NCBI GenBank assembly: GCA_001766825.1
Contig: LYOR01000002.1
Coordinates: 61,810 to 125,809, forward strand
DNA from: Candidatus Syntropharchaeum butanivorans
GTDB lineage: Archaea; Halobacteriota; Syntropharchaeia; Syntropharchaeales; Syntropharchaeaceae
Reading direction: 5' to 3'
Length of the DNA stretch: 64,000 nt
Of the stretch, positions 1 through 64,000 are shown one piece after another. The position numbers and the translations under genes are program-made. Numbering within the stretch: the stretch's first letter is position 1; every line of letters begins with the position of its first letter. The notes under the pieces were generated by a model. The model worked only from the letters and a program-made list of their open reading frames with translations. It was not told the DNA's origin and searched no databases.

Positions 1-76
1 ATTATTCACTGAATGAAGTGCATGCGAAGGTCAAACGTCTTGGTGACAAACTTGCAGAGGTAGATTCACTGTCCAG

Positions 77-217
77 ATCAGGAATGGAAAAAAACAGGGG
101 TGATGGATGGGAAAGGGAGCTGGTCTCAGTGGCATTTATTATTCATGAGAGGTTATTATTCATGAGAGGGTCTGATTTAGGTTTTGACCTGGGGGAAGGG
201 GTAAAATCAAAATACTC
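77..217. repeat. Dispersed MITE-like repeat, copy A (right part; contains a 17-bp tandem duplication at 136-169)
   Basis: Shares AAAAAACAGGGGT..GTCTCAGTGGCA..TTTTGACC..GGGGTAAA..TCAAA with 54260-54635 and 62643-62850. Confidence 0.75.
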
Positions 218-241
218 AACAGATTTGATTGAGGAGGTCAT

Positions 242-376
242 CTATCTCTTCTCAAAGCACTCCTCATGGTAGAATGTGCCCCTACCATCCTTTACGTATT
301 TGATGTAGCATGCATCATGCTCAAAGATCTTGACACTCTTACCACATACCGGGCATTTAACACTCTTTCTTGCCAT
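242..376 (-). CDS. 44-aa CPxCG-type zinc-finger microprotein (MARKSVKCPVCGK...YHEECFEKR), not in ORF track
   Basis: Manually translated; ATG at 376, TAG at 242-244; CxxC plus HxxC; purine-rich upstream sequence; 30 nt after the fwdC stop on the same strand. Confidence 0.65.
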   Translation of the reverse strand: MARKSVKCPVCGKSVKIFEHDACYIKYVKDGRGTFYHEECFEKR

Positions 377-405
377 GCCCATCCCTTTATAATAAATAAA
401 AGGGG

Positions 406-1176
406 TTATCCGAGAAGAAGAACCCCTTTACCAACCCCTCTTACAGCAAGATCGCCGGTGTGCTTCCTGAAGCGCTTACCCTCAATCTCCTCCTCGCCCT
501 CGAACCTGAACCCTGGAAGCATATCGTAGACCTCTCCCTTAACGATGATCTCACCCTTTGTCATCTCACCCCCCGGCATCGTGGCAGATCCCTCGATGAT
601 GATCCTCCCTCCTGTCATCGAGAGGCCTGGAAGGATGCCGACGTTACCCTTCACAAGGATCTCACCACCTGCCATGTGCTCTCCGATATAATCCCCTGCA
701 TCTCCCTCAACCGTGATCTTACCGCCCCGCATACCGGTCATCTCCCCCCGGTACCCGGCACCAAGATAGTTACCAGCATTACCCTCTATCACGAGTTCGC
801 CACCTCTCATCTCACGCCCTGCCCATGCATCTGCATCCCCTTTCACCGTGATCTTACCGCCCCGCATCAACGCTCCACAGTGCATATCACAGCTTCCCTC
901 AATCACGATTGACCCTGCAGTCATACCTTCACCGATCCGCTTAACCCTTGTAAGATCTCCTTTCATGATAATCTCGGTTGATGCTGGATCTCCTGAGCCT
1001 TCAACGCTCACATCAAAGAAGTCCCCGAGCTTCATCTCTCTGTTACCATGATAAACTGTAAGCGACTTTATCTCCTCCTCTGATTTACCCGCAAGGCCAT
1101 CCGGGGTTATAACCTCTGCCTCGAGCGGAACGGTGATCGAGGATCGCATCGTCAGTGTGATCTTTGCCATATCCAC
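406..1176 (-). CDS. fwdC: Formylmethanofuran dehydrogenase subunit C
   Basis: VPLEAEVITPD N-terminus, GxxMxGG beta-helix repeats, operon context. Confidence 0.95.
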   Translation of the reverse strand: MDMAKITLTMRSSITVPLEAEVITPDGLAGKSEEEIKSLTVYHGNREMKLGDFFDVSVEGSGDPASTEIIMKGDLTRVKRIGEGMTAGSIVIEGSCDMHCGALMRGGKITVKGDADAWAGREMRGGELVIEGNAGNYLGAGYRGEMTGMRGGKITVEGDAGDYIGEHMAGGEILVKGNVGILPGLSMTGGRIIIEGSATMPGGEMTKGEIIVKGEVYDMLPGFRFEGEEEIEGKRFRKHTGDLAVRGVGKGVLLLG

Positions 1177-2871
1177 TCACCCCGCCCTGATCTCAAGAGG
1201 ATGTGAAAGATACTCATCCTGCACCGGGTAGTTTGCCATGCTCACCGTGTAATAGGCGTCAAATTTCGCCTCAAGATCCTTGAGCATCTCCTCTCGCATG
1301 GCATGCGCCCTCTCACCGACCGGATTGACCCAGTAAGTCCTGCCAGGAGGTGTTGCTACAATCTCTCCATCCTTAACGACTACCTCCCCGCCCTTTACCG
1401 TATAGAATGTTCGCATCAGCTTCTCCTCGATCTCTCTGTAACCCTTGGCTGGATCAAAGCTCTCAGGCATTATATCATAGATTGCAACATCGGCATCTGC
1501 ACCGACCCTGAGTGTTCCTTTGCTCTCAGAAAGCCCGAGAATCTTTGCAGGGGCAGAGCGGGTCATCGTTATGATCTCACCCCACGTAAGCTCCCGATCG
1601 ATCGTTGCAATGAGTGCGCGCCTGCCAACAGCATCACTCACCCCTTTAAGCATCTCCTCCCGCTTTGGCTTGCTCATAAGAAGTGCGATGATCTCAGGAT
1701 AGAACGTGAAAGGACAGCCGTTCGGATGATCTGTCGTGAGTACAACCTTCCATGGATCCTCTATGAGGAGAGCAAGCTCAATCCCGACGGCCCACTGGAT
1801 CGCATTGACGGGTACTTTCGGCGAATATGCAACCGGAATGATGCCAGATCCTGTCTCAAGCTCGACATCATGGTTGCTCCATTTGCGCCTTGATAGTGTG
1901 TGGAGGCTATACTCCATCGGGCCATCTGCTGTCATCGTCGTGGTGTCGCAGAACATGACAGCACCGAGATCGATCGTGATATGGTCGTTCTTATTCACGT
2001 AGTCCGCGATTGCATCGGCCTTCGACTCAAAGTCCTTCCAGCTTGACCCTCCATATGCATGGAACTGGGTGTGGGTTGCATGCATCACCTGACGATCGGA
2101 GCTTGCGGTTATATCCTTCACAGCCTCATAGGTCTCAAGTGTTGTCTCAAAGTTACCGGGATGCCCAAGATCGTTACAATGGATATGTATTGAGTGTGGA
2201 AGCTTGAGTTCCTCGTTAACCTTTGCAAGCGCCCTTATGATCTCCTTTGGTGTGACGTCAAAGTGGGGGACCGGATCGTTGATTGAGCAGTTCTTACCCC
2301 AGCCCCATGCCTCAACACCACCCGGGTTTACGATCTTTATCCCGTATGCCTTTGTCGCACCAAACATCCAGCTCACATAGGCTGCAAGCCGGTCAAGATC
2401 GCCTGCTTTAACGTATTCCATCGTCATCCAGTTGTTGTCAAGAAGCACGAGCGCTCCTTTGTCTGTTATCGGCATATCCTCAAACTCCTCGTGGGTATGA
2501 CGTGCAAGAAGCGGGGGCATCGCCGCCTCGAAGGTCGTTGTGTATCCCATCCTTGCGTATGTGTAGCCTGTTGAGAAGGTGTTAAGGATGCTGAACCCAC
2601 TGCAGGCCCTTGTGAGTCTGCCCCTGGGTGCTCTACCCTTTCTTCCATCCTCAGGCCTCATTATCCGCCCTGCATTTACCTTGCCACCCGCAATATGTGA
2701 GTGAAGCTCAACACCACCCGGTACAACCAGTCTCCCTTCTGCATCGATCACCCTTTCTGGAGATGAGACATCCTCGACGATCTTATCCCCATCTATCGAG
2801 ATATCCATCTTCTCTCCGTAGATTCCCTGAGCTGGGTCGTAAACAACCCCATTCTTTATGAGAATCCCCAT
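1177..2871 (-). CDS. fwdA: Formylmethanofuran dehydrogenase subunit A
   Basis: Amidohydrolase HSHIAGGKVN, HIHCNDLG, TTDHPNG motifs. Confidence 0.97.
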   Translation of the reverse strand: MGILIKNGVVYDPAQGIYGEKMDISIDGDKIVEDVSSPERVIDAEGRLVVPGGVELHSHIAGGKVNAGRIMRPEDGRKGRAPRGRLTRACSGFSILNTFSTGYTYARMGYTTTFEAAMPPLLARHTHEEFEDMPITDKGALVLLDNNWMTMEYVKAGDLDRLAAYVSWMFGATKAYGIKIVNPGGVEAWGWGKNCSINDPVPHFDVTPKEIIRALAKVNEELKLPHSIHIHCNDLGHPGNFETTLETYEAVKDITASSDRQVMHATHTQFHAYGGSSWKDFESKADAIADYVNKNDHITIDLGAVMFCDTTTMTADGPMEYSLHTLSRRKWSNHDVELETGSGIIPVAYSPKVPVNAIQWAVGIELALLIEDPWKVVLTTDHPNGCPFTFYPEIIALLMSKPKREEMLKGVSDAVGRRALIATIDRELTWGEIITMTRSAPAKILGLSESKGTLRVGADADVAIYDIMPESFDPAKGYREIEEKLMRTFYTVKGGEVVVKDGEIVATPPGRTYWVNPVGERAHAMREEMLKDLEAKFDAYYTVSMANYPVQDEYLSHPLEIRAG

Positions 2872-2876
2872 CTTAC

Positions 2877-4178
2877 CTACCTCCTAAGCTCTCTCACCCT
2901 CGTAAGTATCCTCTCAAGGATCTCCTCGTCTGAGAGATAATCTGTATCAACGATCTTTCTCGTTCTTATCGGAACACCATCCATACGATACGCTGTTCCT
3001 GCAACCTCAACCCCGGATATCGCAGATGGAATCACGACATCAGCAAGCTCAGTCGTGGGGTTGGGATAGGGATCTATCTGAATGAGTGGGATTTTTGCCA
3101 TATGTCTCAGAGATTCTCCCGGGAAGTGTGCCCCTGGATCTGCAGCGATCGCCATCATCGCATCAACCTCACCCCTCAGAAGCACGTCGTTTGCCGCGGT
3201 CTCACCTGGATTGTACCATGCATACCCCCTTGAGAAGTCAACCGCAAAGGGGTATCCTGTGAGCCATGCAAATGTGTGCCCGGAACCCGTGACGTTATAG
3301 TGACCCCTCATCGGCATCAACGTGAACTTCGTATGCGCGTTGAGCTCATCAACAAGGGAGATCACGTTCTCGAGGTTCTTGTACCTGCCCCTTGAATGAG
3401 TGAGCCCCATACCACCAAAGATGATCCCGAACTCACACGACTTCATCGCATCGACCATCTCGATGAGCTTTGACTTCTCAACACCCCCCACCGTGTCAGG
3501 GACCACATCCTCATGCCCTGCAAGGATCGTCCTCAGGGCTGAGAATACCATATAGTCATACCCCGGCTCAACCCTGATAAACTCATCAGCGACCTTCGCC
3601 GTCTTTGTCTCCCTTACATCCACGACGTAGACCTTTCTATCCTTCTTTCCACCAGGTCTAAAGAACCCCTTAGCAGCATGAGAGTACCTTGCCCTGTGTC
3701 TGGGGTGGGCCTCTGCAGGGTTACACCCCCAGAAAACAACAAGATCTGCCCGGTTCTTAACCTCACCGAGTGTGCACCCCGGCGACCCTTTTCCCTGAAC
3801 ACCGATGACCGTGGGGCCATGACATACAGATGCGGTGTTATCGATCAGAGCACCGATCTCCTCTGCAAGCTCAACCCCTTTCCGCTGTGCCTCACATATG
3901 AGTGATGACCACCCGTAGAGAAGTGGTCGCTTTGCATCACTGAGTATCTCAGCACTGCGCTCAATCGCCACATCGTAGCTCACCTCCCTGAGCTCCCCAC
4001 CCTCACGGACCATAGGGGCCCTTATTCTTCCATGCCCCATTATCTTGCTCTTGCCCAGAGGGCATGCCTTCTTCACATTTGTGATCCTGCCAGCTTCCAC
4101 AATGACCTCGATATCATCACACAGAGATCCACAGAGCGGACATATCACATCGGTAACGGTCTCTGTTGCCATTATCAA
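2877..4178 (-). CDS. fwdB: Formylmethanofuran dehydrogenase subunit B (Mo/W-pterin, Cys ligand)
   Basis: CPLCGSLCDD Fe-S motif, SVCHGPT, MRGHYNV. Confidence 0.97.
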   Translation of the reverse strand: MIMATETVTDVICPLCGSLCDDIEVIVEAGRITNVKKACPLGKSKIMGHGRIRAPMVREGGELREVSYDVAIERSAEILSDAKRPLLYGWSSLICEAQRKGVELAEEIGALIDNTASVCHGPTVIGVQGKGSPGCTLGEVKNRADLVVFWGCNPAEAHPRHRARYSHAAKGFFRPGGKKDRKVYVVDVRETKTAKVADEFIRVEPGYDYMVFSALRTILAGHEDVVPDTVGGVEKSKLIEMVDAMKSCEFGIIFGGMGLTHSRGRYKNLENVISLVDELNAHTKFTLMPMRGHYNVTGSGHTFAWLTGYPFAVDFSRGYAWYNPGETAANDVLLRGEVDAMMAIAADPGAHFPGESLRHMAKIPLIQIDPYPNPTTELADVVIPSAISGVEVAGTAYRMDGVPIRTRKIVDTDYLSDEEILERILTRVRELRR

Positions 4179-4555
4179 GCCTCCTTATATGATGCGATGA
4201 GTTCTTTGAGGGGCAAGACCGGTGCATCTGTCCTCTCAACCGTTGCCTCAACACCCTTAAATCCTGGTGTGCCCACACCTCCGGTATCGGTATCAACTAC
4301 AGCATTGGCCCACGGACCCATCGGGATAAAGACAAGCCCATCAGGCAGCCCATCATCCTTTGCCGCCCTCACCACCACATCTCCAAACTCAGTCTTGACC
4401 CTGACCGTATCACCCTCTGTGGCACCGATCTCGCTTAACAGGCTCTCATTCATCTCACACCGTGCCACGGCATCGAGATACTCATCGGACATCTTGTTCT
4501 CAAGGTTCTTACCCTGATCAATCGTCCTTCCGGTTATCAGGATTACCTTTCTCAC
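4175..4555 (-). CDS. fwdD: Formylmethanofuran dehydrogenase subunit D
   Basis: LITGRTIDQG, FIPMGPWAN, GTPGFKG. Confidence 0.95.
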   Translation of the reverse strand: MRKVILITGRTIDQGKNLENKMSDEYLDAVARCEMNESLLSEIGATEGDTVRVKTEFGDVVVRAAKDDGLPDGLVFIPMGPWANAVVDTDTGGVGTPGFKGVEATVERTDAPVLPLKELIASYKEA

Positions 4556-4656
4556 ACCAATCCCTCACATCCCTGAAGACGGATCATTACATTCAATCCA
4601 CACTGTGGGTTATTAAAGGTATCCGTTTATTCAAATAAATGGTTGGTTGGTTCAGC

Positions 4657-5328
4657 ATGCGGGCAAGATTTGAGAGGCGGTTTGGACCTGTACTTGAGGC
4701 TGCAAGAGAGGGGGAGCGCCGGTGTCTCAGGTGCGAGAGGTGGGGTGGAGACCCGGTTCTGATGGTCGTTGATGCGGCACTTGACTCTATCGGGCTCAGC
4801 TACTTCAATATCGTTGTCCCCAGGGTCAGGCGGTTCTATGAGGTGTATGTGAGGGATGGAAGGATCAGATCCTTTGAGGATCTTGCAGGATACAGGCCTG
4901 ATGATAGAGGACTTCTTGAGATACTCAACAACCGGCGTGCATGGGGCACGGCGATTCAGGTTGCAGATACACTCGAGAGGATGCGGAGAGAAAGGGGGCT
5001 TCGATCTGATCTTGATGCACTCTGTAACTGGGCACATAACACGAGCTACCTTGAGTGGAGAAACGACCCTGTAGGGCAGATTAAAGGAGTCGGGCTCATC
5101 ACATTCCAGTACCTCAGGATGCAGGCCGGTGTTGATACCTCGATGCCTGATAAGATCATAAAGCGGGTCGTTGAGCGTGAGTTTGGAGTAAGGGCACCGG
5201 ATGACCTCTCCTTTATCAGGGAGATGGAAGAGCTATCGCGTAGAATCGGATATTCGCAGATCCTGATATGCTGGGCGATATGGCTCAGAGAGTCTGATAT
5301 GGGGAGAGGAGAGTGGGAGATTGTTTAG
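4657..5328 (+). CDS. Helix-hairpin-helix (HhH-GPD-like) protein, possible DNA glycosylase-fold protein
   Basis: QIKGVGLITFQYLRMQAGVDTSMPD resembles the HhH motif plus conserved Asp. Confidence 0.55.
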   Translation: MRARFERRFGPVLEAAREGERRCLRCERWGGDPVLMVVDAALDSIGLSYFNIVVPRVRRFYEVYVRDGRIRSFEDLAGYRPDDRGLLEILNNRRAWGTAIQVADTLERMRRERGLRSDLDALCNWAHNTSYLEWRNDPVGQIKGVGLITFQYLRMQAGVDTSMPDKIIKRVVEREFGVRAPDDLSFIREMEELSRRIGYSQILICWAIWLRESDMGRGEWEIV

Positions 5329-5334
5329 TTTGTA

Positions 5335-5928
5335 TTATGATGGGAGAAAAACACTTTTAATGCCAATTATGATCATTTCGGTCCCGATTGCAGCAAGAAT
5401 TATCCCCATGATCTTTGTGATGTAGACCGATCCTTCCTTCTTTATTATCTCATAGAAGAGATCTGCGTTCACAAGGATTGCCCCCACCCCGAGCATTGCT
5501 ATTAAAATCGCGGCGATAACATGCACCCGCTCAACGAGCGTGGCTGCAGCACTCATGAAGATCATCACCGATGTGATCGTCCCGGGACCTGATAAAAGTG
5601 GTATCGCCATCGGGACAACCGCTATCCCCTCCCATTCCTCGGGTTCAACCTCCGGCCTCGGGATCCCGAGAAGCATCTGTAGCGCGATAATAAGAAGGAG
5701 GATTCCACCTGCAATCCTGAAGGATGAGATCGAGATCCCAAGAAGATCCAGTATCCCCTCCCCGATCAGTCCAAAGACGATCAGTGTTATCGTGGCAACA
5801 AAAACCGCCTTGATTATGATTTTTCTCCTTGTTGCCCTGTCCAACCCCTCTGTGAGCGCGAGAAAAATTGGAAGATTGCCAAACGGGTCGGCAATCACAA
5901 ATACTGCAACGAGTGCGTGGAAAAACAT
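5335..5928 (-). CDS. MarC family membrane protein
   Basis: DPFGNLPIF, FRIAGGILL, VPMAIPLLSGPG. Confidence 0.92.
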   Translation of the reverse strand: MFFHALVAVFVIADPFGNLPIFLALTEGLDRATRRKIIIKAVFVATITLIVFGLIGEGILDLLGISISSFRIAGGILLLIIALQMLLGIPRPEVEPEEWEGIAVVPMAIPLLSGPGTITSVMIFMSAAATLVERVHVIAAILIAMLGVGAILVNADLFYEIIKKEGSVYITKIMGIILAAIGTEMIIIGIKSVFLPS

Positions 5929-5932
5929 TAGA

Positions 5933-6157
5933 TTAGCAGATCAGGCTCAACGCACCGGGTTTACAGTGCTCAATGCAGATCCCACAACCTGTGCACAGGA
6001 CCTGATAGGTTGGCGCAAGATACCACTCATCGCATATCTCTCCTCGCCTGCGATTCTCCGGATATGATCTGAAGACCGCCTGCGGGCATCTTCTAAGGCA
6101 TTCACCACACCTCAGAGCGCCGATGCACTTCTCCTTATCAAAGCGTATCTCAACCAT
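5933..6157 (-). CDS. 2[4Fe-4S] ferredoxin
   Basis: CIGALRCGECLRRCP and CTGCGICIEHC; start at MVEIRF. Confidence 0.85.
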   Translation of the reverse strand: MVEIRFDKEKCIGALRCGECLRRCPQAVFRSYPENRRRGEICDEWYLAPTYQVLCTGCGICIEHCKPGALSLIC

Positions 6158-6158
6158 C

Positions 6159-7013
6159 TCACTCCCACCTCCCACTGCCCGGGACTTTAATCGGTTCAAA
6201 CCACTCATCTTTAAGCTCCGGGATACTCTGTCTCTCACGCATACTTATCGCACCTCTATCACAGACCGCCCGGCATACCCCGCATCCATAGCACTTCCAC
6301 ATATCAATGTACGCCTTTCCAATTACAGGATCAAACTTTATCGCCCCAAACTGACACCTTGAGACACACTCCCCGCACCCATCACACTTAGCTGTGTCTA
6401 TCACCCCGACATACTCTCCCTTGTGGAGCATGTACCCGAAGTCAAGTGCCTGTCTGAGCGCCAGGCATACGGGGGTTGCACACTGGCAGACAGCAGCGAT
6501 GTAAGGGGTCTTGAATGTCCATACGGTATGAACAAGCCCCTCCCTGTCCCTCCTCACAACCTCATCGATTGCCTCATCCACGGTGAGTGGCTCAACCCCT
6601 GTGGGTGTAAAGTCTGGCCAATCCCGGATATAGTCAAGAAGCATCCCGAAGAGGAGGCAGTACTTCTCTCCCCCGGTCTCAGCACGAAGCACGCGCCTGC
6701 AGAGGCACTCAACCTTCGCAATGGGGGATGCGATCTTCATGATCTCCTTCGTCTCCTCGATCGTCACAGGCTGTCCCTGATGCCAGTAGATATACCACTC
6801 ACGAAGCTCTCTGCTTCGATCCATCCATGACTCACTCTTGAAGGGGGTGAGTGCCTCAAGAATCCTGTATGCACCATCCTTCTCAACCGTTGCTGCAAAG
6901 TTTCTGACAAACTCCTCCCGTTCCTTATCGTTCTTCACCATCTCATCGACGTAGTTCTTCGTGTTCAGATACCACCGCTTACCTGCCCCATGCTCAGCGC
7001 AAAACTTACACAT
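6159..7013 (-). CDS. Fe-S protein with Cys-rich core and C-terminal 2[4Fe-4S] domain
   Basis: MCKFC, CLCRR, CQCATPVC, CDGCGECVSRC, CYGCGVCRAVC. Confidence 0.85.
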   Translation of the reverse strand: MCKFCAEHGAGKRWYLNTKNYVDEMVKNDKEREEFVRNFAATVEKDGAYRILEALTPFKSESWMDRSRELREWYIYWHQGQPVTIEETKEIMKIASPIAKVECLCRRVLRAETGGEKYCLLFGMLLDYIRDWPDFTPTGVEPLTVDEAIDEVVRRDREGLVHTVWTFKTPYIAAVCQCATPVCLALRQALDFGYMLHKGEYVGVIDTAKCDGCGECVSRCQFGAIKFDPVIGKAYIDMWKCYGCGVCRAVCDRGAISMRERQSIPELKDEWFEPIKVPGSGRWE

Positions 7014-7055
7014 AAAAGCCACCTTCAAAAAAGAGATGGAGGCCCGAGAATGGAC

Positions 7056-8129
7056 CTACTTCATCCTTCCATATTTCTCCGTCGCCTTTATCATCGCCTC
7101 GATGTTTGCCCCGGGTGTCTTCACGAAGAAGTCACATCCGGGTGATACGACGTCGATCTTCGCCTCCTCAATTATCCTCTTCACCCATGCATCGATCTTA
7201 TCCTCACTGCCTTTACGCTTCAGGAGTGTCATCGTTGGGAGGTTTCCGGCAAGAGCAACCCCGGTCCCTGCAGCATCAAAGTCTGCTCTCGCCTTCACAG
7301 CATCGGTCTTCTCATCGATCACGACCATCTTCGCCCCGACCTCTGCGCAGTCCTTCATGATTGGACCTGCGGTTCCAGACATTGTGAGAATCTCTGCCGG
7401 TGATTTCTCGAAGATCTCGGTGATGAAGCCCTTGAAGAGATTTACAAAGTCGTTCGGTGAGACATTGTCACAGCACACCCCATCCTCCCTGAAGGTAACG
7501 TAGTCTGCCCCTGCCTCCTTATAGATCTTGGCAAGCTCAATTGGCAGATTGATCACGGCCTGATAGAACTCCTTCACCTTATCAGGGTCTGTTCTCACCA
7601 TCATCATGAACTGGACCGTATCCATGACATACCCGATCAGCGTCGTGAATGGCCCCATCGTATAGGCGAATATCGGAACCTCACCATAGTACTTCTCATG
7701 CAGAATCTCAAGGGCTTTGGTGATTACAGGAATCCTGCCTGCATTTGCAAGATCCTCCGGAATCTTGAGATCTTCCGGCTCCTTGATCTCAATACCATCC
7801 TTTGTGAAGCCAGGCCTCAGAACGCCGGGCCAGAGGATCTTCCCCTTTTTTATCTGTTTATCCCTGAAATCAACAGCCATCCCAAGTATCTCTGCCTCAA
7901 CAACCGCATCAAACGGGACAACCACACTCTCAAGCCCGTACTTCTCATGAGCCGCAGCACCGAGCCTTGCCATCTTCTCTGGTTCGCGATGAGCCTCTGG
8001 CCACATCGCATCGAACTCAGTCATCAGCTCCTCTGTGTATGTTCCAACCCCCGGGCAGGCACAGGGTATCTTATCGATCTCCCCCTTCTTGCCCTCCAGA
8101 ATCAGCCTCATCCTCTCGTATGAGTTCAT
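7056..8129 (-). CDS. MtaA/CmuA (URO-D superfamily) methyltransferase-like protein
   Basis: VPFDAVVEAEILG, GRIPVITKAL, GPFT, LAGNL, SPGC; lacks the HxC Zn motif. Confidence 0.85.
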   Translation of the reverse strand: MNSYERMRLILEGKKGEIDKIPCACPGVGTYTEELMTEFDAMWPEAHREPEKMARLGAAAHEKYGLESVVVPFDAVVEAEILGMAVDFRDKQIKKGKILWPGVLRPGFTKDGIEIKEPEDLKIPEDLANAGRIPVITKALEILHEKYYGEVPIFAYTMGPFTTLIGYVMDTVQFMMMVRTDPDKVKEFYQAVINLPIELAKIYKEAGADYVTFREDGVCCDNVSPNDFVNLFKGFITEIFEKSPAEILTMSGTAGPIMKDCAEVGAKMVVIDEKTDAVKARADFDAAGTGVALAGNLPTMTLLKRKGSEDKIDAWVKRIIEEAKIDVVSPGCDFFVKTPGANIEAMIKATEKYGRMK

Positions 8130-8346
8130 CTTATCACACCTTCATCCATTCTCGTCAGATTACTTGGTGATAATCTCCACTGTTGTTTATAAGGATTTGG
8201 GTTTTTTTTATCCATCCATCTCAGGGTACTGGTTCTCTCCTTTTCTCACCCCGGATATGCGACCGGAGCGACCGGACCTGAGTTTACTCCGGCAAAGGAT
8301 ATATAGCATGGAGAAGAAAGAGAAAGGATAGGGAGGTGGGTACGTT

Positions 8347-8520
8347 TTGATACCAGATCCTAAGAAGATCAGGAAGGAGGCGCTGAAGGATATAATCCCT
8401 GTGAAGGATCAGCTTACACAGATCTTTGAGGGAGAGAGGGAGATTGAGGATCTGCTGAAGGAGGCTGTTTACAAGGCTGGGAGGGATAAGAGGATAAAGA
8501 AGGAGGATAGGGTTCGTTGA
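8347..8520 (+). CDS. 57-aa charged helical protein (MIPDPKKIRKEALKDII...), not in ORF track
   Basis: TTG start after GGAGGTG RBS (8332-8338); ATATATA TATA-like box near 8299-8305; open to TGA 8518-8520. Confidence 0.5.
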   Translation: MIPDPKKIRKEALKDIIPVKDQLTQIFEGEREIEDLLKEAVYKAGRDKRIKKEDRVR

Positions 8521-9698
8521 TGCCTTGTGGCATCGAACACCTTAAGCTCATGCCCCCAGAATCTTTGTGGCGTTTTTATTCGTGACGTGGCAGCATTAAG
8601 CGCATCAGCAGGATCTGTGAAAAGTGCAGGTTTCCCTCTTAAGGCTTCTCTCACACCCTCACGGATCACCCAGGCACCAAGTGGTGCCCAGTACGATGGA
8701 TAGATCTCCCTGATTACAACAGCTGTTGCCTGCCGTCTTCTTGCCTCAAGCTGCTCTAAAACCCCGAGTCTTGCTGCATAGTACCCCCCACCAAGGGGGG
8801 AATACCCCCCTCTTCTACCTTTATACCACTCACGATCTGCCTCAATGGCGCCCCTCTCTGCCCAGACTGAGTGGGGCATCCAGATCTCCAGAAGCTCAAA
8901 GGCATAGATTGCAGGTATCAGGATGATCTCGAAGTGGTTCTCAAAGTACGTGTGTGAGTACAGCTCAACATCACTTATCTCTGGATAATCCCTGACTCTC
9001 TCAATGAGCCTCCTCCCAATGATATCATCAGTTGCTGTTATTGACCACCTCGTTGGAACGAGTCTCCTCTTCTCACCGAGAAGTCCCACCGAAAAAAGTC
9101 GCATGATCTGGTAAACGGAGATTCCTGCGCGATAGAGCTCATCCACAGCAAGAGCTGCCTTAAGATCTGTATCTGATGTGATGTACTCGACCTTCGGATC
9201 GACCCGGGGGTTGGCCGTTATTCTGACCTTCTCGATTGAACCCGCAGGTCCCATCGGCATGAGAATGCCATCAAACCTGAGATCAAGCCTGGGTGGCTTT
9301 GAGAACCAGACTTCGGTCTCAACAGGCTCCCGTGCGCGAGCAAGCTCCTGTGTGATCGAGATGATCCTGGAGCCTGGACGGGATCTTGCATCCTTCACAT
9401 TAACACCTGCCGATGAGCGCACAAGGGTTGATCTCACCCCTATCACATCCTCGATCGTGAGTCCGCCCCAGCAGGTGGGATCCTCGAGACGAGAGGCGTC
9501 CAGCTCTCCTGTTGCGGGCACAAGAGGCCCTGTTCTCACCACAGGATACCCCTTTCTTCCAACAAAGACTGAGGGGGGAGAGAGTCCAAATACTGAGTCT
9601 TTTATCGGGGGAATCCTCTCAAAAACCCTTAATCTCTCGAGAATAGGACAGCTAAGCCTTCCACAGAGGCCCTTTCCCTTGCATATCGTGCACCTCAT
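8469..9698 (-). CDS. nreA: Nre family DNA repair protein
   Basis: CxxCKGKGLCG..CP N-terminus, RRLVPTRWSITATDD, C-terminal PIP box QRTLSSFF. Confidence 0.92.
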   Translation of the reverse strand: MRCTICKGKGLCGRLSCPILERLRVFERIPPIKDSVFGLSPPSVFVGRKGYPVVRTGPLVPATGELDASRLEDPTCWGGLTIEDVIGVRSTLVRSSAGVNVKDARSRPGSRIISITQELARAREPVETEVWFSKPPRLDLRFDGILMPMGPAGSIEKVRITANPRVDPKVEYITSDTDLKAALAVDELYRAGISVYQIMRLFSVGLLGEKRRLVPTRWSITATDDIIGRRLIERVRDYPEISDVELYSHTYFENHFEIILIPAIYAFELLEIWMPHSVWAERGAIEADREWYKGRRGGYSPLGGGYYAARLGVLEQLEARRRQATAVVIREIYPSYWAPLGAWVIREGVREALRGKPALFTDPADALNAATSRIKTPQRFWGHELKVFDATRHQRTLSSFFILLSLPAL

Positions 9699-9885
9699 CC
9701 AAGCTCATGATATGTATGGAATCCCGTTGAATAAACTTTATCCACACCCCCTCGTGGTGTGAGCAAGATGGTCAAAAATCTACAGCAACCTCGCATGAGT
9801 TGATGCCATCCTCCAGCAGATTAACAAGATACAATCGAGAGGAACCTTTAAGTAGTTTGCAAGTTAACCGATAGACATTTAGAGG

Positions 9886-10515
9886 ATGATAAATATGAAT
9901 GTTGGACAGGAATTGCTGAATGTTCCATTTGGCGAGATGATAAAGGAGATGGCGCTGGCTATCGCAGAGGGCCAGCAGGCACTGGATATGAACTCGATTG
10001 AGGTTGCACAGGCGCTTGCCGAGATCGAGCTACCGGCTGGTAGCGTTATTCTTGCGATCGAGCAACCTGTTGATGAGGATGGAAATCCCACCGGGTCGCC
10101 CACGCTTGTGACAAATGATCAACCGATGAACCTCTTGACGTATGGACTCCAGCCGCGATTTTATGAGTTCACAGAGTCGATCATCGAGGTTAAGATGACA
10201 ATATCGATGAAAATTGAGCGATCAATCGAGAAGGAGTACAAGAAGGAGTTCAAGTTCAAGAATAAAACCACGTTTGAGAGCAGTTTTAAATCGAGTGGCC
10301 TGGCAAGTTTCTTATTTGGAAAGGCTTCCGCCAAGCTCAAGTCAGAGACCACTGTTGCATATGCTTCAACCTATAATGCAAAGTACAAATCCAAGTACAC
10401 GTTCTCTGAGACAGGAACGAGCCTGCTCAGGACGACCTTGAGGCCAGTGCCTCCACCAGATCGGGCTGTGCCGACGATCAAGATACAGGAAGCTTCAGGT
10501 TCGTCCACTCCTTAA
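9886..10515 (+). CDS. Uncharacterised DUF2589-like protein with long Ser/Thr/Lys-rich beta-hairpin
   Basis: VPFGEMIKEMALAIAEGQQALD helix; paralogous to the next ORF; family call from memory only. Confidence 0.6.
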   Translation: MINMNVGQELLNVPFGEMIKEMALAIAEGQQALDMNSIEVAQALAEIELPAGSVILAIEQPVDEDGNPTGSPTLVTNDQPMNLLTYGLQPRFYEFTESIIEVKMTISMKIERSIEKEYKKEFKFKNKTTFESSFKSSGLASFLFGKASAKLKSETTVAYASTYNAKYKSKYTFSETGTSLLRTTLRPVPPPDRAVPTIKIQEASGSSTP

Positions 10516-10518
10516 TTC

Positions 10519-10526
10519 TTTTTTTT
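10519..10526 (+). terminator. T8 tract immediately after first cassette gene (possible internal terminator)
   Basis: TAA then TTC then T8 before the GAGGAG RBS of the next gene; archaeal terminators are oligo-T. Confidence 0.45.
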
Positions 10527-10548
10527 ACATCCCTGAGGAGTGGAGTTT

Positions 10549-10965
10549 ATGGTAGATAAGGACGAGAAGAAGGTGATCGTTGAGGCGCTTGTAGCTCCAC
10601 TTGCCAGCATCCTCAGGTCTGTTGGGATTGCGCTTGCAGAGGCACAGCATGCACTTGATGAGAACTCGATCGCAACACAGAAGGCGATCGATCTTGCAGT
10701 TAAGAGCGGTGAGCTTGAGTACTATATAGAGGCGCCATGGTACCACTTTCCAGAGGTGAATCTCGAACTCAAGATGGCACTCTCAATGAGGGCAGAGGCA
10801 GAGGTTGATAGAAAAGGGAGGGTGCGAGGATACAGGCCAATTCTAATCTCAGCACCGATAAATGCGGCTTACAAGAACACCTATGACTATGATGTCAGAG
10901 GTTCAAGCCAGATAACGGCAAAGATCGTCTCTATACCGCCTGCATCAAAGATTAAGGGAGAATGA
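10549..10965 (+). CDS. Uncharacterised DUF2589-like protein, short paralog
   Basis: PLASILRSVGIALAEAQHALDENS, PWYHFPEVNLELKMALSM, GSSQITAKIVSIPP. Confidence 0.6.
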   Translation: MVDKDEKKVIVEALVAPLASILRSVGIALAEAQHALDENSIATQKAIDLAVKSGELEYYIEAPWYHFPEVNLELKMALSMRAEAEVDRKGRVRGYRPILISAPINAAYKNTYDYDVRGSSQITAKIVSIPPASKIKGE

Positions 10966-10966
10966 T

Positions 10967-11848
10967 GTGGTTGAGATGGCAGAGGACTACAGAAAGAAAT
11001 ATGAGCAGCTTCTCAGGGATTTTACCGCAAAAGAAGCAGAGATTGGTGAGCTTAGATCCCAGGTAAAGAGGCTTCAACTTGAGCGTCCGAAGATCCCGCC
11101 AGATCGCCTCGTTTCAACCTTTGTAGATGCGCTTGAGAAGATGCAGGTTGCACTATCAGAGAAGCGCACGCGTGTTAAGTATCTTGTCAGTGATATGGAG
11201 GTTGAGCTGAAGGCAAATGTGGCATTCAACGAGGATAAGAATGAGATAGCCTATCAGCTTCCAAAGCTTGATGATACCCTGCCCCCTGAGAACCTGAGCA
11301 CGATCCGTTTCAGGATAAAGATGCTCCCAGGAGATGAGGAAGTATCCGGTGAAGAGGTCTTTGGTTATGACGAGGTCCCGAACCTCATAGGTCTCACACT
11401 CGATGCAGCGAAGCATCAGATAACATCGAGGAATTTCACGGTTGGTGAAATCAGCTACAGAAGAAATGACCAGGTTGAACCGGGCACTGTTCTCTCCCAG
11501 ATCCCATCTCCATTCTCGCTCGCACCCCCGGAAAGTCCTGTTGACATAACGGTTTCAGAGCCCGCTGTAAAGCTGACAGAGGTTCCGGATCTCATCGGAG
11601 TCCCACTCGATGATGCAGAAAAACTCTTAAAATCAGTTAATCTGGAAAAAGGCAGGGTGACAGAAGAAAGGAGTGAATCACCCCCCGGGACCGTGATAAG
11701 CCAGAGCATCGAGGCCGGTAAAGAGGTTGAGGCTGGATCTGCGATCGATCTTGTGGTCGCGGCAAAAAGAAGAAGGAATATCTCTCGATACAGGAGGCCC
11801 CAGATATATCCAAGGCGGATCAGCAGGGATCTGAAAGTTGTAAAATGA
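10967..11848 (+). CDS. Coiled coil + helix/beta-hairpin module + 2 PASTA domains
   Basis: VPNLIGLTLDAA..GTVLSQIP and VPDLIGVPLDDA..GTVISQSI PASTA repeats; N-terminal heptads; no TM or signal peptide. Confidence 0.85.
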   Translation: MVEMAEDYRKKYEQLLRDFTAKEAEIGELRSQVKRLQLERPKIPPDRLVSTFVDALEKMQVALSEKRTRVKYLVSDMEVELKANVAFNEDKNEIAYQLPKLDDTLPPENLSTIRFRIKMLPGDEEVSGEEVFGYDEVPNLIGLTLDAAKHQITSRNFTVGEISYRRNDQVEPGTVLSQIPSPFSLAPPESPVDITVSEPAVKLTEVPDLIGVPLDDAEKLLKSVNLEKGRVTEERSESPPGTVISQSIEAGKEVEAGSAIDLVVAAKRRRNISRYRRPQIYPRRISRDLKVVK

Positions 11849-12102
11849 GCCTTGAAACATGTATCGTCTGGCTGAATGAGCCTCTCACAACAAAAAAGGT
11901 TGAGGTATTCACACGAGCAGTGGTTGACCGCGGCGGCAGAATCGAACTTACAGCAACCAGAGGCGCATTCATCATAAGCATCGATCACACCTTCATCGAC
12001 GAGCTCAGAGCAATGCCGGGTGTGAAGCTCATCGGTGGCGTTGAGATACGCCCCCGGAAAGTCCCCATCATCAAGAAACCTCTCCGTGCGGGAGAATCCT
12101 GA
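11845..12102 (+). CDS. 85-aa ferredoxin-fold-like protein (peptidase inhibitor I9/propeptide-like)
   Basis: CIVWL..GGRI..GAFIISI..IDELRAMPGVKLI pattern; ATGA overlap with upstream gene. Confidence 0.5.
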   Translation: MSLETCIVWLNEPLTTKKVEVFTRAVVDRGGRIELTATRGAFIISIDHTFIDELRAMPGVKLIGGVEIRPRKVPIIKKPLRAGES

Positions 12103-12117
12103 AGAATCAAGGGAGTA

Positions 12118-12189
12118 AGCCAAGGTCCGGATTCGAACCGGAGTGGAGTCGCTCTGCAGGCGACCGCATAGCCTCTCTGCCACCTTGGC
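12118..12189 (-). tRNA. tRNA-Cys(GCA)
   Basis: GCCAAGG acceptor stem, GTCGC-CTGCAGA-GCGAC anticodon arm, GGTTCGAATCC T-loop, U73, no encoded CCA. Confidence 0.97.
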
Positions 12190-12343
12190 CTCCAGCGCCT
12201 GCCACCACCTTTACCTTTCACAGGGGATATATAAGAGTCTTTCTGAGCCTCGGTGGAGGCACTGATACGGCGTCATCCCCAAACCTTTTTATTCTCCTCC
12301 CTGAGATAGATATATACCTCACGTTCTTGAAGGTGGATGAGAC

Positions 12344-13741
12344 TTGAAGGATGAATGCGGTGTGGCTGGTATCGCTCTTGATGGGGGTTCTGTCTCATAC
12401 CGATTGTTTCTTGCACTCTACGCACTCCAGCATCGCGGACAGGAATCTGCAGGCATCGCGACGTGGGATGGAAACTCGATAAGATCCTTCAAGGAGATGG
12501 GGCTTGTATCTGAGGTATTCAATGAGGGGGTGCTTGAGTGGTTAGGGGGGAGGATCGGGATCGGGCATGTGAGATACTCAACATCAGGGGGTTCGTTCCC
12601 TGAGAACAGCCAGCCATTCACTGTTAAGTTCAAGGATGGAATGCTTGCAATCGCCCACAACGGCAACCTCATAAACACTGGAAAGCTGAGGAGACACCTT
12701 GAGAAGCTCGGTGCGACGTTCGTCTCAACGACAGATACAGAGGTGATCGCATACCTTCTTGTGAAGGAACTCCTGCGACGAGATCCAGTGGATGCGATAA
12801 GAGCGGTTATGAGGCAGCTGGAAGGGTCTTACTCACTCACAATCCTTATAAATGACATATTAATCGGGGTAAGGGACCCGCTCGGAATAAAACCCCTCGT
12901 GCTTGGAAAACTGGAGGATGGATACATCATCGCCTCTGAAAGCGTCGCAATCGACGTCCTGGATGGGGAGCTGATCCGTGATGTTGAGCCGGGGGAGCTT
13001 GTGATGATAAAAGACGGGGAGCCTGAGACGTACAGGCTTGTGCGAAGAGAGGGGACCGCTCACTGTGTATTTGAGTACATCTATTTTGCAAGGCCAGATT
13101 CATTGATGAATGGCCATCTCGTTTATGATATCAGAAAGAGGATAGGAGAGAAGCTCTTTATCGAACATCCTGTGGATGGAGATCTCGTATCGCCTGTCCC
13201 GGACTCCGGTGTCACGTTTGCGATCGGGTATGCGGCAGCATCAGGTATTCCATATCTTGAGGGGTTGATCAAGAACCGGTATCTCGGCAGGACGTTCATC
13301 ATGCCACATCAGGAGATGAGAGAGGTGTCTGTCAGGCTCAAGCTCAACGTTGTGAGGCCAAACGTTGAGAATAAGCGGGTTATTCTCGTTGATGACTCGA
13401 TCGTGAGGGGGACGACATCCCGGAGAATTGTTGACTATCTGCGCTCAGGGGGAGCCCGTGAGGTTCACATGCGCATCGGCAGCCCACCCATCATCGCACC
13501 CTGTTATCTCGGGATAAACATGTCAACGAGAGATGAGCTCATCGCATCGAACCGATCTGTTGATCAGATAAGGGATGCGCTCAACCTTGACTCGATCGGT
13601 TACATCAGTATCGATGGGCTGATCGAGGCAGTGGGAGAGCGGGGGGAGGATCTCTGTCTCGGATGTTTAACCGGTATCTACCCACTTGAGATCCCTGGTG
13701 AGAGGTGCATTGTGAGACAGATGAAGCTCACGCAGTTTTAG
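12344..13741 (+). CDS. purF: Amidophosphoribosyltransferase
   Basis: ECGVAG Ntn Cys, QHRGQESAG, HVRYST, VDDSIVRGTT. Confidence 0.98.
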   Translation: MKDECGVAGIALDGGSVSYRLFLALYALQHRGQESAGIATWDGNSIRSFKEMGLVSEVFNEGVLEWLGGRIGIGHVRYSTSGGSFPENSQPFTVKFKDGMLAIAHNGNLINTGKLRRHLEKLGATFVSTTDTEVIAYLLVKELLRRDPVDAIRAVMRQLEGSYSLTILINDILIGVRDPLGIKPLVLGKLEDGYIIASESVAIDVLDGELIRDVEPGELVMIKDGEPETYRLVRREGTAHCVFEYIYFARPDSLMNGHLVYDIRKRIGEKLFIEHPVDGDLVSPVPDSGVTFAIGYAAASGIPYLEGLIKNRYLGRTFIMPHQEMREVSVRLKLNVVRPNVENKRVILVDDSIVRGTTSRRIVDYLRSGGAREVHMRIGSPPIIAPCYLGINMSTRDELIASNRSVDQIRDALNLDSIGYISIDGLIEAVGERGEDLCLGCLTGIYPLEIPGERCIVRQMKLTQF

Positions 13742-13754
13742 GAGGGGATAATAT

Positions 13755-14198
13755 ATGCACGAATGGTCAATGGCAGAAGCTGTAATAGCTGCCGTTATCG
13801 ATGAAGCAGAACGAGAGGGGCTGGATAAGGTCACGGAGATCATGGTCCGGGTAGGTGGACTTCAGCAGATGGAAAACGAGGTCTTTGAGTTTGCACTTAA
13901 TGAGCTTAAAGGTGCCTACGGTGGCTCAATCCTTGAGGATGCGAGGATTATTCTTGAGAGGGAGGATGCAGTTCTTAGATGTCGTTTCTGTGGAAATGAG
14001 TGGAAATTCTCAGGAATCAGGCTCTGTGAGGATGAGTATGAGGCGATACACTTCTGCCCGGAGGTTTCACACGCATATATCAGGTGCCCGTCATGCAAAA
14101 GTCCTGACTTCGATCTTTTGACAGGAAGGGGGGTGAGTATAGCCTGGATAAAGGGAGTGAAGGGTGAAGAAGATGGATCCGAGAGTGAGCATCCTTGA
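13755..14198 (+). CDS. hypA: Hydrogenase nickel incorporation protein HypA
   Basis: MHE N-terminus, CRFC and CPSC. Confidence 0.95.
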   Translation: MHEWSMAEAVIAAVIDEAEREGLDKVTEIMVRVGGLQQMENEVFEFALNELKGAYGGSILEDARIILEREDAVLRCRFCGNEWKFSGIRLCEDEYEAIHFCPEVSHAYIRCPSCKSPDFDLLTGRGVSIAWIKGVKGEEDGSESEHP

Positions 14199-14892
14199 TA
14201 GAAGGCTCTGTGAGGTGAGAAGGATCATTGCTGTTACAGGTGGGAAAGGCGGGGTTGGAAAGAGTCTCATTACAGCAGCACTTGGCCTGAATCTCTCAAG
14301 ATTGGGTTTCAGAGTTGCTCTTCTTGATCTCGACCTCACATCTCCTTCACTTCATATCATACTCGGTGCTGATGATATCTTTCCAGAGGAGGAGAAGGGG
14401 ATCATCCCACCGGAGGTTGCAGGTGTTAAGCTTATGAGTATCATCTACTTTACTGCGAGGAATCCATCCCCGTTGAGAGGACCAGATATATCAAATGCAA
14501 CACTCGAGCTTCTTGCAAATACAATATGGGGGGAGGTCGACTTTCTCATGGTCGATATGCCCCCCGGGGTCGGGGATGTTATGATGGATATTATACGATG
14601 GATGAGAGGTTCTGAGTTTCTCATCGTCTCAAACCCATCAAAGCTCGTGCTTGAGACGGTGATAAAGGTGATAAAGCTTCTCACCGAGCTTGATCTCCCG
14701 ATTCTCGGCGTGATAGAGAATATGAAAAGAGGTGAGAGATCTTCCTGGGAGAAGCTCTCAGGCTTCGGTATACCGTTTCTCGGTGAGTTACCCTACTTCG
14801 AGGATCTTGAGGATGCGATAGGCGACCCTGAGATGCTTCTCAGTTCCGGTTTTGGTCGCAGGCTTGGTGAGATCGCAGCGGGGCTGATCTGA
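14164..14892 (+). CDS. Mrp/MinD-family ATPase, probable ATPase-type HypB
   Basis: GGKGGVGKS, DMPPG, ENM; overlaps hypA; no GTPase-type hypB in window. Confidence 0.85.
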   Translation: MKKMDPRVSILDRRLCEVRRIIAVTGGKGGVGKSLITAALGLNLSRLGFRVALLDLDLTSPSLHIILGADDIFPEEEKGIIPPEVAGVKLMSIIYFTARNPSPLRGPDISNATLELLANTIWGEVDFLMVDMPPGVGDVMMDIIRWMRGSEFLIVSNPSKLVLETVIKVIKLLTELDLPILGVIENMKRGERSSWEKLSGFGIPFLGELPYFEDLEDAIGDPEMLLSSGFGRRLGEIAAGLI

Positions 14893-15353
14893 TGCGAGCT
14901 CTTGTCGCAGGTGTTGGGAACAGGTACATGGGGGATGATGGTTTTGGTCCGAGGGTTGTTGAGAGGCTCTCTGAACTCAATCTACCAGAGAATGTCGAGG
15001 TGAGGGACGTCGGGCTATGCGGGTTTACACTTGCGGTTGAGCTTGATCAGTACGATCTTCTCGTCCTGGTAGATGCCCTCAAGATGGGGGCGTCTGCCGG
15101 GAAGATATACTGTGAAAAAATAGAAGGGGTGATTGAGGCAGATCTATCCTCAATCACCATACATGATGCGGGAGTGAGGGAGCTTCTTGCATTTGCGAAG
15201 AAGATCGGTACACTTCCTGCGGACGTATACCTTGTGGGATGTGAGATCTCTCAGATCACCCTTCAGGAGGGGCTAAGCCCCCCGGTTGAGGCTGCGGTTG
15301 ATGATGCTGTGAGGGTTATTCTCAGGTTACTTTATCGGCAGAGCGAAGGGTAG
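14892..15353 (+). CDS. Hydrogenase maturation endopeptidase
   Basis: GVGNRYMGDDGFG, LVDA, TIHD. Confidence 0.93.
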   Translation: MRALVAGVGNRYMGDDGFGPRVVERLSELNLPENVEVRDVGLCGFTLAVELDQYDLLVLVDALKMGASAGKIYCEKIEGVIEADLSSITIHDAGVRELLAFAKKIGTLPADVYLVGCEISQITLQEGLSPPVEAAVDDAVRVILRLLYRQSEG

Positions 15354-17066
15354 TAGCTCATGCTCTTTCTTCTTATCTCCCACATATACATGGACCGCAC
15401 ATCCCAGACATGGATCAAAGCTTCTCACAACCCTCACGATATCAATCCCTTTCCACCCATCAGGTGCCCCGACCTCTGTTATCGGTGTATCGATTATCGC
15501 CTCCTCATAAGGACCTGGCCTTCCATCAGCATCCCTTCCTGATGCATTCCAGGTTGTTGGAGCCTGATACTGGTAGTTATGAATTACACCATGCTTCATC
15601 ACACACCAGTGTGATACCATCCCTCTCATAGCCTCTGTGACACCGTATCCGATCCCCTCATCAGGTTTTTTGTATTCATTCCAGACCCCGGTCTTTCCCG
15701 CCTTCATGAGCTCAAGCATGCGCGTCGCCATCTCAAGCATACAGTGGGCCGTGTATGCATGGTAGTATGCCCTTGCCCTGACCCGTTCAACAGCATTTGG
15801 CCACTCTGGTATCTTCCATTCAACCTCCATCGCTTCTGAGTACTTGAATCCTGGGACAAGTGCCTCTGGAAGCTCGAATCTGATACTATTTCCGGTTGAT
15901 GCGGGAACAAGTCCAGCCTTCGCTGTAACCCACATCCTTGCAAGTGGGCCAACCTCGATCACGTGATCCCTGCCATCCCCTTTCCAGTTCCACCATCGCG
16001 GGGATGTGACCCATGTGTAGGCATCATCCCACCTGCCATACTCAGCCGGCATTGGCTCTGTGCGCTTGTTCCATGGATGTTCCCTTGATATTCTCTTTCC
16101 TGCAGGGTCTGTCTTAAACTCTTCTTCCCAGTCATCTGAGTACCAGCCACTTCCGGTATACTCCCGTACTCCGACATTGATCTCAAGAAGGTCGGTTGTT
16201 ACAAGCTCACCGTTAAGAATCATCCCCGGAGAGACCATACGTCTTCTTCCCCATTCTGTCATCTCACCATAGACCGCAGAGTATGCATCAGGATCATCGA
16301 AGGCACCACCGGATGCAAGGTTCACAGGCCGCTTCCCGACCTCATCATAACCCTGGGCGAGAACGAAATCCAGAAGATCGTCTGTTGCTGTGACAAGCTC
16401 CTTCGTGAATGCGACATGGTGCATGAGTAGCGTCAGATACGACTCGATATCAGATGGTGAGAGATTGGCCTTTGCAACACCGCCTGGGACAAAGGAGTGG
16501 ACGTGTGGGTGCTTTGCACCGAATATTGCGGCCATGTTATGCCCCGCCTTCTGGACAAGGAGTGATCTAAGGTAGAGCTCACCCTCCATCGGGTTAAGCG
16601 CCCGCATGATATCTGCTATCGTCCTGAAACCATGTATATCACTTCTTTCAGCCCGGGTGCGCGCTGCCTCATCCCACCAGTCCGGGTTGAAGCTCTTTAC
16701 CGCATGCTCACTGTAATCAGGCCCCTCAAGGTTTATGACACCTACCTCTGCATCATAGAGCTGCTCTGCACCATGTACGAGGTTTCTTATCACGACCGCC
16801 ATCGGTGGTGGTGATGCCTGGTATGTCTGATCGACCGCAATCACCGAAGCAACAGCGTGGGGTACCGGACAGACACCACATGCACGCTGGGTTATTAGTA
16901 CGGCCTCTGATGGCTCCCTGCCACGGAGTATTATCTCAAGCCCTCTGAACATCGCACCAGCCGCATGGGCATTTTTTACCCTTCTACTCTCTGTATCGAT
17001 CGTTGCATGAATGCCAAGATGCCCCTCTATCCTTGTCACAGGCTCTATCGTGATCTCCTTCATCAT
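15327..17066 (-). CDS. [NiFe]-hydrogenase large subunit, group 1h-like
   Basis: L1 RACGVC, L2 DPCLGCAVH plus 20-aa C-terminal extension. Confidence 0.96.
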   Translation of the reverse strand: MMKEITIEPVTRIEGHLGIHATIDTESRRVKNAHAAGAMFRGLEIILRGREPSEAVLITQRACGVCPVPHAVASVIAVDQTYQASPPPMAVVIRNLVHGAEQLYDAEVGVINLEGPDYSEHAVKSFNPDWWDEAARTRAERSDIHGFRTIADIMRALNPMEGELYLRSLLVQKAGHNMAAIFGAKHPHVHSFVPGGVAKANLSPSDIESYLTLLMHHVAFTKELVTATDDLLDFVLAQGYDEVGKRPVNLASGGAFDDPDAYSAVYGEMTEWGRRRMVSPGMILNGELVTTDLLEINVGVREYTGSGWYSDDWEEEFKTDPAGKRISREHPWNKRTEPMPAEYGRWDDAYTWVTSPRWWNWKGDGRDHVIEVGPLARMWVTAKAGLVPASTGNSIRFELPEALVPGFKYSEAMEVEWKIPEWPNAVERVRARAYYHAYTAHCMLEMATRMLELMKAGKTGVWNEYKKPDEGIGYGVTEAMRGMVSHWCVMKHGVIHNYQYQAPTTWNASGRDADGRPGPYEEAIIDTPITEVGAPDGWKGIDIVRVVRSFDPCLGCAVHVYVGDKKKEHELLPFALPIK

Positions 17067-18010
17067 ATCGTCCTCCCCTTGAACCTCTCAAGCCCCATCT
17101 TGACGTGTCCGAGCGTACCCTTCAGGGTCTCTGTTACAAATGGTGTGACAGGCGCCTTTGCAAAGAACGGCGATACTGGCGGATCAGGGAAGTTAGGGTC
17201 TGCACATCCAAAGCATGGAGCTCCTGTATTTGTACAGCCCCCGTATCCATCGTTCCAGGTCTTGGAGGCGTTGCAATGGGTTATGATACCCTTACAACCG
17301 AGTGCACCGAGACACCCCGTCTCACCGAACTTATGCGCATCAACTCCCTCTGAGTAGTATCCACAGATCGGGCACATCTCATGGGCTGTGGCTGTGTTGA
17401 GGTAATCCGGTCTGTTAAGCTCATCAAGCGCAGGAGGTGGTGCAAGCCCTCTTGCTGCAAGAACCGCATGCCCCAGTGCCTGTACGATGTTATCAGGCCT
17501 TGGTGGACATCCGGGGATACAGACCAGTGGAAGACCGAGCCCACCTTTCCATCCTTCTCCGAGATAATCACGAAGTCCCTTTGCGCCGGTCGGGTTTGGC
17601 TCACCGTGTACAACACCACCATAGGAGGCACACGTTCCAACCGCAACAGCAGCAGCACACCGCTTTGAAAGCGCATCAATTACCTCATTGAGCTTCAAAA
17701 TCCTCCCCTCATACTCTCCGATCGCGCAGTAGACACCGTTGCCTGCTCTTGTCTCATCAGGGATTGCTCCTTCGAGAATGAGAACAAAAGGATCGTACTT
17801 TCCATCCATTGCATCAACAAGCACCTTTGAAGCATCTTCTCCCCACTCAAACATCAGTGTAGGGTGGTAGACGAGCTTCAGGCCGTCAAGCCCCGGTATT
17901 GCCCCTGTTATGACCTCGATCAGGGTTGGATTGCTCGCCTGCTTGAGTGAGATCGTGCATCCGGCGCAATCCTGCCCCTCAACCCAGATCAAGTTGAGTT
18001 CTTCAGTCAT
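17063..18010 (-). CDS. [NiFe]-hydrogenase small subunit, no Tat signal
   Basis: CAGC, GTCASYGG, PGCPP, HEMC, CLGALGCKG, GGCTNTGAPCFGC. Confidence 0.96.
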   Translation of the reverse strand: MTEELNLIWVEGQDCAGCTISLKQASNPTLIEVITGAIPGLDGLKLVYHPTLMFEWGEDASKVLVDAMDGKYDPFVLILEGAIPDETRAGNGVYCAIGEYEGRILKLNEVIDALSKRCAAAVAVGTCASYGGVVHGEPNPTGAKGLRDYLGEGWKGGLGLPLVCIPGCPPRPDNIVQALGHAVLAARGLAPPPALDELNRPDYLNTATAHEMCPICGYYSEGVDAHKFGETGCLGALGCKGIITHCNASKTWNDGYGGCTNTGAPCFGCADPNFPDPPVSPFFAKAPVTPFVTETLKGTLGHVKMGLERFKGRTI

Positions 18011-18125
18011 TCTTATCACTATATAATTATATTATATACCATTTTATAACTTTTTGGATCTTAGAGATATTTTACAAATCTAATTAATCTAATTAATCAT
18101 TAAAAATAATAATGAAAAAAAAAAA

Positions 18126-19211
18126 TCAGGAGAACTTAAACCTGATATGGCACGCACCCTCTGAAGAGACCATGCACGCACCAACCGGGTTTGAGGGAGA
18201 ACACACCCTCCCGAATAATCCACACTCCTCCGGTGTTATGATGCCCCTCAGGACCTCTGCACACCTGCACCCCCTCTCCTCCCTCTCCTCATACTCAAAC
18301 CCGCGAAGCTCATCCTCAAAGCGCTTTATGGCATCTTTCTCCTCATATTTCCTCTTTATCCCATACCCTGAGTCAGGGATTTCTGGAAAACCTCTCCACT
18401 CTGCGTCTTTCACATAAAAAACTTCATTCATCATTCTCTTAGCCTTCACATTACCCTCCCTCTTTATCACCCGCCTGTATGCATTCTCAACCTCATATCT
18501 ACCATCCAGAATCTGCTTCAGGAGCAGGTATATTCCAAAGAGGATATCTGCTGGTTCAAAACCTGCAACCGCCTGAGGGACCCTGTAACGCTCTGAAATC
18601 CATTCATATGGCTCGGTTCCTATAATCGTGCTAACATGCCCCGGATCTAAAAATGCATCCACCTTCACCTCACCCTGTGAGAGGAGGAAGAGGATGGCAG
18701 GTGGAATCAAACGGTGAACAGAGATGACAGAGAAGTTTTCAGGGCTGTTCAGAAGGGCCACAGCGGTCGTGGGTGCGGTTGTCTCAAACCCGACTCCAAA
18801 GTGAACAACCTCCTTTTCTTCGGCCTTTGCAATTTCAATCGCATCTGTTATACTGTAAACAACTCTTATATCCTTCCCTTCACTCTTTGCATGCTCAAAA
18901 GACCCTTTATTGCTTGGAACCCTGTACATATCACCGTATGTCGTTATTATGCATTTATCCGCAAGGAATATCGCCCGGTCAATCTCAAGCTTCGGCGTTA
19001 CACAGACAGGACAGCCCGGACCTGGGATAATCTCAACGTTATCAGGAAGAAGGGACCTCAGGCCAAACCTCTCAATCTCATGCTCATGCGTCCCGCAGAC
19101 GTGCATTATCCTCACATGATCGAGCTTCTTTGATACTTTCCTGATCTCCCCAAGTATCTTTTCAATTATTCTCGGATCATTCAGGATCCTTCTGAGCTCA
19201 TCTGGTTCCAT
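18126..19211 (-). CDS. hypD: Hydrogenase maturation protein HypD
   Basis: HVCGTHE, GPGCPVC, GFETT, MVSSEGAC. Confidence 0.97.
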   Translation of the reverse strand: MEPDELRRILNDPRIIEKILGEIRKVSKKLDHVRIMHVCGTHEHEIERFGLRSLLPDNVEIIPGPGCPVCVTPKLEIDRAIFLADKCIITTYGDMYRVPSNKGSFEHAKSEGKDIRVVYSITDAIEIAKAEEKEVVHFGVGFETTAPTTAVALLNSPENFSVISVHRLIPPAILFLLSQGEVKVDAFLDPGHVSTIIGTEPYEWISERYRVPQAVAGFEPADILFGIYLLLKQILDGRYEVENAYRRVIKREGNVKAKRMMNEVFYVKDAEWRGFPEIPDSGYGIKRKYEEKDAIKRFEDELRGFEYEEREERGCRCAEVLRGIITPEECGLFGRVCSPSNPVGACMVSSEGACHIRFKFS

Positions 19212-19413
19212 AATCCCCCCATATCTTAAAGAACTCCTCTGCTTCTTTCTCATCTATCCGCTCGATCGCAAAGCCGACATGTACAAGGACATACTCTCCC
19301 ACTTTCACATCTTCAAGAAGGTCGAGCCTCACACCCCTCACCACTCCTCCAAAGTCGGCCTCTCCAATTCTATCATTGACTTTAATGATTTTAGCAGGTA
19401 CTGCAAGACACAT
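19198..19413 (-). CDS. hypC: Hydrogenase chaperone HypC
   Basis: MCLAVPAKI start, YVLVHVGFAI. Confidence 0.96.
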   Translation of the reverse strand: MCLAVPAKIIKVNDRIGEADFGGVVRGVRLDLLEDVKVGEYVLVHVGFAIERIDEKEAEEFFKIWGDYGTR

Positions 19414-19446
19414 AAAAAGATATATGATGATTACAGATATTAAATT

Positions 19447-21759
19447 ATGCCCTATCGGATAAAGGTAAATGGAGTTGTGCAGGGTGTTGGGTTCAGGCCG
19501 TTTGTATACAGGCTTGCCCATCTCCATTCATTGAAAGGGTATGTGAAGAACCTTTCATCATCCGTTGAGATCGCTGTAAGTGGCGAAGATAGGGAGATAA
19601 AGGCTTTTGTTGAAGATCTAAAGGAAAAAGCCCCACCTCTATCGAGAATAGATGAGATATCGATCGAAAGCCTTGATGAAGATGGCTTTTCACAGTTTAA
19701 AATTGAAAAAAGCGGGGATAAGGGAGGGGGGAGGCTTGTAATACCGCCTGATATTGCACTCTGCAGTGAGTGCTTGGAAGAGCTCTTTGATGGGAAGGAT
19801 AGAAGATACCTCTATCCATTTATAAACTGTACAAACTGCGGTCAGCGGTTTTCACTGATCGGGTCCACCCCTTACGATAGGGAGAAGACATCGATGAGGG
19901 AGTTCAGGATGTGTAATATGTGTCTTGGTGAGTATCAGGATCCACTTGACAGGAGATACCATGCCCAGACAACATCATGCCCTATATGTGGCCCCTCATA
20001 CTTTCTGAGATCTGCTGATGGAAGGATACTCTCATACAATCACGATGCTATCGAGCTTGCGGCAGAACTTCTTGACAAGGGTGAGATAATCGGTATAAAG
20101 GGGTTTGGCGGGTTTCATATAGCATCAAAAACAGAGGATGAGGAGGTTTTGATGCTGAGAGATCTTCTTGGTAGAAGATCACAACCTTTTGCGATAATGG
20201 CCGAGAGTGTCGATGAGATAAGGCGGTTTGCCCACTTATCGGAAGAAGAGGAGGCATACATCACATCTTTCACCCGCCCCATCCTCATCCTGAAGAAGAA
20301 GGATCCTTTCCCACTCTCAGAGCATCTTGCACCAGGGCTTGATACGATCGGTGTGATGCTTCCCTATTCACCGCTCCATCACATCCTCTTCTCATTCTCC
20401 CGGTGCTCAAGCTTTGTCATGACCTCTGCAAACCTTCCAGATGATCCGATGGTGATAGAGAACCAGGATGCCATAGATAGACTCGGGTTTCTCAATTATC
20501 TTCTCATGAGTGATCTTGAGATTATAAACAGGATTGATGATAGTGTGATAAAGTTTGTAAGTGGAAATCCGCTCTTCATAAGAAGATCACGAGGGTATGT
20601 CCCGCTCGATCTTCCATTAAATGGAGACAGAGTGACCCTCTCACTCGGTGCAGAGCTCTCAAACACATTTACGATTACAAAGAATGGGAGGGCGGTCATC
20701 TCCCAGCATATCGGAAACACCCACAACTATGACGCACTTCTCTTCATGAGAGAGGCGATCGAGCGGATGATGACCCTCCTTGGTGTTGAGCGCTTCGAGA
20801 TGGTATACTGCGATCTTCATCCAGCATACAATACAACGGTGCTTGCACCATCATTCGGGACCAGGATCTATCAGCTCCAGCACCACTTCGCCCATGCCCT
20901 CTCGCTGCTTGGTGATAGAGGTGCGAGGACTGGGGTTGTCATCTCCTGTGATGGTATGGGATACGGGGCAGATGGGAGGATCTGGGGTGGTGAAGTTCTT
21001 TATATCGATCTTGATGAGAGGGAGTTTGAGCGTGTGGGGCATCTTGAGTATCAGAGGATGGTTGGGGGAGACCTTGCGGCATATTTCCCTCTTAGAATGG
21101 CGTTCTCAATCCTGAGAAGGTTCTATGATTCCCATGACTTCTTCATGGAGTATGCGGGGAAGTTCAGATATGGCAAGAAAGAGCTTGAGGTGATCGAGAA
21201 GGAATGGGAAAGATGTGAGATCATGACATCATCATGTGGGAGAGTCCTTGATGCGCTCGCCTCACTGCTCGGGATCTCTTATGAGAGGACGTATGAAGGA
21301 GAGCCTGCAATGAGGCTTGAGGCTGCTGCAGATGGAGATCTCATCGAGATGGGGGTTGAGATCGTGAAAGAGAGGGGGATTAAGCGATTCATACCCTGGG
21401 TTGAGTATGGTAGTGAGATTGAGGGGGAAGAGGGGGATCTTCAGGTTGTAAGAACCTCACTGCTTCTTCATGACGCGTTTGAGCTGTGGAAGAGGGGTGC
21501 GAAGAGGGGGGATCTCGTGCGCAGCTTCATCCATCATCTTACATCCTCTCTTTGCGATATAGCGATTGATGCATGCAGCAGGTTTGACGTTGAGAGCCTT
21601 GGTTTTTCCGGTGGATGTGCATACAACAGGATCATGACCCGGGTTATAAAGGAGAGGGCGAGAGAGAACAACCTCAACCTTCTTCTTCACAAAAATGTAC
21701 CTGCCGGTGACGGTGGGATATCGTTCGGGCAGGCACAGCTTTCACAGGTGATTGAATGA
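19447..21759 (+). CDS. hypF: Carbamoyltransferase HypF
   Basis: GVVQGVGFRPF, two Zn fingers, HHFAH, GDGGISFGQ. Confidence 0.97.
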   Translation: MPYRIKVNGVVQGVGFRPFVYRLAHLHSLKGYVKNLSSSVEIAVSGEDREIKAFVEDLKEKAPPLSRIDEISIESLDEDGFSQFKIEKSGDKGGGRLVIPPDIALCSECLEELFDGKDRRYLYPFINCTNCGQRFSLIGSTPYDREKTSMREFRMCNMCLGEYQDPLDRRYHAQTTSCPICGPSYFLRSADGRILSYNHDAIELAAELLDKGEIIGIKGFGGFHIASKTEDEEVLMLRDLLGRRSQPFAIMAESVDEIRRFAHLSEEEEAYITSFTRPILILKKKDPFPLSEHLAPGLDTIGVMLPYSPLHHILFSFSRCSSFVMTSANLPDDPMVIENQDAIDRLGFLNYLLMSDLEIINRIDDSVIKFVSGNPLFIRRSRGYVPLDLPLNGDRVTLSLGAELSNTFTITKNGRAVISQHIGNTHNYDALLFMREAIERMMTLLGVERFEMVYCDLHPAYNTTVLAPSFGTRIYQLQHHFAHALSLLGDRGARTGVVISCDGMGYGADGRIWGGEVLYIDLDEREFERVGHLEYQRMVGGDLAAYFPLRMAFSILRRFYDSHDFFMEYAGKFRYGKKELEVIEKEWERCEIMTSSCGRVLDALASLLGISYERTYEGEPAMRLEAAADGDLIEMGVEIVKERGIKRFIPWVEYGSEIEGEEGDLQVVRTSLLLHDAFELWKRGAKRGDLVRSFIHHLTSSLCDIAIDACSRFDVESLGFSGGCAYNRIMTRVIKERARENNLNLLLHKNVPAGDGGISFGQAQLSQVIE

Positions 21760-22799
21760 TGAAGATAAGGATGGAGGATGGTGCAGGCGGAGAAGGAATG
21801 GCGAAGTTTCTTGAGAGCTATGTCCTGAGGTTACTCTCAAAGAGGCGTGCAGGTGAGATCGGGCTTGATGAGCTTGATGATGGTGCAAGTGTCCGGGATT
21901 TCATCTTTACAGTAGATGGTCATACTGTAAGGCCATTGATCTTCCCGGGTGGGGATATCGGGCGGCTTTCTGTCTCAGGGACAGTGAACGATCTTGCTGT
22001 TATGGGAGCAAAGCCTCTTGCCCTCTCAAGCTCGATGATAATCGAAGCAGGATTTGAGGGGGAGTTGCTTGAGAGGATCCTGAGATCGATGGACGATACG
22101 ATGAGAGAGGCAGGGGTTCCCATCGTCTGTGGGGATACGAAGGTTGTTGAGGAGAAGATAGGGCTATTTGTAACAACATCCGGGATAGGTGAGGGAAACG
22201 GTGCTTTGATGAGGAATATAGAGGTGATAAGGGAGTACAGGGATTATCCTCACAGGTTTATCGTCGACAGAGGGCTTGGGGAGGGCGATCTTATCATCGT
22301 GTCAGGTACGGTTGCAGATCATGGAATGGCGATATTATCCCTCAGAAAGGGTATTGAATTTGAATCAGGGATTGAGTCTGACGTTGCACCCCTATGGGGC
22401 ATGATAGAACAGGCGATGGCGTGTGGAGGCATCACGGCGATGAAGGATCCAACAAGGGGGGGACTTTCAAACGCACTGAACGAGCTTGCAAGAAAGTCTG
22501 GCGTGGGGATAGAGATAGACGAGGAGAGGATACCTGTTAAGAGAGAGGTTCTTGCAGCATCTGAGATGCTCGGGCTTAACTTTCTTGATATGGCATCAGA
22601 GGGGAGGGTTGTGATGGGGGTTGTGAGAGAATATGCAGAAGAGGTACTCAGGGCGCTCAGGAGAAGCAGATATGGAAAGGATGCTGAGATCATAGGTGAG
22701 GTTCGCGGTGAGAGTGGGGAGGTAATCATGAGGACACGGGTAGGTGGAAGGAGGGTTATTCGCCCGCCAATCGGCGATCCTGTACCGAGGGTTTGTTAA
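21756..22799 (+). CDS. hypE: Hydrogenase maturation protein HypE
   Basis: GTVNDLAV, MKDPTRGG, C-terminal PRVC. Confidence 0.97.
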   Translation: MMKIRMEDGAGGEGMAKFLESYVLRLLSKRRAGEIGLDELDDGASVRDFIFTVDGHTVRPLIFPGGDIGRLSVSGTVNDLAVMGAKPLALSSSMIIEAGFEGELLERILRSMDDTMREAGVPIVCGDTKVVEEKIGLFVTTSGIGEGNGALMRNIEVIREYRDYPHRFIVDRGLGEGDLIIVSGTVADHGMAILSLRKGIEFESGIESDVAPLWGMIEQAMACGGITAMKDPTRGGLSNALNELARKSGVGIEIDEERIPVKREVLAASEMLGLNFLDMASEGRVVMGVVREYAEEVLRALRRSRYGKDAEIIGEVRGESGEVIMRTRVGGRRVIRPPIGDPVPRVC

Positions 22800-22861
22800 A
22801 ATTTATCCATTAAAGATGAGACCGGATATCATAACCCCTGTAATCCTTTAAGCTGAAGATT

Positions 22862-24001
22862 TCAGGCCTCTCCCCCCTCTCCATTCTTCTCCTGTTCACC
22901 CAGATACCTGAGCCCCATATCAAGAAGGCGCTTCATCTCCCCCTCTTCAAGGTCAAGCTTCACCATATAACGCTCAAACTCCCTCTTTATAGACCTGAAA
23001 GAGACACTGGTTGAGTATGTACCCCCCTCCTCCCTTAAGACATCCCATCTTATCTCAAAATGTACGGCATCAGCGGTCAGTCGTTTTATCTCATCAAACT
23101 CGATTGTATTGTATACTGCAAGTGGAATCTTCTCGACCTTAAGCCTGACGATCTTTCCAGCCGGGTCTGAGGCTACAATTCTCGATCTGATCTCCTCCAT
23201 TATCTCTTCTGCTCTGAGTCCTGTGCAGTCGAGAGGCTCAAGATCAATCATATCCCGTGTATTCAGCTTTCTGAACCTGACAACATCATCTCCGCCAAGA
23301 TCTACCTCCAAAAACCCTTTTGGTTCTCCTGCCTCTGCAAACGAAAATCTCTCGGTTGAGCCTGAATAATATGCACTGCCTCCAACGTGAACCGCTCTGT
23401 GGTAGTGCCCCAGCGCGATGTAATCAAAATCCCTCATAAGCTCATTATAATCAATGATCTCCTCGTTGAATACCCCCTGCTTGAATACAGAAACTCCCGA
23501 AATCCCTGCATGGAGCATCAAAATATTATAATCGAAGCTTTCATTCTTATCCACTTTTTCAAGCTCATTTTTGATTCCTGTCTGTGTGTGAGGTATCGCA
23601 TGAACGATCACACCAAGATCGTCAAGGATTATCTGATCATATCTCCCCTCATACACGGGATAGATTCCATCGAGATGTTCAAAGAGCTTGAATACACTGC
23701 CCGTCTCTCTCAGGCGTGGGGTCTCATGGTTTCCTGAGATTACAACAAACGGGATCCCTTCTCCTGATAGCCTTAAAAGAAGCTCGAGAACGTGGGATAT
23801 TGCGCGATTTGTAGGTCTTACTGAGTCAAAAAGATCGCCTGCATGCAGTATAAGATCGGGATGCGTCTCTATCGCATAGTTCACAAACTCCGTGAATGCA
23901 TTGTAGACATCGACCTCTCGCTGATTTAACCCGAGCCTGCTATCAACTCTTCTGTAGGCAGAGTACCCGATGTGCGTATCAGCAACGTGCAGAACCCTCA
24001 T
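22862..24001 (-). CDS. mre11: Mre11/SbcD-family nuclease
   Basis: DTHIG, GDLFD, GNHE, GHYH metallophosphoesterase motifs. Confidence 0.88.
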   Translation of the reverse strand: MRVLHVADTHIGYSAYRRVDSRLGLNQREVDVYNAFTEFVNYAIETHPDLILHAGDLFDSVRPTNRAISHVLELLLRLSGEGIPFVVISGNHETPRLRETGSVFKLFEHLDGIYPVYEGRYDQIILDDLGVIVHAIPHTQTGIKNELEKVDKNESFDYNILMLHAGISGVSVFKQGVFNEEIIDYNELMRDFDYIALGHYHRAVHVGGSAYYSGSTERFSFAEAGEPKGFLEVDLGGDDVVRFRKLNTRDMIDLEPLDCTGLRAEEIMEEIRSRIVASDPAGKIVRLKVEKIPLAVYNTIEFDEIKRLTADAVHFEIRWDVLREEGGTYSTSVSFRSIKREFERYMVKLDLEEGEMKRLLDMGLRYLGEQEKNGEGGEA

Positions 24002-25077
24002 TCCAACCTCAGATAATCCTCCACATGCCTGTGATCAAACTTTTCAATCTTTGCCATCGACTTTATGAAGCTGAATAGCTTCAATCTCACGTTGGGCTCG
24101 AGGTTTGGATACCATATCGGGCTTGCAACAACAAGGCCCCTGAACAGGTAGAACGGAGGGATTACCTCAAGTATCTCCCAGTCTCCGGTCTTATCAAGGT
24201 AGTTCTCCCAGAATATATCGTAAAGCTCCTTGAACGCTCCTTTGAAGGTACCATATAAATTGAGCGCGTAGAAGATGTAGTTTATCGTGATCGATGATAG
24301 ATCATCAGCAGCCTCGCCCCATTCGCCACGGGATCGATCAAGGAGTGTGAAGGATACCCCCTCCCGGAAGAGTATGTTCCATGGATGAAAATCTCCATGA
24401 ACCGCACATATCCGATCACACCTTCCTTTAATCCTCCATCTCCATCTTACCGCACCTTTCTCGATCTCTTCAAGATCTCTCCATGTGATGAACCCGAGAT
24501 CTCTGGGGTAGCTATCCATAAGACCCATTATGCACTCCCCATGACCCACAAGCTCTCTTATTCGCCTTGTATACAGCGATTCCATCCCGGAGGGAGGTTT
24601 TATGGCATGGATGCGCGCGAGATATGAGGAGAGAGCATGCGTCCGGTCTTTATCAAGATCCTCAAGTTCTCCTCGTCTGGATATCCTGTTGAGGTCATGG
24701 AAGTATTCTAAACCCTCTGCTTCTTCCATCAGGAGGAAGTATTCATCAGCATCCCTCACGGATCTCATCTCACCATTCTCTGTGAAATATCCGATATCAA
24801 CCGATCTTACATGCTCTGGCAGGGTATTAAAGCTTCGATACTGCTCCATCAGTACTCTTGCCCGGTCCTCCATCTGTTCATGCCCGAACGAGTCACCACG
24901 CATCGTTGATAGAACAAACCCCTTCTTTACTCCTCCAACCTCAACCTCTATCCTGAACGGCTTACCATACCCGAATCCCTTGAGCTCATCTGCGCCCCCA
25001 ATATCCCCGATACTCACAAGCTTTGCATCTGCTCCAAAAACCCCTTTTATGTACTTCTCAACCTTCTCAGGCCTCAT
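23998..25077 (-). CDS. APH/choline-kinase-like phosphotransferase
   Basis: HGDFHPWNILF Brenner motif, LLD. Confidence 0.85.
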   Translation of the reverse strand: MRPEKVEKYIKGVFGADAKLVSIGDIGGADELKGFGYGKPFRIEVEVGGVKKGFVLSTMRGDSFGHEQMEDRARVLMEQYRSFNTLPEHVRSVDIGYFTENGEMRSVRDADEYFLLMEEAEGLEYFHDLNRISRRGELEDLDKDRTHALSSYLARIHAIKPPSGMESLYTRRIRELVGHGECIMGLMDSYPRDLGFITWRDLEEIEKGAVRWRWRIKGRCDRICAVHGDFHPWNILFREGVSFTLLDRSRGEWGEAADDLSSITINYIFYALNLYGTFKGAFKELYDIFWENYLDKTGDWEILEVIPPFYLFRGLVVASPIWYPNLEPNVRLKLFSFIKSMAKIEKFDHRHVEDYLRLE

Positions 25078-25085
25078 ACATCCAC

Positions 25086-26288
25086 CTACTTCTCAATAAC
25101 ACCCTTAATCCTCGATGTAAATATTCTTTTATCCTCAACGATCTCTTCATAAGCCTTAATCTCTCTCACAACTTCCTCTTCTATCCGACCCTCCTCAATA
25201 AGCTCTACAAGCCTGTTTGAGTCAAGCTTCGAGACCTCCTCCCATATCCCAGCACGCTTGAGAACCTCCACGAGCGAGCTGTAGCGTTCCCTATCACCCG
25301 ATATTGAGGGGTACTTTGGCTTCTTTGATACCCTGATCCTCACCCTGTAACCACTCCCATTTATGACGTTAACACCCTCTCTTGCTGCATATTCGTATAT
25401 TGCATTTTTGAGCTGCTCTTCCTCCTGTTTTAGCGCCTTCATCTGGTTTTTAACCTCTATGTACCTGTTAACGAGCTGAACTCCATCCTCCTTTATAAAC
25501 GCATCTGGTGGAAGCCTTGATACCTTGAATGTGTGCTTCTTTAATGGACACAGGTCCTGATACCCGCACCATCCGCATAAGGGAGATTCTCTTGGTTCAA
25601 AGCTATCTGTGGTCTCAATTTTATGTATAATTGATATAACCTCTTTTTTAACCATTTCAAGCTTTTCTCTCTCTCTTTTTGATCTCAATTCCTTATCAAA
25701 TGCGAGATAGTGCCATACAAGATCGACGTCCCTGACATCATCCCAGAGTGACTCAATCCCAAGCTGGTATAGCGCAAGTTGCTTATCCTGGTCTATCTTT
25801 GCCTGATGTGGGAGTGTAGAAGAGGTCTTGTAATCGTGGATCTCATAGGTTCCATCCTCACGTTGATCCAGCCTGTCGATGAAGCCTACAAACTTTATCC
25901 CGGGCACACCCAGTGGTACCTCGATTGGCATCTCAAGCGCAATTGTCCGTGCATGATCAAACGGAAAATAGCGATGATAATAGCTCTCAAGGCATCTTTT
26001 ACCGATCTCTCTGTAGTTATCGAGTGAGTAGCCTTCACGTACTACAATAACCCCCTCATGCAGGTTTTTATCCCAGTTTGAATGATAGAAGTCTATCAGA
26101 TCCTCGAGTGAGCACGTCTTCTCCATTAATTTATCCCTGTATAGCTTCTCAAGGCTCTCATGGACCCTCGACCCCATGAATGCCTCGACACTCTCGGTAT
26201 CACTCTTTATACGATCGATGTACCGAAGCTTGAACTGTAGTGGACAGTTCTCATAAGTCTCCAGACGGGAGTATGAGTATCTTTTCAA
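25086..26288 (-). CDS. PD-(D/E)XK nuclease, Cas4/AddB-like with Fe-S staple and C-terminal coiled domain
   Basis: YSYSRLETYENCP, GFIDRLD, DYKT, CGWCGYQDLC. Confidence 0.88.
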   Translation of the reverse strand: MKRYSYSRLETYENCPLQFKLRYIDRIKSDTESVEAFMGSRVHESLEKLYRDKLMEKTCSLEDLIDFYHSNWDKNLHEGVIVVREGYSLDNYREIGKRCLESYYHRYFPFDHARTIALEMPIEVPLGVPGIKFVGFIDRLDQREDGTYEIHDYKTSSTLPHQAKIDQDKQLALYQLGIESLWDDVRDVDLVWHYLAFDKELRSKREREKLEMVKKEVISIIHKIETTDSFEPRESPLCGWCGYQDLCPLKKHTFKVSRLPPDAFIKEDGVQLVNRYIEVKNQMKALKQEEEQLKNAIYEYAAREGVNVINGSGYRVRIRVSKKPKYPSISGDRERYSSLVEVLKRAGIWEEVSKLDSNRLVELIEEGRIEEEVVREIKAYEEIVEDKRIFTSRIKGVIEK

Positions 26289-26289
26289 A

Positions 26290-27417
26290 TCACACCTCCC
26301 GCATCTTCTTCACGATTTCGTCCCCAACCTCGCTCGTTTTGCTATTTCCACCAAGATCATAGGTACGCACTTTTCCCTCTCGTAGCACATCTTTTATCGC
26401 TTCGATGATGCGCAAAGCCCCCCGATCCTCACCAAGATGCTCCAGAAGCATTGCACCAGCCCAGATCGTCGCGATCGGGTTTACAACATTTTTTCCTTTG
26501 TACTTTGGTGCAGATCCATGTATTGGTTCGAACATTGAGGTTCCATCAGGGTTTATATTACCACCTGGCGCAAGTCCAAGCCCGCCCTGTATCATCGCAC
26601 CAAGGTCTGTGAGGATATCTCCAAACAGGTTTGGTGTGACGATAACTCTGTACCACTCAGGGTTCTTTACAAACCACATCGCTGCTGCATCAATAAAGTT
26701 GAACTCGGTCTCAATCCCGGGATATCGTTCTGCAACATTGAAAAAGACCTCTCTCCAGAGGCTGTACATCTCAGATAGAACGTTGGCTTTGTCAATCCCG
26801 GTAACCCGCTTCATCTTCTTGCGCTCTGCGAGGTTGAAGGCATACTCAATCACTCGCTCTGCCCCCTCCCGTGATATGACCCCGATCTGATACCCGATCT
26901 CATCGCTGCTGGTCTCAATATCAAGATCGAACTTTACCTGGTAGAGCTCTCTTATAAGCTCGAGGTGCACCTTTGAGCTACCTCCCTTAAACCTCCCTCC
27001 TATACCTATGTAGAAGTCCTCGGTATTCTCCCTCACAACGATAAAATCGATATCCTCGGGTCTTTTGTCTTTGATCGGCGTCCACACACCCTCAAGGAGC
27101 TTTACTGGCCTGAGGTTCACGTACTGATCGAAGAAAAACCTCAGTTTAAGGAGTATCCCAAGCTCAAGAATCCCAGGTTCAACCCTTGGATCTCCAAGTG
27201 CACCGAGATATATCGCCCTGTACTGACCGAGCTCCTTTAGCTCCTCTTCACTGATAAGCTCCCCATGCTCAAGGTACCGATCCGCACCAAAGTCATAGTG
27301 AATCCACTCAATATCAAATCCCTCAAGATCGCCCACCGCTTCTATCACTTTCTTCCCCTCTTCGATCACCTCGGGTCCGACACCATCACCCGGAATCGTT
27401 GGTATCTTGTAGAGCAT
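26290..27417 (-). CDS. leuB: 3-isopropylmalate/isocitrate dehydrogenase family protein
   Basis: [38 protein letters not shown]. Confidence 0.88.
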
Positions 27418-27480
27418 GCCGGAGTATAGGTTGGATGTGCGTATAATATTATGCCTCTATCCATTCAGGATAATACCCAC

Positions 27481-28239
27481 TCATCGCCTCCTCCTCTTTT
27501 TCAACATCTCTGAAACCCTCTTGAAAGTCTCTTCATCGATTATCCCCTCATGCTCCCCATCAAATACCTCCTCTCCCCACTTTACACGACCGAGATAAGT
27601 CTCGTTGGTGAGAATCCTGTATACAAGCGATCTGGGGAGATTGAATCTTCTTGAGATCCTGAGTGTGGAGTTTCCCCGTAAATATGCCCTGTAGATATCC
27701 CTCACAACCTCGGCCTCTTCCTCCACCACAACCAGTTTCTTATCCTCGATACGGTAGCCAAACGGTGGCTTGTACTGGACATATCCGTCCTTTGCCCTCT
27801 TGTCCATCCCGAAGATAACTCGCTGACGTATGATATCCCGTTCAAACTCGGCAAATGCACCTATGATGTGAAACATCAGTTTCCCAACGGGAGTGGTTGT
27901 GTCTATCTGCTCTGTGAGGCTCACAAAATCTACCCCATAGCTTCTGAGCTCATCGATAGTAAGGATGATATCCCGCAGGGATCTGCTTAACCTGTCAAGC
28001 TTGTAAACAAGCAGGACATCAATGAGATCGTTCTTGCAGTCTTTTATCAGCTTCTGAAGCTGTGGGCGATTCAGTGTACTTCCACTCACCCCGGCATCGA
28101 CGTATTCCCCCACAACTGTCCAGTCGTTGAATTTACAGTACTCCTCAAGCTTCTGTTTCTGGGCGGCGAGGCTGACACCTGTTGAGGCTTGCTCCTCTGT
28201 ACTCACTCGCATGTACAAACCCACTCTTTTTTGTTCCAT
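27481..28239 (-). CDS. Serine recombinase (catalytic plus recombinase DNA-binding domain, no Zn ribbon)
   Basis: YMRVSTEEQ catalytic Ser, KLDRLSRS, PPFGY, NETYLG. Confidence 0.93.
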   Translation of the reverse strand: MEQKRVGLYMRVSTEEQASTGVSLAAQKQKLEEYCKFNDWTVVGEYVDAGVSGSTLNRPQLQKLIKDCKNDLIDVLLVYKLDRLSRSLRDIILTIDELRSYGVDFVSLTEQIDTTTPVGKLMFHIIGAFAEFERDIIRQRVIFGMDKRAKDGYVQYKPPFGYRIEDKKLVVVEEEAEVVRDIYRAYLRGNSTLRISRRFNLPRSLVYRILTNETYLGRVKWGEEVFDGEHEGIIDEETFKRVSEMLKKRRRR

Positions 28240-28280
28240 TAGGTACACCTTTCGGGACAATGATTATAACTTTTGTGCAG

Positions 28281-28440
28281 GATCTGATGGTTGTGAAGAT
28301 AAAATTTAAAAATAATATTAATAATATTTAAAATATTTATATATAAAACATTATGCTTTAAATGAAATGTTTACAAAATAATAACCTATACAAAGTATCT
28401 ATTAAAGTATAACTAATTTAATGTATATTTAATAATGCAA
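28281..28440. other. Extremely AT-rich intergenic tract between divergent recombinase and rpl10e
   Basis: Almost only A/T for about 150 bp in otherwise balanced-GC DNA. Confidence 0.8.
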
Positions 28441-28518
28441 GAATGTGAGGTGCAAAAGTGGACAGTTAGAGAAACCCCTTCGAAAACATTTATAACACAT
28501 CCTGCTATAATCCAACCT

Positions 28519-29034
28519 ATGGCAAGAAAACCAGGGCGTATGTACAGGAACTTAAAGGGGCCTGCCTATACGAGAAGAGAGTATATGGGAGGAGTTCCAG
28601 GGAGTAAAGTTGTACATTTTGATATGGGAAATCTGAAAGAAGAGTTTCCGGTGGCAGTCTCGATTGTTGCAAAGGAATCATGTCAGATAAGGCACAATGC
28701 AATTGAAGCAGCCCGTATTACTGCAAACAAATGCCTTATGGAGCTTGGCCGTCTAAATTACCACTTTAAGATCTTCATATATCCCCATCATGTCCTGAGA
28801 GAGAATAAACAGGCAACAGGTGCAGGTGCAGATCGTGTTTCCCAGGGTATGAGACGGGCGTTTGGGAAAGCAGTCGGAACGGCAGCTCGTGTGAAGCGGG
28901 GGCAGAGGCTCATGATGGTGGAGGTTGAACCCAAAAATTTCTTAAAAGCGAAAGAGTCACTCAGAAAAGCCGGAAACAAACTCCCAACTCCGGTATCCTA
29001 CGTGATAGAGAGGGGTGCAGAACTGATAAAGTGA
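28519..29034 (+). CDS. rpl10e: 50S ribosomal protein L10e (uL16)
   Basis: [29 protein letters not shown]. Confidence 0.97.
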
Positions 29035-29045
29035 CCCCTTGCATC

Positions 29046-29118
29046 GCCCCGGTGGCTCAGCTGGCAGAGCGAGTGACTTGTAATCACTAGGTCGGGGGTT
29101 CAAATCCCCCCCGGGGCT
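29046..29118 (+). tRNA. tRNA-Thr(UGU)
   Basis: GCCCCGG acceptor stem, AGTGA-CTTGTAA-TCACT anticodon arm, GGTTCAAATCC. Confidence 0.97.
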
Positions 29119-29225
29119 TGTTTTAGCCATATCATAATGTTCAGGGCGAGGTTCAAGGAGATATGAAGGACTAGATCCCAACATGAAGGGGCTGCTCTTT
29201 AATGTGGTAAGGAAACTCCCTCATT

Positions 29226-30011
29226 TGTATTATCTGCAATAAATTTCTCTGTTATCTGAAATTTTTTCGCCTCATATCTCTTCCTCCAATAAACTTTCCA
29301 TCATCAAAACAAAGTTACCAAAGATGATATCATCGCATTTCCTGTAGAAAGCCTGCTTTGGAGTTTCAAGCTCATCAAAATTGAGGCTCATATGGGGGCC
29401 TATCCTGTTATACCAGTCAACAAACTCTTGAATGCTATCAAAATCATCCCTGTGTCTGTTATAGGTATCAAACCACTTCTCCATTTTACCATTGCTCTGG
29501 GGATGATTGTACTTACACAATGTCTGCTTTATTCCTCTCTGTTTGCAATATTCCTCGAATGAGTGTTTTGCCTCTCCTTTCTTATCTCTCCTGTTGGCAT
29601 AGAATTGTGAGCCATGATCAGTAATTACTTCTCTGATGGGAGTTATGTGCAGGTATTTCCTGTATGCTTCATCCAAGAGCTTGATTGAGCTCTCAGCGAT
29701 GGCATCATCCAGAAGAGCACAAACCCATCTTCCATATTTTTCGTTGAAGAACCAGTCCATATGCACCGCGCTGAGACTGTGTGATCTCTCTTATCTTCCT
29801 TCTTTTGCGAAGGTACTTTCCTATTACTCTTGCACCCCCTCCGATCTTCTTCTTTGCTGAACTCTTCTCCTGCTGATCTTGAATTGATCAGCAACCAATT
29901 GGGTGTTCATTCTATAGTTTATTACACGGAGGGCGATGCGTCGATGGTCATCCCTGGTAAGCCTCATGTGAAGCTCTCTGAGCGGGGTACTCAATTTATT
30001 GCAGATGTACA
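29226..30011 (-). mobile_element. IS481-family remnant (internally deleted, frameshifted transposase)
   Basis: ITDHGSQF and HPQSNGKMEK rve motifs; 14-bp perfect inverted repeat at 29232-29245 and 29993-30006; TGT/ACA ends. Confidence 0.88.
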
Positions 30012-30180
30012 ACATAAAAGAAGAACATAAAAGGTTAAAAACTATGAGAGGTTTGTAGAAATGGATTCAATTGGCGTGGCAGGTGGACCTCATGGATAAT
30101 CTCTCATTCGCGTATATTTATATACTACTTCGTCCCTATTTTTCATTAATTCCAGATAAAACTTGACGAATTTTGATATC

Positions 30181-30609
30181 ATGATCGATGATAAAGACCG
30201 GAAGATCGTCGAGATACTGATGAAAAATGCGAGGGCATCCTTTACAGAGATAGCAGATGCACTCGGTCTGAGTGAGTCGACGATAAGAAAGCGGGTGAGG
30301 CAACTTGAGGAGAGCGGGGTGATCAGGAGGTATACCACTATTATTGACCCTGCAAAGCTTGGATACAACACAGTCGCGATAGTCGGGCTTGATGTTGAAC
30401 CATCCCAGTTTCTGGAAGCAGCAGATGCGATGAGCAGGCTCGATGAGGTGAGATGGGTTGCGACATCCACGGGGGACCATATGATCATGGCTGAGATATG
30501 GACCAGGGATGGAAAAGAACTTGGCAGATTGATATCAGAGAAGATCGGAAGGATAGAGGGGGTTCATCGTATCTGTCCTGCGATTATCCTCGAGATGATT
30601 AAAGGTTGA
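30181..30609 (+). CDS. Lrp/AsnC transcriptional regulator
   Basis: [22 protein letters not shown] plus RAM domain. Confidence 0.93.
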
Positions 30610-30722
30610 TCCGAAATTCGTACTTTTTTTGCAGATTTCAACGAGTTTCTTTCCCAAAACTTTATATACTCCTGGTGATGTATTGACTGTTAGATCCTTA
30701 TATCGTAAATAGGTGGTGAGGT

Positions 30723-31109
30723 ATGGGAGAGATAGATGAACTGCTTGAGAAGACGTTCAGGGGAGAGACATCGGAGGTAGGACTCTACCTTGCGATGGCA
30801 AGACAGGCTGAGCGAGAAGGACACTACGAACGTGGTTGTTTACCTCAGGCAACTCGCGATGGAAGAGGCGGCACATGCTGCAAGAGCAGCTGAGCTTCTT
30901 GGTATGGTTGGAAAGATGAAAGATGAGATCGAAAAGATGGTTGAAGGTGAAAGAAACGCTGATTCAGGCAAAATGGAGGCAGCCAGGATTGCAAGGGAGG
31001 AGGGAAATGAGGATCTGCCAGATTCTTCGAGGAGGCAGCAAAAGATGAGGCACGGCATAGAGCAGGGCTTGAAGGAATCCTGAAGCGGTTCGAGGCACAT
31101 GGGTGGTAG
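30723..31109 (+). pseudogene. Rubrerythrin-like ferritin-fold gene with two frameshifts (~30830, ~31017)
   Basis: GETSEVGLYLAMARQAEREG, EEAAHA and DEARH lie in different frames. Confidence 0.85.
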
Positions 31110-31701
31110 GATAAAACTTCTTGGAATCTCAGCAAGCCCACGCAAGGCTGCAACCGATTATATCGTGAGAGAGGCATTACGCTATGCCGGAGATATCACA
31201 GAGGTTGAGGTCGAGTACTTCTCGGTTCGTGGCAAAGATCTTAACTTCTGCATCCACTGCGATCATTGCATAAAAACAGGTGAGTGCGTTCACAGAGACG
31301 GGATGCTTGAACTCTACCCTCTTCTCCTCTGGGCTGATGCAATTATCATCGGAACCCCGGTCTATCAGGGAACTGTCAGTGGTCAGGCAAAGGTTCTTAT
31401 GGATCGATGCAGGGCACTTGTTGCAAGGGATATTCATGCCCTCAAAGGTAAGGCTGGAGCTGCTGTTGCAGTAGGGGGAGACAGATCAGGTGGTCAGGAG
31501 ATCGCAATAAGGATAATCATCGACTTTTTCATCATAAACGAGATGATACCGGTTGGAGGTGGAGCATTCGGGGCAAATCTCGGTGCATCGATATGGTCAA
31601 AGGATAAGAGGGAGGAAGGGGCAAGGGAAGACAGAGAGGGGTTGAAGAGCCTGTATAAGACCGTGGCTCGCCTGATAGAGGTTGCATCAGGGCATGCATG
31701 A
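31099..31701 (+). CDS. Iron-sulfur flavoprotein (Isf)
   Basis: SASPR, CIHCDHCIKTGEC, GTPVY, GGQE. Confidence 0.9.
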   Translation: MGGRIKLLGISASPRKAATDYIVREALRYAGDITEVEVEYFSVRGKDLNFCIHCDHCIKTGECVHRDGMLELYPLLLWADAIIIGTPVYQGTVSGQAKVLMDRCRALVARDIHALKGKAGAAVAVGGDRSGGQEIAIRIIIDFFIINEMIPVGGGAFGANLGASIWSKDKREEGAREDREGLKSLYKTVARLIEVASGHA

Positions 31702-31903
31702 GAAGGTTAGAGTCAATCCTGGAAGGTGCAACGGCTGTGGGGAATGCCTCGTCCACTGTCCCAAAGGCCCAAGAATCTTTAAAATCGTTGATAGAGATGA
31801 TAGAAAGGTCTGTATCGTCATGGATGCAAGCTTCTGTCTTGGATGCACCAGTTGTCTCACACGCTGCAGAAATGCTGCGATTGAGCTCTGGAAAGGTGGT
31901 TGA
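31694..31903 (+). CDS. 2[4Fe-4S] ferredoxin
   Basis: [23 protein letters not shown]. Confidence 0.9.
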
Positions 31904-31956
31904 ATACAAATGTATTTATACATAAAATTTGTTATAGATTGAGGAAGGTAGATGGT

Positions 31957-32118
31957 ATGGATAAGTGGGAGTGCACAGCATGTGGATATATCTATGATCC
32001 AGCGGTTGGAGATCCTGATAGCGGGATCCCGCCAGGTACAGTATTTGAGGATCTCCCGGATGACTGGATCTGCCCGATGTGCGGGGTCGGGAAGGACGAG
32101 TTCAGGAGGGTTGAGTAG
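31957..32118 (+). CDS. Rubredoxin
   Basis: [24 protein letters not shown]. Confidence 0.96.
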
Positions 32119-32119
32119 A

Positions 32120-32317
32120 ATGCCAGATGCAGATCCAATTGCAATTGGCGCACCGAGACATAATGGTAATATTCCCGGTCAGGTGAGAACGGTTCTCTCC
32201 ATGATGAAGGATCTGGACCTCAGAGGAAAACCTTCAGCAGCCTTTGGCTCCTATGGGTTAAGTGGAGAGGCACCTATGATCGCAGATGAGCTTCGCTTGA
32301 TGAGGATGGATGCTTGA
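32120..32317 (+). pseudogene. Flavodoxin-domain remnant
   Basis: AAFGSYGLSGEA only; N-terminal FMN loop absent. Confidence 0.65.
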
Positions 32318-32413
32318 ATGGGGGGTATGGGTAAGGTTGGGGTATCACCCTGGGTTTCTCGTATCATGCTCATACCTTCATGGTGTGAGAAAAGGTAGCA
32401 GGAGGTGAAAAAT

Positions 32414-32872
32414 ATGGTGTTTCACAGGAGATGGATATGGGATCCCTTCGAGGAACTGAGGAGGATGCAGGAGTGGATGGATCGGGTATTTGGAGAGTTA
32501 TACGAGGAGACAAGGCTTCTTCCAGCACCTGGGGAGGAGGTTGAAAGAACTGCGGTCCCGTCTGTGGATCTGATCGATAAAGACGATAAGCTTCTGCTTA
32601 AGGCAGATATGCCAGGGATATCGAAGGATGATATCAAGGTTGAGATCAAAGGAGATCGGATAGAGATCTCTGCAGAGGCAAAGAAGGAGGAGGAAGAGAA
32701 GGAAGAGGGATATATCAGGAGAGAACGGAGATACACCAGATACTACAGATCGATCCCGCTTCCTGAGAAGGTTGATCCAGAGAAGGTTGAGGCATCCTTC
32801 AAGGATGGGGTACTCTCGATAGAGATGCCGAAGGTTGAGGCAAAAGAAGTTAAGAGGATTGAGGTGAAATGA
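32414..32872 (+). CDS. Hsp20 small heat-shock protein
   Basis: WDPFEE, DMPGISK, ASFKDGVLSIEMPK. Confidence 0.95.
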   Translation: MVFHRRWIWDPFEELRRMQEWMDRVFGELYEETRLLPAPGEEVERTAVPSVDLIDKDDKLLLKADMPGISKDDIKVEIKGDRIEISAEAKKEEEEKEEGYIRRERRYTRYYRSIPLPEKVDPEKVEASFKDGVLSIEMPKVEAKEVKRIEVK

Positions 32873-32961
32873 TCCTCTCTTCTTTATTTTTTGAAGGTAA
32901 GAGTATGAAATCTCTACTGATCTTTCACCTGAGATTGGTGGGTTAAAAGGTTGAGGTTAAC

Positions 32962-33216
32962 ATGACAGGAGAATATGAAGGAAGGGAGAATTTGAGTGAA
33001 GAAACGAAGGATCTTGAGCGTGCAAGACAGTCGCTCATCGAGGAGCTTGAGGCGATAAACTGGTATCAGGAGCGGATTGATGCAACCAGAAACGAGGAGC
33101 TCAGGAGAATTTTAGAGCATAACCGTGATGAGGAGAAGGAACATGTGGCGATGCTGATCGAGTGGATCAGAAAGAACGACAGCACGCAGGATCGGATGTT
33201 TGAAGAGCATGATTAG
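32962..33216 (+). CDS. Encapsulated-ferritin-like (Flp/EncFtn) protein
   Basis: SLIEELEAINWYQERID..HNRDEEKEH. Confidence 0.88.
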   Translation: MTGEYEGRENLSEETKDLERARQSLIEELEAINWYQERIDATRNEELRRILEHNRDEEKEHVAMLIEWIRKNDSTQDRMFEEHD

Positions 33217-33229
33217 GAGGTTGAGATGA

Positions 33230-33589
33230 ATGTTTGGAGATCTTGTAAACCCCCCTGATAGGGAGGGGAAAGAGAAGCATGTGCCTGTGATCGTGGCACC
33301 GGATCGGGTGAAGAAGGGTGAGTGGTTTGACGTGGAGGTAATCGTGGGGAAGGAAATGATGGCACACCCCAACACGCTGGAGCACCATATAGAGGGTATA
33401 TCGATCTTTTACAAGGAAGACGGGAATAAACCGGTCTACAGGGTTGCAGACCTCACAGCATTCCCGGTCCATGCAGATTCCAGAATAAGGCTCAGGATGC
33501 GGGTTGATAGTGCCGGATACATCCATGCACTATCCAGCTGTAACATCCACGGGCTCTGGGAGTCTGAGAAAAGGATAGAGGTCAAATGA
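33230..33589 (+). CDS. Superoxide reductase (neelaredoxin-like)
   Basis: EKHVP, HPNTLEHHI, CNIHGLWE. Confidence 0.9.
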   Translation: MFGDLVNPPDREGKEKHVPVIVAPDRVKKGEWFDVEVIVGKEMMAHPNTLEHHIEGISIFYKEDGNKPVYRVADLTAFPVHADSRIRLRMRVDSAGYIHALSSCNIHGLWESEKRIEVK

Positions 33590-33598
33590 GGTATCCGG

Positions 33599-34249
33599 AT
33601 GGAGGAAGAAATTGAGACTGCTCAGGGTCTCCCGCTTATCGGAGATCCTGCACCGGATTTCGAGGCGGTGACGACGTTCGGGAAGATCAGGCTCAAGGAC
33701 TATCGTGGTAGCTGGCTTATATTATTCTCGCATCCTGCAGACTTCACACCGGTCTGCACGACCGAATTTATCGCGTTTACCGAAATATACGAGGAGTTCA
33801 AGAAGCGAAATACAGAGCTTTTAGGGCTTTCTGTTGACAGTATCTCATCACATATCGCATGGATCAGAAATATCGAGGAGAAGCTCGGTGTGAAAATACC
33901 GTTCCCGATAATAGCAGATCTGAACAGGGAAGTAGCCAAGAAGTATGGGATGATCCATCCTGGATCAAGCAGGACTGAAACCGTGAGATGTGTCTTTATA
34001 ATCGATCCGGAGGGAATACTGAGGGCGATACTCTACTACCCGCTCACAAACGGGCGGAATATGGATGAGATACTGAGGCTCCTTGATGCAATCCAGACAT
34101 CTGATGAGCATAAGGTTGCAACACCTGCAAACTGGAGACCAGGGGATAAGGTCGTTGTACCACCGCCAAATACACAGGAGATGGCAGAAGAGCGGATGAA
34201 GGAAGGTTACGAGTGTGTTGACTGGTATCTCTGCAAAAGGAGTCTATGA
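33599..34249 (+). CDS. Peroxiredoxin (archaeal Prx6 type)
   Basis: [21 protein letters not shown]. Confidence 0.95.
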
Positions 34250-34497
34250 GGAGGAATAAGGTGAAGGTAAAGGTCTACACCACCCCCGCCTGTCCCTTTT
34301 GCGAGATGGCAAAGAACTTTCTCAAGGATGCAGGCGTGGAATTTGAAGATGTTGACGTATCAAAAGATCCGGATGCAGCAGAAGAGATGGTCAGAAAGAG
34401 CGGGAAGATGCTTATCCCACAGATTGAGATCGGGGATACGATAATTGTTGGATTTGATGAGAAGGCAATAAAGCGGGAGCTTGGGATCGATGTATGA
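34246..34497 (+). CDS. Glutaredoxin/NrdH-like protein
   Basis: CPFC active site. Confidence 0.9.
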
Positions 34498-35098
34498 TTG
34501 TATCAGGAAAGGTACCAAGAAAACTCGGCATCCCTTGGGAGGATGAGTATCTTGGAATGGGTGTTACATCCTGTGCTACCTGTGATGGTCCTTTATTTGC
34601 AGGCAAAAAAGTTGCTGTGATTGAAGGAGGAAATTCAGCCCTCGATGCAGCGATACAGATGACAAAGATTGCAGCGTGGGTTTATTTGATAAACGTTAAC
34701 CCGGTACTTCGCGGAGATGCTGTGATGCGAGAGAAGGTTGAAGGGGCCCCAATGTTACCATCATGAATTCATTCGAGACGCTTGAGATACTGGGGGATGT
34801 CTTCGTGAAGGGCATGAGAGTGAGGGATAGAGTAACAGATGAAGAGAAAGTTCTTGATGTGGAAGGTGTATTCGTTGAGATCGGCTCTATTCCCTCATCA
34901 GACTTTTCAAAAGGTCTTGTTGAGTTGAATGAACTCGGGGAGGTCGTAATAGATCGCAGAAACCAAACATCTAAAGAAGGAATCTTTGCAGCAGGTGATG
35001 TTACGGACGTAATCGAGAAGCAGGTGATAATTGCAGCAGGAGAGGGTGCAAAGGCACTTTTGGGGTGGATGAGTATCTCAACAGGAAGAGATGAATAA
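34494..35098 (+). pseudogene. trxB: Thioredoxin reductase pseudogene (N-terminal FAD region deleted; frameshift ~34750)
   Basis: CATCDG, GGNSALD, GIFAAGDVT; N-terminal GxGxxG region missing. Confidence 0.85.
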
Positions 35099-37048
35099 AA
35101 TGGCTGGAGGGAGGAGGAAGGTCATAATCTCGGTCGAAGGGATGAGCTGTGCGACCTGCGCGCAGACGATAGAGAAGGCGTTTAAGAAGCGAGAGGGGAT
35201 TGAGGAAGTTGAGGGTGAAAAGAGGGCAAGAGAAGCAGAGGTTACAAAAAAGAAGTATCTTTTCCTCTTCAGCCTCTCCTTAAGCATACCGATACTTGTA
35301 ATCAGCATGTTTATCGGGGATTTTCCGTACAAGTCCCTTCTTCTTTTTATCCTGACAACTCCTGTCCAGTTTATCGCAGGATACGGGTTTTACAAAGGTG
35401 CATACGGTGCACTTAAGAACAGAAGCGCTGATATGAACCTGCTTGTTGCACTTGGAACATCCGCTGCCTACTTTTACAGCACGGCTGCAACGTTCTTCCC
35501 TGATATTGTAGGAAGGGAAGTTTACTTTGAGACTGCAGCACTTCTTATCACATTCATCCTTCTTGGGAGGTATCTTGAGGCTGTTGCCAGGGGTAAGACG
35601 AGTGGGGCTGTCAGGAAACTCCTTGAGATAAAGCCTGCGTTTGCGACCGTTTTAAGGGATGGAAAGGAGATGACAATCCCTGCAGATGAGGTCATGGTGG
35701 GGGATGTTATAAGGGTTAGACCCGGTGAGCGAATCCCGGCTGATGGAGTCGTTATTGAAGGATACTCCTCTGTGGATGAGTCGATGATAACAGGTGAACC
35801 GATCCCTGTTGAGAAGAGGGCAGGGGAGGAGGTAATAGGGGGTACGATCAATAAAACCGGGAGTTTTCTCTTTGAGGCAAAACGAGTCGGGAAGGATACG
35901 ACCCTATCACAGATCATAAGGCTTGTTGAGGAGGCACAGGGATCAAAAGCTCCGATCCAGCGGTTTGCAGACCAGGTTGCATCCTATTTTGTCCCTGCTG
36001 TCATGGTCGGAACGGCAAGGGGGCAGAGAACGGGATTTTGATAAAGGGTGGTGAGGTGCTTGAGAGGGCACACAAGGTTGATACCGTGGTACTTGATAAG
36101 ACAGGGACACTCACTGGGTGAGCCTGAGGTTGTTGATATCCTTGGTTTTGACCATGATGAAAGGGAAGTCCTTGGGCTTGCAGCATCAGCAGAGATTAGA
36201 TCAGAGCATCCACTTGCAGATGCGATCATAAAACATGCAAAATCAGAAGGGGTTGAGATAAAGGAGCCAGAAAGGTTTGAGGCACTACCAAGGATGGGTG
36301 TCAAGGCTGAAATTCAGGATGAAGAGATCCTTCTTGGGAACAGGCGTCTTGTGAAGGAGATGAACGTTGATATATCCGGGCTTGAAGGCTCTATCTCAAG
36401 GCTTGAAGAGGAAGGGAAGACGGTTATGATCGTTGCATTCAAGAGAAGGGCTACTGGTCTTCTTGCACTCTCTGATAAGCTAAAGGAAGCTAAAGGCTTC
36501 TGCAGGGGATGCTGTTTTGGAGCTAAAAAAGGGGGCATTGATATCATGATGCTTACAGGAGATAATGAACGTACGGCAAAGGCTATAGGGAGAGAGGTCG
36601 GGAAGACCGGGTCATAGCAGAGGTTCTTCCTCAAAGAAAGGCAGAGGAGGTAAAGAAGCTTCAGAAGGAGGGGAGAGTTGTTGCGTTTGTTGGAGATGGT
36701 ATAAACGACGCTCCTGCACTTGTCGAGGCTGATATCGGAATTGCGATAGGGGCTGGAAGTGATGTTGCACTTGAGAGTGCAGATATCATCCTTATGAGAA
36801 GTGATCTCAGGGATGTCGTTGCTTCGATTGAGCTTAGCAGGCGTACGATGAGAAAGATCAGAGAGAATATGTTCTGGGCACTTGTTTATAACAGTCTCGG
36901 GATTCCGATTGCAGCAGGTGTTCTATATCCATCGATGGGTCTTCTCTTAAGGCCTGAGATCGCTGCATTTGCGATGGCAATGAGCTCTGTATCTGTTGTC
37001 TCAAATTCACTTCTCTTAAAGCGTGTTAAGATAAAACAGGAGGTTTAG
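35091..37048 (+). pseudogene. copA: Cu(I) P1B-ATPase pseudogene
   Basis: [25 protein letters not shown]; CPC helix deleted; several frameshifts; 10-bp tandem duplication at 36477-36496. Confidence 0.92.
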
Positions 37049-37051
37049 AAT

Positions 37052-38245
37052 ATGGTTGTTGAGCTTAAAGAAGGTGTTTACTGGGTTGGTGCTGTCGACT
37101 GGGCAGCAAGGGAGTTTCACGATTATGTGATCCCCGCGGGAACGACATACAACGCGTACCTGATCGTTGATGAGAAGGTCGCACTGATAGACACTGTGAA
37201 GCACGGATTTCTCGATGAGCTTATGATGCGAATCGAGAAGATAATCGAGCCTGAGAGGATCGATTATGTGATCTCAAACCACGGCGAGATGGATCATTCA
37301 GGCGTGCTTCCCTGGGTTATGAACCGTGTGAGCAAGGATGCAACAGTTGTAACCTCAATGAAAGGGGAAGAGAGTCTCAGGAAGTACTATCGCCACAACT
37401 GGAATCTGATGACGGTAAAAGCAGGCGATGAGATCTCGCTTGGGAAGAAGACACTGACATTCCTGCCTGTTCCGATGCTTCACTGGCCAGATAGCATGAT
37501 GACATATCTCAGGGAAGATAAGATCCTCTTCTCAAATGATGCATTTGGACAGCATCTGGCATCACACGAGCGGTTTGATGATGAGGTCGATCCTGACGAA
37601 CTCATGGAGTATGTCAGATCCTACTTTGCAAACATCCTGATGCCGTTCTCTGATCTCATTATAAGGAAACTCGATGAGATCTCAAAGCTAAACCTTCCAA
37701 TCGATATGATCGCACCATCCCACGGTCTCATCTGGCGAAAGAAACCAGAATCGATCATAAAAGAATACATACGGCTTGCAGAAGGTAAGACTGAGAGAAG
37801 GGCTGTGATCATCTATGACACGATGTGGCACTCAACAGAGAAGATGGCGGTTGCAATCGCAGAGGGGATAGCAGATGAGGGTGTGAAGGCTGAGATTGTG
37901 AAGCTCAGAAGTGCTCATATCAGTGAGGCTGTTACAAAGGTGCTCGGAGCAGGGGCGCTTGTTGTGGGATCGCCAACGCTCAATAACGGCGTCTTTCCCA
38001 CGGTTGCAGGGTTTATGGCATATCTCGAGGGTTTGAAACCGAAGGTCAAGAAAGGAGGTGTCTTTGGATCATACGGCTGGGCAGGTGGTGCAGTGAAGAA
38101 GCTTCAGGCACAGCTTGAAGCGATGGGGATTGAGATAATCGAGGACGGGCTTGAGATCAAGTTTCTGCCTGACCCAGACGATATAAAGAGCTGTATTGAG
38201 TTTGGAAAGTTGATTGGAAGGAGTGTAAAGGAGGGATTTGAATGA
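37052..38245 (+). CDS. fprA: Flavodiiron protein (FprA)
   Basis: HGEMDH, HWPDSM, SNDAFG, SHG plus flavodoxin domain. Confidence 0.95.
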   Translation: MVVELKEGVYWVGAVDWAAREFHDYVIPAGTTYNAYLIVDEKVALIDTVKHGFLDELMMRIEKIIEPERIDYVISNHGEMDHSGVLPWVMNRVSKDATVVTSMKGEESLRKYYRHNWNLMTVKAGDEISLGKKTLTFLPVPMLHWPDSMMTYLREDKILFSNDAFGQHLASHERFDDEVDPDELMEYVRSYFANILMPFSDLIIRKLDEISKLNLPIDMIAPSHGLIWRKKPESIIKEYIRLAEGKTERRAVIIYDTMWHSTEKMAVAIAEGIADEGVKAEIVKLRSAHISEAVTKVLGAGALVVGSPTLNNGVFPTVAGFMAYLEGLKPKVKKGGVFGSYGWAGGAVKKLQAQLEAMGIEIIEDGLEIKFLPDPDDIKSCIEFGKLIGRSVKEGFE

Positions 38246-38313
38246 GTGAAAGGTTGAATGAGCTTTTGAATGAGGCTATAGCCCGTGAGATTCTGGTATT
38301 TCAGGAGGGTTAA
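38242..38313 (+). pseudogene. 23-codon N-terminal remnant of a ferritin-like gene (MSERLNELLNEAIAREILVFQEG)
   Basis: Manual translation; ATGA overlap with fprA; LNEAIARE resembles a diiron helix A start. Confidence 0.4.
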
Positions 38314-38532
38314 ATGGCTAAATGGGAGTACAGGTTGACAAGGGATCGCGTTAAGCTCAGGGAGCCGGTCATAGAGTGTGACAGGAAGGGGATCTGCATC
38401 GTCCATGAGCCGAGTGAGGATGAACTGCTACAGATCCTGAACAGAGAAGGCGAAGATGGGTGGGAGCTTGTTGAGATCGGGTATCACCAGGGCGAGATTG
38501 TGGGGGTATGGAAGCGGGAAAAGGAGGGGTGA
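38314..38532 (+). CDS. DUF4177-like small protein
   Basis: KWEYR..LNREGEDGWELV..WKR. Confidence 0.75.
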   Translation: MAKWEYRLTRDRVKLREPVIECDRKGICIVHEPSEDELLQILNREGEDGWELVEIGYHQGEIVGVWKREKEG

Positions 38533-38567
38533 TATGTATCTAATTAAAGCGAAAAGGAGGTGATAAT

Positions 38568-38729
38568 ATGACATGGTGGAAGTGCTCAGAGTGTGGGTAC
38601 ACATTTGAGGCAGATGCCCCGCCAGAGAGGTGTCCGTCCTGCAACGAAGCCTGTACATTCACGGATGTTACATGCTACATCCCTGAGTGTGGTGGGGAAG
38701 TTGGCGGACATCCGGATGAGAGGCTATAG
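38568..38729 (+). CDS. 53-aa rubredoxin-like protein ([22 protein letters not shown]), not in ORF track
   Basis: GGAGGTG RBS, two CxxC pairs plus three extra Cys. Confidence 0.85.
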
Positions 38730-38734
38730 GAGGT

Positions 38735-39169
38735 GTGAAAATCTCAAAAGTGCTTGTTGTATACTACACAAGAACCGGAAACACCGGGAAGATGGCAAAA
38801 GCAATCGCAGAAGGGGCTGAGTCTGCAGGGGCAGAAGCCGTCCTTAAATCGGTCTATTCGGTGAAAAATGAGGACATTCTCGAAGCAGACGCGATAATAG
38901 CTGGATCACCAACCCAGAACAAGCGCGTACCATCGAAGATGATGGCATTTATCAACGATATGAAGGATCTTGAGCTTGATGGTAAGATCGGTGCAGCATT
39001 TGGATCGTATGGTTGGAGCGGTGAGGCGGTCGGGATACTGAATGATGAGCTTGAGAAGCTTGGAATCAAGCTTGTGAGTAAGGGGATTCGTGTTAGGAGA
39101 GAGCCGGGTGAGGCAGATCTTAGGGATCTGAAGGAGCTTGGGAGAAAGGTTGCAGAGGTAGCTGGATGA
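38735..39169 (+). CDS. Flavodoxin
   Basis: YTRTGNTGKMA, GSPT, FGSYGWSG. Confidence 0.93.
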   Translation: MKISKVLVVYYTRTGNTGKMAKAIAEGAESAGAEAVLKSVYSVKNEDILEADAIIAGSPTQNKRVPSKMMAFINDMKDLELDGKIGAAFGSYGWSGEAVGILNDELEKLGIKLVSKGIRVRREPGEADLRDLKELGRKVAEVAG

Positions 39170-39381
39170 GCAATTTCAGAAAAGAGATCTCTCTGATACG
39201 AGGGAAAATCCCAAAACAGAGAATAGCGATTGAGCCGGTACTGGTTGTATGCTACAGGGTGAATGGGAAGCCGGGTGCTGATGTGATTGCTTCCAGAAAC
39301 AGAAAACCTTAAAGAACCCCTCAAATTAGATGATCCCATCGAGATTGCAGCATTCAACCGATACAGAGGAGGTGAGAGTGA

Positions 39382-39603
39382 ATGAGAGAGAAGGTCGAGG
39401 CGGTCATAAAGCAGATCAGGCCATTTCTTCAGGCAGAGGGCGGAGACGTCGAGCTTGTGGATGTTGATGAGAAGGGTGTTGTGAAGGTCAGGCTCCAGGG
39501 AGCATGTGCCGGGTGCATCTTCTCACAGATGACCCTTGCAAATGTTATCGAGCAGCGGATAAGGGAGGCTGTGCCTGAGATCGACCATGTGGAGGCTGTC
39601 TGA
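39382..39603 (+). CDS. NifU/Nfu C-terminal domain protein
   Basis: GGDVELV..GACAGC. Confidence 0.93.
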   Translation: MREKVEAVIKQIRPFLQAEGGDVELVDVDEKGVVKVRLQGACAGCIFSQMTLANVIEQRIREAVPEIDHVEAV

Positions 39604-40355
39604 TGCTTGAGATACAGAACCTCTCTGTTGATGTTGGGGGAAAGCGTATCCTCAATGATCTCAACCTCCACATCGGGGATGGAGAGGTTCATGTTCTCTT
39701 CGGTGCAAATGGATCCGGGAAGACGACGCTGTTTATGACAATCCTCGGGTTCCCGGACTACAGGGTTGTTGAGGGCAGGATATACTTCAGGGGTATCGAT
39801 ATAACCGGGCTTGATACCACCGAGCGGGTCAGGCTCGGTATGGGCGTATCCTTCCAGCACCCACCTGAGATCCGGGGTGTCAAGCTCCGGGAGGTTGTAG
39901 GGCTTTTGCTTGCAAGAAGCGGTGGCGGAGATCCACTCCTGCTTGCCCGGCGGCTCAACCTCTCGGAGGAGTTTCTCGAGCGGGATCTGAACCTTGGATT
40001 TTCAGGGGGAGAGGTAAAGCGCTCCGAGATACTCCAGCTTCTTGCACAGAACCCGGAGTTTTACATGTTCGATGAGCCTGATTCCGGTGTTGATCTTGAG
40101 AATGTTGAGCTTATCGGCAGGGTAATGAGTGAGATGTTAGAGAGGGATAAGAGACCGAGTGAGAGGAGAAAGTCTGCCCTCATCATCACGCACATCGGAT
40201 ACATCTTGAACTACATAAAGGCAGACAGGGCCCATGTGATGCTTGATGGCAGGATCGCATGCTCAGGTATGCCTGATGAGATATACAACCACATCCTGAA
40301 GGAGGGGTTTGAGGAGTGTGTGAGAAGGTGTGGAGGGGATAGATGTGAGAGGTGA
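39603..40355 (+). CDS. sufC: Fe-S assembly ABC ATPase
   Basis: GANGSGKT, GFSGGE, DEPDSGVD. Confidence 0.93.
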   Translation: MLEIQNLSVDVGGKRILNDLNLHIGDGEVHVLFGANGSGKTTLFMTILGFPDYRVVEGRIYFRGIDITGLDTTERVRLGMGVSFQHPPEIRGVKLREVVGLLLARSGGGDPLLLARRLNLSEEFLERDLNLGFSGGEVKRSEILQLLAQNPEFYMFDEPDSGVDLENVELIGRVMSEMLERDKRPSERRKSALIITHIGYILNYIKADRAHVMLDGRIACSGMPDEIYNHILKEGFEECVRRCGGDRCER

Positions 40356-41514
40356 AGAGGAGATCGAGATCGAGTCCTTCGATCTTGAGGGAGGTGAGCA
40401 TGACCCGATATCCGGGCTTGATGAGCTGAGTGAGTATGAAAAGGAGCTTCTTGCAGCAGGGATAGACCCGCAGGAGCGGGAGCGTTCAGGATCATTCTTA
40501 CAGCAGGATCACTCGGTGGTACTTGCAAGGTCACTTCTCCCGGGGCTTGAGGTCATGGGTACAGATGACGCCCTGAGAAGGTACCCATGGCTTGAGGACT
40601 ACAGCTGGAAGCTTATTCCAAGGGACAGGGACCGCTTCACCCGGGAGGTCGCAGAGCGACCGACCCACGGGTATTTCATAAGGGCTGAGAGGGATGCAAG
40701 GATCACACTCCCCCTCCAGTCATGCCTCTTCATATCAAAGGATAAGATCAGGCAGAATGTTCACAACATCATAATCGCTGAGGAGAACTCAGAGCTTCAT
40801 ATAATAACAGGATGCACGGTCTCACACCGCGTAAGCTCAGCTCTGCATCTCGGAATATCAGAGTTTTATGTGAAACCTGGTGCAAAGATCACATTCACGA
40901 TGGTTCACAACTGGGCAGGCGGGGTGGATGTGAGGCCAAGAAGCGCGGTCCTCGTTGAGGATGGAGGTGTCTTTATCAGCAACTACATCGTGATGACCCC
41001 TGTCAGATCACTCCAGATGTATCCAACCGCTTACTGTCTGGGCAGGGGTTCGGTAGCGACGTTCCAGTCGATCGTGTATGCTTCATCCCATTCTAACATC
41101 GATATGGGCTCCCGTATCGTCTTTAAGGGTAGAGGGAGCAGGGGGGATATCGTATCAAGGGTGATTGCAACAGACCATGCAAAGGTCATCGCGAAGGGTG
41201 ATCTCGTTGGTGAGGCAGATGATGTCAAGGGGCACCTTGAGTGCAGGGGGCTCATGCTATCTGATACCTCCGTCATCGAGTCGGTACCTGAGCTCAAGGC
41301 ACGAAGGAGAAACATCGACCTCTCCCATGAGGCAGCGGTCGGTAAGATCGCGGAGGAGGAGATAAGGTACCTGATGGCAAGGGGGTTCAGTGAGGATGAG
41401 GCTGTCGGTATGATCATCCGTGGATTCCTGAGCCTTGAGATAAAGGGACTTCCTGAAGGTTTAGCCCGTGAGACGAAGCGCATGTTCGATATGACGCTTG
41501 AGAAGGTGATGTAG
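40330..41514 (+). CDS. sufB: SufB/SufD family Fe-S scaffold
   Basis: GHLEC, SHEAAVGKI, YLMARG. Confidence 0.9.
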   Translation: MEGIDVRGEEEIEIESFDLEGGEHDPISGLDELSEYEKELLAAGIDPQERERSGSFLQQDHSVVLARSLLPGLEVMGTDDALRRYPWLEDYSWKLIPRDRDRFTREVAERPTHGYFIRAERDARITLPLQSCLFISKDKIRQNVHNIIIAEENSELHIITGCTVSHRVSSALHLGISEFYVKPGAKITFTMVHNWAGGVDVRPRSAVLVEDGGVFISNYIVMTPVRSLQMYPTAYCLGRGSVATFQSIVYASSHSNIDMGSRIVFKGRGSRGDIVSRVIATDHAKVIAKGDLVGEADDVKGHLECRGLMLSDTSVIESVPELKARRRNIDLSHEAAVGKIAEEEIRYLMARGFSEDEAVGMIIRGFLSLEIKGLPEGLARETKRMFDMTLEKVM

Positions 41515-41515
41515 T

Positions 41516-42055
41516 TTGAGGATTGCATGGGGGATTACTGGATCCGGAGATAAGATGACAGAGGTCGTTGAGCTTATGGAGAGATTGAAAGAGAAGTACA
41601 GCCTTGATATAATCCCCTATGCATCCAGGCAGGGTGAAGTTGTCTTAAAGTACTACAAGCTCCTGAGAAGGGTGAAGGAGATATTTCCAGGATATAAGGT
41701 TGAACGGAATGCGAATTCACCATTTCTCGCGGCAAAGCTCCAGATGGGGGAGTTTGATTGCTTTATAATTGCTCCTGCAACTGCAAACACCGTTGCAAAG
41801 ATTGCACACGGGATCGCAGATACACTGATATCAAACGCAGCTGCCCAGGCGATGAAAGCTGAGGTTCCTGTATATATCTTCCCGGTTGATCAAAAGGTCG
41901 GGGAAGTCATAACAACACTACCCAACGGCAAGAAGATGAAGATCAGGGTGAGGGAGGAGGATGTGAGAAATGTTGAGACCCTGCGGAAGATGCGTGGTAT
42001 TACAGTCCTGAGTACACTTGATGAGATTGAGGAGGTTATAAAGGGTGGAAAATGA
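41516..42055 (+). CDS. afpA: Archaeoflavoprotein AfpA
   Basis: IAWGITGSG, APATANTVAKI, PVD. Confidence 0.88.
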   Translation: MRIAWGITGSGDKMTEVVELMERLKEKYSLDIIPYASRQGEVVLKYYKLLRRVKEIFPGYKVERNANSPFLAAKLQMGEFDCFIIAPATANTVAKIAHGIADTLISNAAAQAMKAEVPVYIFPVDQKVGEVITTLPNGKKMKIRVREEDVRNVETLRKMRGITVLSTLDEIEEVIKGGK

Positions 42056-42902
42056 TGATGTGGAAAGCATCCCCTGGGATGAGGCACAGCTGAGGAAGAT
42101 AAAGAAGCATCCATGCTTCAGCAAAGAAGCTCTACATCTTTTCGGGAGAATTCACCTCCCTGTTGCGCCGAGATGCAATATCCAGTGTAACTACTGCGTT
42201 CGCAGATTTGACTGTGTGAATGAGTCAAGACCTGGTGTTACAAGCCGGGTGCTTGACCCTGAGGAGGCAGTTGAGAGGGTGAGGGAGGTTCTCAAGGAGC
42301 ACCACTACATAAAGGTGGCGGGTATTGCAGGACCGGGCGAACCGTTATTCAACGAGGCGACATTTGAGACTTTCCGGCTATTAAAGGAGGAGTTTCCCCA
42401 CCTTCTTCGGTGTGTGAGTACGAACGGTCTTCTTCTACCAGAACGAATCGACGACCTCTATGAGCTTGGTGTAAGTACCATAACCGTCACGCTCAACGCG
42501 ATTGACCCTGAGGTTGGAGAGAAGATATACTCCTGGGTTGAGTATAATGAAAAGAGGTATGAGGGAAGGGAGGCCGCGGAAATACTCCTTCAAAACCAGC
42601 TAAAGGGAATAAAGGAAGCTCTGTCAAGGAAGATCATCGTCAAGGTGAACACAGTCCTGATTCCTGGTATAAATGACGCACATATTCTTGAGATCGCAAG
42701 AACGATCGGCGAGATGGGTGTTTTCCTCCAGAATATAATCCCACTTATCCCGCAATATAAATTCAAGGATATCCCTGCACCCACGAAGGAAGAGAAAAGG
42801 CGGGTCCAGGATGAATGCGGCCGTTATGTAAGGCAGATGACCCACTGCAGGCAGTGCAGGGCGGATGCTGCGGGAAAGCTTGGAAAGGACATAAAGACAT
42901 GA
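42045..42902 (+). CDS. nifB: NifB-like radical SAM protein (short archaeal type)
   Basis: HPCF, RIHLPVAPRCNIQCNYC, AGPGEP, CRQCRADA. Confidence 0.9.
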   Translation: MENDDVESIPWDEAQLRKIKKHPCFSKEALHLFGRIHLPVAPRCNIQCNYCVRRFDCVNESRPGVTSRVLDPEEAVERVREVLKEHHYIKVAGIAGPGEPLFNEATFETFRLLKEEFPHLLRCVSTNGLLLPERIDDLYELGVSTITVTLNAIDPEVGEKIYSWVEYNEKRYEGREAAEILLQNQLKGIKEALSRKIIVKVNTVLIPGINDAHILEIARTIGEMGVFLQNIIPLIPQYKFKDIPAPTKEEKRRVQDECGRYVRQMTHCRQCRADAAGKLGKDIKT

Positions 42903-43024
42903 ATCTCCTGAGCTAACCCATTCATCCTGGATAAGGATGCTGGTGGCACGATGTATGGGTGGGTAAATTTTATATAAAGAAAGTACAAAGTTGTTTGAGT
43001 TAAAGGGTGTGGAGCACCTTGGAG

Positions 43025-45514
43025 ATGAAAAATCCATTCAAAGATCGGGGCAGGATGCTGAGTCTCGTATATGGTATTCTTGTTGCGTTAACGTTCACCA
43101 TCGCACTTTACATCCGTTGTTTACCAAAATCAAGCGTTTTTGGCGGGGGTTTTGTCAGGTTTGGCGGTAATGATCCCTGGTACAATATGCGGATCGTTGA
43201 AAATACGCTTTCACACTTTCCACACCGGATCAACTTTGATGCCTACACGTACTTCCCCCATGGTCAGTACCATCCATTTGCATTTCTCTTTGACCAGATA
43301 CTCGCGTTCATCATATGGGTTGCAGGTCTTGGCGCACCATCTCAGCACCTGGCAGAGGTAATCGGTGCGTATTACCCTGCGGTGCTCGGTGCACTGACCG
43401 TTATACCGGTATATATAATCGGGAAGGAGATATACAACCGGAATGTTGGTATTCTCTCAGCGGCACTTCTTGCAGTTCTTCCGGGGCAGTTTCTATCACG
43501 ATCCCTCCTCGGTTTTACAGATCACCACGTGATGGAGACACTTCTTGCAACCTGGGTGATCGCATTCTTTGTGATCACCGTCAAATCTGCGCAGAATCAG
43601 GTCACACTTGATGAGATCCTGAACAGGGAATGGGCAAGGCTCAGGAAGCCAGTACTCTACTCGACCCTCACCGGTATCATGCTCGGGTCCTACATCCTGG
43701 CATGGAAGGGTGGTGCGTTATATGTCCTTGTGATGGTGGTTTATGCCCTGATTCAGGCTGTGGTGGATCACATGAGGGGAAGAGATACAGCATGGCTTGT
43801 TGCTGTTACCGTTCCGGCGTTTCTTGTTGTTTCTTTTATGATCACACCCTTCCTCCACCCATCAACGATCGACATGCGGACGCTTCTTGCAGTTCTGGTC
43901 TCAATTATCGGGGTGATTGGCGTTGTGGGAATCTCACTGATTCTTAGGAGCAAGCAGATTGAAAGAGCGGCATATCCATTCACCTTAATCATCTCTGCAG
44001 GGCTCGGGCTTTTTGTCTTCAGTATCATCGCCCCGGATACCTATCACTCAATGACCGGGATGTTCTCAATCTTCTTACCCGGGGCAGGTGCCCTCACCGT
44101 GGCAGAGATTCACCCGATGACGATGGATGAGGCATGGACGTGGTTCACAACCTCGTTTTTCATCGCTTTTGGAGGTATTTTCTGGGCTGGATATAATGTA
44201 GCAAGGAGATTCAGGGCCGAAGAGCTTCTATTCGTTGTTTGGAGTATTATAATGCTTTTAGCATGCCGGGTTCCAATCATAAATGGTGGTCAGAACAGGT
44301 TTGCTGCATACTACGCGATCAATGTCGCGCTTTTAACCGGGTTTCTTCTATGGAAGTTCATCGAGTTCGGGGCATTATCAGATGAGAGGGAGCCTGTGAA
44401 GGAGCGGACAAAGAGGCGACATAAGCAGGAGGAAAGGGAGAGCTTGGGCTTAAAGCGATACATAAACCTCGATCTCATCCTCATATCAATCATCATCTTT
44501 GCTGTCGTATTTTATCCCCCGCTCTTCACACCCCGCACCGGCGCACTTGCATATGCTAAGTTTTCAGGAGGACCCTCAGATGACTGGTATTACTCCCTGA
44601 TGTGGATGCGAAATAATACACCGGATGTTGCAACAGATGGCTTCAACTACTCCACCCTTTATGAGGATATTCCCCGGGGTGAGGACTACCCATACCCACC
44701 AAACGCGTATGGTATCATGAGCTGGTGGGACTATGGCCACTGGATCACAAGAATCGCCCACAGAATACCGATCGCAAACCCCTTCCAGGCCGGAATCGGA
44801 GGACCCTATCAGGGAAATCGACCCGGAGCATGCGTCTTCTTCATCACCCGGAATGAGACCCGGGCCAACGAGGTTATGGATGCTCTTGGCGGGAGATATG
44901 TGATCTCAGACTTTATGATGGCAGATGCATGGAACGCGGTCTATAACAAGTTCGGGGCGATGACCGTCTGGGCAGATGATACAGGTGGGTATTACGGTAG
45001 AATGATGACTGAAAATGGAACGTACCGGACAGTCCTGACGCGTAAGTACTACTCGACGATGATAGCACGTCTTCACATCCTGGATGGGAGGGGGCTTGGG
45101 GATGCGATTGAACCACTAAGGCATTATCGTCTGATCCATGAGTCAAGGAGTTTAATGCCGATTGAGGTTGAGGGTCAGCCGGTGAGGTTTGTGAAGATCT
45201 TTGAGTATGTGAAAGGAGCGAATCTAATTGTAACACCGGGTTTTGGGTCAAACGCGACAAATGCAACAGTTTCAGTTGAGATAATGACAAATCAGGGACG
45301 GTACTTCAACTACACACAGACTGCAAGACTCTCTGAGGATGGGAAGTTCCACTTCACACTCCCATACTCAACAGAAGGGCCACTCCCTGGTGAGACCCGG
45401 TTTGATACGATGCCCACGGGTCCATACCTGCTTGAGGTTGGGGGTGTGGTACGGGAGGTCCATATCACGGAGCGAGACGTTCTTGAGGGGAAAACCCTTG
45501 AGTTAAGCCTGTGA
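43025..45514 (+). CDS. aglB: Oligosaccharyltransferase AglB
   Basis: DPWY, DHH, WWDYG; multiple TM helices. Confidence 0.96.
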   Translation: MKNPFKDRGRMLSLVYGILVALTFTIALYIRCLPKSSVFGGGFVRFGGNDPWYNMRIVENTLSHFPHRINFDAYTYFPHGQYHPFAFLFDQILAFIIWVAGLGAPSQHLAEVIGAYYPAVLGALTVIPVYIIGKEIYNRNVGILSAALLAVLPGQFLSRSLLGFTDHHVMETLLATWVIAFFVITVKSAQNQVTLDEILNREWARLRKPVLYSTLTGIMLGSYILAWKGGALYVLVMVVYALIQAVVDHMRGRDTAWLVAVTVPAFLVVSFMITPFLHPSTIDMRTLLAVLVSIIGVIGVVGISLILRSKQIERAAYPFTLIISAGLGLFVFSIIAPDTYHSMTGMFSIFLPGAGALTVAEIHPMTMDEAWTWFTTSFFIAFGGIFWAGYNVARRFRAEELLFVVWSIIMLLACRVPIINGGQNRFAAYYAINVALLTGFLLWKFIEFGALSDEREPVKERTKRRHKQEERESLGLKRYINLDLILISIIIFAVVFYPPLFTPRTGALAYAKFSGGPSDDWYYSLMWMRNNTPDVATDGFNYSTLYEDIPRGEDYPYPPNAYGIMSWWDYGHWITRIAHRIPIANPFQAGIGGPYQGNRPGACVFFITRNETRANEVMDALGGRYVISDFMMADAWNAVYNKFGAMTVWADDTGGYYGRMMTENGTYRTVLTRKYYSTMIARLHILDGRGLGDAIEPLRHYRLIHESRSLMPIEVEGQPVRFVKIFEYVKGANLIVTPGFGSNATNATVSVEIMTNQGRYFNYTQTARLSEDGKFHFTLPYSTEGPLPGETRFDTMPTGPYLLEVGGVVREVHITERDVLEGKTLELSL

Positions 45515-45851
45515 TCTCCACTCTATCACCTTTTTTCAGGCCACACCTTCTGATTGTACCGGCTGGAAGCTCAACCGCAAATGAGACCGGAACCCGGGAT
45601 GATCTGTAACCGATAAAGGGTTTCAGGGTTGTAAGATCGAGAATCCGCATTGATTCATCCAGAAATAAGAGGTCGATCGGGAAAAGGACAAAGAGCATGT
45701 GTATCCTGATGATAGCAGGCCTTTCAAACAGAAAGATGAGGGCGGTATCTGCAAACAAACGTCTCAGCATCAGACCCCGTACTTTCTTGAGGAAGGTGTC
45801 TGCAAGCTCAACCCGGTGAGCGATGATCCCCCCTCCCTCTTTCAGTATCAT
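45465..45851 (-). CDS. DUF192 family protein
   Basis: RGLM, HMLFVLFPIDLLFLD, VELPAG. Confidence 0.88.
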   Translation of the reverse strand: MILKEGGGIIAHRVELADTFLKKVRGLMLRRLFADTALIFLFERPAIIRIHMLFVLFPIDLLFLDESMRILDLTTLKPFIGYRSSRVPVSFAVELPAGTIRRCGLKKGDRVEITGLTQGFSPQERLAP

Positions 45852-47533
45852 ACATTAATCGCCTCCACCGCACCGAACCCTCCTATCATCGAGGCTGTCC
45901 CTTTTACTGTGAGAATTGAACTCACAGCACCGATCCACATCATTATCACAAAGTGAAGTGTGGCACCCCTGATATCCCCACCCTCAACGATCCGTATCAT
46001 GATCGAGGATGCGAGTGAGTGTCCGATGAGAATTATAAGGAGGAGGACGTTCAACACCCCGGGCTCAAGTGTCTCATGGAGCATCCCACCAACAACCTCA
46101 GGAGGGAGCTCTGTGGATCTGAACAGATCCTGCATCGTCCCGACAATCCCCATCGAGAGATACAGGGTGATCGCAACCCCCGCGGTTAGCCCGTACATAA
46201 CACCGACGAGGCTGCTCCCGGTCTGATACCTGTGCTTTCTCAGGCCCATAATATGGATGAAGTTGTTGCTTATGATATTCCCTGCAACATCTGCTCTGCC
46301 ACCAACATCGATCGACTCCACGAACATGTTAGAGAACCGCTGGATGAGACTGCTCCCAGTCTCTGCTGCAAAGTGGTACCACGAGCGGAGCTTGTCAATC
46401 CTGAGAACTAACCGCTGATAGAGGTTGTTTACATCGCGAGTCAGTGCCCCAAAGTCGTGTGCCCTGAGATCCTTAAGCGCCACATCCACAATTCCCCCTC
46501 TTGCAGATGCAGATGCGCCCAGCGACCGGATGAAGGAGGCAAAGTTATCATCTCTCCGCTTTATATCATCCTCGGCACGTTTTATCACAAAACCCATGAG
46601 GATGAGTGGTGTGAAGATGAGTGCGGCTATGATCTGGAGCGGGAGGTAAGATCTCAAGAGTGCACCAAGTATCAGCATCAGGAGCGATCCTGTGATTGCG
46701 ATCGGTATCACACGTTTTATCTTCTGCTCTCGCTCTGTCTCCATCTCAATCGTGTGCCAGAGTCGCTCGTTTGGGGTCTTTGTCCTGACGAAGAAGATGA
46801 GAACGATCTCGATGAATATGAACATGAAGACCGTCATTGTGACCATCTGGGAGGGATCAACCCCACTTATAAGTGGCATGATGATCGCAAACGATGCCAT
46901 GAAGATCAACGCCATGACCATCGATAGATACATCTCCTTCATGATCTCTATCTGATAGAGAAGCCCCTGGTAAACGACCTCGTACTGCTTCATCACAACC
47001 TCCTGTTCACTTGTCAGAAACCGCTCCATATCCTCCCCTGCATCAATCGCATGGGCAAGACGGTCGAGAAAGTCTGCAAGTATCAGGGATGGTGTTCTTC
47101 TTGCAACAAACCTGCATGCTTCTGCCATGCTGAGGTGCCATGTATCCACCATGAGAAATATCTTATCGATCTCACTGGCAAGCGCCCCGTACTCTTCCTT
47201 TTTATGGCGAAGAAGATCAAATATCCCGGTCAGGGTAAGATCTGAGGTTGCTAAAACACCCATGTGCGTGATGAAGTAGTGTATGTTATTGTTAATGTCT
47301 GCTCGCTTCCTGTCAACCACCATCTTTGGATATGCAAAAGCAACCAGAACCCCAAATAGCGGTATCGCACAGGTCACGAGCCTGAAGATACCCTTTCCAA
47401 AGACATCAGGGAGAAGAATGAGGATTGAAACCGAAAATATGATGCTGAAGAGTATTATGGGCGCGGCAAATCGCTTGATATACCGATCAAGTGGCATATC
47501 GAAGCACTCAAAGGTTGTTGGCATATCAAACAC
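45848..47533 (-). CDS. arlJ: Archaellum/pilus assembly membrane platform
   Basis: Two T2SS-F-like halves, FLDRLA, GAL..D..NLY.RL. Confidence 0.9.
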   Translation of the reverse strand: MFDMPTTFECFDMPLDRYIKRFAAPIILFSIIFSVSILILLPDVFGKGIFRLVTCAIPLFGVLVAFAYPKMVVDRKRADINNNIHYFITHMGVLATSDLTLTGIFDLLRHKKEEYGALASEIDKIFLMVDTWHLSMAEACRFVARRTPSLILADFLDRLAHAIDAGEDMERFLTSEQEVVMKQYEVVYQGLLYQIEIMKEMYLSMVMALIFMASFAIIMPLISGVDPSQMVTMTVFMFIFIEIVLIFFVRTKTPNERLWHTIEMETEREQKIKRVIPIAITGSLLMLILGALLRSYLPLQIIAALIFTPLILMGFVIKRAEDDIKRRDDNFASFIRSLGASASARGGIVDVALKDLRAHDFGALTRDVNNLYQRLVLRIDKLRSWYHFAAETGSSLIQRFSNMFVESIDVGGRADVAGNIISNNFIHIMGLRKHRYQTGSSLVGVMYGLTAGVAITLYLSMGIVGTMQDLFRSTELPPEVVGGMLHETLEPGVLNVLLLIILIGHSLASSIMIRIVEGGDIRGATLHFVIMMWIGAVSSILTVKGTASMIGGFGAVEAINV

Positions 47534-47536
47534 CTT

Positions 47537-49195
47537 TCAGACGGAAAACGGCAGAGACTCGGGGCCTTTTCTGTAGAAGTCAACTATTATCTTGTTGACC
47601 TGGTAGTAGTCCATTATCCCGAGTTCAAGCATTCTCGATATTATCCTTGCCCGATACATCATATCCTCATATATCTGCCGTTTGTCCTGATACCCGAGCG
47701 TCTCTGCGATCTTCTGCTCGAGGATGTAGGAGTTGTTCATCCCCCTGAAGTAGTGCTTATCAAAACCGGGGTCCCACTGAAAGACGGCTCTTGTGACAAC
47801 ACCTCCTGCATCCTCGTAGTATCCCTCGATCTCCTCGACAGACGTGCATCTTCTCAGGAACTTCCCCTTCCTGTAAACTGCCTGCTGGATGAGCGCGATA
47901 TTGAGGTTGTCGATGAACGTGATCGGAACATTGATCGGATCTCCTGTGAAACGCTGGATCATCTTCTTCACGGATGATGCGTGGAACGTTGCAAGGACAG
48001 GGTGCCCTGTCTGCATCGCCTGGAATGCAACAGCCCCTTCTGCACCACGGATCTCACCGACGATGATGTAGTTTGGTCTTGATCTCAGGGCCGCCTTAAG
48101 CAGGTCAAATAGCGTCACACGCGAGTCCTCAGGCCCCTCATCCCTTGTTATCAGCTGCTGCCATATCTCATGTGGCGGCAGAACTTCTGCTGTATCCTCT
48201 GCCGTGAATATCTTTGCCTGGGGGAGGATGAATGGTAGCATCGCGTTGAGTGCGGTCGTCTTTCCAGATGCGGTCTCTCCACATACAAATATGCTCATCC
48301 CGTTCTCAAGACAGAGCCACAGGTATCCTGCAATTTCTGCACTTACCGTACCCCATCCAACAAGCTGGACGATGCTTATCGGGGTTGATGAGAACTTTCT
48401 GATCGTAAAGCTCGGCCCTCGCCTGCTCACATCGTTTGAGTATATGGCGTTGAGCCTTGATCCATCAGGGAGTGCACCATCAACGATCGGATGCGCCTCA
48501 CTCACAGGCCGACCGATCCGTTCGCACATACTCCTCAGGTACTTTGTAAGCTGGAGGTCATCCTTGAAACGGACATTCGTCTCTACCATATCAAAGATCT
48601 TATGGATGATGTGGATGTTTCCTGTCCCGATGGAGTGAATGTCTTCGATGTACGGATCACGAATTAAAGGCTCTATGACACCGCTCCCGATGATATCTCG
48701 CTCAATGAAGTACTTGATCTTGTCATACTCAAGCTTTGTCATCGTGATCTTTTTTGGCTTTGGAAGTATCAGTCGCATCCAGCCTGGGCTTTCTTCCTCT
48801 TCCTCTTCTTCATTCTCTTTTATGATCACTGAATCGTTGAGGAGCTTCTTTATCACATTTCTGAGCCCCTCCTCGTTCTCGGGAACCTCCTCATATGGGG
48901 CCTTCTCAAGGATCAGCTCAAGCGTTTCTCTGTACTTTTTCTCCTCAGGTTCTGTGAGCTGTGGCTCGATTGCATGGTATTTAATTGTATTCTCGGTCTC
49001 ATCACGGTAGGTATGAATGAAAATTGGATCTCCCACCGGATATATGATGTTAAGATCCTCCTTGGGGATATCCCTGCCGGGCTGGATCACAAACTTTGGT
49101 ACTTTCTTCCTCTGTGCCTTCCACTTCTTCAGATACTCGCCCAGATGTGGATTATTCTTTATCGCTACCTTGAAAGCCCGCTCGGCTCCGGCCAT
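47537..49195 (-). CDS. arlI: Archaellum/pilus assembly ATPase
   Basis: GETASGKTT, RSRPNYIIVGEIRG, TGH..ATFHA. Confidence 0.92.
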   Translation of the reverse strand: MAGAERAFKVAIKNNPHLGEYLKKWKAQRKKVPKFVIQPGRDIPKEDLNIIYPVGDPIFIHTYRDETENTIKYHAIEPQLTEPEEKKYRETLELILEKAPYEEVPENEEGLRNVIKKLLNDSVIIKENEEEEEEESPGWMRLILPKPKKITMTKLEYDKIKYFIERDIIGSGVIEPLIRDPYIEDIHSIGTGNIHIIHKIFDMVETNVRFKDDLQLTKYLRSMCERIGRPVSEAHPIVDGALPDGSRLNAIYSNDVSRRGPSFTIRKFSSTPISIVQLVGWGTVSAEIAGYLWLCLENGMSIFVCGETASGKTTALNAMLPFILPQAKIFTAEDTAEVLPPHEIWQQLITRDEGPEDSRVTLFDLLKAALRSRPNYIIVGEIRGAEGAVAFQAMQTGHPVLATFHASSVKKMIQRFTGDPINVPITFIDNLNIALIQQAVYRKGKFLRRCTSVEEIEGYYEDAGGVVTRAVFQWDPGFDKHYFRGMNNSYILEQKIAETLGYQDKRQIYEDMMYRARIISRMLELGIMDYYQVNKIIVDFYRKGPESLPFSV

Positions 49196-49333
49196 CTTTC
49201 CCCCCTTTGAATCCATTAATAAGTTGGTTGAGATGCTATAAAAGGCTTCTTTCAGCTTAAAGGGATGTATCAGAACGGTGGGAATGAAAAACTTAATATT
49301 CAATAAAGGAGAATAGGAAAAGGGGTGTCCTGT

Positions 49334-49693
49334 ATGGGTGAGTTCTGCTGTCCTGTATGCTCGAAGAAGATCGGGCTTGATGCGATACTCAGCTCAGAGA
49401 GCAAGTTCGTCCATGATGTGATAATGGGCATCAAGGAGGTTGATCGGCTCAAAGTCAGGAGGAACGATGCAGAACTGATATCGATATCTACAAGCCTCTT
49501 TCCGAGCCGGCAGAAGGAAGCGTTCGAGTTTCACGAGGATGTAATAAGAAAGGAGAACGAGGATCTTCGTAAGGCGAATGAGCGGATGAGAAGCAATATA
49601 CGCTCTCTTGAATCCGAGATTAAAAAGGCCAAGGAGATGCTTGAGCGTGAGAAGAGACTGAAAGCATACTATGAGGGGTTGGTGGGCCAATGA
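49334..49693 (+). CDS. Hypothetical CPxC plus coiled-coil protein
   Basis: CPVC near N-terminus, C-terminal heptads. Confidence 0.7.
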   Translation: MGEFCCPVCSKKIGLDAILSSESKFVHDVIMGIKEVDRLKVRRNDAELISISTSLFPSRQKEAFEFHEDVIRKENEDLRKANERMRSNIRSLESEIKKAKEMLEREKRLKAYYEGLVGQ

Positions 49694-50067
49694 GAAAGTG
49701 CCCCCTCTGTGACGAGGAGATCTCTGAGGAGGATCTTTTGAAGGTACAGGAGAGCCTGAAAAGCTATCTTGAGGAGGAGATCGCATCCCTTGAGTCGGAG
49801 ATAGATGAGATAAGAGCTAAGACAGATGACTGGCACCTCTCCTACCAGGACTTTCTCAAGATAATTGGAAAGATCATCGAAGAGAGCAGGGAGGAGTTCA
49901 AAAGGCTTGGTCAGGAGAACGAGGAGCTTAAAGCAGAGAACAGGATGCTTGATTCAAGGGTGAAGGAGCTTTCATCAGAGCTTGCGAGACTCAGGGATGA
50001 GCTGAAGCAGATCTGTGCACTGAGGGTGAACCTTGAGAAGAGAGCAAAGGCTTTAAAGAAAGCCTGA
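49690..50067 (+). CDS. Hypothetical CPxC plus coiled-coil protein
   Basis: CPLC at N-terminus, long heptad region, ATGA overlap. Confidence 0.75.
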   Translation: MRKCPLCDEEISEEDLLKVQESLKSYLEEEIASLESEIDEIRAKTDDWHLSYQDFLKIIGKIIEESREEFKRLGQENEELKAENRMLDSRVKELSSELARLRDELKQICALRVNLEKRAKALKKA

Positions 50068-50087
50068 TAAATGGATGATGAGAGAAT

Positions 50088-50375
50088 ATGGCGAAGATTC
50101 GAAGGTTGGTTCTTGACGTGCTGAAGCCGCATCAGCCCAACATTATAGAGTATGCGTATATACTTGGCAGCATCAAGGGGGTCGATGGTGCGAACCTGAG
50201 CCTCTATGAGGTGGACCAGGAGACGGAGAATGTAAAGATCACGCTTGAAGGGAGTGATATCAACTTCAAAGATGTGGAAAAGGCGATTCAGGAGCTGGGA
50301 GGATCGATTCACTCTATCGACCTCGTGGCAACAGGGCAACGGCTGATTGAGGACGTGGGAACACTGATGGACTGA
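50088..50375 (+). CDS. DUF211 family protein
   Basis: RRLVLDVLKPH..P, SIHSID. Confidence 0.88.
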   Translation: MAKIRRLVLDVLKPHQPNIIEYAYILGSIKGVDGANLSLYEVDQETENVKITLEGSDINFKDVEKAIQELGGSIHSIDLVATGQRLIEDVGTLMD

Positions 50376-50387
50376 GGGGGAGCGGCT

Positions 50388-50867
50388 ATTATCAGAGGAA
50401 AGGTGTGGAAATTCGGTGACAACGTGGACACAGATCAGATCATCCCCGCGGAGTATCTTTTGACAGGTAACCCTGTGGAGCTTGCAAAGCACGCCTTCTC
50501 CAAGGTGCGACCCGAGTTTGCGGAGAATGTTAGAAGAGGAGATATCATCGTTGCCGGGTTAAACTTCGGTTCTGGATCCAGCAGGGAACATGCGCCAAGG
50601 GCACTTCTCGGTGCAGGGATATCATGCGTGATCGCAGAGAGCTTCTCCAGGATATTCTTCAGGAACGCGATAAATATCGGCTTACCCCTGGTAGAGTGCA
50701 GGATAAGTGCAAAAGAGGGGGATATCCTTGAGGTGGATCTGGAAAAGGGTCTGATCAGGAATGTGACAGGTGGAGAGTCATTCAGCTTCAAACCATTACC
50801 TGGCTTCTTGCGGGAGATGCTTGATGCAGGCGGGCTCATAGGATGGTTAAGGTCAAGACCTCAATAG
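50388..50867 (+). CDS. leuD: 3-isopropylmalate dehydratase small subunit (start ATT 50388 or GTG 50403)
   Basis: VWKFGDNVDTD, NFGSGSSREHA, FFRNAINIG. Confidence 0.92.
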   Translation: MIRGKVWKFGDNVDTDQIIPAEYLLTGNPVELAKHAFSKVRPEFAENVRRGDIIVAGLNFGSGSSREHAPRALLGAGISCVIAESFSRIFFRNAINIGLPLVECRISAKEGDILEVDLEKGLIRNVTGGESFSFKPLPGFLREMLDAGGLIGWLRSRPQ

Positions 50868-51937
50868 AGGAGATTGAGCAGTACAGACCCGGAGAAACGG
50901 TTGAAGAAACCGCACACAGGGTGGAGCTTGATGTAAGTGAAATTATCAAGCTTGCATCGAATGAAAACGTCCTCGGACCATCTCCAGCTGCTGTTCAGGC
51001 GATTATAAGTGGCGTGGATAGGGTCAACACTTACCCGACCGTGGATGCCATCCATCTCAGATCCGAGATACTATCGCACCTCGGCGAGGGTTTTCTCATC
51101 GAGAACATAGTCTGCGGTAACGGTTCAGATGGGGTTATTGAGGCGCTTGTACATCTCTTTATTGAGGATGGAGACGAAGCGATCATCCCGATACCCACAT
51201 TCTCATTCTACGAGCTGGTTGTGAGGATGCACGGTGGAAGACCGGTTTTCCTGACGCGAGATTCCGAATTCGGGTTTTCATCCGATGAGATCATCTCAAA
51301 GGTGACAGATCGAACGAAGCTCGTCTTCATCGCGTCGCCGAACAATCCAACCGGGAACTCGATCGATGAGCAGACCCTCAGAGATCTCCTTGAGTCTCTG
51401 GATGCGATGATAATCCTTGACGAGGCGTACATCGAGTTCTCCTCAAAGCCATCCCTCAACAGGCTCGTGCTTGAGTATGATAACCTCGCTGTGATACACA
51501 CATTCTCAAAGGCTTATGGGCTTGCAGGTATGAGGGTGGGGTATGGGGTGATCCCGGGATGGCTCTTTCCCTATTACACCCGTGCAACACCGCCATTTGC
51601 GGTAAACACCCTTGCTGAAGCGGCTGCAATCGCGGCTCTACGGGATGAGAAGCACCTTGAGAGGACGAAAAAGATGGTGGAGGATGGAAAAAAGTTTCTC
51701 ACAACAGAAATTCCTTTCAAGGTCTATCCAGGTGATGCAAACTTCGTACTCGTTGATACGTCCCCGCTCACATCCCGGGAGGTCACTGAGGCGCTCAAAC
51801 CTATGGGTATAATCGTGCGCGATTGTGCCGGGTTCAGGGGCATGGGGGACTCGTTTATAAGGATCACTATCGGAAGAAGAGAGGATAACAGGAGGGTTGT
51901 TGAAGCCTTGAGAAAGATAAAAAATCGAGTGATTTAA
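50843..51937 (+). CDS. hisC: Histidinol-phosphate aminotransferase
   Basis: LASNEN, PNNPTG, DEAY, TFSKAYGLAGMRVG. Confidence 0.93.
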   Translation: MVKVKTSIEEIEQYRPGETVEETAHRVELDVSEIIKLASNENVLGPSPAAVQAIISGVDRVNTYPTVDAIHLRSEILSHLGEGFLIENIVCGNGSDGVIEALVHLFIEDGDEAIIPIPTFSFYELVVRMHGGRPVFLTRDSEFGFSSDEIISKVTDRTKLVFIASPNNPTGNSIDEQTLRDLLESLDAMIILDEAYIEFSSKPSLNRLVLEYDNLAVIHTFSKAYGLAGMRVGYGVIPGWLFPYYTRATPPFAVNTLAEAAAIAALRDEKHLERTKKMVEDGKKFLTTEIPFKVYPGDANFVLVDTSPLTSREVTEALKPMGIIVRDCAGFRGMGDSFIRITIGRREDNRRVVEALRKIKNRVI

Positions 51938-52022
51938 CCGGTGTTTCAGATCGCTTCTCGCTTTTCCGGGTCTGAGGGTGAGGTTCAGCCACCTTTAAAT
52001 ATCCTGTGGTTGAGTGGGGAGT

Positions 52023-53225
52023 ATGCCGATCATCATCAACGCGGACCTTCACATCCACTCACACTATGCTGCTGCATCATCCAGAGAGATGACGATTTCA
52101 AGACTCGCAAGAGAGGGACCGAAGAAGGGGATAAACCTCATCGGGAGTGGGGATTGCCTCCATCCAGGATGGCTCGCGGAGATGAGGGCTGAAAGAAGGA
52201 TATTTGATCGGCTTTTCATACCAACCTGCGAGGTTGAGGACTCAAACCGCGTCCATCATCTCATCATCCTGCCCTCCCTAACGAAAGCAGAGGAGCTTCG
52301 TGAGGCTTTTGCCCCCTACTCTGTAGATATCGATACAAACGGGAGGCCCAGGGTCAACCTCTCCGGGTGCGAGATCGCTGAGGCTGCAAGAGACGTGGAG
52401 GCGCTTATAGGTCCTGCACATGCTTTCACACCCTGGACATCGCTGTATGCCTGTTATGACTCGTTGAGTGAGTGTTACGAGGATATGGTGGATTATATCG
52501 CCTTTATCGAGCTTGGGCTGAGTGCTGATACATCCTACGCGGATATGATCAGCAGACACCACGATCTCACATTTCTCACAAACTCAGACGCGCACTCACC
52601 CTGGCCCATCAGGCTTGCACGGGAGTTTAACCGGTTTGAGATGGAAGATACGACATTTGACGAGCTTAAGATGGCGATACTGAGAAAGAAAGGAAGAAGA
52701 CCGATTTTAAATGTTGGACTACCCCCAGAGGAGGGTAAATATAACAGAACTGCATGTACACGATGCTACAGGCAGTTCGACCTTGAAGAAGCCGTCAAGA
52801 TCAAATGGAGGTGTGAATGCGGGGGTCTCATCAAAAAAGGTGTCTTTGACAGGGTCCGGGAGCTTGCAGACCTGGAAAAGCCGTATCATCCCCCCCATCG
52901 CCCACCCTACCTCCACCTGATCCCGCTCTCAGAGATCATATCACTCGCGATTGGACATGGTGTGAACACAAAGGCCGTCAGAGATCTCTGGGAGGAGCTT
53001 GTCCTGCACTTTGGTTCAGAGGTGGCGGTACTTCTTGACGCAGAACCAGATGAGCTTGAGGGGTTCGATGAGAGGATCGTTTATGCGATCTCTGCCTTCA
53101 GGGATGGGCGAATCATCGTTGAGCCAGGCGGTGGTGGGAAATATGGCACCATCAAGCTTCCAGAGAGGGATGAAAGAAAGCCTCCAAAAGGGCAGCGATC
53201 GCTTTTTGATGCATACGGTAAGTAA
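52023..53225 (+). CDS. PHP-family endonuclease Q-like protein (TIGR00375)
   Basis: DLHIHS, PAHAFTP, NSDAHS, GKY..TAC..C..C.CGG. Confidence 0.88.
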   Translation: MPIIINADLHIHSHYAAASSREMTISRLAREGPKKGINLIGSGDCLHPGWLAEMRAERRIFDRLFIPTCEVEDSNRVHHLIILPSLTKAEELREAFAPYSVDIDTNGRPRVNLSGCEIAEAARDVEALIGPAHAFTPWTSLYACYDSLSECYEDMVDYIAFIELGLSADTSYADMISRHHDLTFLTNSDAHSPWPIRLAREFNRFEMEDTTFDELKMAILRKKGRRPILNVGLPPEEGKYNRTACTRCYRQFDLEEAVKIKWRCECGGLIKKGVFDRVRELADLEKPYHPPHRPPYLHLIPLSEIISLAIGHGVNTKAVRDLWEELVLHFGSEVAVLLDAEPDELEGFDERIVYAISAFRDGRIIVEPGGGGKYGTIKLPERDERKPPKGQRSLFDAYGK

Positions 53226-53320
53226 GGGGTAAAATTATCCCATGTCAGCCTCCCCTCTCTAACAGGTTGCAAGTCATGGGAGGAAAAAAAGGCGGGGTGG
53301 TATGGAATTTTGCAGGATAT

Positions 53321-54189
53321 TGTGTAGTCCTGAAATTTTTGACCTTATAACCCTACCTCTCATTCCCAACCACCTCATCAAAAAGCTTGAATGCAACACC
53401 TAACCTTGCTTCTACAGGCAACCTGCTCCAGAATGAGGCGCATCCGCCTCATAAGGGGGATTGCATCCCCTCTACCCCGCGTCCGATCTTCGATCGGACT
53501 CGTCCTGCCGAAGGCAGGACATTTTGGCAACGCCTTTTATAAAAAGGCGTAAGCTCTCAAAATCGTCTCTGTACCTGCTATAACAGTCAAAGAGCTTCTC
53601 TATCTTGCCATTCGTCTGGGGATGCTTTATCCTGGATGTTATCAGCTTTATGCCCAGGGATTCAAGGTGACGTCTGAGATTAACTCTTTCATTGGCATGA
53701 TGCCCCAGTAATCCTCAACAAGCTTATCTACCAAAGCTATGCTGTTTTCAGTGTTGGCATTCTTGAATTCTCCTGCTGCAAGGATCTTCCTTGAAGCATC
53801 ATCCAGAATAGCACAGAACTTTATCCCATCCTTCTCAAACCAGTCAATATGCCCTGCTGAGATCGAATGCTCCCTCTCGTATCGTATGTATGGCTTTCTC
53901 CTTCTCTTCTTCCTTGGTTCTTCCTTTGCCAATCCTTCTTCAAGCAAGTATTTGTGAATGCGATTGTGAGGGATGTGGATGCCGTAAACCTGTTCTATCA
54001 CCTTTTCAAGCCTTCTCGCTCCCAGCCTGTACCTGGCTTTGGCCTCCCTGATTATTTCCTTCTCCTTTTCGCTTAGCTCTTTCCCTTCTGCTTGTGCCTC
54101 ACGATGTACCTTATCTTCTTCTCTGTCAGTCTGCCGTAACCCATCAATTGGGTGAGGGTATTTAAAGTCAAATTTTTTGGGACTATACA
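53321..54189 (-). mobile_element. IS481-family remnant 2, deleted and interrupted by a hairpin cassette
   Basis: YEREHS..HIDW..ILDDASR and HPQTNGKIEK fragments; imperfect IRs TGTGTAGTCCTGAAA / TGTATAGTCCCAAAA. Confidence 0.85.
53433..53550. repeat. Multi-hairpin cassette 1 (five short perfect palindromes)
   Basis: ATGAGGCG-catc-CGCCTCAT; GGGGAT-tgc-ATCCCC; GTCCGATC-ttc-GATCGGAC; GTCCTGCC-gaa-GGCAGGAC; ACGCCTTTT-ata-AAAAGGCGT. Confidence 0.9.
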
Positions 54190-54259
54190 CCTCGCTAAAA
54201 AATGTTATTGTTGGGAAGTACCCGCTTTAATAACAAACATTTAAATACAATAGATTTAA

Positions 54260-54635
54260 GAGAACTTTGAAAAACCCACCCACTCCCAGAGCCCATCAGA
54301 TTAACAGGCAAATAAAAAATCCTCCTGTATGAGGCGCATCCGCCTCATCCACCCAATGTCCTACCTGCGGTAGGACTACGCTTTTCGAGCGAGAACCACA
54401 GCCGAAGGCTGGATATTTCCGATCTTTGATCAGAATTGCCCTATCGAAGATGGACTTTTGCGTAAAGGCTTTCCAAAGCCTGCGGTGAAGATGATATTCA
54501 TCTACGCATCAGGAATGAAAAAACAGGGGTAATGGATGAGGACTGAGGAGGGGATCCCGTCTCAGTGGCACTTATTATTTATGAGAGGGTCTGGTTCAGG
54601 TTTTGACCGGTGGGTGGGGGTAAATCAAAGTTCTC
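54260..54635. mobile_element. MITE-like element, copy B (full length, with internal hairpin cassette)
   Basis: 11-bp perfect TIR GAGAACTTTGA (54260-54270 / 54625-54635); homology with copies A and C; no ORF. Confidence 0.7.
54329..54464. repeat. Multi-hairpin cassette 2
   Basis: Same 20-mer ATGAGGCGCATCCGCCTCAT; GTCCTACC-tgc-GGTAGGAC; CAGCC-gaa-GGCTG; absent from copy C of the host repeat. Confidence 0.85.
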
Positions 54636-54649
54636 ATTAGTGATTCAAG

Positions 54650-56004
54650 ATGGAAGCGAAGAGGTATCCTGTTTCTTCTATGGATACTCATACTCTTTAC
54701 CTTCGTTTCGGTAGCAACAGCAGGAGATCCAACAGGAGCAAATACACTCTCAGAGAATCCAGGGGCACCTGTAGATTATGTCTGGATATTGATCTGCGGA
54801 TTTCTGGTAATGTTCATGCAACCGGGCTTTGCGATGCTTGAAGCTGGATTCTCAAGGGCAAAGAACGTGACAAACGTCCTGATGAAGAACCTCGTGGACT
54901 ACGCAGTAGGCTCGCTCGCATTCTTTGCGGTGGGTTACGCGATAATGATGGGGACTCCAGCGTACTTCTTGTCAGGTGATGCGTATGATGTTGGCACCAT
55001 CCTGAACTGGTACTTATGTGATCTACAGTGCCGTCATCTGTGCGATCATATATCCGATCTACGGCCACTGGCTCTGGGGAGGTGGGTGGTTGAGTTCAAC
55101 CGACTTCATGATCAAACTTGGTGGCGGATACGGTGCGCTTGACTTTGCGGGATCGGGTGTTGTCCATGCGATAGGCAGATATGTTCCACTTGCAGCATGC
55201 TTGCTGTTTGGTCCAAGAATTGGTAAGTACGACAATCAAGGAAGACCCATACCAATCCCAGGGCACAGTATCTCTCTTGCAGTCCTTGGAGCATTCATCC
55301 TATGGTTTGGGTGATTTGGCTTCAACCCGGGATCAACGCTTTCAGCCCATGAGCTTAGAATATCAGTGATAGCAGCGAATACGAACTTAGCTGCTGCGGC
55401 ATCTGCCATGACAGCAATGTTCATAACCTGGTCAAAGTTCGGCAAGCCTGATGTGGTCATGACAGTAAACGGTGCGATTGCAGGGCTTGTTGCGATAACA
55501 GCACCCTGTGCCTGGGTTGCACCATGGGCTGCGGTGGTGATAGGGGTCGTTGCAGGCTTTATCGTCTGCTACGGATACTGGTTCCTCGAGCAACATGGTG
55601 TGGATGATGTTGTAGGCGCAGTACCTGTTCATGGATTCAATGGGGCATGGGGGCTTCTCGCACTGGGCATATTTGCAGATGGGACTTATGGTAATTATAC
55701 AACCGTTGAGCCACTTGTTAGAGGATTACTCTACGGAAACACAGGATTCTTTGCATGCCAGGTCATAAGCGCAGTTGTAAACTTCTTCTGGGCATTTGGG
55801 ACAGGTTTCTTCCTGCTCTACGTGCTGAAGAAGACGATTGGAATCAGGGTATCACCGGAGGAGGAGTTCTTCATGGGCCTTGATATCAGTGACCACAGCA
55901 TCGTTACGTACCCAGACTTCGTCTACACAGAACCGGCAAGACCGGTCAGTGTAATACGAGTGAGTGAAAGAGAGAGATGGAGGGGGCAGGATGAAGAAGA
56001 TTGA
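54650..56004 (+). pseudogene. amtB: Ammonium transporter pseudogene
   Basis: FMQPGFAMLEAG, DFAGSGVVH, GAVPVHG; frameshift just after start, deletion near 55015, TGA at 55312 replacing Trp in WFGWFGFN. Confidence 0.92.
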
Positions 56005-56242
56005 GGCGATAATAAGACCTGAAAAGCTCGATGATGTAAAAAACGCTTTAGAGAGTGCGAACTTTGTGAGCATGAACCTCACAGAGATTCGGGGAAGAGG
56101 CAGACAGAAGGGTGTGAAGCTTGCATGGCGCGGTACAGAGTATCTGATGGAGATGGTTCCAAAGATTAAGATAGACATGGTTGTGAGGAATGAGGATGCA
56201 GAAAAGGTCGTTGAGATCATCGCAGAGAGTTTGAACGCGTGA
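55991..56242 (+). pseudogene. glnK: P-II nitrogen regulator, C-terminally truncated
   Basis: MKKIEAIIRPEKL, GRGRQKG; lacks TG..GDGKIF. Confidence 0.85.
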
Positions 56243-56270
56243 AACTGGAGAGAAGGCAATATAGAACCTT

Positions 56271-58196
56271 TTACTTTTTCAAAATATCCTTAACACTCAC
56301 CCTGTGAAGGATGAGCTGAGCCCTTCCCTCCCCCTCCTCCAGGATCTCAAAGTCTTCGAGTATGATCTCACCCCTGAAATTTGGTCCGCCAATAACGAGG
56401 CTTTCAAGCTCCCCGCCCTCACCCACGATGCTTATACCATATCTCTCCTTCAATCTCATGAGTTCATCAAGATCTGAATGGGTTATCTCACGCCCGAGCC
56501 ATGAGCTATCAAGCCCCTCTGCTGCAACAGCGGTGAACACGATCCTAAACCCGGCATTAAGCATCTCTCGAATCACCCGCTCCTCATCCAAGTGCCACAG
56601 TGGTGAAAAGACCTTCAGACCAATCCTATCTGCGATTAACTCTATCCGCTCCCGTTGATAGTTCGAGTACAGTGCGCCGGTCACAACACCCTCAATCTTG
56701 TACTCATCCCTCGCCCGCAAGAGCACTCTCTCAAGATCGAATAGCTCATACTCCGCCTCTCCAGCAGTCTCCTCGATAACCGGTGGTATCCCCATAAGCT
56801 CGGCCTGCAGCGGGACCAGATCGATCGTGGGAGTATGAAACATGTATGACGCGGGGTTTTTACTCTTGAGCGTTATCAGACATCTTATCTCGTAGTTCTG
56901 CATCTGCATGAGGTAAAGTGCATATGTACTATCCTTTCCGGAGCTGTAGAGTACCCCAAGTCTCAAGTTAGGCCTTTTCAGAATTTCCCTGAGGTACTGG
57001 TTCTTCGAACGAAATCCCTTCGATCTTGCAAGCCTTGCAATTGCCCGATCAAAACCGCTTCCATACTGTGCTGCGGTCTTTTTTCTGTATGCAAAGGCTT
57101 CATTGACCCCGAGATCGAGTGCAACCTCTCTAAGGATCAACTTATTAACATCGCCATCTATTTTGAGCTCTGATGGGATCTTAAGCGCATACTCGATGAT
57201 CTTTGGATCGAGAAAAGGCATGATCAGTTCAACTCCCACATTTGCCGCTATAACCTCATCTCTATAGCTATTTCGCTCATAATATGAGAGCATATCAGAA
57301 AAACAATCTTTGTTGACATCCTTAGACATTTTATGCCTATTATATCCTCCAAAAAGCTCATCAGATCCATTTCCAACGAATATATGATCAATTCCATCCC
57401 TTTTCGCCTCTGACACTGCGATTAAAACCGGTAGTCCGACCCCGACCTTCATCGCACTCGAATCCTCGATAAGCTCAACAACCTCGCGAACATGGCGCTG
57501 AATATCATCCATCCCCACCTCTGTCACCTTAAGGTTTAAACCGTGCTCCTCTGCCGCCCTCATCGCAAACTCAATATCCTTCGAGGCTTCAACCCCTGCC
57601 GAGTAACAGGTGAAACGTTCAGCCCCAACTATCTGCTTTATGCAGCATGCAAGAAGGGTTGAATCGAGACCCCCTGAGAGTAGAAGCCCAAAATGCCCAT
57701 CTGGAATTCTCGATTCTACAGCCTCGATTATAAGCTCTTTAAGCTCCCTTCTGATCTCTTCCCTGCTTTTTTCATGCTCATCTCCCAGGCTGAAGAAGCC
57801 CTTATAGGAACGAGAGATCTCATCTCTCATGGTGTGATATGATATGACCTCCCTCGGGTTAAGCTCGAATGTATCCCTGAACCCAAGCCTGAGAAGTACC
57901 TTCCGTTCAGATGCAAAGGCAAAACCGTTAGACAGACTGTAGAAGATCGGTTTTATCCCGATACGATCGCGCTCGATTCTGATCTCATCACCTTCCCAGG
58001 TGGCAGATGCATATCCACAAATACCACGATCCTCCGCGAGTATAAGATCGCCCTTCACGCTGATACCACCGAGTGCAGACCTCTCTCGCACATAAACGCT
58101 GGATGGATCCACCCCCCTTTTTTCCATCATTTTAATACCTTTTAATACAAGATCCTCCGCAGAATCGTGGTTAAAGACTCCTATGATCCCTGACAT
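56271..58196 (-). CDS. Fusion of asparagine-synthetase-like domain and diphthine-ammonia ligase (Dph6) domain
   Basis: RDRIGIKP, LSGGLDS, GSDELFGGY, then SSGKDS, SYMFH, GEGGELES. Confidence 0.88.
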   Translation of the reverse strand: MSGIIGVFNHDSAEDLVLKGIKMMEKRGVDPSSVYVRERSALGGISVKGDLILAEDRGICGYASATWEGDEIRIERDRIGIKPIFYSLSNGFAFASERKVLLRLGFRDTFELNPREVISYHTMRDEISRSYKGFFSLGDEHEKSREEIRRELKELIIEAVESRIPDGHFGLLLSGGLDSTLLACCIKQIVGAERFTCYSAGVEASKDIEFAMRAAEEHGLNLKVTEVGMDDIQRHVREVVELIEDSSAMKVGVGLPVLIAVSEAKRDGIDHIFVGNGSDELFGGYNRHKMSKDVNKDCFSDMLSYYERNSYRDEVIAANVGVELIMPFLDPKIIEYALKIPSELKIDGDVNKLILREVALDLGVNEAFAYRKKTAAQYGSGFDRAIARLARSKGFRSKNQYLREILKRPNLRLGVLYSSGKDSTYALYLMQMQNYEIRCLITLKSKNPASYMFHTPTIDLVPLQAELMGIPPVIEETAGEAEYELFDLERVLLRARDEYKIEGVVTGALYSNYQRERIELIADRIGLKVFSPLWHLDEERVIREMLNAGFRIVFTAVAAEGLDSSWLGREITHSDLDELMRLKERYGISIVGEGGELESLVIGGPNFRGEIILEDFEILEEGEGRAQLILHRVSVKDILKK

Positions 58197-58200
58197 ACAC

Positions 58201-58563
58201 TTATCTTCTCTCAAAGATGTACTTCTTCTGCCTGAGTGATAAAACTCTGATTCCTTCAGCTCTCAACCTCTCTGCAAGCTCTTTATCGTTTGTAAGAACT
58301 GCTGCACCCTCCCGCAAGGCAGCCTCAAGTATTGCATCATCAGCCTCCCCCCTACCCTCTATCACCTTACATCTCTCAAGAAGTGATGATGCCAGGTTCA
58401 GAGCAAGCCTATCCGATCCCCTGAGCTCTTTCTTCAGCGCTTCAAGCTCATTCAGAACCGGTTCAACGACAAGATACTCGTTATACCCGAGCCTCTCGAG
58501 TTCAGAAAAGATATCCACCCATCTTATCATGAGCAGCCCGTTTGTATCGAGCAAAACCTTCAC
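58201..58563 (-). CDS. PIN-domain protein (Fcf1/Utp24-like)
   Basis: VLLDTN, ELE.L, ADDAI, LTNDKEL; follows aIF2-gamma. Confidence 0.88.
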
Positions 58564-59783
58564 TTCAGTATGACCCCTGCCCCGATGAGTCGCCATCTTG
58601 TCCCGATCCTTCGGCTTATCGCGACAGGTGCACCGACCTCAGCACAGACGGGACGCTTGAGGATGACTTCTGCCTCAGCACCCCGGGCACTTTTCACGAT
58701 CCCAACCGTTGTCATCGTACCTATGCTCAGCATCAACGGTTCGTTCGATCGAAGTGGTTCAACTGCAGCCTCATCATCTGACCCCACCACCCGATCAAGA
58801 AGTCGGACGCTCATCGTAAAGCTCTTCCACACGGGAGGTAATGTACCAGGGGTCCCGGCCACCTGGCCAACAAGAGCATCTCCTTTTGTCAGAAACGGAT
58901 CGAGCTTTGTACCAACCGCTATCAACCCACCAGGTGTCGCCTCCTTGATCTTCTTTCCCCCGGTCTGAATCTCTGTAATGACACTCTTAAGCGGCACCCA
59001 TTCGCTCCTGCCTTCCCGCTCCACTGAGATGCCCGGCCTTATCTCGATCTTCTCTTTCGGTCTGAGCGTGCCCCTGCTCAGCGTTCCACCGATAACCCCT
59101 CCCTGAATCTTTGAATATGGGGTACCTGGCTTGTTTACATCAAAGGAGCGCGCGATGAACATCTGGGCCCCACCCTCTTCCTTCACCTCAGGGGTGGGTA
59201 TCACCTTCTCGATCGTCTGGATGAGAACATCAAGGTTTGCGTTATGCTGGGCTGAGATGGGAATAATCGGTGCATTTTCCGCGATTGTGCCTGCTATAAA
59301 CTTCTTTATCTGTTCGTAATGCTCGATCGCCTCCTCCCTTGTGACGAGGTCTATCTTGTTCTGTACAATCACGATATTCTTGACCCCGATCACATCCAGT
59401 GCCATGAGGTGCTCCTTTGTCTGAGGCCTCGGGCAGGGTTCACTTGCAGCGATGACAAGAATTGCCCCATTCATGATCGCTGCCCCGGAGAGCATCGTTG
59501 CCATGAGCGTTTCATGCCCTGGTGAGTCGACAAAAGATACCGTTCTCACTTCCTTTGTCTTCGCACCACATACCTCACACTTCTCCTTCACCGTGTAGCA
59601 GGATGGTTCAGGGCAGTTCGGACATCTCCTGAAGGTGGCATCCGCGTACCCGAGTCTGATCGATATTCCACGCTTGACCTCCTCGCTGTGCCGATCCGTC
59701 CAGACACCTGATAACGCACTCACGAGGGTTGTCTTGCCATGATCGACGTGCCCAACCACTCCTATATTAACACACGGCTTCAA
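58560..59783 (-). CDS. eif2g: Translation initiation factor 2 gamma subunit
   Basis: [34 protein letters not shown]. Confidence 0.98.
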
Positions 59784-59921
59784 TCGTTCATCTCCTCTCC
59801 TGTTAAGCTGTGGTTTAATACTGCTGTGACCTATTTATATCTAACCCAATCATATCAATTGAGGATTGCCCTATTATTTTATCATCGGGATCATGCTCTT
59901 CTTCAGGATTGTACCAGCACT

Positions 59922-60800
59922 TTAAGGATGTGATCCTAACTTCACCCTCGAGTGTGTAATTCGCGTCATCCCAACGTCTCCAAACTCTTCAAGCACCGAT
60001 CTCACCCTCTCCCCTCCGACGGCAAATACAACGTCACCAAGCATCGCCATGGATGCCATACCTCCCACAGATTCAACAGCCTCGATCACATCCCTGGCCC
60101 TATCGCTCAAAAGTCCAGTTTCACGCGCAAAATTTCTTGAAAGCTCCATGAATCTTGAAAAAGTAGGTTTTTTCAGGATCTCTCTCAGAGCAACTCGTCC
60201 GGCGTGGTTTATCGCACGTACTGTATCTCTATCACCCAGAATTTCCCTTGTTGAGAGGTTCCCGAGGACAAGATAAAAGACCTTATAATCACAGGAGGGG
60301 ATCGTATCAATTTCACCCACACCAGGTGCTCCTGGCCTCTTCCTTATGACAACCCCGCCTCTGGATGCTGCAACAACATCCCCCAGTCCGGTCATCTCCT
60401 CAACCTCTGCTATGTGAGCGATCTGAGATAGTTCAACCCCGCTTCTTCCAAGATTCAGCAGTTCATTGAGTGCAAAGGCTGATGCGAGTGCAGATGCAGC
60501 AGATGCCCCAAAACCAGCACCAATCGGTGTTTGATGATAACACTCAACCCTGACAGGGCGATCTGATAACATCCTCACGACACGCATCGTGGTTCTTGCA
60601 TCAACTTCAGTACCATTGACCAGGATCTCAAACTCACCCCCGAAGGATGCAATCACGTTGCAACCTGCCTCAAGCACGATCCCACACCCGCATGAGCCGC
60701 TCACAAGTGGATCTTGCTCCCGGTGTATGCTGAAGAAGCCTGTTATATGCGATGGAGCCCACGCCTGAGCAACCCTCTCACTCTGGTTCACTCCCTCCAT
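59922..60800 (-). CDS. Pantoate kinase (GHMP family)
   Basis: PSHITGFF, GSCGCG, PIGAGFGASAA, TGLGDV. Confidence 0.88.
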   Translation of the reverse strand: MEGVNQSERVAQAWAPSHITGFFSIHREQDPLVSGSCGCGIVLEAGCNVIASFGGEFEILVNGTEVDARTTMRVVRMLSDRPVRVECYHQTPIGAGFGASAASALASAFALNELLNLGRSGVELSQIAHIAEVEEMTGLGDVVAASRGGVVIRKRPGAPGVGEIDTIPSCDYKVFYLVLGNLSTREILGDRDTVRAINHAGRVALREILKKPTFSRFMELSRNFARETGLLSDRARDVIEAVESVGGMASMAMLGDVVFAVGGERVRSVLEEFGDVGMTRITHSRVKLGSHP

Positions 60801-61374
60801 CCCCCTTCAGTCTGTAATAGATAACTCCAAGAATAACTCCGATAAGTGCAACTCCAAGTGTGATCCATTCGAAGTGATGGGTGAGAAAATCAAGTAGCTC
60901 ATCACCGTAAAGAAAGAGAATTACCCCTTCAGTCATGAACCTGATCCCCCTTCCGATTGCAGATGCGAGAATGAACCTCCTGAGGTCGACGTAGAATACC
61001 CCTGATGCAATCGTGAAGACCTTGTACGGGATTGGGGTAAGACCCGCGATGCCCACGGCCCATACCTCGTACCGGTTAAAATATTCGTGGACTTTCTCAA
61101 TCTTTTCTTTTGAGATAATCCGCTCAAGTAACGGCTCTCCAATCTTGTACCCTATCCAGTACCCGAATATCCCTCCCATAACAGAGCCGATCGTTGCGAT
61201 AGCACCATAAAAAATCCCATTCTGGGGGGAGAGGAGAGCAAGCCCTATCAGGAGCAGATCAGGGGGCACAACAAAGAACGAGGATTCGATAAATGCAAGC
61301 AGAAAGAGGCCTGATGGTCCATAAGGCTCAAGAGCTGCGATTGTCCAGTTGACAAGATCCATTCCCAGAGACAT
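60778..61374 (-). CDS. YqaA/DedA (VTT-domain) membrane protein
   Basis: AFIESSFFVVPPD, TPIPYKVFTI, GRGIRF. Confidence 0.92.
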   Translation of the reverse strand: MSLGMDLVNWTIAALEPYGPSGLFLLAFIESSFFVVPPDLLLIGLALLSPQNGIFYGAIATIGSVMGGIFGYWIGYKIGEPLLERIISKEKIEKVHEYFNRYEVWAVGIAGLTPIPYKVFTIASGVFYVDLRRFILASAIGRGIRFMTEGVILFLYGDELLDFLTHHFEWITLGVALIGVILGVIYYRLKGDGGSEPE

Positions 61375-61381
61375 CCTTCAA

Positions 61382-61945
61382 TCAGTTGAGCCTGAGTTCA
61401 AGCTTCCTGACTTCAAGTGTTATTCCATTTCCCTTTAATATGACCGTGACCTCGTAATCACCTGCAAGACTCACCCCTTCAATCTCCCGTTCCGTTCTGA
61501 AGCTTGCAGCAAGTGTACCGATCTCACCTGGATTGACGTTAACAGAGTATGTACGCCTGGTCGTACTTGTTCGCTGGTCCTCGGTCATCGTCCTCAGGGC
61601 TAACCTCCCGAGGGTAGAATCAAGCCGCTCGCAGTACGCCCTGATTATCACCTCCTCTTGCGTGATGGGCACCACACCTGTATTCTTAAACTTAAGCTCG
61701 ACATTTATCGTATCCCCCGCGTTATAACCTGGTTTATCAAAATCGATTGAAACAATTCTCCCGCTCACATCAGATGAGCCTGATGAGCCTGTACTCTCTC
61801 CCATATCAGAGGTTGTCTTTTGGGTGGGGTTTTTCGAGTTATCAACCCCCTCATCATGTGGAGACATGACCAAAAATGCTCCTGCCGTTATTGAGACTAA
61901 CACAGCTACAAGAAATAGAATCGGCTTTCTTCTACCATGTGCCAT
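61382..61945 (-). CDS. Membrane-anchored protein with Ser-rich linker and Ig-like domain
   Basis: N-terminal hydrophobic helix, FKNTG..PG beta-strand pattern. Confidence 0.65.
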   Translation of the reverse strand: MAHGRRKPILFLVAVLVSITAGAFLVMSPHDEGVDNSKNPTQKTTSDMGESTGSSGSSDVSGRIVSIDFDKPGYNAGDTINVELKFKNTGVVPITQEEVIIRAYCERLDSTLGRLALRTMTEDQRTSTTRRTYSVNVNPGEIGTLAASFRTEREIEGVSLAGDYEVTVILKGNGITLEVRKLELRLN

Positions 61946-62040
61946 GATGATAACTTTTCTTTACCCGATATTTATCTTTTGACCTGATACCTTTCAGCTA
62001 TTTTCTTCATTTTTAGATGAGAGAGTAAGTAACAGAGGGG

Positions 62041-62095
62041 AAAACAGGGACGATGGAGGGGTCGGTGTCAGTGGTACTTATTCCTGGGAGGGGGT
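62041..62095. repeat. Degenerate fragment of the MITE-like repeat
   Basis: AAAACAGGG..GTGTCAGTGGTACTTATT..GGGAGGGGGT. Confidence 0.5.
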
Positions 62096-62107
62096 CTGTC
62101 ACAGGAA

Positions 62108-62587
<480 letters not shown>

Positions 62588-62642
62588 TTATGGGATCTTA
62601 AAGGTATGCTTGTGAATGGAATACTCTTCTGTTCTGAAATTC

Positions 62643-62850
62643 AAAAACCCCCACCTCAAGATCCCATCAAATTAACAAGCAGATCAAAAATCCCCTCTAC
62701 ACAGGCTTTCTGATAAGCCTGCGGTGATGATGATACTAACCCTGCGGACCAGAAAGGAAAAAACAGGGGGTGAGGGAGGGGGATTAAGAGGGACTGGTCT
62801 CAGTGGCACTTATTTTTGACCTGTGTGGGGAGGGGGTAAATCAAAATTCT
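62643..62850. mobile_element. MITE-like element, copy C (no hairpin cassette)
   Basis: Colinear with copy B minus 54329-54464; right end TCAAAATTCTC followed by TTAA. Confidence 0.7.
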
Positions 62851-63057
62851 CTTAAAGATAACGGTTGTGCATATGATGATCTATCTATGTTGTTGAAGTG
62901 CTTTGCTACCAGCTCCCGTATTTTTATATCATAGGAGTCGGGATTATTTCCTGGGTTCATGAGGTTCACCTCACCCCCTTGCAATACCAGGAGGTGGATC
63001 CCATAAGTTCAATAAGGTTTTCTCCAAAGCTATATATTCTATTGCTCCCCATTCAGG

Positions 63058-63444
63058 ATGATGATCAGAGGGTTGGTAAATAAGATAATTCCCCCCCTTC
63101 TGGCAGCATCTGTGCTTGCGGTGTTTATTGTCACAATCGCATCTGGCATCAGGTATATCGCGCTGAACGGCGCACCTTTTAATTCCCCCTACATTCTCCT
63201 GATACTTGCGGTGATGTTTGTAACAGGCTCTGTACTCCTGGGCCATGAGAACGATCTTAAAGCGATCGTAAGGGGGAGTGTATTCTCAGTCCTCACGTCA
63301 TTTCTCATTGTGGCACTCATCGGTGGTGTGGTGAGCTTTGTCGAGGATCCCCCTGTGTTCAGTCTGCTTATATCCGCCATATCGATATGTATGATCGTAT
63401 CAGCAATTATTCTGAGGGTGTTTATCGGATTTACTTCCTCTTGA
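63058..63444 (+). CDS. Hypothetical 4-TM membrane protein
   Basis: Four hydrophobic segments. Confidence 0.65.
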   Translation: MMIRGLVNKIIPPLLAASVLAVFIVTIASGIRYIALNGAPFNSPYILLILAVMFVTGSVLLGHENDLKAIVRGSVFSVLTSFLIVALIGGVVSFVEDPPVFSLLISAISICMIVSAIILRVFIGFTSS

Positions 63445-63898
63445 GACTTACAATATCTCCGAGTGTTAATCTCCTCTCAACTCGCTTTCGCCGAGGGTTT
63501 GCCTCTTCTATCCCTTCCGTCAGCTTGATGGATAATACAGACTCAAGCTTTCTCCTCAGGGCGTCATCTGGTCTTATATCCTCCCTTTCAACTTTTTTTA
63601 TCAACGATTCCCGTTCGTTTATCCGCTTTGCCAGCTCCTCGCATGACCACCCTTTCTCTTCCCGTGCCTTACGAACTTTTGTTCCATAGTCGAGAACAAG
63701 CTCATCGACAATCTCATCGAATATACTCCGTCTCCCCTTCTTTTTGTCCTTCATGCCGGAAAATATGCGCTTAGACCCCTCTTCGTCAAGTACTGTACCG
63801 TATCGCAGGCAGTTAGCACACACCGTAAGTTCAGATCCCTCTATTAGAATACGATAACTCTTTCCGATAATCTCGGATCCACACATCTCACACTGCAT
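63431..63898 (-). CDS. Multiprotein bridging factor aMBF1
   Basis: CEMCG..VCANC Zn ribbon, Cro-like HTH, LTLGDIV. Confidence 0.93.
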   Translation of the reverse strand: MQCEMCGSEIIGKSYRILIEGSELTVCANCLRYGTVLDEEGSKRIFSGMKDKKKGRRSIFDEIVDELVLDYGTKVRKAREEKGWSCEELAKRINERESLIKKVEREDIRPDDALRRKLESVLSIKLTEGIEEANPRRKRVERRLTLGDIVSLKRK

Positions 63899-64000
63899 AC
63901 AATCGATCAATCCTCCCTGCTCCATTTATTCCTTGGTGGCAAAAAAAGCTATTTATATCTTTGAGAATTATTAAAATTATGCAAAGGGGGGAAGATTCTT

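Follow-up and report, generated by a model that had tools for sequence, protein, structure and literature searches.

What might be built by four linked genes of which one encodes PASTA repeats and another a protein folded like a protease propeptide? The question arises from a cassette in a 64,000-nt window of Candidatus Syntropharchaeum butanivorans, which an earlier note, made from the letters alone, had described as three paralogous helix/β-hairpin subunits with an I9-like partner. PASTA domains in peptidoglycan-free archaea, together with an I9-fold protein that has no protease, make this a rare case. The host of the cassette is a butane-oxidising archaeon.

Gene layout of the cassette

The four genes are co-directional, and their tight linkage, as first described, was confirmed by a 1-nt gap at one junction (TGA-t-GTG) and an ATGA overlap at a second. 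For ORF1 and ORF2 the likeliest starts are the ATG codons at 9895 and 10549, which we favour because each is preceded by a GAGG-type ribosome-binding site and yields a protein matching the length of its homologs (206 and 138 aa; Table 1). The TATA-like element upstream of ORF1 is a possible promoter box, and the operon structure is likewise a prediction from the sequence; a scan for sigma-70 promoters and terminators was uninformative because the host is an archaeon. In agreement with the earlier note, none of the four proteins has a signal-peptide-like N-terminus; transmembrane segments were found in 0/4, the top 19-residue Kyte-Doolittle mean being 1.87 in the N-terminal helix of ORF2.

Table 1 Features of the cassette (positions in the window)
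Feature	Positions	Strand	Description
Possible archaeal TATA box (TTTAAGTA)	9847..9854	+	Read from sequence; ORF1 ATG 41 nt downstream
ORF1	9895..10515	+	206 aa; 209 aa with alternative ATG at 9886
ORF1-specific extra β-hairpin	10246..10371	+	Residues ~118-159, GLASFLFG tip; gap in ORF1/ORF2 alignment
ORF2	10549..10965	+	138 aa, minimal ORF1 paralog; 141 aa with alternative GTG at 10540
ORF3	10967..11848	+	293 aa: coiled coil, Trypco2-like module, acidic linker, two PASTA domains, basic tail
ORF3 N-terminal coiled coil	10979..11086	+	Residues ~5-40; from homolog alignment, length very variable
ORF3 helix-plus-strand module, Trypco2/Pepco-like	11090..11326	+	Residues 42-120, hhalign
PASTA domain 1	11372..11566	+	Residues ~136-200, Pfam PF03793
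PASTA domain 2	11579..11761	+	Residues 205-265, best Pfam stretch
ORF3 Arg/Lys-rich C-terminal tail	11768..11845	+	Homologs keep basic character, not sequence
ORF4	11845..12102	+	85 aa, I9-type fold, then conserved basic tail

ORF1 and ORF2 are paralogs remotely related to DUF2589

The motif-by-motif alignment of ORF1 and ORF2 reported earlier was reproduced by BLASTP (E = 3e-10), which spans the three motif blocks paired there, and by comparison of the family profiles (hhalign, 99.6% probability, E = 6e-24). Judged by sequence, the two are true paralogs. ORF1 begins with an invariant N-terminal ELLNVPF motif, followed by a long helix, a small hairpin, long β strands up to PVPPP and a Ser/Thr/Pro tail, and is 54–81% identical among archaeal and bacterial homologs. 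Both proteins end in charged, Pro-rich tails beyond the last strand. The extra hairpin of ORF1, missing from ORF2, abounds in Lys, Ser, Thr and aromatic residues in an alternating pattern; AF2 places its strands at residues 118–132 and 145–159 (pLDDT below 50). The full ORF1 model, computed from a 28-sequence alignment, shows a helix and two ~20-residue hairpins at low confidence (pLDDT 50.5), and Foldseek returned no significant match to this low-confidence model (best E = 0.07, TM <0.2).

The suggested kinship with DUF2589 (PF11655) proved right as a remote homology: against DUF2589 members, hhalign aligned ORF1 over 128 columns (92.2%, E = 5.9e-7), and a separate run gave 92.7% and 80%, with ORF2 at 80% (E = 1.4e-5). 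Intermediate relatives in three further loci (L134–L136) match a DUF2589 HMM at E = 5e-5. The Pfam DUF2589 model (cut-off 23 bits) matched neither ORF1/2 nor 39 of their relatives at E ≤ 1, and a search of the host's own proteins with it gave no match at E ≤ 10. Since they are missed by this model, we regard ORF1/2 and their relatives as a sister family of DUF2589. The superfamily to which ORF1 and ORF2 belong is large, comprising 1353 clusters at 50% identity; the DUF2589 literature consists of transcriptome mentions only, the family being uncharacterised.

Other searches returned little. Pfam, NCBIfam, PHROGs and PADLOC yielded no match for ORF1, ORF2 or ORF4, a Pfam scan of the 39 ORF1/2 relatives one by one gave scattered noise only, and searches of PDB sequences with ORF1, ORF2, ORF1+2 and DUF2589 profiles found nothing meaningful. 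An aerolysin-like homology, for which the earlier note had suggested a search, was not recovered at a significant level, either by sequence (PDB) or by fold (Foldseek).

ORF3 combines a Trypco2-like module with PASTA repeats

The PASTA assignment of ORF3 is secure: PF03793 detects two repeats (E = 4.6e-28; 97.4 bits against a cut-off of 23.2), and the NCBIfam model PknB_PASTA_kin matches residues 135–269. ORF3 orthologs carry anywhere between 0 and 12 or more repeats. Such domains usually lie outside the cytoplasm and, to our knowledge, peptidoglycan is their only known ligand class; the hosts of ORF3 orthologs include archaea without peptidoglycan. At the other end of the protein, the matches from a Pfam scan of ORF3 N-termini were dominated by coiled-coil families.

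The identity of the module in between required a correction. The earlier note had seen in it the same layout as in ORF1 and ORF2. This likeness is visible, and profile comparison does align the strands that had been paired, but paralogy is weak (E = 0.006 and 0.0018; probability 6–15%), and BLASTP of ORF3 against ORF1 and ORF2 found nothing. Of the three subunits called paralogous, ORF1 and ORF2 are so, whereas the ORF3 module (E = 0.002 against ORF1/2) is better described as Trypco2/Pepco-like. The lead to Trypco proved sound as remote homology: hhalign matched the module with Trypco2 at 87% (E = 4e-6) over 75 columns, which make up the entire Trypco2 domain, and an independent run gave 74.9% (E = 2.6e-5), compared with E = 0.02–0.44 in control comparisons. 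The Pfam Trypco2 model had no match in ORF3 at E ≤ 1, and profile comparison of Trypco2 with ORF1/2 and with DUF2589 found nothing. Trypco1 was discarded as a relative, as it showed no relation to ORF1, ORF2 or ORF3. The apparent link between cassette and Pepco is a remote homology carried by ORF3 only (87%). In each of ORF1–3, the strongest amphipathic strand is of a common E-V-x-L-K-M type and lies right after the helix; the N-terminal helices show no more than moderate amphipathicity, which counts against a pore.

ORF4 has a propeptide fold with no protease nearby

For ORF4, the I9-like assignment stands at the level of fold. Its AF2 model (pLDDT 85.7) retrieved from the PDB, with Foldseek, a top 16 made up entirely of pro-subtilisin or propeptide chains (probability 1.00, E ~1e-3, TM 0.70–0.77, rmsd 2–3 Å; 1spb_P, 2z58_B, 1scj_B). 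The fold is β-α-β-β-α-β, with a conserved basic tail of the form GGV.xRxRxV..I.K. Profile searches of the PDB gave weak matches to propeptide chains (E = 0.095–1.7, best 1scj_B at 0.095), the Pfam I9 model (PF05922) did not match ORF4, and 39 ORF4 relatives yielded scattered noise only. Peptidase_S8 was not found in the own genome (79% complete), nor a protease of any class in the cassette or among its nearest neighbours at 29 diverse loci. In relatives, a GT4 glycosyltransferase is either fused to an ORF4-like domain or encoded next to it, and one such unfused neighbour passes the Pfam 'GT4-conflict' cut-off.

Conservation, neighbourhood and mobility

The expected co-occurrence was found, with the four genes together in about 80 loci of archaea and bacteria. 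ORF1- and ORF2-type genes are present in 86/86 sources, ORF3 in 78/86 and ORF4 in 76/86, arranged as 1-2-3-4 or in the circular permutation 4-1-2-3, with translational coupling. No other recurrent neighbour was found: across the 29 diverse loci the nearest neighbours are mostly housekeeping genes, and Mokosh, MADS, PD-Lambda-2 or type I RM genes lie near the cassette in single loci only. With PADLOC-DB v2, ORF1, ORF2 and ORF4 had no match and no known defence component was detected in or beside the cassette; ORF3 matched through its PASTA repeats, and only to the PASTA part of PD-T4-6 kinase models.

In two congeners the cassette DNA is 91% identical, while the flanking genes are 72–75% identical and non-syntenic, and the tree reveals transfer of the cassette between archaea and bacteria. 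It is a self-contained, patchy, horizontally transferred module. Within the Methanosarcinaceae, the cassette occupies one fixed site adjoining the rpl3 operon in two genera, which suggests a cassette kept for a cellular role rather than a defence gene with rapid turnover and thus speaks against a pore effector. A viral origin was considered and rejected, as IMG/VR contigs contained no relative of the cassette.

Related loci distribute the same parts differently. In related bacterial cassettes, PASTA is joined directly to an ORF1/2-type module and the coiled-coil/Trypco2-like part is a separate protein. Modules of the superfamily are fused to or adjoin PASTA, Laminin_G_3 lectin, GH5 cellulase-like and Amidase_2+SH3 proteins that have no signal peptides, and in relatives there are also fusions to DUF4332, a helix-hairpin-helix domain. 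At one compared locus (L110), a true Trypco2 gene adjoins a subtilase-TPR protein.

Proposed mechanism and alternatives

Pepco, that is Trypco1/2 (PF19493/PF19631), is a protease-activated β-barrel pore effector of Avs-type defence. It is a stand-alone protein of ~117 aa with an amphipathic helix and strands, which forms SDS-stable 9–10-mer β-barrel pores that permeabilise membranes; the pores are unlocked once the charged, Pro-rich C-terminal tail is removed by a serine or cysteine protease encoded alongside (Evans et al. 2025, bioRxiv 10.1101/2025.11.14.688446). Because the cassette proteins appear distantly related to this pore-forming defence protein, a membrane-perforating assembly seems probable.

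Building on the homologies, domain architecture, co-occurrence and mobility of the cassette, we infer how it might assemble, act on the membrane, be triggered and employ ORF4. Our main reading, to which we assign a probability of roughly 40%, is a hetero-oligomeric, membrane-active, β-rich assembly that bears PASTA arms, includes an I9-fold adaptor and serves as a latent pore effector or export device. ORF1 and ORF2, each with an N-terminal helix and then long amphipathic β strands, would co-assemble into a ring or barrel; ORF3 would attach by way of its Trypco2/Pepco-like module, oligomerise through the coiled coil and project its PASTA rods and basic tail to bind an envelope or membrane ligand; and ORF4 could dock on the assembly as adaptor, cap or inhibitor. 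The output would be a controlled perforation of the cytoplasmic membrane, the likeliest role being that of a latent conflict effector of the abortive-infection type, Pepco-like though with no dedicated protease. The amphipathic strand type common to ORF1–3, the charged, Pro-rich tails of ORF1 and ORF2, the low-confidence helix-and-hairpin model of ORF1 and the reshuffling of the parts in related cassettes speak for this reading. Several further observations count against it: PASTA is usually extracytoplasmic, yet 0/4 proteins carry an export signal; a protease, a sensor NTPase and known defence components are absent in and beside the cassette; the kinship with Pepco is remote and confined to ORF3; and the ORF1 model is poor.

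That extracytoplasmic-type domains (PASTA, lectin, cellulase-like, amidase) are fused to or lie beside superfamily modules without signal peptides could instead point to a non-lethal export or surface-display device, which we consider rather unlikely. ORF1 and ORF2 would form a conduit, holin- or type-10-secretion-like, that takes envelope-binding proteins lacking a leader, here the PASTA rods of ORF3, across the membrane, with ORF4 as the cargo-docking adaptor. The variable, spacer- or rod-like PASTA copy number, the adaptor-like fusion of the ORF4-like domain to an enzyme (GT4) and the stable position in Methanosarcinaceae all agree with such a device, but DUF2589 proteins offer no experimental precedent, the cassette described here contains no enzyme cargo, peptidoglycan, the sole PASTA ligand class known to us, is missing from many host archaea, and Pepco, the one relative that has been characterised, kills by forming a pore and does not serve as a conduit.

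Decidedly unlikely is a scaffold or other structural assembly that stays in the cytoplasm and does not act on the membrane, such as a polymer associated with nucleic acid or with a glycan of the cytoplasm. It would fit the lack of export signals and transmembrane segments in all four proteins, the basic tails of ORF3 and ORF4, the DUF4332 fusions, the ribosomal-protein operon beside the cassette in Methanosarcinaceae, and the very high conservation of ORF1 (54–81% between domains), which resembles that of self-assembling structural proteins. Against this, homology leads to a pore-former, the associated domains (PASTA, lectin, cellulase, amidase) are extracellular in type, and patchy distribution and recent transfer speak against a core structural role. 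Least probable, with a small chance at best, is the model of the earlier note taken literally, a single aerolysin-like hetero-oligomeric barrel or filament made of three equivalent paralogs. In its favour, ORF2 and the module of ORF3 share their strand order (E = 0.0018) and the non-significant Foldseek matches of the ORF1 model are mostly long-hairpin pore formers (lysenin, aerolysin), yet the module matches Trypco2 ~500-fold better than ORF2, and a joint ORF1/2 profile misses ORF3 in the genome.

On a bolder reading, the cassette would be a protease-independent perforation or translocation machine common to archaea and bacteria, composed of DUF2589-like and Pepco-like subunits, with which envelope-binding proteins that lack a leader (PASTA rods, lectins, wall hydrolases) could pass through or break open the cytoplasmic membrane. 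This reading is speculative and on balance unlikely; if true, it would constitute a new class of protein export or lysis system and give the large DUF2589 superfamily a function for the first time. Neither the ORF1/2 superfamily nor DUF2589 has an assigned function, and by tying the former to Pepco via gene neighbourhood and remote homology, the cassette provides a concrete, testable functional hypothesis. As its carriers include genetically tractable Methanosarcina and Methanolobus species, its function is directly testable.

Comparison with known systems

Like PknB-type kinases and class B PBPs, ORF3 has clear PASTA repeats, two in number, but it comes with no kinase, PBP, transmembrane segment or signal peptide. 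ORF4 has its fold in common with the subtilisin propeptide (I9, PF05922), and its extended C-terminal tail can be likened to the part of a propeptide that occupies the cleft of the protease; in contrast to I9 propeptides, it is neither attached to nor beside a subtilase. ORF1 and ORF2 match DUF2589 in N-terminal motif, helix, hairpin and strand order, and like the DUF2589 clusters, e.g. Archaeoglobus fulgidus AF0414–AF0417, they are tandem paralogs in a small autonomous cassette; the coiled-coil/Trypco2-like/PASTA partner and the I9-fold partner are specific to the cassette type described here. With Pepco, the ORF3 module shares small size, a non-enzymatic nature, an amphipathic helix, amphipathic strands and a charged linker or tail. 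Whereas Pepco is a free protein, the ORF3 module is flanked by a coiled coil and PASTA repeats, and in the cassette it is accompanied by a pair of DUF2589-like paralogs and by an I9-fold partner.

Gene organization of the cassette

ORF calling placed four co-directional ORFs within positions 9886-12102 of the window. GAGG-type sites 8-9 nt ahead of both ATG 9895 and ATG 10549, together with homolog lengths of 206 and 138 aa, indicate that ORF1 and ORF2 probably start at these codons. The tight linkage and the absence of signal peptides described in the earlier note were both confirmed: a single base separates the ORF2 TGA from the ORF3 GTG start, the ORF3 TGA and ORF4 ATG overlap as ATGA, and transmembrane segments and signal-like N-termini are absent from all four proteins. 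The cassette is followed, 15 nt past the ORF4 stop, by a convergent tRNA-Cys(GCA) gene. In two congeners this tRNA, the nre-like gene and purF are far apart or on separate contigs, so the cassette may occupy a hot spot of rearrangement or integration; no integrase was observed.

Coordinates and composition of the cassette and related features
Feature	Source	Position	Strand	Description
ORF1	window	9895-10515	+
ORF2	window	10549-10965	+
ORF3	window	10967-11848	+
ORF4	window	11845-12102	+
tRNA-Cys(GCA)	window	12117-12190	-
Giant ORF3-type protein	L021, Methanosarcina	1405-5493
Giant ORF3-type protein	L026, Methanosarcina	929-5509
Congener cassette contig	L137 (G139:C88)	1-3835		3.8 kb
Partial ORF1 match	G333:C1	899675-899827
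Partial ORF1 match	G198:C1	3307041-3307265
Partial ORF1 match	G164:C85	112-291
Variant gene 1	L134-L136			DUF4332(HhH)-module-PASTA
Variant gene 2	L134-L136			283-aa ORF3N-like protein (E 2e-18; Trypco2 HMM E 6e-4)
Variant gene 3	L134-L136			200-aa ORF1/2-type protein (DUF2589 HMM E 5e-5)
Variant gene 4	L134-L136			second ORF1/2-type protein
Divergent cassette	L082, Acidobacteriota	4175-12033		GT4 glycosyltransferase (above Pfam GT4-conflict cut-off), ORF4-like, ORF1-like, 755-aa protein without assignment, 799-aa protein with GH5 cellulase domain, ORF1-like, ORF2-like
Trypco2 gene	L110, archaeon of the host's phylum	1243-3150	-	two tandem Trypco2-like halves

Remote matches of the four proteins to known families

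The three motif blocks from which the earlier note had proposed the paralogy of ORF1 and ORF2 were recovered by BLASTP (E 3e-10), and the two family profiles aligned at 99.6% (E 6e-24); the two proteins are paralogs. The Pfam DUF2589 model (PF11655) matched neither protein nor 39 relatives. Profile alignment with DUF2589 proteins gathered from the host's phylum, which are likewise arranged as tandem pairs, gave the remote match that the note had suggested looking for, both for ORF1 (92.2-92.7%, E 4-6e-7, 128 columns) and for ORF2 (80%). In the ORF1 alignment, the ELxxxP motif at the N-terminus, helix, small hairpin and PLL...I.I.E.xIxF strand all keep register. Among 1.84 billion representatives, the ORF1/2 profile found 1353 clusters (50% identity; 904 at E<=1e-10), whose members span 105-611 aa with large variable inserts and include DUF4332(HhH)-module-PASTA and module-Laminin_G_3 fusions. 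The AF2 model of ORF1 was poor (pLDDT 50.5); it predicts a helix at residues 12-43 and, besides a small hairpin, four long strands at 95-182. Foldseek returned nothing significant for it (best E 0.07), and the listed structures, mostly long-hairpin barrel formers, only reflect the model geometry.

ORF3 consists of a coiled coil, a conserved ~80-residue module and, as predicted, two PASTA domains (PF03793, E 4.6e-28). Its proposed status as a third paralog is weakly supported: BLASTP against ORF1 and ORF2 was blank, and a joint ORF1/2 profile run over the genome retrieved those two alone. Comparing the ORF2 profile with that of the ORF3 N-terminal family (ORF3N) reproduced the claimed strand pairing, but at E values of just 0.006 and 0.0018. 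Against Trypco2 (PF19631; nine reference proteins), the note having also named Trypco as a candidate, residues 42-120 span the entire domain in a remote profile match (87%, E 4e-6), and an independent ORF3N alignment gave 74.9% (E 2.6e-5). Control comparisons of ORF3N with ORF1, ORF2, DUF2589, Trypco1 and ORF4 gave E 0.02-0.44, while the acknowledged Trypco2/Trypco1 pair scores just 20.8% (E 1e-3). Some Methanosarcina genomes encode, directly upstream of ORF1, a second ORF3-type protein of giant size (1362-1526 aa), in which a coiled coil of ~240-330 aa and at least 12 PASTA repeats accompany the same Trypco2-like module (ORF3N HMM, E ~1e-48).

For ORF4, AF2 gave a confident beta-alpha-beta-beta-alpha-beta domain (pLDDT 85.7). 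The suspected likeness to I9, the subtilisin-propeptide fold, was upheld at fold level, since each of the top 16 Foldseek PDB matches was a subtilisin propeptide or a pro-subtilisin (E ~1e-3, probability 1.00, TM 0.70-0.77). These chains were also the best PDB matches of the family profile (E 0.095-1.7). The Pfam I9 model did not match ORF4, and the host genome, 79% complete, yielded no subtilase.

Distribution and transfer of the cassette

ORF1 has 466 relatives, all unnamed, in a set of 5.8 billion proteins, and occurs in 255 of 185,579 species (one genome per species). The best 80 loci kept include archaea (Methanosarcinales, ANME-2, GoM-Arc1/Argoarchaeum, Archaeoglobaceae, Bathyarchaeia, Halobacteria, Methanocalculus) and bacteria (Aquificota, Acetobacteraceae relatives, Acidimicrobiia, Bacteroidota, Thermodesulfobacteriota). 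Across 85 fetched loci and the window, ORF1-type and ORF2-type genes were present in every source, ORF3-type in 78 and ORF4-type in 76, the shortfall being mostly due to contig ends cutting the locus; ORF1-4 co-occur in both domains, which is what the neighbourhood survey proposed in the note was to check. Most archaea have the genes in the order 1-2-3-4; bacteria and Methanocalculus have the circular permutation 4-1-2-3. No other conserved gene surrounds the cassette except in Methanosarcinaceae, where it sits immediately upstream of rpl3-rpl4 in 21 loci (Methanosarcina, Methanolobus). In 29 diverse loci, the genes closest to the cassette share no family and include no protease; defence genes account for a few of them (type I RM in L003; Mokosh, MADS and PD-Lambda-2-like matches). 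No cassette relative was found on viral contigs.

The cassette was found in 33 of 401 genomes sampled from the phylum and, for one family, in 18 of 52. One congener (G032) is without it, and in another (G139) the cassette DNA is 91% identical to the window copy, against 72-75% for the flanking nre-like and purF genes, which are located elsewhere; this is sequence evidence of recent transfer. The G139 assembly ends on either side of the cassette, where flanking repeats or strain heterogeneity may have broken it. In the ORF1 tree, the window clusters with GoM-Arc1, Argoarchaeum and ANME-2, and Methanocalculus is nested with Syntrophaceae bacteria (support 100/100). A contig labelled uncultured Leptospirales (L037) probably reflects mis-binning and not a copy in a bacterium, since its ORF1 is tree-identical to Methanosarcina and its gene order is that of Methanosarcina. 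Partial ORF1 matches in genomes of one genus, from the family richest in the cassette, look like decayed remnants.

Variant cassettes

Halanaerobiales-like bacteria (L134-L136) have four component genes in succession, followed by one unassigned protein and then TPR proteins. Directly ahead lies an Amidase_2+SH3_3 wall hydrolase in L136 and a BlaR/MecR1-type pair in L135. PASTA is swapped between module types among these recurring components, which ties the ORF1/2-type and Trypco2-like modules functionally, not by proven ancestry. A divergent type (L082-L085) has an ORF4-like domain after a GT4 glycosyltransferase or fused to its C-terminus, together with a GH5 cellulase-domain protein; ORF3-type proteins in L083-L085 are without PASTA.

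Candidate functions and comparison with Pepco

Pepco (Trypco1/2), the sole characterised relative of the cassette proteins, has ~117 aa, with an amphipathic helix at its base and strands; it pre-assembles into SDS-stable 9-10-mer beta-barrels and becomes a lethal pore once an adjacent protease cuts off its charged, Pro-rich C-terminal tail (bioRxiv 10.1101/2025.11.14.688446). The cassette proteins share the helix-then-strand layout: a common strand of E-V-x-L-K-M type that follows the helix is the most amphipathic one in each of ORF1-3, a Pro motif and a charged or Ser/Thr/Pro tail close both ORF1 and ORF2, and an acidic linker follows the ORF3 module; ORF1 has an additional Lys/Ser/Thr/aromatic hairpin. 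From this common layout we infer a hetero-oligomeric, membrane-active assembly, in which the ORF3 coiled coil would mediate oligomerisation, a ligand of the envelope or membrane would be bound by the PASTA rods and basic tail of ORF3, and ORF4 would serve for docking, capping or inhibition.

Such an assembly could be a latent suicide or conflict pore, a candidate favoured by the Pepco homology, the mobility of the cassette and its GT4-conflict association. It could also be a conduit that exports or displays leaderless envelope-binding proteins, consistent with extracytoplasmic-type domains without signal peptides, the amidase neighbour in L136 and the stable locus in Methanosarcinaceae. A cytoplasmic scaffold is a further candidate, given the absent export signals, basic tails and HhH fusions.

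We found no description of the cassette in the literature, where DUF2589 appears in two transcriptome tables only. The L110 gene encodes a genuine Trypco2 protein next to a subtilisin-like protease that carries fused TPR repeats, a textbook Pepco-protease pair, in contrast to the protease-less cassette, which lacks the linkage that defines Pepco and by Pfam thresholds falls outside Pepco, DUF2589 and I9. The best description of the cassette is that of a new variant within a superfamily of small DUF2589/Pepco-like modules built of a helix plus strands, with the ORF1/ORF2 pair, the coiled-coil/Trypco2-like/PASTA protein and the I9-fold partner as its hallmarks.

What the first reader, a model, noticed from the sequence alone, without database searches (positions are those of the whole stretch)
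11340..11770. Tandem PASTA domains in an archaeal protein without signal peptide, kinase or PBP domain
Seen: two clear PASTA repeats follow an acidic linker and precede a basic Arg-rich tail; no TM segment. Known: PASTA domains occur mainly on bacterial PBPs and Ser/Thr kinases, and some bind muropeptides; archaea of this type lack peptidoglycan. Inference: acquired from bacteria to sense or target bacterial cell wall (partner or competitor), or repurposed as a protein-interaction module.
Basis: partly seen in the sequence, partly recalled or inferred. Interest (0 to 1): 0.72.

Follow-up and report, generated by a model that had tools for sequence, protein, structure and literature searches.

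The report
Cytoplasmic PASTA arm of conserved cassette
The two PASTA domains are real, but they are a standing part of an undescribed four-gene protein cassette shared by many archaea and bacteria, with no export signal, so they probably act as an arm or spacer inside the cell and not as a sensor of bacterial cell wall.

Summary
Observation confirmed. ORF 10967..11848 (+, 293 aa) carries two PASTA domains (Pfam 97.4 bits against a cut-off of 23.2; fold matches solved kinase PASTA domains), an acidic linker and a basic tail (12 K/R in 27 residues). It has no membrane segment, kinase or PBP domain.

The "borrowed cell-wall sensor" reading is not supported. The gene is the third of a strictly conserved cassette A-B-C-D (9886..12102). 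I found that cassette with different flanks in GoM-Arc1/Ethanoperedens, ANME-2, Methanosarcinaceae and Theionarchaea, and in bacteria. A and B are paralogues, distantly related to DUF2589. In a 1.84-billion-protein search, 76 of the 150 best B-like proteins carry PASTA in the same chain and 34 carry the HhH domain DUF4332. None of the 150 has a membrane helix. PASTA number runs from 1 to about 14.

Best reading: C is the arm-bearing subunit of a cytoplasmic assembly of helix-plus-beta-hairpin subunits, possibly like the Pepco beta-barrels. The PASTA array would be a spacer or binding arm, and the basic tail or HhH domain would bind a polyanion. The physiological role is unknown.

No paper I could search describes it. 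This scan noted the same cassette earlier on other genomes.

The parts
9886..10515 (+). Gene A (209 aa): most conserved subunit. N-terminal helix, then long beta-hairpins with a Ser/Thr/Lys-rich insert and a Pro-rich C-terminus.
   Evidence: ORF. 466 homologues; 55-60% identical between archaea and bacteria. Paralogue of B: hhalign 99.2%, E 3.6e-19. The AF2 model is weak (pLDDT 60) and has no PDB fold match.
10540..10965 (+). Gene B (141 aa): minimal version of the A/B domain.
   Evidence: The B profile finds 860 representatives at E<=1e-3. Combined A+B profile against DUF2589 pairs: hhalign 87.9%, E 3.2e-6; reversed control E 0.6.
10967..11848 (+). Gene C (293 aa): the PASTA protein. GTG start one base after the stop of B.
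10970..11080 (+). C, aa 2-38: long helix, predicted coiled coil.
   Evidence: AF2 helix 2-38, pLDDT 85-92. Its length varies in homologues.
11099..11329 (+). C, aa 45-121: family-specific middle domain (helix plus four strands; motifs KYLVSDMEVELKANV, QLPKLDD, ENLSTIRFRIK).
   Evidence: Conserved in all 23 aligned members. AF2 pLDDT 61-72. Weak profile links to Trypco2 (E 4e-4, 70 columns) and to the third gene of DUF2589 cassettes (E 1e-4). Not significant against A/B.
11327..11374 (+). C, aa 121-136: acidic linker, disordered in the model.
   Evidence: 7 D/E and 0 K/R. pLDDT below 50 at residues 122-131.
11372..11560 (+). PASTA domain 1.
   Evidence: Pfam, 48.6 bits for this copy. pLDDT about 90. 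Foldseek matches to PknB/Stk1 PASTA.
11579..11761 (+). PASTA domain 2.
   Evidence: Pfam, 56.9 bits for this copy.
11765..11845 (+). C, aa 267-293: basic, disordered tail (KRRRNISRYRRPQIYPRRISRDLKVVK).
   Evidence: 12 K/R and 1 D/E. pLDDT below 50. In many homologues an HHH_5/DUF4332 domain occupies this position. Basic tails recur across the family.
11845..12102 (+). Gene D (85 aa): ATGA overlap with C. Resembles a subtilase propeptide (I9) and ends in a basic tail.
   Evidence: Conserved in every cassette, upstream of A in the bacterial ones. The profile hits subtilisin E and BPN' prosegments at E 1.2e-3 and 6e-3, gapless over 59 residues. No Pfam I9 hit.

Best explanation
The PASTA protein (C) is one subunit of a conserved, cytoplasmic four-protein assembly (A, B, C, D). 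It is not a cell-wall sensor.

Shown:
- The cassette is kept intact, with different neighbours, across archaea and bacteria.
- A and B are paralogues.
- The A/B-type domain is fused directly to PASTA, and often to an HhH/DUF4332 domain, in about half of its closest relatives.
- No member has an export signal or a membrane helix.
- The number of PASTA repeats ranges from 1 to about 14.
- The C-terminus is either a basic disordered tail or an HhH domain.

Inferred:
- A, B and the middle domain of C (helix plus amphipathic beta-hairpins, with Pro-rich ends) co-assemble into a hetero-oligomeric ring or beta-barrel, as shown experimentally for the distantly similar Pepco/Trypco proteins.
- The coiled coil of C helps oligomerisation.
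- The PASTA array is a rod-like spacer, or a protein- or ligand-binding arm.
- That arm holds the basic tail or HhH domain at a set distance, where it binds a polyanion, most likely nucleic acid.
- D, a subtilase-propeptide-like protein with no subtilase in this genome, is a small regulatory or capping partner.

The physiological role is open. I favour an accessory, possibly membrane-active stress or conflict module over a housekeeping scaffold.
For: - PASTA is real and of ordinary sequence and fold.
- Cassette A-B-C-D occurs with different flanks in GoM-Arc1 (L003, L007, L009), an ANME-2-like contig (L004), Methanolobus (L005), Theionarchaea (L014), Prosthecochloris (L013) and a bacterial-type MAG (L016).
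- A and B are paralogues: 99.2%, E 3.6e-19. Each is monophyletic at 100/100 support, with parallel sub-groupings.
- The B profile finds 860 representatives. Of the best 150, 76 carry PASTA, 34 carry DUF4332 and 22 carry HHH_5 in the same chain.
- No membrane-helix-like segment in 150 B-type and 120 A-type proteins, and 1 marginal segment in 41 C-type proteins, against 18 of 25 kinase-type PASTA proteins.
- PASTA counts per protein: 1 (L016), 2 (window), 3 to 5 and about 14 in a 1,324-aa paralogue with a basic tail.
- Remote links: A+B to DUF2589, 87.9%, E 3e-6. C-mid to Trypco2, E 4e-4 over the whole domain, and to the third gene of DUF2589 cassettes, E 1e-4, with reversed controls at 0.02 to 0.6.
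- Pepco (Trypco1/2) forms constitutive detergent-resistant 9- to 10-mer beta-barrels with a basal amphipathic helix and a Pro- and charge-rich tail (bioRxiv 10.1101/2025.11.14.688446).
- The AF2 model of A is a helix plus long hairpins at low confidence, as expected for a subunit that folds only in an oligomer.
- D resembles subtilisin prosegments.
- Linear arrangement of PknB PASTA repeats comes from my own knowledge of the 2KUI NMR work.
Against: - No assembly was modelled or observed; no multimer prediction was available.
- The C-mid link to A/B is not significant (E 0.04 to 0.3), and its links to Trypco2 and the DUF2589 third gene are below 60% probability.
- No Pfam, NCBIfam, PHROG or PADLOC model matches A, B or D.
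- No PDB fold matches A.
- No protease is conserved next to the cassette, unlike Pepco modules, and three cassette-bearing genomes have no S8 subtilase.
- A is 56-61% identical between archaea and bacteria. That is unusually slow evolution for a conflict system.
- Nothing tests what PASTA or the tail binds.
Confidence: 0.5

Rival explanations
1. One reading: the PASTA domains were taken from bacteria and bind peptidoglycan or muropeptides of a syntrophic partner or a competitor. They would act either as a sensor or to aim something at bacterial cell wall.
For: The PASTA sequence is ordinary and closest in PDB to muropeptide-associated kinase ectodomains. GoM-Arc1 archaea live in consortia with sulfate-reducing bacteria (my own knowledge). 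The genome shows no murein machinery of its own.
Against: There is no signal peptide or membrane helix in C or in any cassette protein. The same cassette occurs in free-living Methanosarcinaceae and in bacteria that have their own murein. PASTA is fused to the cytoplasmic B-like and HhH domains across the superfamily. A same-genus genome, 95% complete, lacks the cassette. A PASTA-only comparison gives no signal of a recent bacterial source.
Confidence: 0.05
2. The cassette is an anti-virus or abortive-infection module. A/B(/C) would form a latent pore, with the extra amphipathic hairpin of A as the membrane-inserting part. The PASTA array plus HhH or basic tail would be the sensor for invading nucleic acid or a virus protein, and D would be an inhibitor that is removed on triggering. 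This overlaps with the best explanation but commits to a defence role and to pore formation.
For: - Patchy distribution: about 26 of 401 genomes of the phylum, and absent from a same-genus genome.
- In Prosthecochloris it lies next to a type I R-M system and an M78/HTH gene. In Theionarchaea it lies next to PIN/VapB-type genes.
- An alpha/beta-hydrolase gene is translationally coupled to it in L016.
- Remote similarity to Pepco pore-formers, and an I9-like partner.
Against: A is conserved very strongly across domains of life. There is no NTPase, nuclease or protease. There is no PADLOC match beyond the PASTA part. In several genomes it sits among housekeeping genes. It was not found in IMG/VR contigs or phage records. 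The model of A is too weak to call a pore.
Confidence: 0.25
3. The cassette builds a non-toxic structural scaffold in the cytoplasm, for example one associated with the nucleoid or with ribosomes. PASTA rods would act as spacers and the HhH or basic tail as the DNA or RNA anchor.
For: Conservation of A resembles that of a slowly evolving structural protein. HhH/DUF4332 domains, and in 3 of 150 representatives an L7/L12 C-terminal domain, occur in the same chains. There are no enzymes in the cassette. The PASTA number is variable, as in a ruler.
Against: The patchy distribution, including absence from a close relative, argues against a core cellular role. No solved scaffold has a similar fold.
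Confidence: 0.15

Closest known systems
PASTA domains of Hanks-type kinases (PknB, PrkC/Stk1, StkP) and class B PBPs (PBP2x, PBP1)
   Same: Same domain family by sequence (Pfam 97.4 bits; PDB profile E 8e-30) and by predicted fold. Tandem repeats joined by short linkers, as in kinase ectodomains.
   Different: Those proteins place PASTA outside the membrane, after a membrane helix or a transpeptidase domain, and some bind muropeptides. Here there is no membrane helix, kinase or PBP domain. The partner domains are a coiled coil, a Pepco/DUF2589-like domain and a basic tail or HhH domain. The host has no murein.
DUF2589 (Pfam PF11655), an uncharacterised family
   Same: Profile-profile match of A+B to DUF2589 pairs: 87.9%, E 3e-6 over about 150 columns. 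Both occur as tandem paralogues followed by a third helix-plus-strand protein. Both have the N-terminal 'A.AQ' helix followed by strand motifs.
   Different: The Pfam model itself does not match A or B at E<=1. DUF2589 cassettes have no PASTA protein and no D gene in the loci I read. No function is known for either.
Pepco (Trypco1/Trypco2, PF19631), protease-activated pore-forming effectors of anti-phage systems (bioRxiv 10.1101/2025.11.14.688446)
   Same: Small size. Amphipathic N-terminal helix, amphipathic beta-hairpins and a Pro- and charge-rich C-terminal end. Weak profile match of the C middle domain to Trypco2 over the whole domain (E 4e-4). A protease-related partner is present, since D resembles a subtilase propeptide.
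   Different: The homology is not established (35-37% probability). There is no adjacent protease or STAND/Avs sensor. There are three different paralogous subunits in place of one. Sequence conservation is far higher. PASTA and HhH domains are attached.
Subtilase propeptides (MEROPS inhibitor family I9)
   Same: The D profile aligns without gaps over 59 residues to subtilisin E and BPN' prosegments (E 1.2e-3 and 6e-3).
   Different: D stands alone with no protease domain. No S8 subtilase was found in three genomes that carry the cassette. The Pfam I9 model does not match.

Membership tests
PASTA domain (Pfam PF03793) | Sequence match to the family model above its gathering score | tested here: met
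   97.4 bits against 23.2, two copies. Each copy scores 48.6 and 56.9 bits on the genome scan.
PASTA domain (Pfam PF03793) | Small alpha/beta fold (one helix packed on a three-stranded sheet), as in solved PASTA structures | tested here: met
   AF2 pLDDT about 90. Foldseek to 3m9g, 3py9 and 5e12 at E 1e-9 to 1e-7, and TMt 0.77 to 0.87 to 2kue and 3ouv.
PASTA kinases / PASTA PBPs (the classical context) | PASTA lies outside the membrane, after a membrane helix, and is linked to a Hanks kinase or a transpeptidase domain | tested here: not met
   Maximum KD19 is 0.79. No kinase or PBP domain. The NCBIfam Stk1 equivalog scores 83 bits against a cut-off of 450 and matches only the PASTA part.
PASTA kinases / PASTA PBPs (the classical context) | Binding of muropeptides, lipid II or beta-lactams | not testable with these tools
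   No ligand-binding motif is diagnostic. This needs a binding assay.
DUF2589 (PF11655) | Match to the Pfam model | tested here: not met
   No hit at E<=1 for A or B. Only 0.03 to 0.065 for two distant B-like proteins.
DUF2589 (PF11655) | Profile-profile similarity over the whole domain, and tandem-paralogue gene layout | tested here: inconclusive
   hhalign 87.9%, E 3.2e-6 for A+B against DUF2589 pairs, with the reversed control at E 0.6. A alone gives E 1e-3 and B alone E 4e-4. Tandem pairs plus a third gene are seen in loci L018 to L026.
Pepco / Trypco2 (PF19631) | Match to the family model or profile | tested here: inconclusive
   No Pfam hit. C-mid against one archaeal Trypco2 lineage gives 35-37%, E 4e-4 over 70 columns, with the reversed control at E 0.28. 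A/B against Trypco2 is not significant.
Pepco / Trypco2 (PF19631) | Encoded next to a serine or cysteine protease that cleaves its C-terminal tail | tested here: not met
   No protease gene in any of the nine cassettes read. A true Trypco2 in L030 does sit next to a subtilase-TPR gene.
Pepco / Trypco2 (PF19631) | Constitutive detergent-resistant 9- to 10-mer beta-barrel | not testable with these tools
   No multimer prediction was available. The monomer model of A is low confidence, with long hairpins.
Inhibitor I9 (subtilase propeptide), for gene D | Sequence similarity to prosegments, and pairing with a subtilase | tested here: inconclusive
   PDB profile hits at E 1.2e-3 and 6e-3, gapless. 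No Pfam I9 hit. No S8 peptidase in G000, G139 or G001.

The most novel reading that the evidence does not exclude
A-B-C-D is a previously undescribed hetero-oligomeric beta-barrel machine, independent of a protease and distantly related to Pepco and DUF2589, and shared by archaea and bacteria. In it the PASTA array has a cytoplasmic, non-murein job: a length-setting arm or a receptor that couples binding of nucleic acid (through the basic tail or HhH domain) to opening or positioning of the barrel. That would make this a third functional context for PASTA, besides kinases and PBPs, and the first inside the cell.
Probability: 0.25. Interest if true: 0.8.

Novelty: new variant of a known kind. 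Interest (0 to 1): 0.6.

Why it matters
PASTA is generally treated as an extracellular domain that reads the cell wall. Here it is a regular building block of a cytoplasmic protein family found in organisms with and without murein. Annotations such as "beta-lactam-binding protein" or "Ser/Thr kinase" given to these proteins are therefore misleading.

The cassette around it is widespread: 466 A-type clusters and 860 B-type representatives. It is strongly conserved and has no recognised enzymatic domain in any of its four proteins. I found no paper on it in the library I could search. Its only experimentally studied distant look-alike forms membrane pores in anti-phage defence. Working out what it assembles into would give a function to several uncharacterised families (the A/B family, DUF2589 and part of DUF4332). 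It would also show what a PASTA domain binds when there is no peptidoglycan.

Tried and rejected
1. The search for related loci with the 23-member alignment failed because no stretch was conserved enough. A closer set gave 7 loci.
2. NCBIfam, PHROGs and PADLOC give nothing for A, B or D. The PADLOC PD-T4-6 hits to C cover only the PASTA part.
3. PDB sequence search with the A profile found nothing.
4. The AF2 model of A is weak (pLDDT 60). Foldseek found no match below E 0.7. The aerolysin, lysenin and phage-tail entries in that list are not significant, and I do not use them.
5. A search of IMG/VR with A patterns found no relative. Phage records gave no match.
6. Plasmid records gave one partial match. 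It is a PASTA-less variant cassette on a Sphaerotilus megaplasmid.
7. Comparing PASTA domains alone is uninformative. The window's repeats are 30-48% identical to kinase-type PASTA and 32-40% to bacterial cassette PASTA. I did not read the FastTree tree that the script also built.
8. Homologues of the one archaeal Trypco2 protein numbered only 7, all close, so that profile stayed shallow.
9. C-mid against A/B is not significant, so "three paralogous subunits" is not shown for C.
10. The literature searches on PASTA in archaea, DUF2589 and DUF4332 turned up no description of this family. The only mention is that DUF2589-type genes AF0414-AF0417 of Archaeoglobus fulgidus go up on lactate.
12. 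I considered a frameshifted C-terminus, with the HhH domain encoded in the next ORF. I rejected it because the next ORF is the conserved D gene, and close relatives have the same basic tail.

Full report

Yes. The ORF at 10967..11848 on the + strand encodes 293 residues.

- Pfam PASTA (PF03793) matches with E 4.6e-28 and 97.4 bits, against a gathering cut-off of 23.2, in two stretches.
- On the genome scan the two copies lie at window positions of about 11372..11560 and 11579..11761. They are the only PASTA matches in this 1.46-Mb, 79%-complete genome.
- A profile of the family hits solved PASTA ectodomains of S. aureus Stk1/PrkC and M. tuberculosis PknB at E 8e-30 to 4e-18.
- An AlphaFold2 model has pLDDT of about 90 over both domains.
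- Foldseek recovers the same structures at E 1e-9 to 1e-7.
Both are disordered in the model.
- The highest 19-residue hydropathy mean is 0.79, so there is no membrane helix or signal peptide. No kinase or PBP domain is present.

The host is an archaeon. An Nre gene lies upstream. The closest loci are a GoM-Arc1/"Ethanoperedens" genome (92% identity), a MAG labelled Syntrophoarchaeum (89%) and Argoarchaeum (73%). The genome has no PBP transpeptidase and no SEDS protein. Its single weak Mur-ligase-type match is of the kind also seen in the murein-free control archaea.

**2. How unusual is PASTA in an archaeon?**

It is less unusual than the finding implies. In 401 genomes sampled from the same phylum, 70 have a PASTA match above the Pfam cut-off, spread over 35 of 121 genera. 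The model also rings in the control genomes of Methanosarcina acetivorans and Methanocaldococcus jannaschii. Public records already name relatives "PASTA domain-containing protein". Some pipelines mislabel them as kinases or beta-lactam-binding proteins.

**3. What the gene belongs to**

Full-length relatives share an N-terminal coiled coil, a family-specific middle domain (KYLVSDMEVELKANV ... QLPKLDD ... ENLSTIRFRIK) and then PASTA repeats. The C-terminus is either a basic tail or an HHH_5/DUF4332 helix-hairpin-helix domain.

In every locus I read, the gene is the third of four tightly packed genes:
- A, about 205 aa;
- B, about 135 aa;
- C, the PASTA protein;
- D, about 82 aa.

The flanking genes differ from locus to locus. 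I read GoM-Arc1 (L003, L007, L009), an ANME-2-like contig (L004), Methanolobus (L005, beside the ribosomal protein operon), a MAG labelled Halobacteria (L012) and Theionarchaea (L014). I also read Prosthecochloris ethylica (L013) and a bacterial-type MAG (L016), where D sits upstream of A. In the window the cassette spans 9886..12102. There is a 1-nt gap between B and C and an ATGA overlap between C and D.

Conservation falls from A to D. Against the window, A is 56-91% identical, B 36-94%, C 28-93% and D 28-93%. A is still 59% identical in Prosthecochloris.

**4. PASTA is a habitual partner of the cassette's own domain**

A and B are paralogues (hhalign 99.2%, E 3.6e-19). A profile of B, searched against 1.84 billion representative proteins, finds 860 at E<=1e-3. 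Of the best 150, 76 carry PASTA in the same polypeptide, 34 carry DUF4332 and 22 carry HHH_5. The typical architecture is [DUF4332]-B-like domain-PASTA(n).

The combination of helix/beta-hairpin domain, PASTA and HhH is therefore old and recurrent. It is not a local acquisition by this archaeon.

A crude hydropathy control separates the two worlds. Of 25 kinase-type PASTA proteins, 18 have a segment with KD19 >= 2.0. The count is 0 of 150 for B-type proteins and 0 of 120 for A-type proteins. It is 1 of 41 for C-type proteins, and that one case is marginal (2.01) and lies at the end of a PASTA repeat.

The PASTA number is highly variable: 1 in L016, 2 here and 3 to 5 in other C proteins. A 1,324-residue second C paralogue, encoded just upstream of the cassette in a 4.2-Mb Methanosarcina-like genome, has about 14. 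It again has no membrane helix and ends in a basic tail.

**5. What the non-PASTA parts look like**

No Pfam, NCBIfam, PHROG or PADLOC model matches A, B or D.

- **A.** The model is weak (pLDDT 60). It shows a long N-terminal helix followed by long beta-hairpins and matches no solved fold.
- **A/B and DUF2589.** Profile comparison links the combined A+B alignment to DUF2589 at 87.9%, E 3.2e-6, over about 150 columns. The reversed-sequence control gives E 0.6. DUF2589 genes in this phylum also come as tandem paralogues followed by a third small gene.
- **The middle domain of C.** It matches that third gene at E 1e-4 (56%). It matches an archaeal Trypco2 protein over the whole domain at E 4e-4 (35-37%). 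Controls give 0.02 to 0.3. It does not significantly match A/B. I therefore treat a common helix-plus-hairpin origin of A, B, C-mid, DUF2589 and Trypco2 as likely for A/B and DUF2589, and only suggestive for the rest.
- **Why this matters for mechanism.** Pepco (Trypco1/2) was recently shown to form constitutive, detergent-resistant 9- to 10-mer beta-barrels. These have a basal amphipathic helix and a Pro- and charge-rich tail, and they become pores after the tail is cleaved (bioRxiv 10.1101/2025.11.14.688446). A, B and C-mid have the same order of elements and end in I/V-P-P(P) motifs, which can be read directly.
- **D.** Its profile aligns without gaps over 59 residues to the prosegments of subtilisin E and BPN' (E 1.2e-3 and 6e-3). 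Yet no S8 subtilase was found in this genome, in a same-genus genome, or in a complete genome with the cassette.

**6. Distribution and inheritance**

Within the phylum, about 26 of 401 genomes have a full-length A. One same-genus genome that is 95% complete has neither A nor PASTA.

In a tree of A rooted by B, both paralogues are monophyletic (100/100). Methanosarcinaceae form a clade (97/97). The window groups with sequences labelled ANME-2 and Hydrothermarchaeaceae. The backbone, including the bacterial sequences, is unresolved.

The picture is local vertical descent with losses, plus transfers between distant lineages whose direction cannot be read. PASTA domains alone carry no usable signal. 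The cassette was not found in IMG/VR contigs or phage records. The one plasmid match is a PASTA-less variant.

**7. Most likely mechanism**

*Shown:*
- a cytoplasmic protein with head (coiled coil plus middle domain), acidic linker, PASTA repeats and a basic tail or HhH domain;
- obligate genetic linkage to two paralogous hairpin proteins and to an I9-like protein;
- PASTA fused to the same kind of domain in half of the superfamily;
- a variable repeat number.

*Inferred:*
- the head docks into a hetero-oligomeric ring or barrel made with A and B;
- the PASTA array is a rod or binding arm (PknB's four repeats are linear in solution, from my own knowledge of the 2KUI work);
- the tail or HhH domain binds a polyanion, most likely nucleic acid.

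Whether the assembly is a latent pore used in conflict or stress, or a harmless scaffold, is open. The patchy distribution, the neighbours in two genomes (a type I R-M system; PIN/VapB-type genes), the coupled alpha/beta-hydrolase gene in L016 and the Pepco resemblance favour a conflict or stress role. The extreme conservation of A and the absence of any sensor NTPase or protease argue against it.

**8.

The cell-wall-sensing or cell-wall-targeting idea is not supported. "Protein-interaction module" remains plausible. "Acquired from bacteria" cannot be decided.

**9. Novelty**

I found no paper on this family. Earlier notes of this scan describe the same cassette on other genomes and on this window. 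One of them gave me the name Pepco, which led me to the paper. I tested the DUF2589, Trypco2 and I9 claims myself, with the results given above.

I file it as a new variant of a known kind: a bona fide PASTA domain in a third, intracellular context, inside an uncharacterised and widespread cassette.

Noticed in passing
L032:5053-9024 (-) = G223:C1, just upstream of that genome's A gene: A second C-type paralogue of 1,324 aa in a 4.2-Mb Methanosarcina-like genome. It has a long repetitive coiled coil, the C middle domain, a poly-Ser linker, about 14 PASTA repeats and a basic tail, with no membrane helix. Related genomes (G213, G318, G328) also show extra PASTA ORFs next to the cassette.
   Followed up: partly
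L016:4019-5422 (+): In a bacterial-type MAG a 467-aa alpha/beta-hydrolase-like gene (GxSxG motif HSTGG; faint DUF7379) overlaps the stop of the PASTA gene by 4 nt. Alpha/beta-hydrolases are one of the protease-linked effector classes in the Pepco paper.
   Followed up: no
L013:1-4944: In Prosthecochloris ethylica the cassette (order D-A-B-C; C is 506 aa, with four PASTA repeats detected and an HhH-like end) lies beside a type I restriction-modification system and an HTH/M78 peptidase gene.
   Followed up: no
L018-L029 (genomes of the same phylum): DUF2589 genes occur in 15 of 301 genomes. In nine loci (L018-L026) they occur as a tandem pair plus a third gene of about 145 aa with an 'FE.SE.EVEL.F' motif, which echoes the A-B-C layout but lacks PASTA.
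   Followed up: partly
L030:1243-3150 (-): A 167-aa protein made of two Trypco2 repeats lies directly downstream of a 447-aa subtilase-TPR gene: a classical Pepco-protease pair in an archaeal MAG.
   Followed up: no
L031:4643-7422 (Sphaerotilus sulfidivorans plasmid NZ_CP035710.1): Five consecutive hypothetical genes. The second is 45% identical to the N-terminal half of A. None has PASTA. This is a PASTA-less variant cassette on a 303-kb plasmid.
   Followed up: partly
window 11845..12102: Gene D matches subtilisin prosegments (E 1.2e-3), although no S8 subtilase was found in this genome or in two other cassette-bearing genomes.
   Followed up: yes
(B-superfamily representatives, e.g. P0306): Three of 150 B-like proteins also carry a ribosomal L7/L12 C-terminal domain, and some carry alanine-zipper-like coiled coils. 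Their meaning is unknown.
   Followed up: no
L006 against L007: Near-identical cassettes (89-96% protein identity to the window) are deposited under two different labels: 'Candidatus Syntrophoarchaeum sp.' and 'Methanoperedenaceae archaeon GB37 (GoM-Arc1)'. This may be a labelling or binning issue in one record, or a recent transfer.
   Followed up: no

What the first reader, a model, noticed from the sequence alone, without database searches (positions are those of the whole stretch)
15327..18010. Group 1h (Hhy)-like [NiFe]-hydrogenase in an apparently strictly anaerobic archaeon
Seen: the large subunit contains HGFRTIADIMRALNPMEGELY, YGEMTEWGRR..VSPG..NGELVTTDLLEINVGVR, HPWN, WVTSPRW and EWKIPEWPNAVERVRAR. 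The small subunit has IEVITGAIPGL and lacks a Tat leader. No cytochrome b or Isp gene is adjacent. From recalled sequences, these blocks match actinobacterial high-affinity HhyLS far better than methanogen Vht/Mvh/Frh. L1/L2 differ from Hhy (RACGVC, DPCLGCAVH). Inference: a deep-branching cytoplasmic relative of atmospheric-H2 scavenging enzymes, with an unknown electron partner.
Basis: partly seen in the sequence, partly recalled or inferred. Interest (0 to 1): 0.85.

Follow-up and report, generated by a model that had tools for sequence, protein, structure and literature searches.

The report
Cytoplasmic archaeal [NiFe]-hydrogenase, 1g/1h-basal clade
This is the already published nickel-iron hydrogenase of a butane-oxidising Syntrophoarchaeum archaeon: a real, intact relative of the air-hydrogen-scavenging bacterial enzymes, but in a separate archaeal branch beside groups 1g and 1h, sitting in the cytoplasm with no known electron partner and no known function.

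Summary
At 15327-18010 (- strand) lie an intact [NiFe]-hydrogenase large subunit (579 aa) and small subunit (315-318 aa). Every quoted motif is present, there is no Tat leader, and no cytochrome b or Isp gene is nearby. A complete maturation set surrounds the pair.

The closest solved structure by far is the group 1h enzyme of Cupriavidus necator (500 bits; next best 193; 44% identity). The enzyme is nevertheless not a 1h member:
- An AU test rejects grouping it with bacterial 1h alone (p=6e-5) or with 1g alone (p=0.002).
- The L1/L2 motifs differ from 1h.
- The proximal cluster has four Cys, not the 1h Asp.
- The four accessory genes found beside 64-68 of 69 bacterial 1h loci are absent.

It belongs to a robust archaeal clade (Syntropharchaeia/ANME-1/Alkanophagales plus Bathyarchaeia, Korarchaeia, Altarchaeum). 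That clade forms an unresolved three-way split with 1g and 1h.

This placement was already published for this lineage (Benito Merino 2022; Laso-Perez 2023), and the function is still called unresolved.

What this work adds:
- the enzyme is cytoplasmic and anchor-less, not "membrane-bound";
- its relay is predicted to be all [4Fe-4S];
- it is under purifying selection;
- a few ANME-1 relatives have a Tat leader.

Most likely it is a soluble reversible hydrogenase coupled to a separately encoded low-potential carrier.

The parts
15327..17066 (-). [NiFe]-hydrogenase large subunit, 579 aa. Ni-Fe ligands are C63/C66 (RACGVC) and C553/C556 (DPCLGC). A 20-residue C-terminal peptide follows H559 and is removed by the maturation protease.
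   Evidence: Pfam NiFeSe_Hases 3e-84. PDB best hit 5aa5_C at 5e-149. Catalytic residues are invariant across the clade. L1/L2 alignment.
17063..18010 (-). Hydrogenase small subunit, 315 aa from the ATG at 18010 (318 aa from the GTG at 18019). It has no Tat leader and no C-terminal membrane helix. Predicted clusters: proximal 4-Cys (C18, C21, C130, C171), medial 4-Cys (C249, C262, C269, C272), distal His+3Cys (H213, C216, C236, C242).
   Evidence: Pfam Oxidored_q6 plus NiFe_hyd_SSU_C. PDB best hit 5aa5_A at 3e-65. N-termini. Ligand alignment.
18011..18125 (-). AT-rich intergenic region with TATA-like elements (TTATAAAA, TATATAAT) just upstream of the small-subunit start. It is a likely archaeal promoter for the structural genes.
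   Evidence: Read directly from the sequence. The promoter function is inferred, not tested.
14892..15353 (+). Hydrogenase maturation endopeptidase (HycI/HupD type). It is convergent with the large-subunit gene and overlaps its 3' end by 27 bp.
   Evidence: Pfam HycI 3e-19 and TIGR00072 1e-37. It is the only non-structural neighbour conserved in 13 of 15 related loci.
14164..14892 (+). Mrp/MinD-type P-loop ATPase next to hypA. It is probably the archaeal ATPase-type HypB (nickel insertion).
   Evidence: Pfam ParA/NUBPL 2e-49. The same hypA-ParA pair sits beside the hydrogenase in L126 and L127. The HypB role follows from established knowledge of the Thermococcus Mrp/MinD-type HypB and is inferred.
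13755..14198 (+). hypA, nickel metallochaperone.
   Evidence: Pfam HypA 7e-23.
18126..19253 (-). hypD. The real start is probably at M15, about position 19211.
   Evidence: Pfam HypD 3e-141, with the match starting at residue 29.
19198..19413 (-). hypC. The real start is MCLAVP at 19413. The listed ORF runs upstream to 19527.
   Evidence: Pfam HupF_HypC 1e-27 matches residues 39-103 of the 109-aa ORF.
19447..21759 (+). hypF, carbamoyltransferase, divergent from hypC.
   Evidence: The ORF begins with an acylphosphatase-like N-terminus and has zinc-finger motifs. Homologous HypF genes sit beside the hydrogenase in L126 and L127.
21756..22799 (+). hypE.
   Evidence: ORF. AIRS/AIRS_C-type HypE homologues lie in the related loci.

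Best explanation
This is the structural operon of a functional two-subunit [NiFe]-hydrogenase with its full maturation set. The host is a Syntrophoarchaeum-type, strictly anaerobic alkane-oxidising archaeon.

The enzyme belongs to a distinct archaeal clade. Clade A holds Syntropharchaeia, ANME-1 and Alkanophagales. Clade B holds Bathyarchaeia, Korarchaeia and Altarchaeum. This clade is one of three branches of a well-supported superclade whose other two branches are group 1g and group 1h. It is a member of neither.

Shown:
- The enzyme stays in the cytoplasm. It has no Tat leader and no membrane helix, and no cytochrome b or Isp gene exists in the cluster or the genome.
- The active-site ligands are complete.
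- The cluster ligands predict a relay of three [4Fe-4S] clusters ending in a His-ligated distal cluster.
- It is under purifying selection.

Inferred:
- It works as a soluble heterodimer, or a dimer of heterodimers.
- It interconverts H2 with 2H+ + 2e- and exchanges electrons through the exposed distal cluster with a separately encoded low-potential carrier, most likely ferredoxin.
- In this organism it would serve as a non-essential redox valve, or an H2-recapture route, beside the main direct electron transfer to the sulfate-reducing partner.
- The direction in vivo is not known.
For: Identity:
- Pfam and NCBIfam hits.
- The best solved relative is the 1h enzyme 5aa5: 500 and 224 bits, against 193 and 163 for the next best.
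- Identity is 42-45% to bacterial 1h, 39% to the Hyperthermus 1g enzyme and 27-29% to Hyd-1 and Hyd-2.

Phylogeny:
- Large-subunit tree: superclade 100/100, clade A 100/100, A+B 100/99.
- Small-subunit tree: A+B 97/97.
- AU tests reject clade A with 1h alone (p=6e-5) and with 1g alone (p=0.0017).
- The 1g anchor is validated by its S-isp1-isp2-L gene order.

Cytoplasmic location:
- N-termini and C-termini.
- No hydrogenase-type cytochrome b in the genome.
- Across 15 related loci only S, L, the protease and hyp genes recur (contexts).

Functional state:
- All Ni-Fe and cluster ligands are present.
- The hyp set is complete.
- dN/dS is 0.075-0.08 against the same-genus orthologue.

Anaerobe: four McrA homologues and no haem-copper or bd oxidase.

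Literature:
- The enzyme is reported as highly expressed in Ca. Syntrophoarchaeum.
- H2 addition and production tests do not support H2 as the syntrophic carrier, and the function is called unresolved (PMC9539880, PMC9894754, PMC10322722).
Against: - No partner was identified, so ferredoxin is a default guess rather than a result.
- No biochemical data exist for any member of clades A or B.
- The nearest characterised relatives (1h, 1g) are uptake enzymes that feed respiratory chains. This favours an uptake/quinone reading.
- One clade-B locus lies next to an 11-subunit complex-I-like operon.
- Published papers call the enzyme 'membrane-bound' (PMC9539880, PMC10322722), although without stated evidence.
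- The genome is only 79% complete, so absences are provisional.
Confidence: 0.55

Rival explanations
1. Cytoplasmic-face uptake hydrogenase. It attaches peripherally to the membrane, for example through the conserved basic amphipathic C-terminal tail of the small subunit, and passes electrons from H2 to the quinone pool or to the Fqo/Nuo-like complex, as the 1h and 2a enzymes do in bacteria.
For: - The closest characterised relatives (1h) are Tat-less uptake enzymes linked to respiratory chains (established knowledge; similarity).
- The small subunit ends in a conserved basic amphipathic stretch (...LKGTLGHVKMGLERFKGRTI; R-L-K-R-R-K-I in relatives). It aligns with the start of the 1h tail.
- A clade-B enzyme is divergently adjacent to an 11-subunit complex-I-like operon.
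- The literature calls the enzyme 'membrane-bound' (PMC10322722, PMC9539880).
Against: - There is no transmembrane segment and no dedicated quinone-site subunit.
- The complex-I adjacency is seen in one locus only and is not conserved.
- An alkane oxidiser must dispose of electrons, so net H2 uptake has no obvious role.
- Added H2 had no physiological effect in related cultures (PMC9539880, PMC10322722).
Confidence: 0.2
2. The heterodimer docks onto a separately encoded flavin/FeS module (HdrA-MvhD-like, FrhB-like). It then links H2 to F420, or to heterodisulfide/ferredoxin bifurcation, as group 3 enzymes do.
For: - The genome is reported to encode HdrABC-FrhB complexes (PMC11543930).
- A relative in Korarchaeia was proposed to reduce F420 (PMC10667645).
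- One clade-A locus lies beside an Mvh-like cluster that includes MvhD.
Against: - No FrhB, MvhD or Hdr gene is conserved next to the enzyme.
- The small subunit is a full-length group-1 type with a His-ligated distal cluster, not the short group-3 type.
- The weak TIGR03295 (FrhA) hit covers only the shared N-terminus.
Confidence: 0.12
3. A true group 1h (Hhy-type) enzyme: a high-affinity, O2-insensitive scavenger of trace H2. This is the stronger form of the first reader's reading.
For: - The best PDB hit is the 1h enzyme.
- It has no Tat leader.
- The medial cluster has four Cys, as in 1h.
- HydDB labels a Korarchaeia relative 1h (PMC10667645).
Against: - The AU test rejects clade A with bacterial 1h alone (p=6e-5).
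- L1 is CGVCPVPH and L2 is CLGCAVH, not CGICGDNH and CLPCGVH.
- The proximal cluster has Cys where 1h has Asp.
- The four accessory genes present in 64-68 of 69 bacterial 1h loci are absent from all 15 archaeal loci and from the genome.
- The host has no terminal oxidase.
Confidence: 0.03
4. An evolutionary remnant with no current role, as suggested for the poorly expressed ANME-1c copy.
For: - Distribution within the class is patchy (26 of 79 species genomes; 21 of 66 in the ANME-1 family).
- Expression is reported as low in ANME-1c, with no H2 phenotype (PMC9539880).
Against: - Both genes and all seven maturation genes are intact.
- All ligands are conserved.
- dN/dS is about 0.08.
- The enzyme is reported as highly expressed in Ca. 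Syntrophoarchaeum (PMC9539880, citing Laso-Perez 2016).
Confidence: 0.05

Closest known systems
Group 1h [NiFe]-hydrogenase: 'actinobacterial-type' AH (HofKG) of Cupriavidus necator H16, PDB 5aa5; Hhy of Mycobacterium smegmatis
   Same: - Highest sequence similarity of any solved enzyme: 44% identity, 500 bits for the large subunit and 224 bits for the small subunit.
- No Tat leader and no membrane helix.
- Four-Cys medial cluster, so an all-[4Fe-4S] relay is predicted.
- Shared RSFDPC motif.
- Short amphipathic small-subunit tail.
   Different: - Separate clade (AU p=6e-5).
- L1 is CGVCPVPH rather than CGICGDNH, and L2 is CLGCAVH rather than CLPCGVH.
- The proximal cluster is 4-Cys rather than 3 Cys + Asp.
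- It lacks the NifU-like, DUF5947, DUF6084 and 476-aa accessory genes.
- The host is a strict anaerobe without oxidases.
- The small-subunit tail is about 20 residues shorter.
Group 1g [NiFe]-hydrogenase (Crenarchaeota-type, for example Hyperthermus butylicus, Pyrodictium, Acidianus Hca)
   Same: - Same superclade (100/100).
- 39% identity.
- Archaeal and anaerobic.
- HydDB's classifier assigns the ANME-1c orthologue to 1g (PMC9539880).
   Different: 1g enzymes have a Tat leader, a C-terminal membrane anchor, Isp1/Isp2 partner genes, Pro in place of the fourth medial Cys ([3Fe-4S]) and the L1 motif CGVCGASH. The window enzyme has none of these. The AU test rejects clade A with 1g alone (p=0.0017).
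The published Syntrophoarchaeia/ANME-1/Alkanophagales hydrogenase clade (Laso-Perez 2016, 2023; Benito Merino 2022; Zehnle 2023)
   Same: This is that enzyme. It is 83% identical to a Syntropharchaeales MAG protein, 73-74% to ANME-1c and 69% to Alkanophagales. The placement next to 1g and 1h is the same, as is the patchy distribution in ANME-1.
   Different: The papers describe it as 'membrane-bound'. The sequences show a Tat-less, anchor-less, partner-less cytoplasmic enzyme in nearly all members. Two nested ANME-1 sequences carry a Tat leader.
[NiFeSe]/group 1a periplasmic hydrogenases (for example Desulfomicrobium baculatum, PDB 1cc1)
   Same: They are the second-best small-subunit match (163 bits). 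They share the all-[4Fe-4S] relay with a four-Cys medial cluster and an L1 of the RACGVC type.
   Different: They are periplasmic (Tat-exported), carry selenocysteine at the active site, use cytochrome c3 as partner, and share only about 30% identity in the large subunit.

Membership tests
[NiFe]-hydrogenase, group 1 architecture | The large subunit carries two CxxC pairs (L1, L2) and a C-terminal peptide removed by a dedicated endopeptidase. | tested here: met
   C63/C66 and C553/C556 are present, a 20-residue tail follows H559, and a HycI-type protease gene is adjacent.
[NiFe]-hydrogenase, group 1 architecture | Long small subunit with three FeS clusters, including a His-ligated distal cluster (NiFe_hyd_SSU_C domain). 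| tested here: met
   Pfam Oxidored_q6 plus NiFe_hyd_SSU_C. Ligands are C18/C21/C130/C171, C249/C262/C269/C272 and H213/C216/C236/C242.
Group 1h (Hhy/AH) | Placement inside the 1h clade. | tested here: not met
   Bacterial 1h is a 100/100 clade that excludes the query. Holding clade A with it costs 91 lnL units, AU p=6e-5.
Group 1h (Hhy/AH) | 1h L1/L2 signatures (TSRICGICGDNH; SFDPCLPCGVH). | tested here: not met
   The query has TQRACGVCPVPH and SFDPCLGCAVH. All sampled 1h sequences carry the 1h form.
Group 1h (Hhy/AH) | Proximal [4Fe-4S] cluster ligated by three Cys and one Asp (GCDGD). | tested here: not met
   The query has DCAGC, that is Cys at position 21. The residue varies between Cys and Asp within clades A and B.
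Group 1h (Hhy/AH) | No Tat signal, and a four-Cys medial cluster. | tested here: met
Group 1h (Hhy/AH) | Conserved accessory genes in the cluster (NifU-like, DUF5947, DUF6084, 476-aa protein). | tested here: not met
   They are present in 64-68 of 69 bacterial 1h loci and in 0 of 15 archaeal clade A/B/C loci. The two DUF proteins were not found in the genome, and the NifU-like query gave only weak generic matches at E about 0.005.
Group 1h (Hhy/AH) | High affinity for H2, O2 insensitivity, and coupling to aerobic respiration. | not testable with these tools
   These are kinetic properties. The genome has no haem-copper or bd oxidase, so coupling to O2 respiration is not possible.
Group 1g (Crenarchaeota-type) | Placement inside the 1g clade. 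| tested here: not met
   1g (Hyperthermus, Pyrodictium and Korarchaeia relatives) is a 100/100 clade that excludes the query. Clade A with 1g alone is rejected at AU p=0.0017. A sister relation between the wider archaeal clade (A+B+C) and 1g is not rejected (p=0.43).
Group 1g (Crenarchaeota-type) | Tat export, a membrane anchor and Isp1/Isp2 partner genes. | tested here: not met
   The query has no Tat leader, no membrane helix and no isp genes. The Hyperthermus anchor has S-isp1-isp2-L.
Archaeal clade at the base of 1g/1h (Syntrophoarchaeia-type plus Bathyarchaeia/Korarchaeia-type) | Monophyly with published Syntrophoarchaeales/ANME-1/Alkanophagales sequences, and the clade L1 signature CGVCP[VT]PH. 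| tested here: met
   Clade A is 100/100 and A+B is 100/99 in the large-subunit tree and 97/97 in the small-subunit tree. The signature is present in clades A, B and C only.
Groups 1j/1k (Vht-type) and group 3 (Frh/Mvh) | Closest similarity to, or placement with, these groups. | tested here: inconclusive
   Group 3 is excluded: Frh and Mvh give only 65-80 bits over the N-terminus. No named 1j or 1k reference could be fetched. Published trees with HydDB references place the clade next to 1g and 1h (PMC9539880, PMC9894754).

The most novel reading that the evidence does not exclude
Clades A+B form an unnamed and never-characterised subgroup of group 1 [NiFe]-hydrogenases. It would be ancestrally cytoplasmic and partner-less, with an all-[4Fe-4S] relay, and widespread in strictly anaerobic archaea (Syntropharchaeia, Bathyarchaeia, Korarchaeia, Altarchaeota).

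It would be the anaerobic counterpart, and possibly close to the ancestral state, of the O2-tolerant high-affinity 1h enzymes. It might share their high H2 affinity, which would let sediment archaea exchange H2 at nanomolar levels inside the cell.

Its topology is evolutionarily labile. A Tat leader, with adjacent tatA/tatC and a TorD-like gene, appears secondarily in one ANME-1 sublineage.
Probability: 0.3. Interest if true: 0.55.

Novelty: already known. Interest (0 to 1): 0.33.

Why it matters
Hydrogenases are rare in methane- and alkane-oxidising archaea. Whether they signal hidden hydrogen exchange or facultative methanogenesis is an open question in that field, and papers from 2016 to 2023 explicitly leave the role of this enzyme unresolved.

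Showing that the Syntrophoarchaeum enzyme faces the cytoplasm, has no membrane or cytochrome partner and is under purifying selection narrows the options. It cannot be a classical periplasmic uptake hydrogenase for interspecies H2 transfer.

The enzyme also lies in a large archaeal clade beside the atmospheric-H2 oxidisers. A biochemical study of it would show which properties of the 1h enzymes (affinity, O2 tolerance) are ancestral and which are later adaptations.

None of this changes the basic classification already in the literature.

Tried and rejected
- HydDB itself is not available. I built anchors instead: pHG1 of C. necator (1h, 1d, 2b), E. coli Hyd-1 and Hyd-2, and named Hyperthermus and Pyrodictium proteins. 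The 1g anchor was validated by gene order.
- No named 1j or 1k (Vht) reference could be fetched, so that comparison rests on published trees.
- The search for a conserved electron-partner gene covered 15 related loci with up to 9 kb flanks. Only S, L, the protease and hyp genes recur. The complex-I-like operon and the Mvh-like cluster are each seen once.
- The relation of the archaeal clade to 1h versus 1g could not be resolved (support 64/12; AU p=0.43). Clade C moves between the large- and small-subunit trees.
- The phylum-level search from a Korarchaeia genome reached only 43 genomes, so it gave no Sulfolobales 1g sequences.
- Structure prediction was not run. At 44% identity to a solved structure it would only confirm the fold.
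- Considered and rejected: group 3 (Frh/Mvh) membership, a pseudogene or remnant, a selenoprotein, and an upstream longer start that hides a Tat leader (the frame is closed by a stop just upstream).


Full report
**Observation**

- Pfam assigns NiFeSe_Hases (3e-84) to the long ORF and Oxidored_q6 plus NiFe_hyd_SSU_C to the short one.
- The small-subunit frame is closed by a stop codon four codons upstream of its first possible start codon. Only 17 residues precede the first cluster cysteine (MIRMTEELNLIWVEGQDCAGC), so a twin-arginine leader is physically impossible.
- The surrounding genes are hypA, an Mrp/MinD-type ATPase (the archaeal ATPase-type HypB, by established knowledge), a HycI-type endopeptidase, hypD, hypC, hypF and hypE.
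- No cytochrome b or Isp gene lies nearby, and the Ni_hydr_CYTB family finds nothing in the whole genome, which is 79% complete.

**Organism**

- The genome (1.46 Mb, 16 contigs) has this one complete [NiFe] large subunit and four McrA homologues.
- It has no haem-copper or bd oxidase.
- Its best protein relatives are named Syntropharchaeales, ANME-1c (Methanospirareceae) and Alkanophagales.
- Earlier notes of this scan name the genome as Candidatus Syntrophoarchaeum butanivorans. The four mcrA-like genes fit that.

'Strictly anaerobic archaeon' is therefore right.

**Similarity**

- Against all PDB chains, the best match by a wide margin is 5aa5, the group 1h 'actinobacterial-type' hydrogenase HofKG of Cupriavidus necator. 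The large subunit scores 500 bits against 193 for the next best. The small subunit scores 224 against 163.
- Identity is 42-45% to bacterial 1h enzymes (Streptomyces, Mycobacterium, Cupriavidus, Methylocystis).
- Identity is 39% to the Hyperthermus butylicus enzyme and 27-29% to E. coli Hyd-1 and Hyd-2, Cupriavidus MBH and Sulfurovum.
- Frh and Mvh match only over the N-terminal 100 residues.

**Phylogeny**

I assembled large subunits from several sources:
- the window;
- named and unnamed relatives;
- 1h, 1d and 2b anchors from pHG1, and 1c and 1d anchors from E. coli;
- two Pyrodictiaceae proteins. The Hyperthermus locus has the small-isp1-isp2-large order that defines group 1g (definition in PMC11018855).

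A careful IQ-TREE run (LG+C20, 59 rows) gives a 100/100 superclade made of three branches:
- (i) 1g (100/100);
- (ii) bacterial 1h (100/100) plus six unnamed representatives (99/98);
- (iii) an archaeal clade (100/98).

The archaeal clade contains clade C (Tat-bearing Korarchaeia-type), clade B (Bathyarchaeia, Korarchaeia, Altarchaeum; 95/94) and clade A (100/100). Clade A holds the window's enzyme together with Syntropharchaeales, ANME-1, Alkanophagales and a Methanocellales-labelled MAG.

The order of the three branches is unresolved. The archaeal clade joins the 1h side with only 64/12 support, and forcing it to join 1g is not rejected (AU p=0.43). In contrast, holding clade A with bacterial 1h alone is rejected (delta lnL 91, p=6e-5), and so is holding it with 1g alone (delta lnL 71, p=0.0017).

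An independent small-subunit tree recovers the superclade (100/99), 1h (100/100) and A+B (97/97). Clade C moves to the 1g side.

So the enzyme is neither 1g nor 1h. It belongs to a third, archaeal lineage.

**Features that separate it from 1h and 1g**

- **L1/L2 motifs.** L1 is TQRACGVCPVPH and L2 is SFDPCLGCAVH. The CGVCP[VT]PH form is shared by clades A, B and C. 1h has CGICGDNH and CLPCGVH, and 1g has CGVCGASH.
- **Proximal cluster.** In the small subunit it has four Cys (C18, C21, C130, C171). 1h has Asp at the second position and 1g has Asn or Asp. This position flips between Cys and Asp inside clades A and B, so it is not a clean marker.
- **Medial cluster.** It has four Cys (C249, C262, C269, C272), as in 1h and the [NiFeSe] enzymes. 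This predicts a [4Fe-4S] cluster. 1g, Hyd-1 and Hyd-2 have Pro at 262, which gives [3Fe-4S].
- **Distal cluster.** It is His+3Cys in all groups.
- **Membrane helix.** Clades A and B and 1h lack a C-terminal membrane helix. Clade C, 1g, Hyd-1 and Hyd-2 have one.
- **Accessory genes.** The four genes that follow the C. necator 1h genes (NifU-like, DUF5947, DUF6084, a 476-aa protein) are found in 64-68 of 69 bacterial 1h loci. They are found in none of 15 archaeal clade A/B/C loci, including the window. DUF5947 and DUF6084 are not detected anywhere in the genome, and the NifU-like query gave only weak generic matches (E about 0.005).

**Topology and partners across the clade**

- Nearly all clade-A sequences and all clade-B sequences lack a Tat leader.
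- Two clade-A ANME-1 sequences are exceptions: L018/L139 from an African mine MAG, and L126. Both have a clear RR leader. In L018 a TorD-like gene, tatA and two tatC genes lie beside the operon.
- These two form a nested 100/100 pair in the small-subunit tree. The leader therefore looks like a secondary acquisition.
- Clustering all ORFs from 15 loci with up to 9 kb flanks finds only the small subunit, the large subunit, the protease (13 loci) and hyp genes as recurrent neighbours.
- A complex-I-like operon (L128) and an Mvh-like cluster (L127) each occur once.

The conserved unit is small subunit, large subunit and protease, with no dedicated electron-transfer subunit.

**Functional state**

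- All Ni-Fe ligands, the proton-path Glu/His of the N-terminal RIEGH motif and the conserved Arg are invariant across the clade.
- The maturation set is complete.
- dN/dS against the same-genus orthologue is 0.075 for the large subunit and 0.08 for the small subunit. dS is near saturation, so this shows purifying selection only qualitatively.
- An AT-rich stretch with TATA-like boxes precedes the small-subunit start.
- In the class, 26 of 79 species genomes carry the enzyme: both other genomes of the window's own family, both genomes of the family holding the 69-70%-identical orthologues, and 21 of 66 genomes of the largest family, which I read as Alkanophagales and ANME-1 respectively.
- That pattern matches the published picture of vertical inheritance with repeated loss (PMC9894754).

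**What is already published**

- Benito Merino et al. [quoted passage not shown] HydDB calls the enzyme 1g. It is highly expressed in Ca. Syntrophoarchaeum during butane oxidation, and its function is unresolved.
- Laso-Perez et al. 2023 (PMC9894754): the same clade, placed next to 1g and 1h.
- Zehnle et al. 2023 (PMC10322722): Alkanophaga 'membrane-bound [NiFe]-hydrogenases', with H2 addition having no effect.
- Leung et al. 2024 (PMC11018855): at least three undescribed archaeal group 1 clades spanning Altarchaeota, Halobacteriota and Thermoproteota.
- Vulcano et al. 2023 (PMC10667645): HydDB labels a Korarchaeia relative 1h.
- The 2024 metabolic model of Ca. S. butanivorans does not assign the enzyme a role (PMC11543930).

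The finding is therefore not new. HydDB's labels switch between 1g and 1h because the clade is neither.

**Mechanism**

Shown:
- a cytoplasmic, anchor-less heterodimer;
- complete active-site ligands;
- ligands for three [4Fe-4S] clusters, ending in a His-ligated distal cluster.

Inferred:
- The enzyme exchanges electrons with a separately encoded carrier. A low-potential all-[4Fe-4S] relay and a cytoplasm rich in reduced ferredoxin (from CODH/ACS and Fwd during alkane oxidation; established pathway knowledge) make ferredoxin the most likely partner.
- The likely role is a reversible, non-essential H2 valve or H2 recapture route. This agrees with published experiments that exclude H2 as the main syntrophic carrier.

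I put about 0.55 on this package. Most of the uncertainty is in the partner and the direction.

The main rival, at about 0.2, is peripheral attachment to the membrane with quinone or complex-I-like coupling, by analogy with 1h and 2a and with the conserved basic amphipathic tail. Docking to Hdr/FrhB-type modules gets about 0.12. A remnant gets about 0.05 and a true 1h scavenger about 0.03.

**Limits**

- No 1j, 1k, 1l or 1m named references were available.
- The three-way split is unresolved.
- The genome is incomplete.

**Verdict**

This is a real and correctly described gene pair. The enzyme is already in the literature. The modest additions here are its cytoplasmic topology, the predicted cluster composition, the gene-cluster distinction from 1h, purifying selection, and the nested Tat-bearing variants.

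Noticed in passing
L018 1086-7155 (same contig as L139); L126 7890-8999: Two ANME-1 members of the window's clade carry a twin-arginine leader on the small subunit. In L018 the operon is flanked by a TorD-like chaperone gene, tatA and two tatC genes. They form a nested pair in the small-subunit tree, so export looks secondarily acquired inside an otherwise cytoplasmic clade.
   Followed up: partly
L154 (G123:C4:183474-187094), same genus as the window: A 95%-complete sister genome lacks a close orthologue of the window's enzyme. It has instead a different group 1 hydrogenase. Its small subunit has a Tat leader, a Thr/Pro-rich linker and a PGF-CTERM-like end (APGFGAAAAVGAG...), which suggests archaeosortase-dependent surface anchoring of a hydrogenase.
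   Followed up: no
L009 (DATKXZ010000057.1) and L018 (DYFG01000018.1): Contigs carrying ANME-1-type hydrogenase operons (73-74% identical to the window's) are deposited in MAGs labelled 'Desulfobacteria bacterium' and 'Nitrosotalea sp.'. This is probably mis-binning or mislabelling.
   Followed up: no
window 15327-15353: The large-subunit gene and the convergent maturation-protease gene overlap by 27 bp at their 3' ends. The same 27-bp overlap occurs in the related locus L127 (10720-10746), so the arrangement is conserved.
   Followed up: partly
P0006 (ANME-1c large subunit), C-terminus: The residue after DPCLGCAV is Ser instead of the His (or Arg) that normally marks the protease cleavage site (CAVSVH). 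This may bear on the reported low activity and expression of the ANME-1c enzyme.
   Followed up: no
L135, L136, L138, L141-L148 (ANME-1 genus g6), small-subunit C-termini: These small subunits carry an extra, roughly 30-residue, strongly acidic helical extension (…PEFIEELDKQMEEEKDKGRKI) before the conserved basic end. The window's enzyme lacks it.
   Followed up: no
G001 and 42 related genomes; loci L092-L118: Korarchaeia-type genomes carry up to three paralogous lineages of this superclade: cytoplasmic clade B (54-57% identity), Tat-exported clade C (46-48%) and a Tat-exported 1g-like clade (40-46%). 39 of the 43 genomes have at least one match.
   Followed up: partly
L128 1-7512: In one clade-B metagenome contig the hydrogenase is divergently adjacent to an 11-subunit complex-I-like operon (NuoA, B, C, D, H, I, J, K, L, M, N, without NuoEFG). 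This was seen once only.
   Followed up: partly
P0126 (unnamed representative on the 1h side of the tree): Its L1 region reads SRTRGLSSGAH, apparently without the two nickel-binding cysteines. It may be a degenerate, non-catalytic hydrogenase-like protein, or the result of a misalignment.
   Followed up: no
window 19198-19527: The longest hypC frame is 109 aa, but the family match and the obligatory N-terminal MCLAVP motif start at residue 39 (position 19413). That leaves only 33 bp between the divergent hypC and hypF starts.
   Followed up: partly

What the first reader, a model, noticed from the sequence alone, without database searches (positions are those of the whole stretch)
53433..54464. 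Modular mini-hairpin cassettes inserted into other mobile elements
Seen: two 120-135 bp non-coding cassettes start with the identical palindrome ATGAGGCGCATCCGCCTCAT. Each continues as a string of 5-9 bp stems, many with GAA or GCA triloops on one strand, and the hairpin modules differ in identity and order between copies. One replaces part of an IS481 transposase; the other sits inside a MITE whose sister copy lacks it. Known: GNA-triloop mini-hairpins are very stable in ssDNA, and REP/IS200-type HUH enzymes act on hairpins. Inference: a non-autonomous ssDNA-mobilised element that grows or shuffles by hairpin units, or a structured RNA family.
Basis: partly seen in the sequence, partly recalled or inferred. 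Interest (0 to 1): 0.72.

Follow-up and report, generated by a model that had tools for sequence, protein, structure and literature searches.

The report
Hairpin-string core of archaeal insertion-sequence relics
The two cassettes are copies of one ~340-bp repeat made of a fixed series of small DNA hairpins; about 27 versions sit inside crippled insertion sequences of this archaeon, and they seem to spread with those carriers and by recombination, not through a hairpin-cutting enzyme of their own.

Summary
ATGAGGCGCATCCGCCTCAT lies at 53433 and 54329, and each copy heads a string of perfect local hairpins (DNA fold z = -8.6 and -5.3).

The family is larger than two copies. The 1.46-Mb, 79%-complete genome has 27 exact copies of the 20-mer in about 28 arrays. 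The arrays follow one ordered grammar. The master form is about 338 bp, and shorter arrays are deletions or duplications between like modules.

Every array touches insertion-sequence DNA on at least one side. Three families carry them: IS5 (DUF772), IS481 (rve) and IS5/IS427-like (DUF4096).
- Cassette 1 replaces about 86 bp of the IS481 transposase C-terminus, judged against an intact copy in a Methanoperedenaceae genome.
- Cassette 2 is the core of a 376-bp IS5-derived MITE.

A nearly identical strain has such a MITE inserted at a site that is empty in this window. Other shared insertion sites hold different arrays.

No Y1/RAYT transposase, conserved target or Rfam match was found. My best reading is passenger DNA that moves with its carriers and is reshuffled by recombination at hairpin bases.

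A conserved GTCC/GGAC stem foot, compensatory stem changes and hairpin-exact junctions keep a structure-specific mobilisation possible.

Earlier notes of this scan flagged the same hairpins elsewhere in this genome.

The parts
53321..54189 (-). IS481-family element ('IS-B'), defective. The terminal inverted repeats are TGTGTAGTCCTGAAATTTTTGAC and GTCAAATTTTTTGGGACTATACA. It carries cassette 1 near the 3' end of its transposase gene.
   Evidence: An intact 323-aa homologue in the Methanoperedenaceae record (L090 1300-2271) has rve and HTH domains. The ends and flanks align at 85-99%. The HPQTNGK motif was read.
53648..54190 (-). Truncated transposase ORF of 180 aa (HTH part and start of the catalytic core). 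It is cut short by a 63-bp internal deletion at about 53672.
   Evidence: Compared with the C2:144092-145043 copy.
53433..53551 (+). Cassette 1: modules A - B - C - D - M. It replaces about 86 bp of the transposase C-terminus (ILDDFVYWYNNVRFHESLDTKHHLQTPEDAFWG in the intact copy).
   Evidence: No residual similarity to the replaced coding sequence (z about 0).
53433..53452 (+). Module A: ATGAGGCG-CATC-CGCCTCAT. It is always the array edge nearest the carrier's terminal repeat.
53481..53520 (+). Modules C and D, two GTCC-N4-loop-N4-GGAC hairpins.
53530..53550 (+). Module M: a right-end hairpin with T and A runs (ACGCCTTTT-ATA-AAAAGGCGT).
54260..54635 (+). IS5-derived MITE of 376 bp. The inverted repeats are GAGAACTTTGAAAAACCCACCCAC and GTGGGTGGGGGTAAATCAAAGTTCTC, and TTA is found on both flanks.
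   Evidence: The 1210-bp parent-like copy at C2:246123-247332 has a DUF772 N-terminus. An intact relative has DUF772 plus DDE_Tnp_1.
54329..54481 (+). Cassette 2: modules A - X(CCACCCAAT) - E - F - G - N - O. It fills the internal deletion of the MITE. IS5 sequence resumes at GCGGTGAAGATGATATT (54482).
54329..54348 (+). Module A, second copy.
54358..54376 (+). Module E: GTCCTACC-TGC-GGTAGGAC.
54466..54481 (+). Module O: right-end hairpin AGGCTTT-CC-AAAGCCT.
5325..5328 (+). Empty target site (TTAG). In a 99.5%-identical metagenome strain it holds an array-bearing IS5 MITE.
   Evidence: L063 compared with window 5270-5420.

Best explanation
The cassettes are two deletion variants of a single hairpin-rich mosaic sequence.

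Master form, about 338 bp:
- Unit 1 = A, B, C, D, J, Bt.
- Unit 2 = A, X, E/E2, D, F, G, then either H-I-K or N-O.

This sequence is the passenger core of non-autonomous derivatives of three DDE-type insertion-sequence families. It has no transposition machinery of its own.

Shown:
- Copy number grows because the carriers transpose as whole units, with inverted repeats and a TTA/TTAG target, presumably using transposase supplied in trans.
- The content of an element at a fixed locus changes between near-identical strains.
- Left and right carrier halves occur in almost all combinations.

Inferred:
- Arrays diversify by unequal recombination or replication slippage between the repeated modules (A with A, GTCC..GGAC with GTCC..GGAC, J with K).
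- Arrays are homogenised and passed between carrier families by ectopic gene conversion, or by microhomology-mediated template switching that starts and ends at hairpin bases.
- This would explain why junctions with carrier DNA lie exactly at the foot of A on one side and at a T-run hairpin (J, K, M or O) on the other, and why host sequence is replaced, not merely interrupted.
- Perfect stems with compensatory variants are kept either by intra-hairpin template correction or because only well-folded copies recombine.
For: - There are 27 exact copies of A in about 28 arrays, all following one ordered grammar.
- Every left-flank type occurs with both unit 1 and unit 2 after A, as expected from deletions between the two A copies.
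- A 94-bp unit is triplicated at C3:218877.
- Every array adjoins IS5, IS481 or IS427-like DNA on at least one side. None is free-standing.
- The observed left/right carrier combinations include chimeras: IS481-left with IS5-right, and T3-left with IS481-right.
- L063 shows a whole MITE with array inserted at TTAG where window 5328 is empty.
- L061 versus C3:88650, and L064 versus C3:76304, show the same insertion site with different internal arrays at 97-99% flank identity.
- Replacement with short shared edges is seen in two places: about 86 bp in IS481, and 33 codons in IS5 with GATG/CAGG microhomology.
- The same junctions and grammar occur in sister genomes G001 and G002 with species-specific stems.
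- No Y1 transposase was found.
Against: - At least seven different left junctions all fall exactly at the first base of A, and right junctions fall at the end of a J, K, M or O hairpin. Ordinary illegitimate recombination does not predict that precision.
- The GTCC/GGAC foot is invariant, while four inner pairs co-vary. That pattern is typical of protein-recognised hairpins.
- Arrays are better conserved than their surroundings: 95-98% between genomes whose housekeeping genes are 66-75% identical.
- In the Methanoperedenaceae genome, different hairpin pairs appear as clean 44-52-bp inserts with 5-7-bp direct repeats inside IS ORFs. Small hairpin units can therefore enter DNA on their own.
- The genome is only 79% complete, so an enzyme gene may be missing.
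Confidence: 0.55

Rival explanations
1. REP/BIME- or PATE-like element. The array would be a hairpin-ended unit, with A as the left end and a T-run hairpin J, K, M or O as the right end. It would be cut and pasted as single-stranded DNA by a Y1 (HUH) transposase supplied in trans. Insertion sequences would merely be safe landing sites.
For: - Junctions lie exactly at hairpin feet, with distinct left-end and right-end hairpin types and no inverted repeats or target duplication of the array itself.
- The GTCC/GGAC foot is conserved and the inner stem varies in a compensatory way.
- GNA triloops are common.
- The Methanoperedenaceae genome holds 4-5 Y1_Tnp genes. One is flanked by hairpins, including the same CTTGATTAC/GTTGCTTAC pair that interrupts IS ORFs there.
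- Five of the left flanks share a loose YCWGR motif.
Against: - No Y1_Tnp was found in the own genome or on 15 array-bearing metagenome contigs.
- The other left flanks (ACATA, CACGT, GCGTA, CCTTT) do not fit one target.
- No array lies in unique intergenic DNA.
- Arrays replace 86-99 bp and are not simply inserted.
- Modules lack the GTAG/CGTC tag and are not in alternating orientation.
- The hairpins bordering the Y1 gene in the other genome are not repeated there.
Confidence: 0.17
2. Selected functional module. The hairpin string would be kept because it does something for the carrier or the host. It might act as a structured RNA or antisense regulator of the transposase, as a bidirectional transcription stop (the T-run hairpins J, M and O), or as a binding platform for a protein.
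For: - Grammar and stems are conserved across three species and one distant lineage, with compensatory changes.
- J, M and O combine a GC clamp with T4-5/A4-5 runs.
- Array-bearing MITE copies outnumber array-free ones.
Against: - No Rfam family matches.
- Orientation relative to the transposase gene differs between carriers: sense in IS5, antisense in IS481 and IS427-like, and inverted in C3:76185.
- The few imperfect pairs are not consistently G-U on one strand.
- Content varies widely between copies, which is hard to square with one function.
- Conservation can be explained by horizontal spread of the carriers.
Confidence: 0.12
3. Arrays are pre-existing chromosomal palindromes that attract insertion sequences, as REPs do in bacteria. 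On this view the IS elements inserted into arrays, not the reverse.
For: REP sequences are documented IS targets (PMC1525189, seen). Arrays are always next to IS DNA.
Against: - Arrays lie between the two inverted repeats of the carriers.
- They travel with the carrier to a new TTAG site.
- They sit where intact relatives have coding sequence.
Confidence: 0.03
4. The hairpins arose in place, by stepwise conversion of the original transposase coding sequence into perfect palindromes through quasi-palindrome template switching.
For: The replaced and replacing segments are of similar length (86-99 bp versus 101-119 bp). There are short shared edges and small native quasi-palindromes at the junctions.
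Against: A global alignment of the intact 85-bp segment with the arrays scores no better than shuffles (z = -0.4 and 0.2). The same modules occur in unrelated carriers.
Confidence: 0.03

Closest known systems
BIMEs / REP clusters of enterobacteria and pseudomonads (with RAYT Y1 transposases)
   Same: They are mosaics of short GC-rich hairpins joined by short linker motifs, present in many copies and in several combinations. The hairpin foot is conserved and the stems vary in a compensatory way.
   Different: - REPs lie between host genes, whereas these arrays lie only inside IS derivatives.
- REPs alternate in orientation, carry a GTAG/CGTC tag and come with a RAYT gene. None of these was found here.
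- The host here is an archaeon.
BOX elements of Streptococcus pneumoniae (boxA-boxB(n)-boxC) and other modular MITE-like repeats (PMC3049150)
   Same: They have an ordered modular grammar with a variable number of internal hairpin modules and a fixed first module, are non-coding and non-autonomous, and are thought to be moved in trans.
   Different: - There is no sequence relationship.
- BOX elements are themselves the mobile unit, with their own ends.
- Here the modules are the interior of elements whose ends belong to IS5 or IS481 families, and the same interior is shared by three carrier families.
MITEs with an internal tandem-repeat or minisatellite core (for example Porphyromonas gingivalis, PMC4596501; clam DTC84, PMC3879986)
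   Same: The inverted repeats derive from a DDE transposon. The core is variable and repetitive, expands and contracts, and rides with the MITE.
   Different: The core here is a string of different perfect hairpins, not one tandem unit, and it occurs in carriers of unrelated transposase families.
PATEs (palindrome-associated transposable elements, IS200/IS605 derivatives; Haloquadratum, PMC3119063)
   Same: They are archaeal, non-autonomous, and defined by terminal hairpins instead of inverted repeats.
   Different: PATEs keep the ends and the fixed target of a resident IS200/IS605 element. No such element, target or TnpA was found in this genome.
Filler DNA and abortive gap repair at internal deletion junctions of DNA transposons (maize Ac/Ds, Mu; from general knowledge, not checked in a paper here)
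   Same: Foreign sequence sits exactly at the junction of an internal deletion that turns an autonomous element into a non-autonomous one, and the joints show microhomology.
   Different: Filler DNA is usually unique to each event. Here the same structured sequence recurs in three families and several species.

Membership tests
REP / BIME (RAYT-associated) | Short imperfect palindromes carrying a conserved GTAG or CGTC tetranucleotide at one end | tested here: not met
   The modules start with GTCC, ATGAGG or GGGGAT. No GTAG or CGTC tag is present.
REP / BIME (RAYT-associated) | Extragenic location between host genes, often as inverted pairs or in alternating orientation | tested here: not met
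   All of the roughly 28 arrays adjoin IS-derived DNA. The modules in an array share one orientation.
REP / BIME (RAYT-associated) | A Y1 (RAYT) transposase gene in the genome, typically flanked by the repeats | tested here: not met
   PF01797 gives no match in the own genome, although the control genomes do respond. tblastn with four Y1 proteins finds nothing. Caveat: the genome is 79% complete.
IS200/IS605-derived PATE | Distinct subterminal left-end and right-end hairpins, with no inverted repeats and no target duplication | tested here: inconclusive
   Arrays begin with A and end with a J, K, M or O hairpin and have no inverted repeats or duplication of their own. However, they are never seen as simple insertions.
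IS200/IS605-derived PATE | Insertion 3' of a fixed 4-5-nt target | tested here: not met
   The left flanks are CCAGA, TCAGG, CCTGG/T/C, ACATA, CACGT, GCGTA and CCTTT.
MITE of a DDE insertion sequence (applies to the carriers) | Terminal inverted repeats shared with an autonomous IS, plus an internal deletion of the transposase | tested here: met
   The IS5-type repeats and ends match the 1210-bp copy, and relatives have DUF772 plus DDE_Tnp_1. The IS481-type ends match an intact 323-aa copy.
MITE of a DDE insertion sequence (applies to the carriers) | Target-site duplication and presence/absence polymorphism | tested here: met
   TTA flanks 54260-54635. An insertion at TTAG in L063 corresponds to an empty site at window 5328.
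MITE (applies to the hairpin array itself) | Own inverted repeats and target duplication | tested here: not met
   The array ends A and J/K/M/O are unrelated, and no duplication flanks the arrays.
Known structured RNA family (Rfam) | Match to a curated covariance model | tested here: not met
   No match up to E = 1 over window 50000-58000.

The most novel reading that the evidence does not exclude
The hairpin string may be a parasite of insertion sequences. On this reading it is a structure-defined element with the A hairpin as its left end, a T-run hairpin as its right end, and internal units sharing a GTCC..GGAC foot. It would enter transposase genes of unrelated IS families by a hairpin-guided single-strand or copy-choice mechanism. 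It would replace about 90-100 bp, disable the transposase, and then use the host element's ends for dispersal. The enzyme or repair pathway that recognises the conserved hairpin foot would be new, or at least not a known Y1 transposase. The clean 44-52-bp hairpin-pair inserts with 5-7-bp direct repeats in the Methanoperedenaceae genome would be the minimal form of the same process.
Probability: 0.2. Interest if true: 0.8.

Novelty: new variant of a known kind. Interest (0 to 1): 0.5.

Why it matters
- Modular hairpin mosaics such as REP/BIME and BOX are classic but still poorly understood bacterial repeats. An archaeal counterpart has not, to my knowledge, been described.
- This one has an unusual lifestyle. 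It lives only inside relics of three unrelated insertion-sequence families and sits exactly where their transposases were disabled.
- It is shared between alkane-oxidising archaea whose core genes are only 66-75% identical.
- It marks sites where closely related strains differ in structure, so it bears on genome plasticity and on assembly breaks in these uncultured organisms. Arrays lie at three contig ends.
- If the hairpin-exact junctions reflect a dedicated mechanism, it would be a new way for very small DNA to move. If not, it is a clear natural example of palindrome-stimulated recombination shaping MITE evolution.

Tried and rejected
- Y1/RAYT search. PF01797 in the own genome gave nothing, as did tblastn with four Y1 proteins against the genome and the metagenome contigs. 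TnpB-type PF07282 gave no significant match in any of the four genomes searched, the own one included; the only hit (G002, 20.6 bits) lies below the family cut-off.
- Hairpins bordering the Y1 gene in the other genome are not repeated there, so they give no PATE link.
- Rfam: no match.
- Origin in place from coding sequence: alignment is no better than shuffles. My first impression that both replacements were exactly 99 bp was wrong. They are about 86 bp in IS481 and about 99 bp in IS5.
- IS-into-palindrome targeting: rejected because arrays lie between the carriers' inverted repeats.
- Empty-site comparison at genus level failed, because synteny around the window locus is not kept.
- An ungapped comparison of array identity with flank identity was too noisy to use.
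- Plasmid and phage collections: no similar DNA.
- The literature searches found no description of these repeats in Syntrophoarchaeum. Ethanoperedens was not among the search terms, so that literature was not checked.

Full report
**Observation**

The palindrome ATGAGGCGCATCCGCCTCAT occurs at window 53433 and 54329, and none is expected by chance. Each copy is followed by a run of independent perfect hairpins. Folded as single-stranded DNA the two cassettes give -39.9 and -29.8 kcal/mol. Shuffles give about -16, so z = -8.6 and -5.3, and the complementary strands fold equally well. Rfam has no match in 50-58 kb.

**Size of the family**

The window is C2:61810-125809 of a 1.46-Mb assembly in 16 contigs, 79% complete. 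That assembly holds 27 exact copies of the 20-mer. A census of perfect hairpins with stems of at least 8 bp gives 159, against about 83 in shuffles. The excess comes from a few stems: ATGAGGCG 27 times, GTCCGATC 15, GTCCTGCC 13 and GTCCTACC 9.

I named 17 modules and tokenised the genome, which gave 28 chains. They are not free permutations. All follow one order:
- Unit 1: A, aa, B, (C or E), D, attttgcc, J, Bt.
- Then 'ta'.
- Unit 2: A, xCACCCAAT, (E, E2 or C), (D or E), F, G, then either H-I-(J or K) or N-O.
- In one carrier family the string ends in M.

The two longest arrays (338 bp, C1:269935 and C2:42159) contain the full series. Shorter arrays can be derived from it by deletions whose ends lie in like modules. 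One array has a 94-bp unit three times (C3:218877, at a contig end). Each type of left flank occurs with both unit 1 and unit 2 after A, as expected if the two A copies recombine.

The window's cassette 1 is A-B-C-D-M. Cassette 2 is A-X-E-F-G-N-O.

**Where the arrays sit**

Cassette 2 lies in a 376-bp element (54260-54635) with 24-bp inverted repeats and TTA on both flanks.
- This element is an internal-deletion derivative of an IS5-type element.
- The longest copy of that element is C2:246123-247332, 1210 bp, with a DUF772 N-terminus.
- An intact relative has DUF772 plus DDE_Tnp_1.
- Array-free sister copies exist.

Cassette 1 lies in an IS481-type element (53321-54189).
- An intact 323-aa copy with rve and HTH domains is present in the named record LR991653.1 (Ca. 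Methanoperedenaceae, GoM-Arc1_E37).
- Alignment shows that all copies in the window's genome have M plus array in place of about 86 bp. Those bases encode residues about 257-289 of the integrase core.
- The replacing DNA has no residual similarity to the replaced DNA.

A third carrier has a 38-bp end, GAACTCATTTCAAAACCCTCAGC..., and a DUF4096/DDE_Tnp_1 transposase (IS5 family, IS427-like). There the array lies between the end and the 3' end of the gene.

In the 1210-bp IS5 copy an A-X-E-D-J array replaces 33 codons between WRFR and DATF. The same array sits at the same place in the Methanoperedenaceae genome.

Every array touches IS-derived DNA on at least one side. In three or four cases A abuts unique DNA directly (C1:264252, C3:76304, C9:26611), but an IS part lies on the other side. 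Left and right carrier halves occur in nearly all combinations, including chimeras of different families.

**Dynamics**

Fifteen metagenome contigs carry the 20-mer, and several are 98.5-99.5% identical to this genome.
- L063 has an array-bearing IS5 MITE, starting with the IS5 inverted repeat, inserted at TTAG. Window 5328 is empty at that site. The carrier therefore moves as a unit.
- L061 and L064 share exact insertion sites, and even diagnostic substitutions in the inverted repeat, with C3:88650 and C3:76304. Their internal arrays and inner carrier parts are quite different. Content is therefore exchanged in place.
- Arrays lie at three contig ends, as expected of recombining repeats.

**Distribution**

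Within 79 genomes of the class, similar DNA is found only in the genus. G002 matches at up to 98% over 133 bp. Among 61 relatives of the Methanoperedenaceae genome, only that genome matches convincingly; one other relative (G115) has a single borderline 35-bp hit at E = 8.4e-6. Plasmid and phage collections have nothing.

Sister genomes G001 and G002 show the same grammar at the same junctions: IS5 position 77, IS5 position about 250, the IS427-like end and the IS481 site. Their stems are species-specific, for example GTCCAACC..GGTTGGAC, and A has the loop AAAGC.

Across ten variants of the GTCC-N4-loop-N4-GGAC hairpin, 97.5% of cells pair. Four of eight pairs show changes on both sides, and the outer GTC..GAC is invariant.

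A housekeeping gene is only 66-76% identical between these genomes. The IS481 and IS5 elements are 85-99% identical. The carriers have therefore been exchanged between lineages.

The kinship pattern fits a lineage other than Methanoperedenaceae: a small family beside a large sister family in the same class, with the Methanoperedenaceae record not among the relatives. I did not verify the name.

**Test of the HUH idea**

- No Y1_Tnp is detectable in the genome or on the metagenome contigs.
- The bases 5' of A fall into loose groups (YCWGR; CRTA), not one target.
- Arrays replace sequence and are not simply inserted.
- The modules lack GTAG/CGTC tags.
- The Methanoperedenaceae genome does have 4-5 mostly broken Y1 genes. 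One is flanked by hairpins, but those outer hairpins are unique.
- That genome has its own AT-rich hairpin pairs at about 15 sites, all inside IS5, IS630 and other IS remnants.
  - In the IS5 copy, two pairs are clean 45- and 52-bp indels relative to the copy in the window's genome.
  - In IS630, a 44-nt insert is flanked by a 7-bp direct repeat, ATCTTGA. Part of its first stem is built from the target. Removing it restores the reading frame.
  - Variable-length repeats and target-derived stems point to copy-choice or template switching, not to a transposase.

**Conclusion**

What is shown:
- One ordered, hairpin-rich mosaic.
- It is confined to derivatives of three DDE insertion-sequence families.
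- It is multiplied by carrier transposition and reshuffled in place.

What is inferred:
- Recombination, slippage and microhomology-mediated template switching at hairpin bases generate the variants and pass the array between carriers.
- The supporting microhomologies are ACGATG between the J|GATGCTACC and J|GATGAAACGGG junctions, CAGG/GATG at the IS5 open-reading-frame site, and CTCCWG shared by the IS5-left and IS481 junctions.

What remains unexplained:
- The exactness of the junctions at hairpin feet.
- The invariant GTCC/GGAC foot.
- The high conservation of the arrays.

These three points keep a structure-specific mobilisation, with or without a Y1 enzyme, alive at roughly one chance in five.

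Noticed in passing
window 53321-54189 and C2:246123-247332, compared with L090 and L033 (record LR991653.1): The IS481-type and IS5-type elements are 85-99% identical in nucleotides between this genome and a Methanoperedenaceae (GoM-Arc1_E37) genome. A housekeeping gene (window 52014-53225) is only 66% identical. This points to recent exchange of insertion sequences between distant alkane-oxidising archaea.
   Followed up: partly
L033 about 1240-1370; E37 genome positions 741721, 1049944 and 1143394-1143499 (loci L066, L084): The Methanoperedenaceae genome has its own AT-rich hairpin pairs that interrupt IS5 and IS630 transposase ORFs. The 44-nt IS630 insert is flanked by the direct repeat ATCTTGA, and removing it restores ...RDMSRILKSSGMKYAK.... 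A 52-nt IS5 insert is flanked by AACAT. It could be a template-switch insertion. More speculatively, the matching codons on both sides would allow a translational bypass.
   Followed up: partly
G000 C3:100220-100239 and C9:26611-26630: The A hairpin occurs with its 4-nt loop inverted (GATG instead of CATC) while the neighbouring modules keep their orientation. This flip/flop state suggests the hairpin or cruciform is extruded and processed in vivo.
   Followed up: no
window 54650-56004: The ammonium-transporter gene just downstream of the MITE is split over at least three reading frames (ORFs 54789-55142, 55018-55314 and 55366-56004). It is followed by an intact PII (GlnK-like) gene at 55964-56242. 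This is either a pseudogene or assembly errors.
   Followed up: no
G000 C3:218877-219218, C2:1-352 and C8:664-876: Arrays lie at or near three contig ends, and one holds a 94-bp unit three times. The arrays probably break the assembly, so their true number is likely higher than 28.
   Followed up: no
L045 (G001 C93:806-2718): A sister genome has a long-type Y1 (RAYT-like, HFHLLV motif) transposase fragment next to an IS110-type transposase on a short contig. No hairpin repeats were seen around it, and it may be contamination.
   Followed up: partly
It is either withheld or a scaffold gap.
   Followed up: no
Junctions between adjacent GTCC..GGAC hairpins, for example window 53496-53505: Neighbouring hairpins create the duplex palindrome GGAC-NN-GTCC between them, which could be a binding site for a dimeric protein in double-stranded form.
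   Followed up: no
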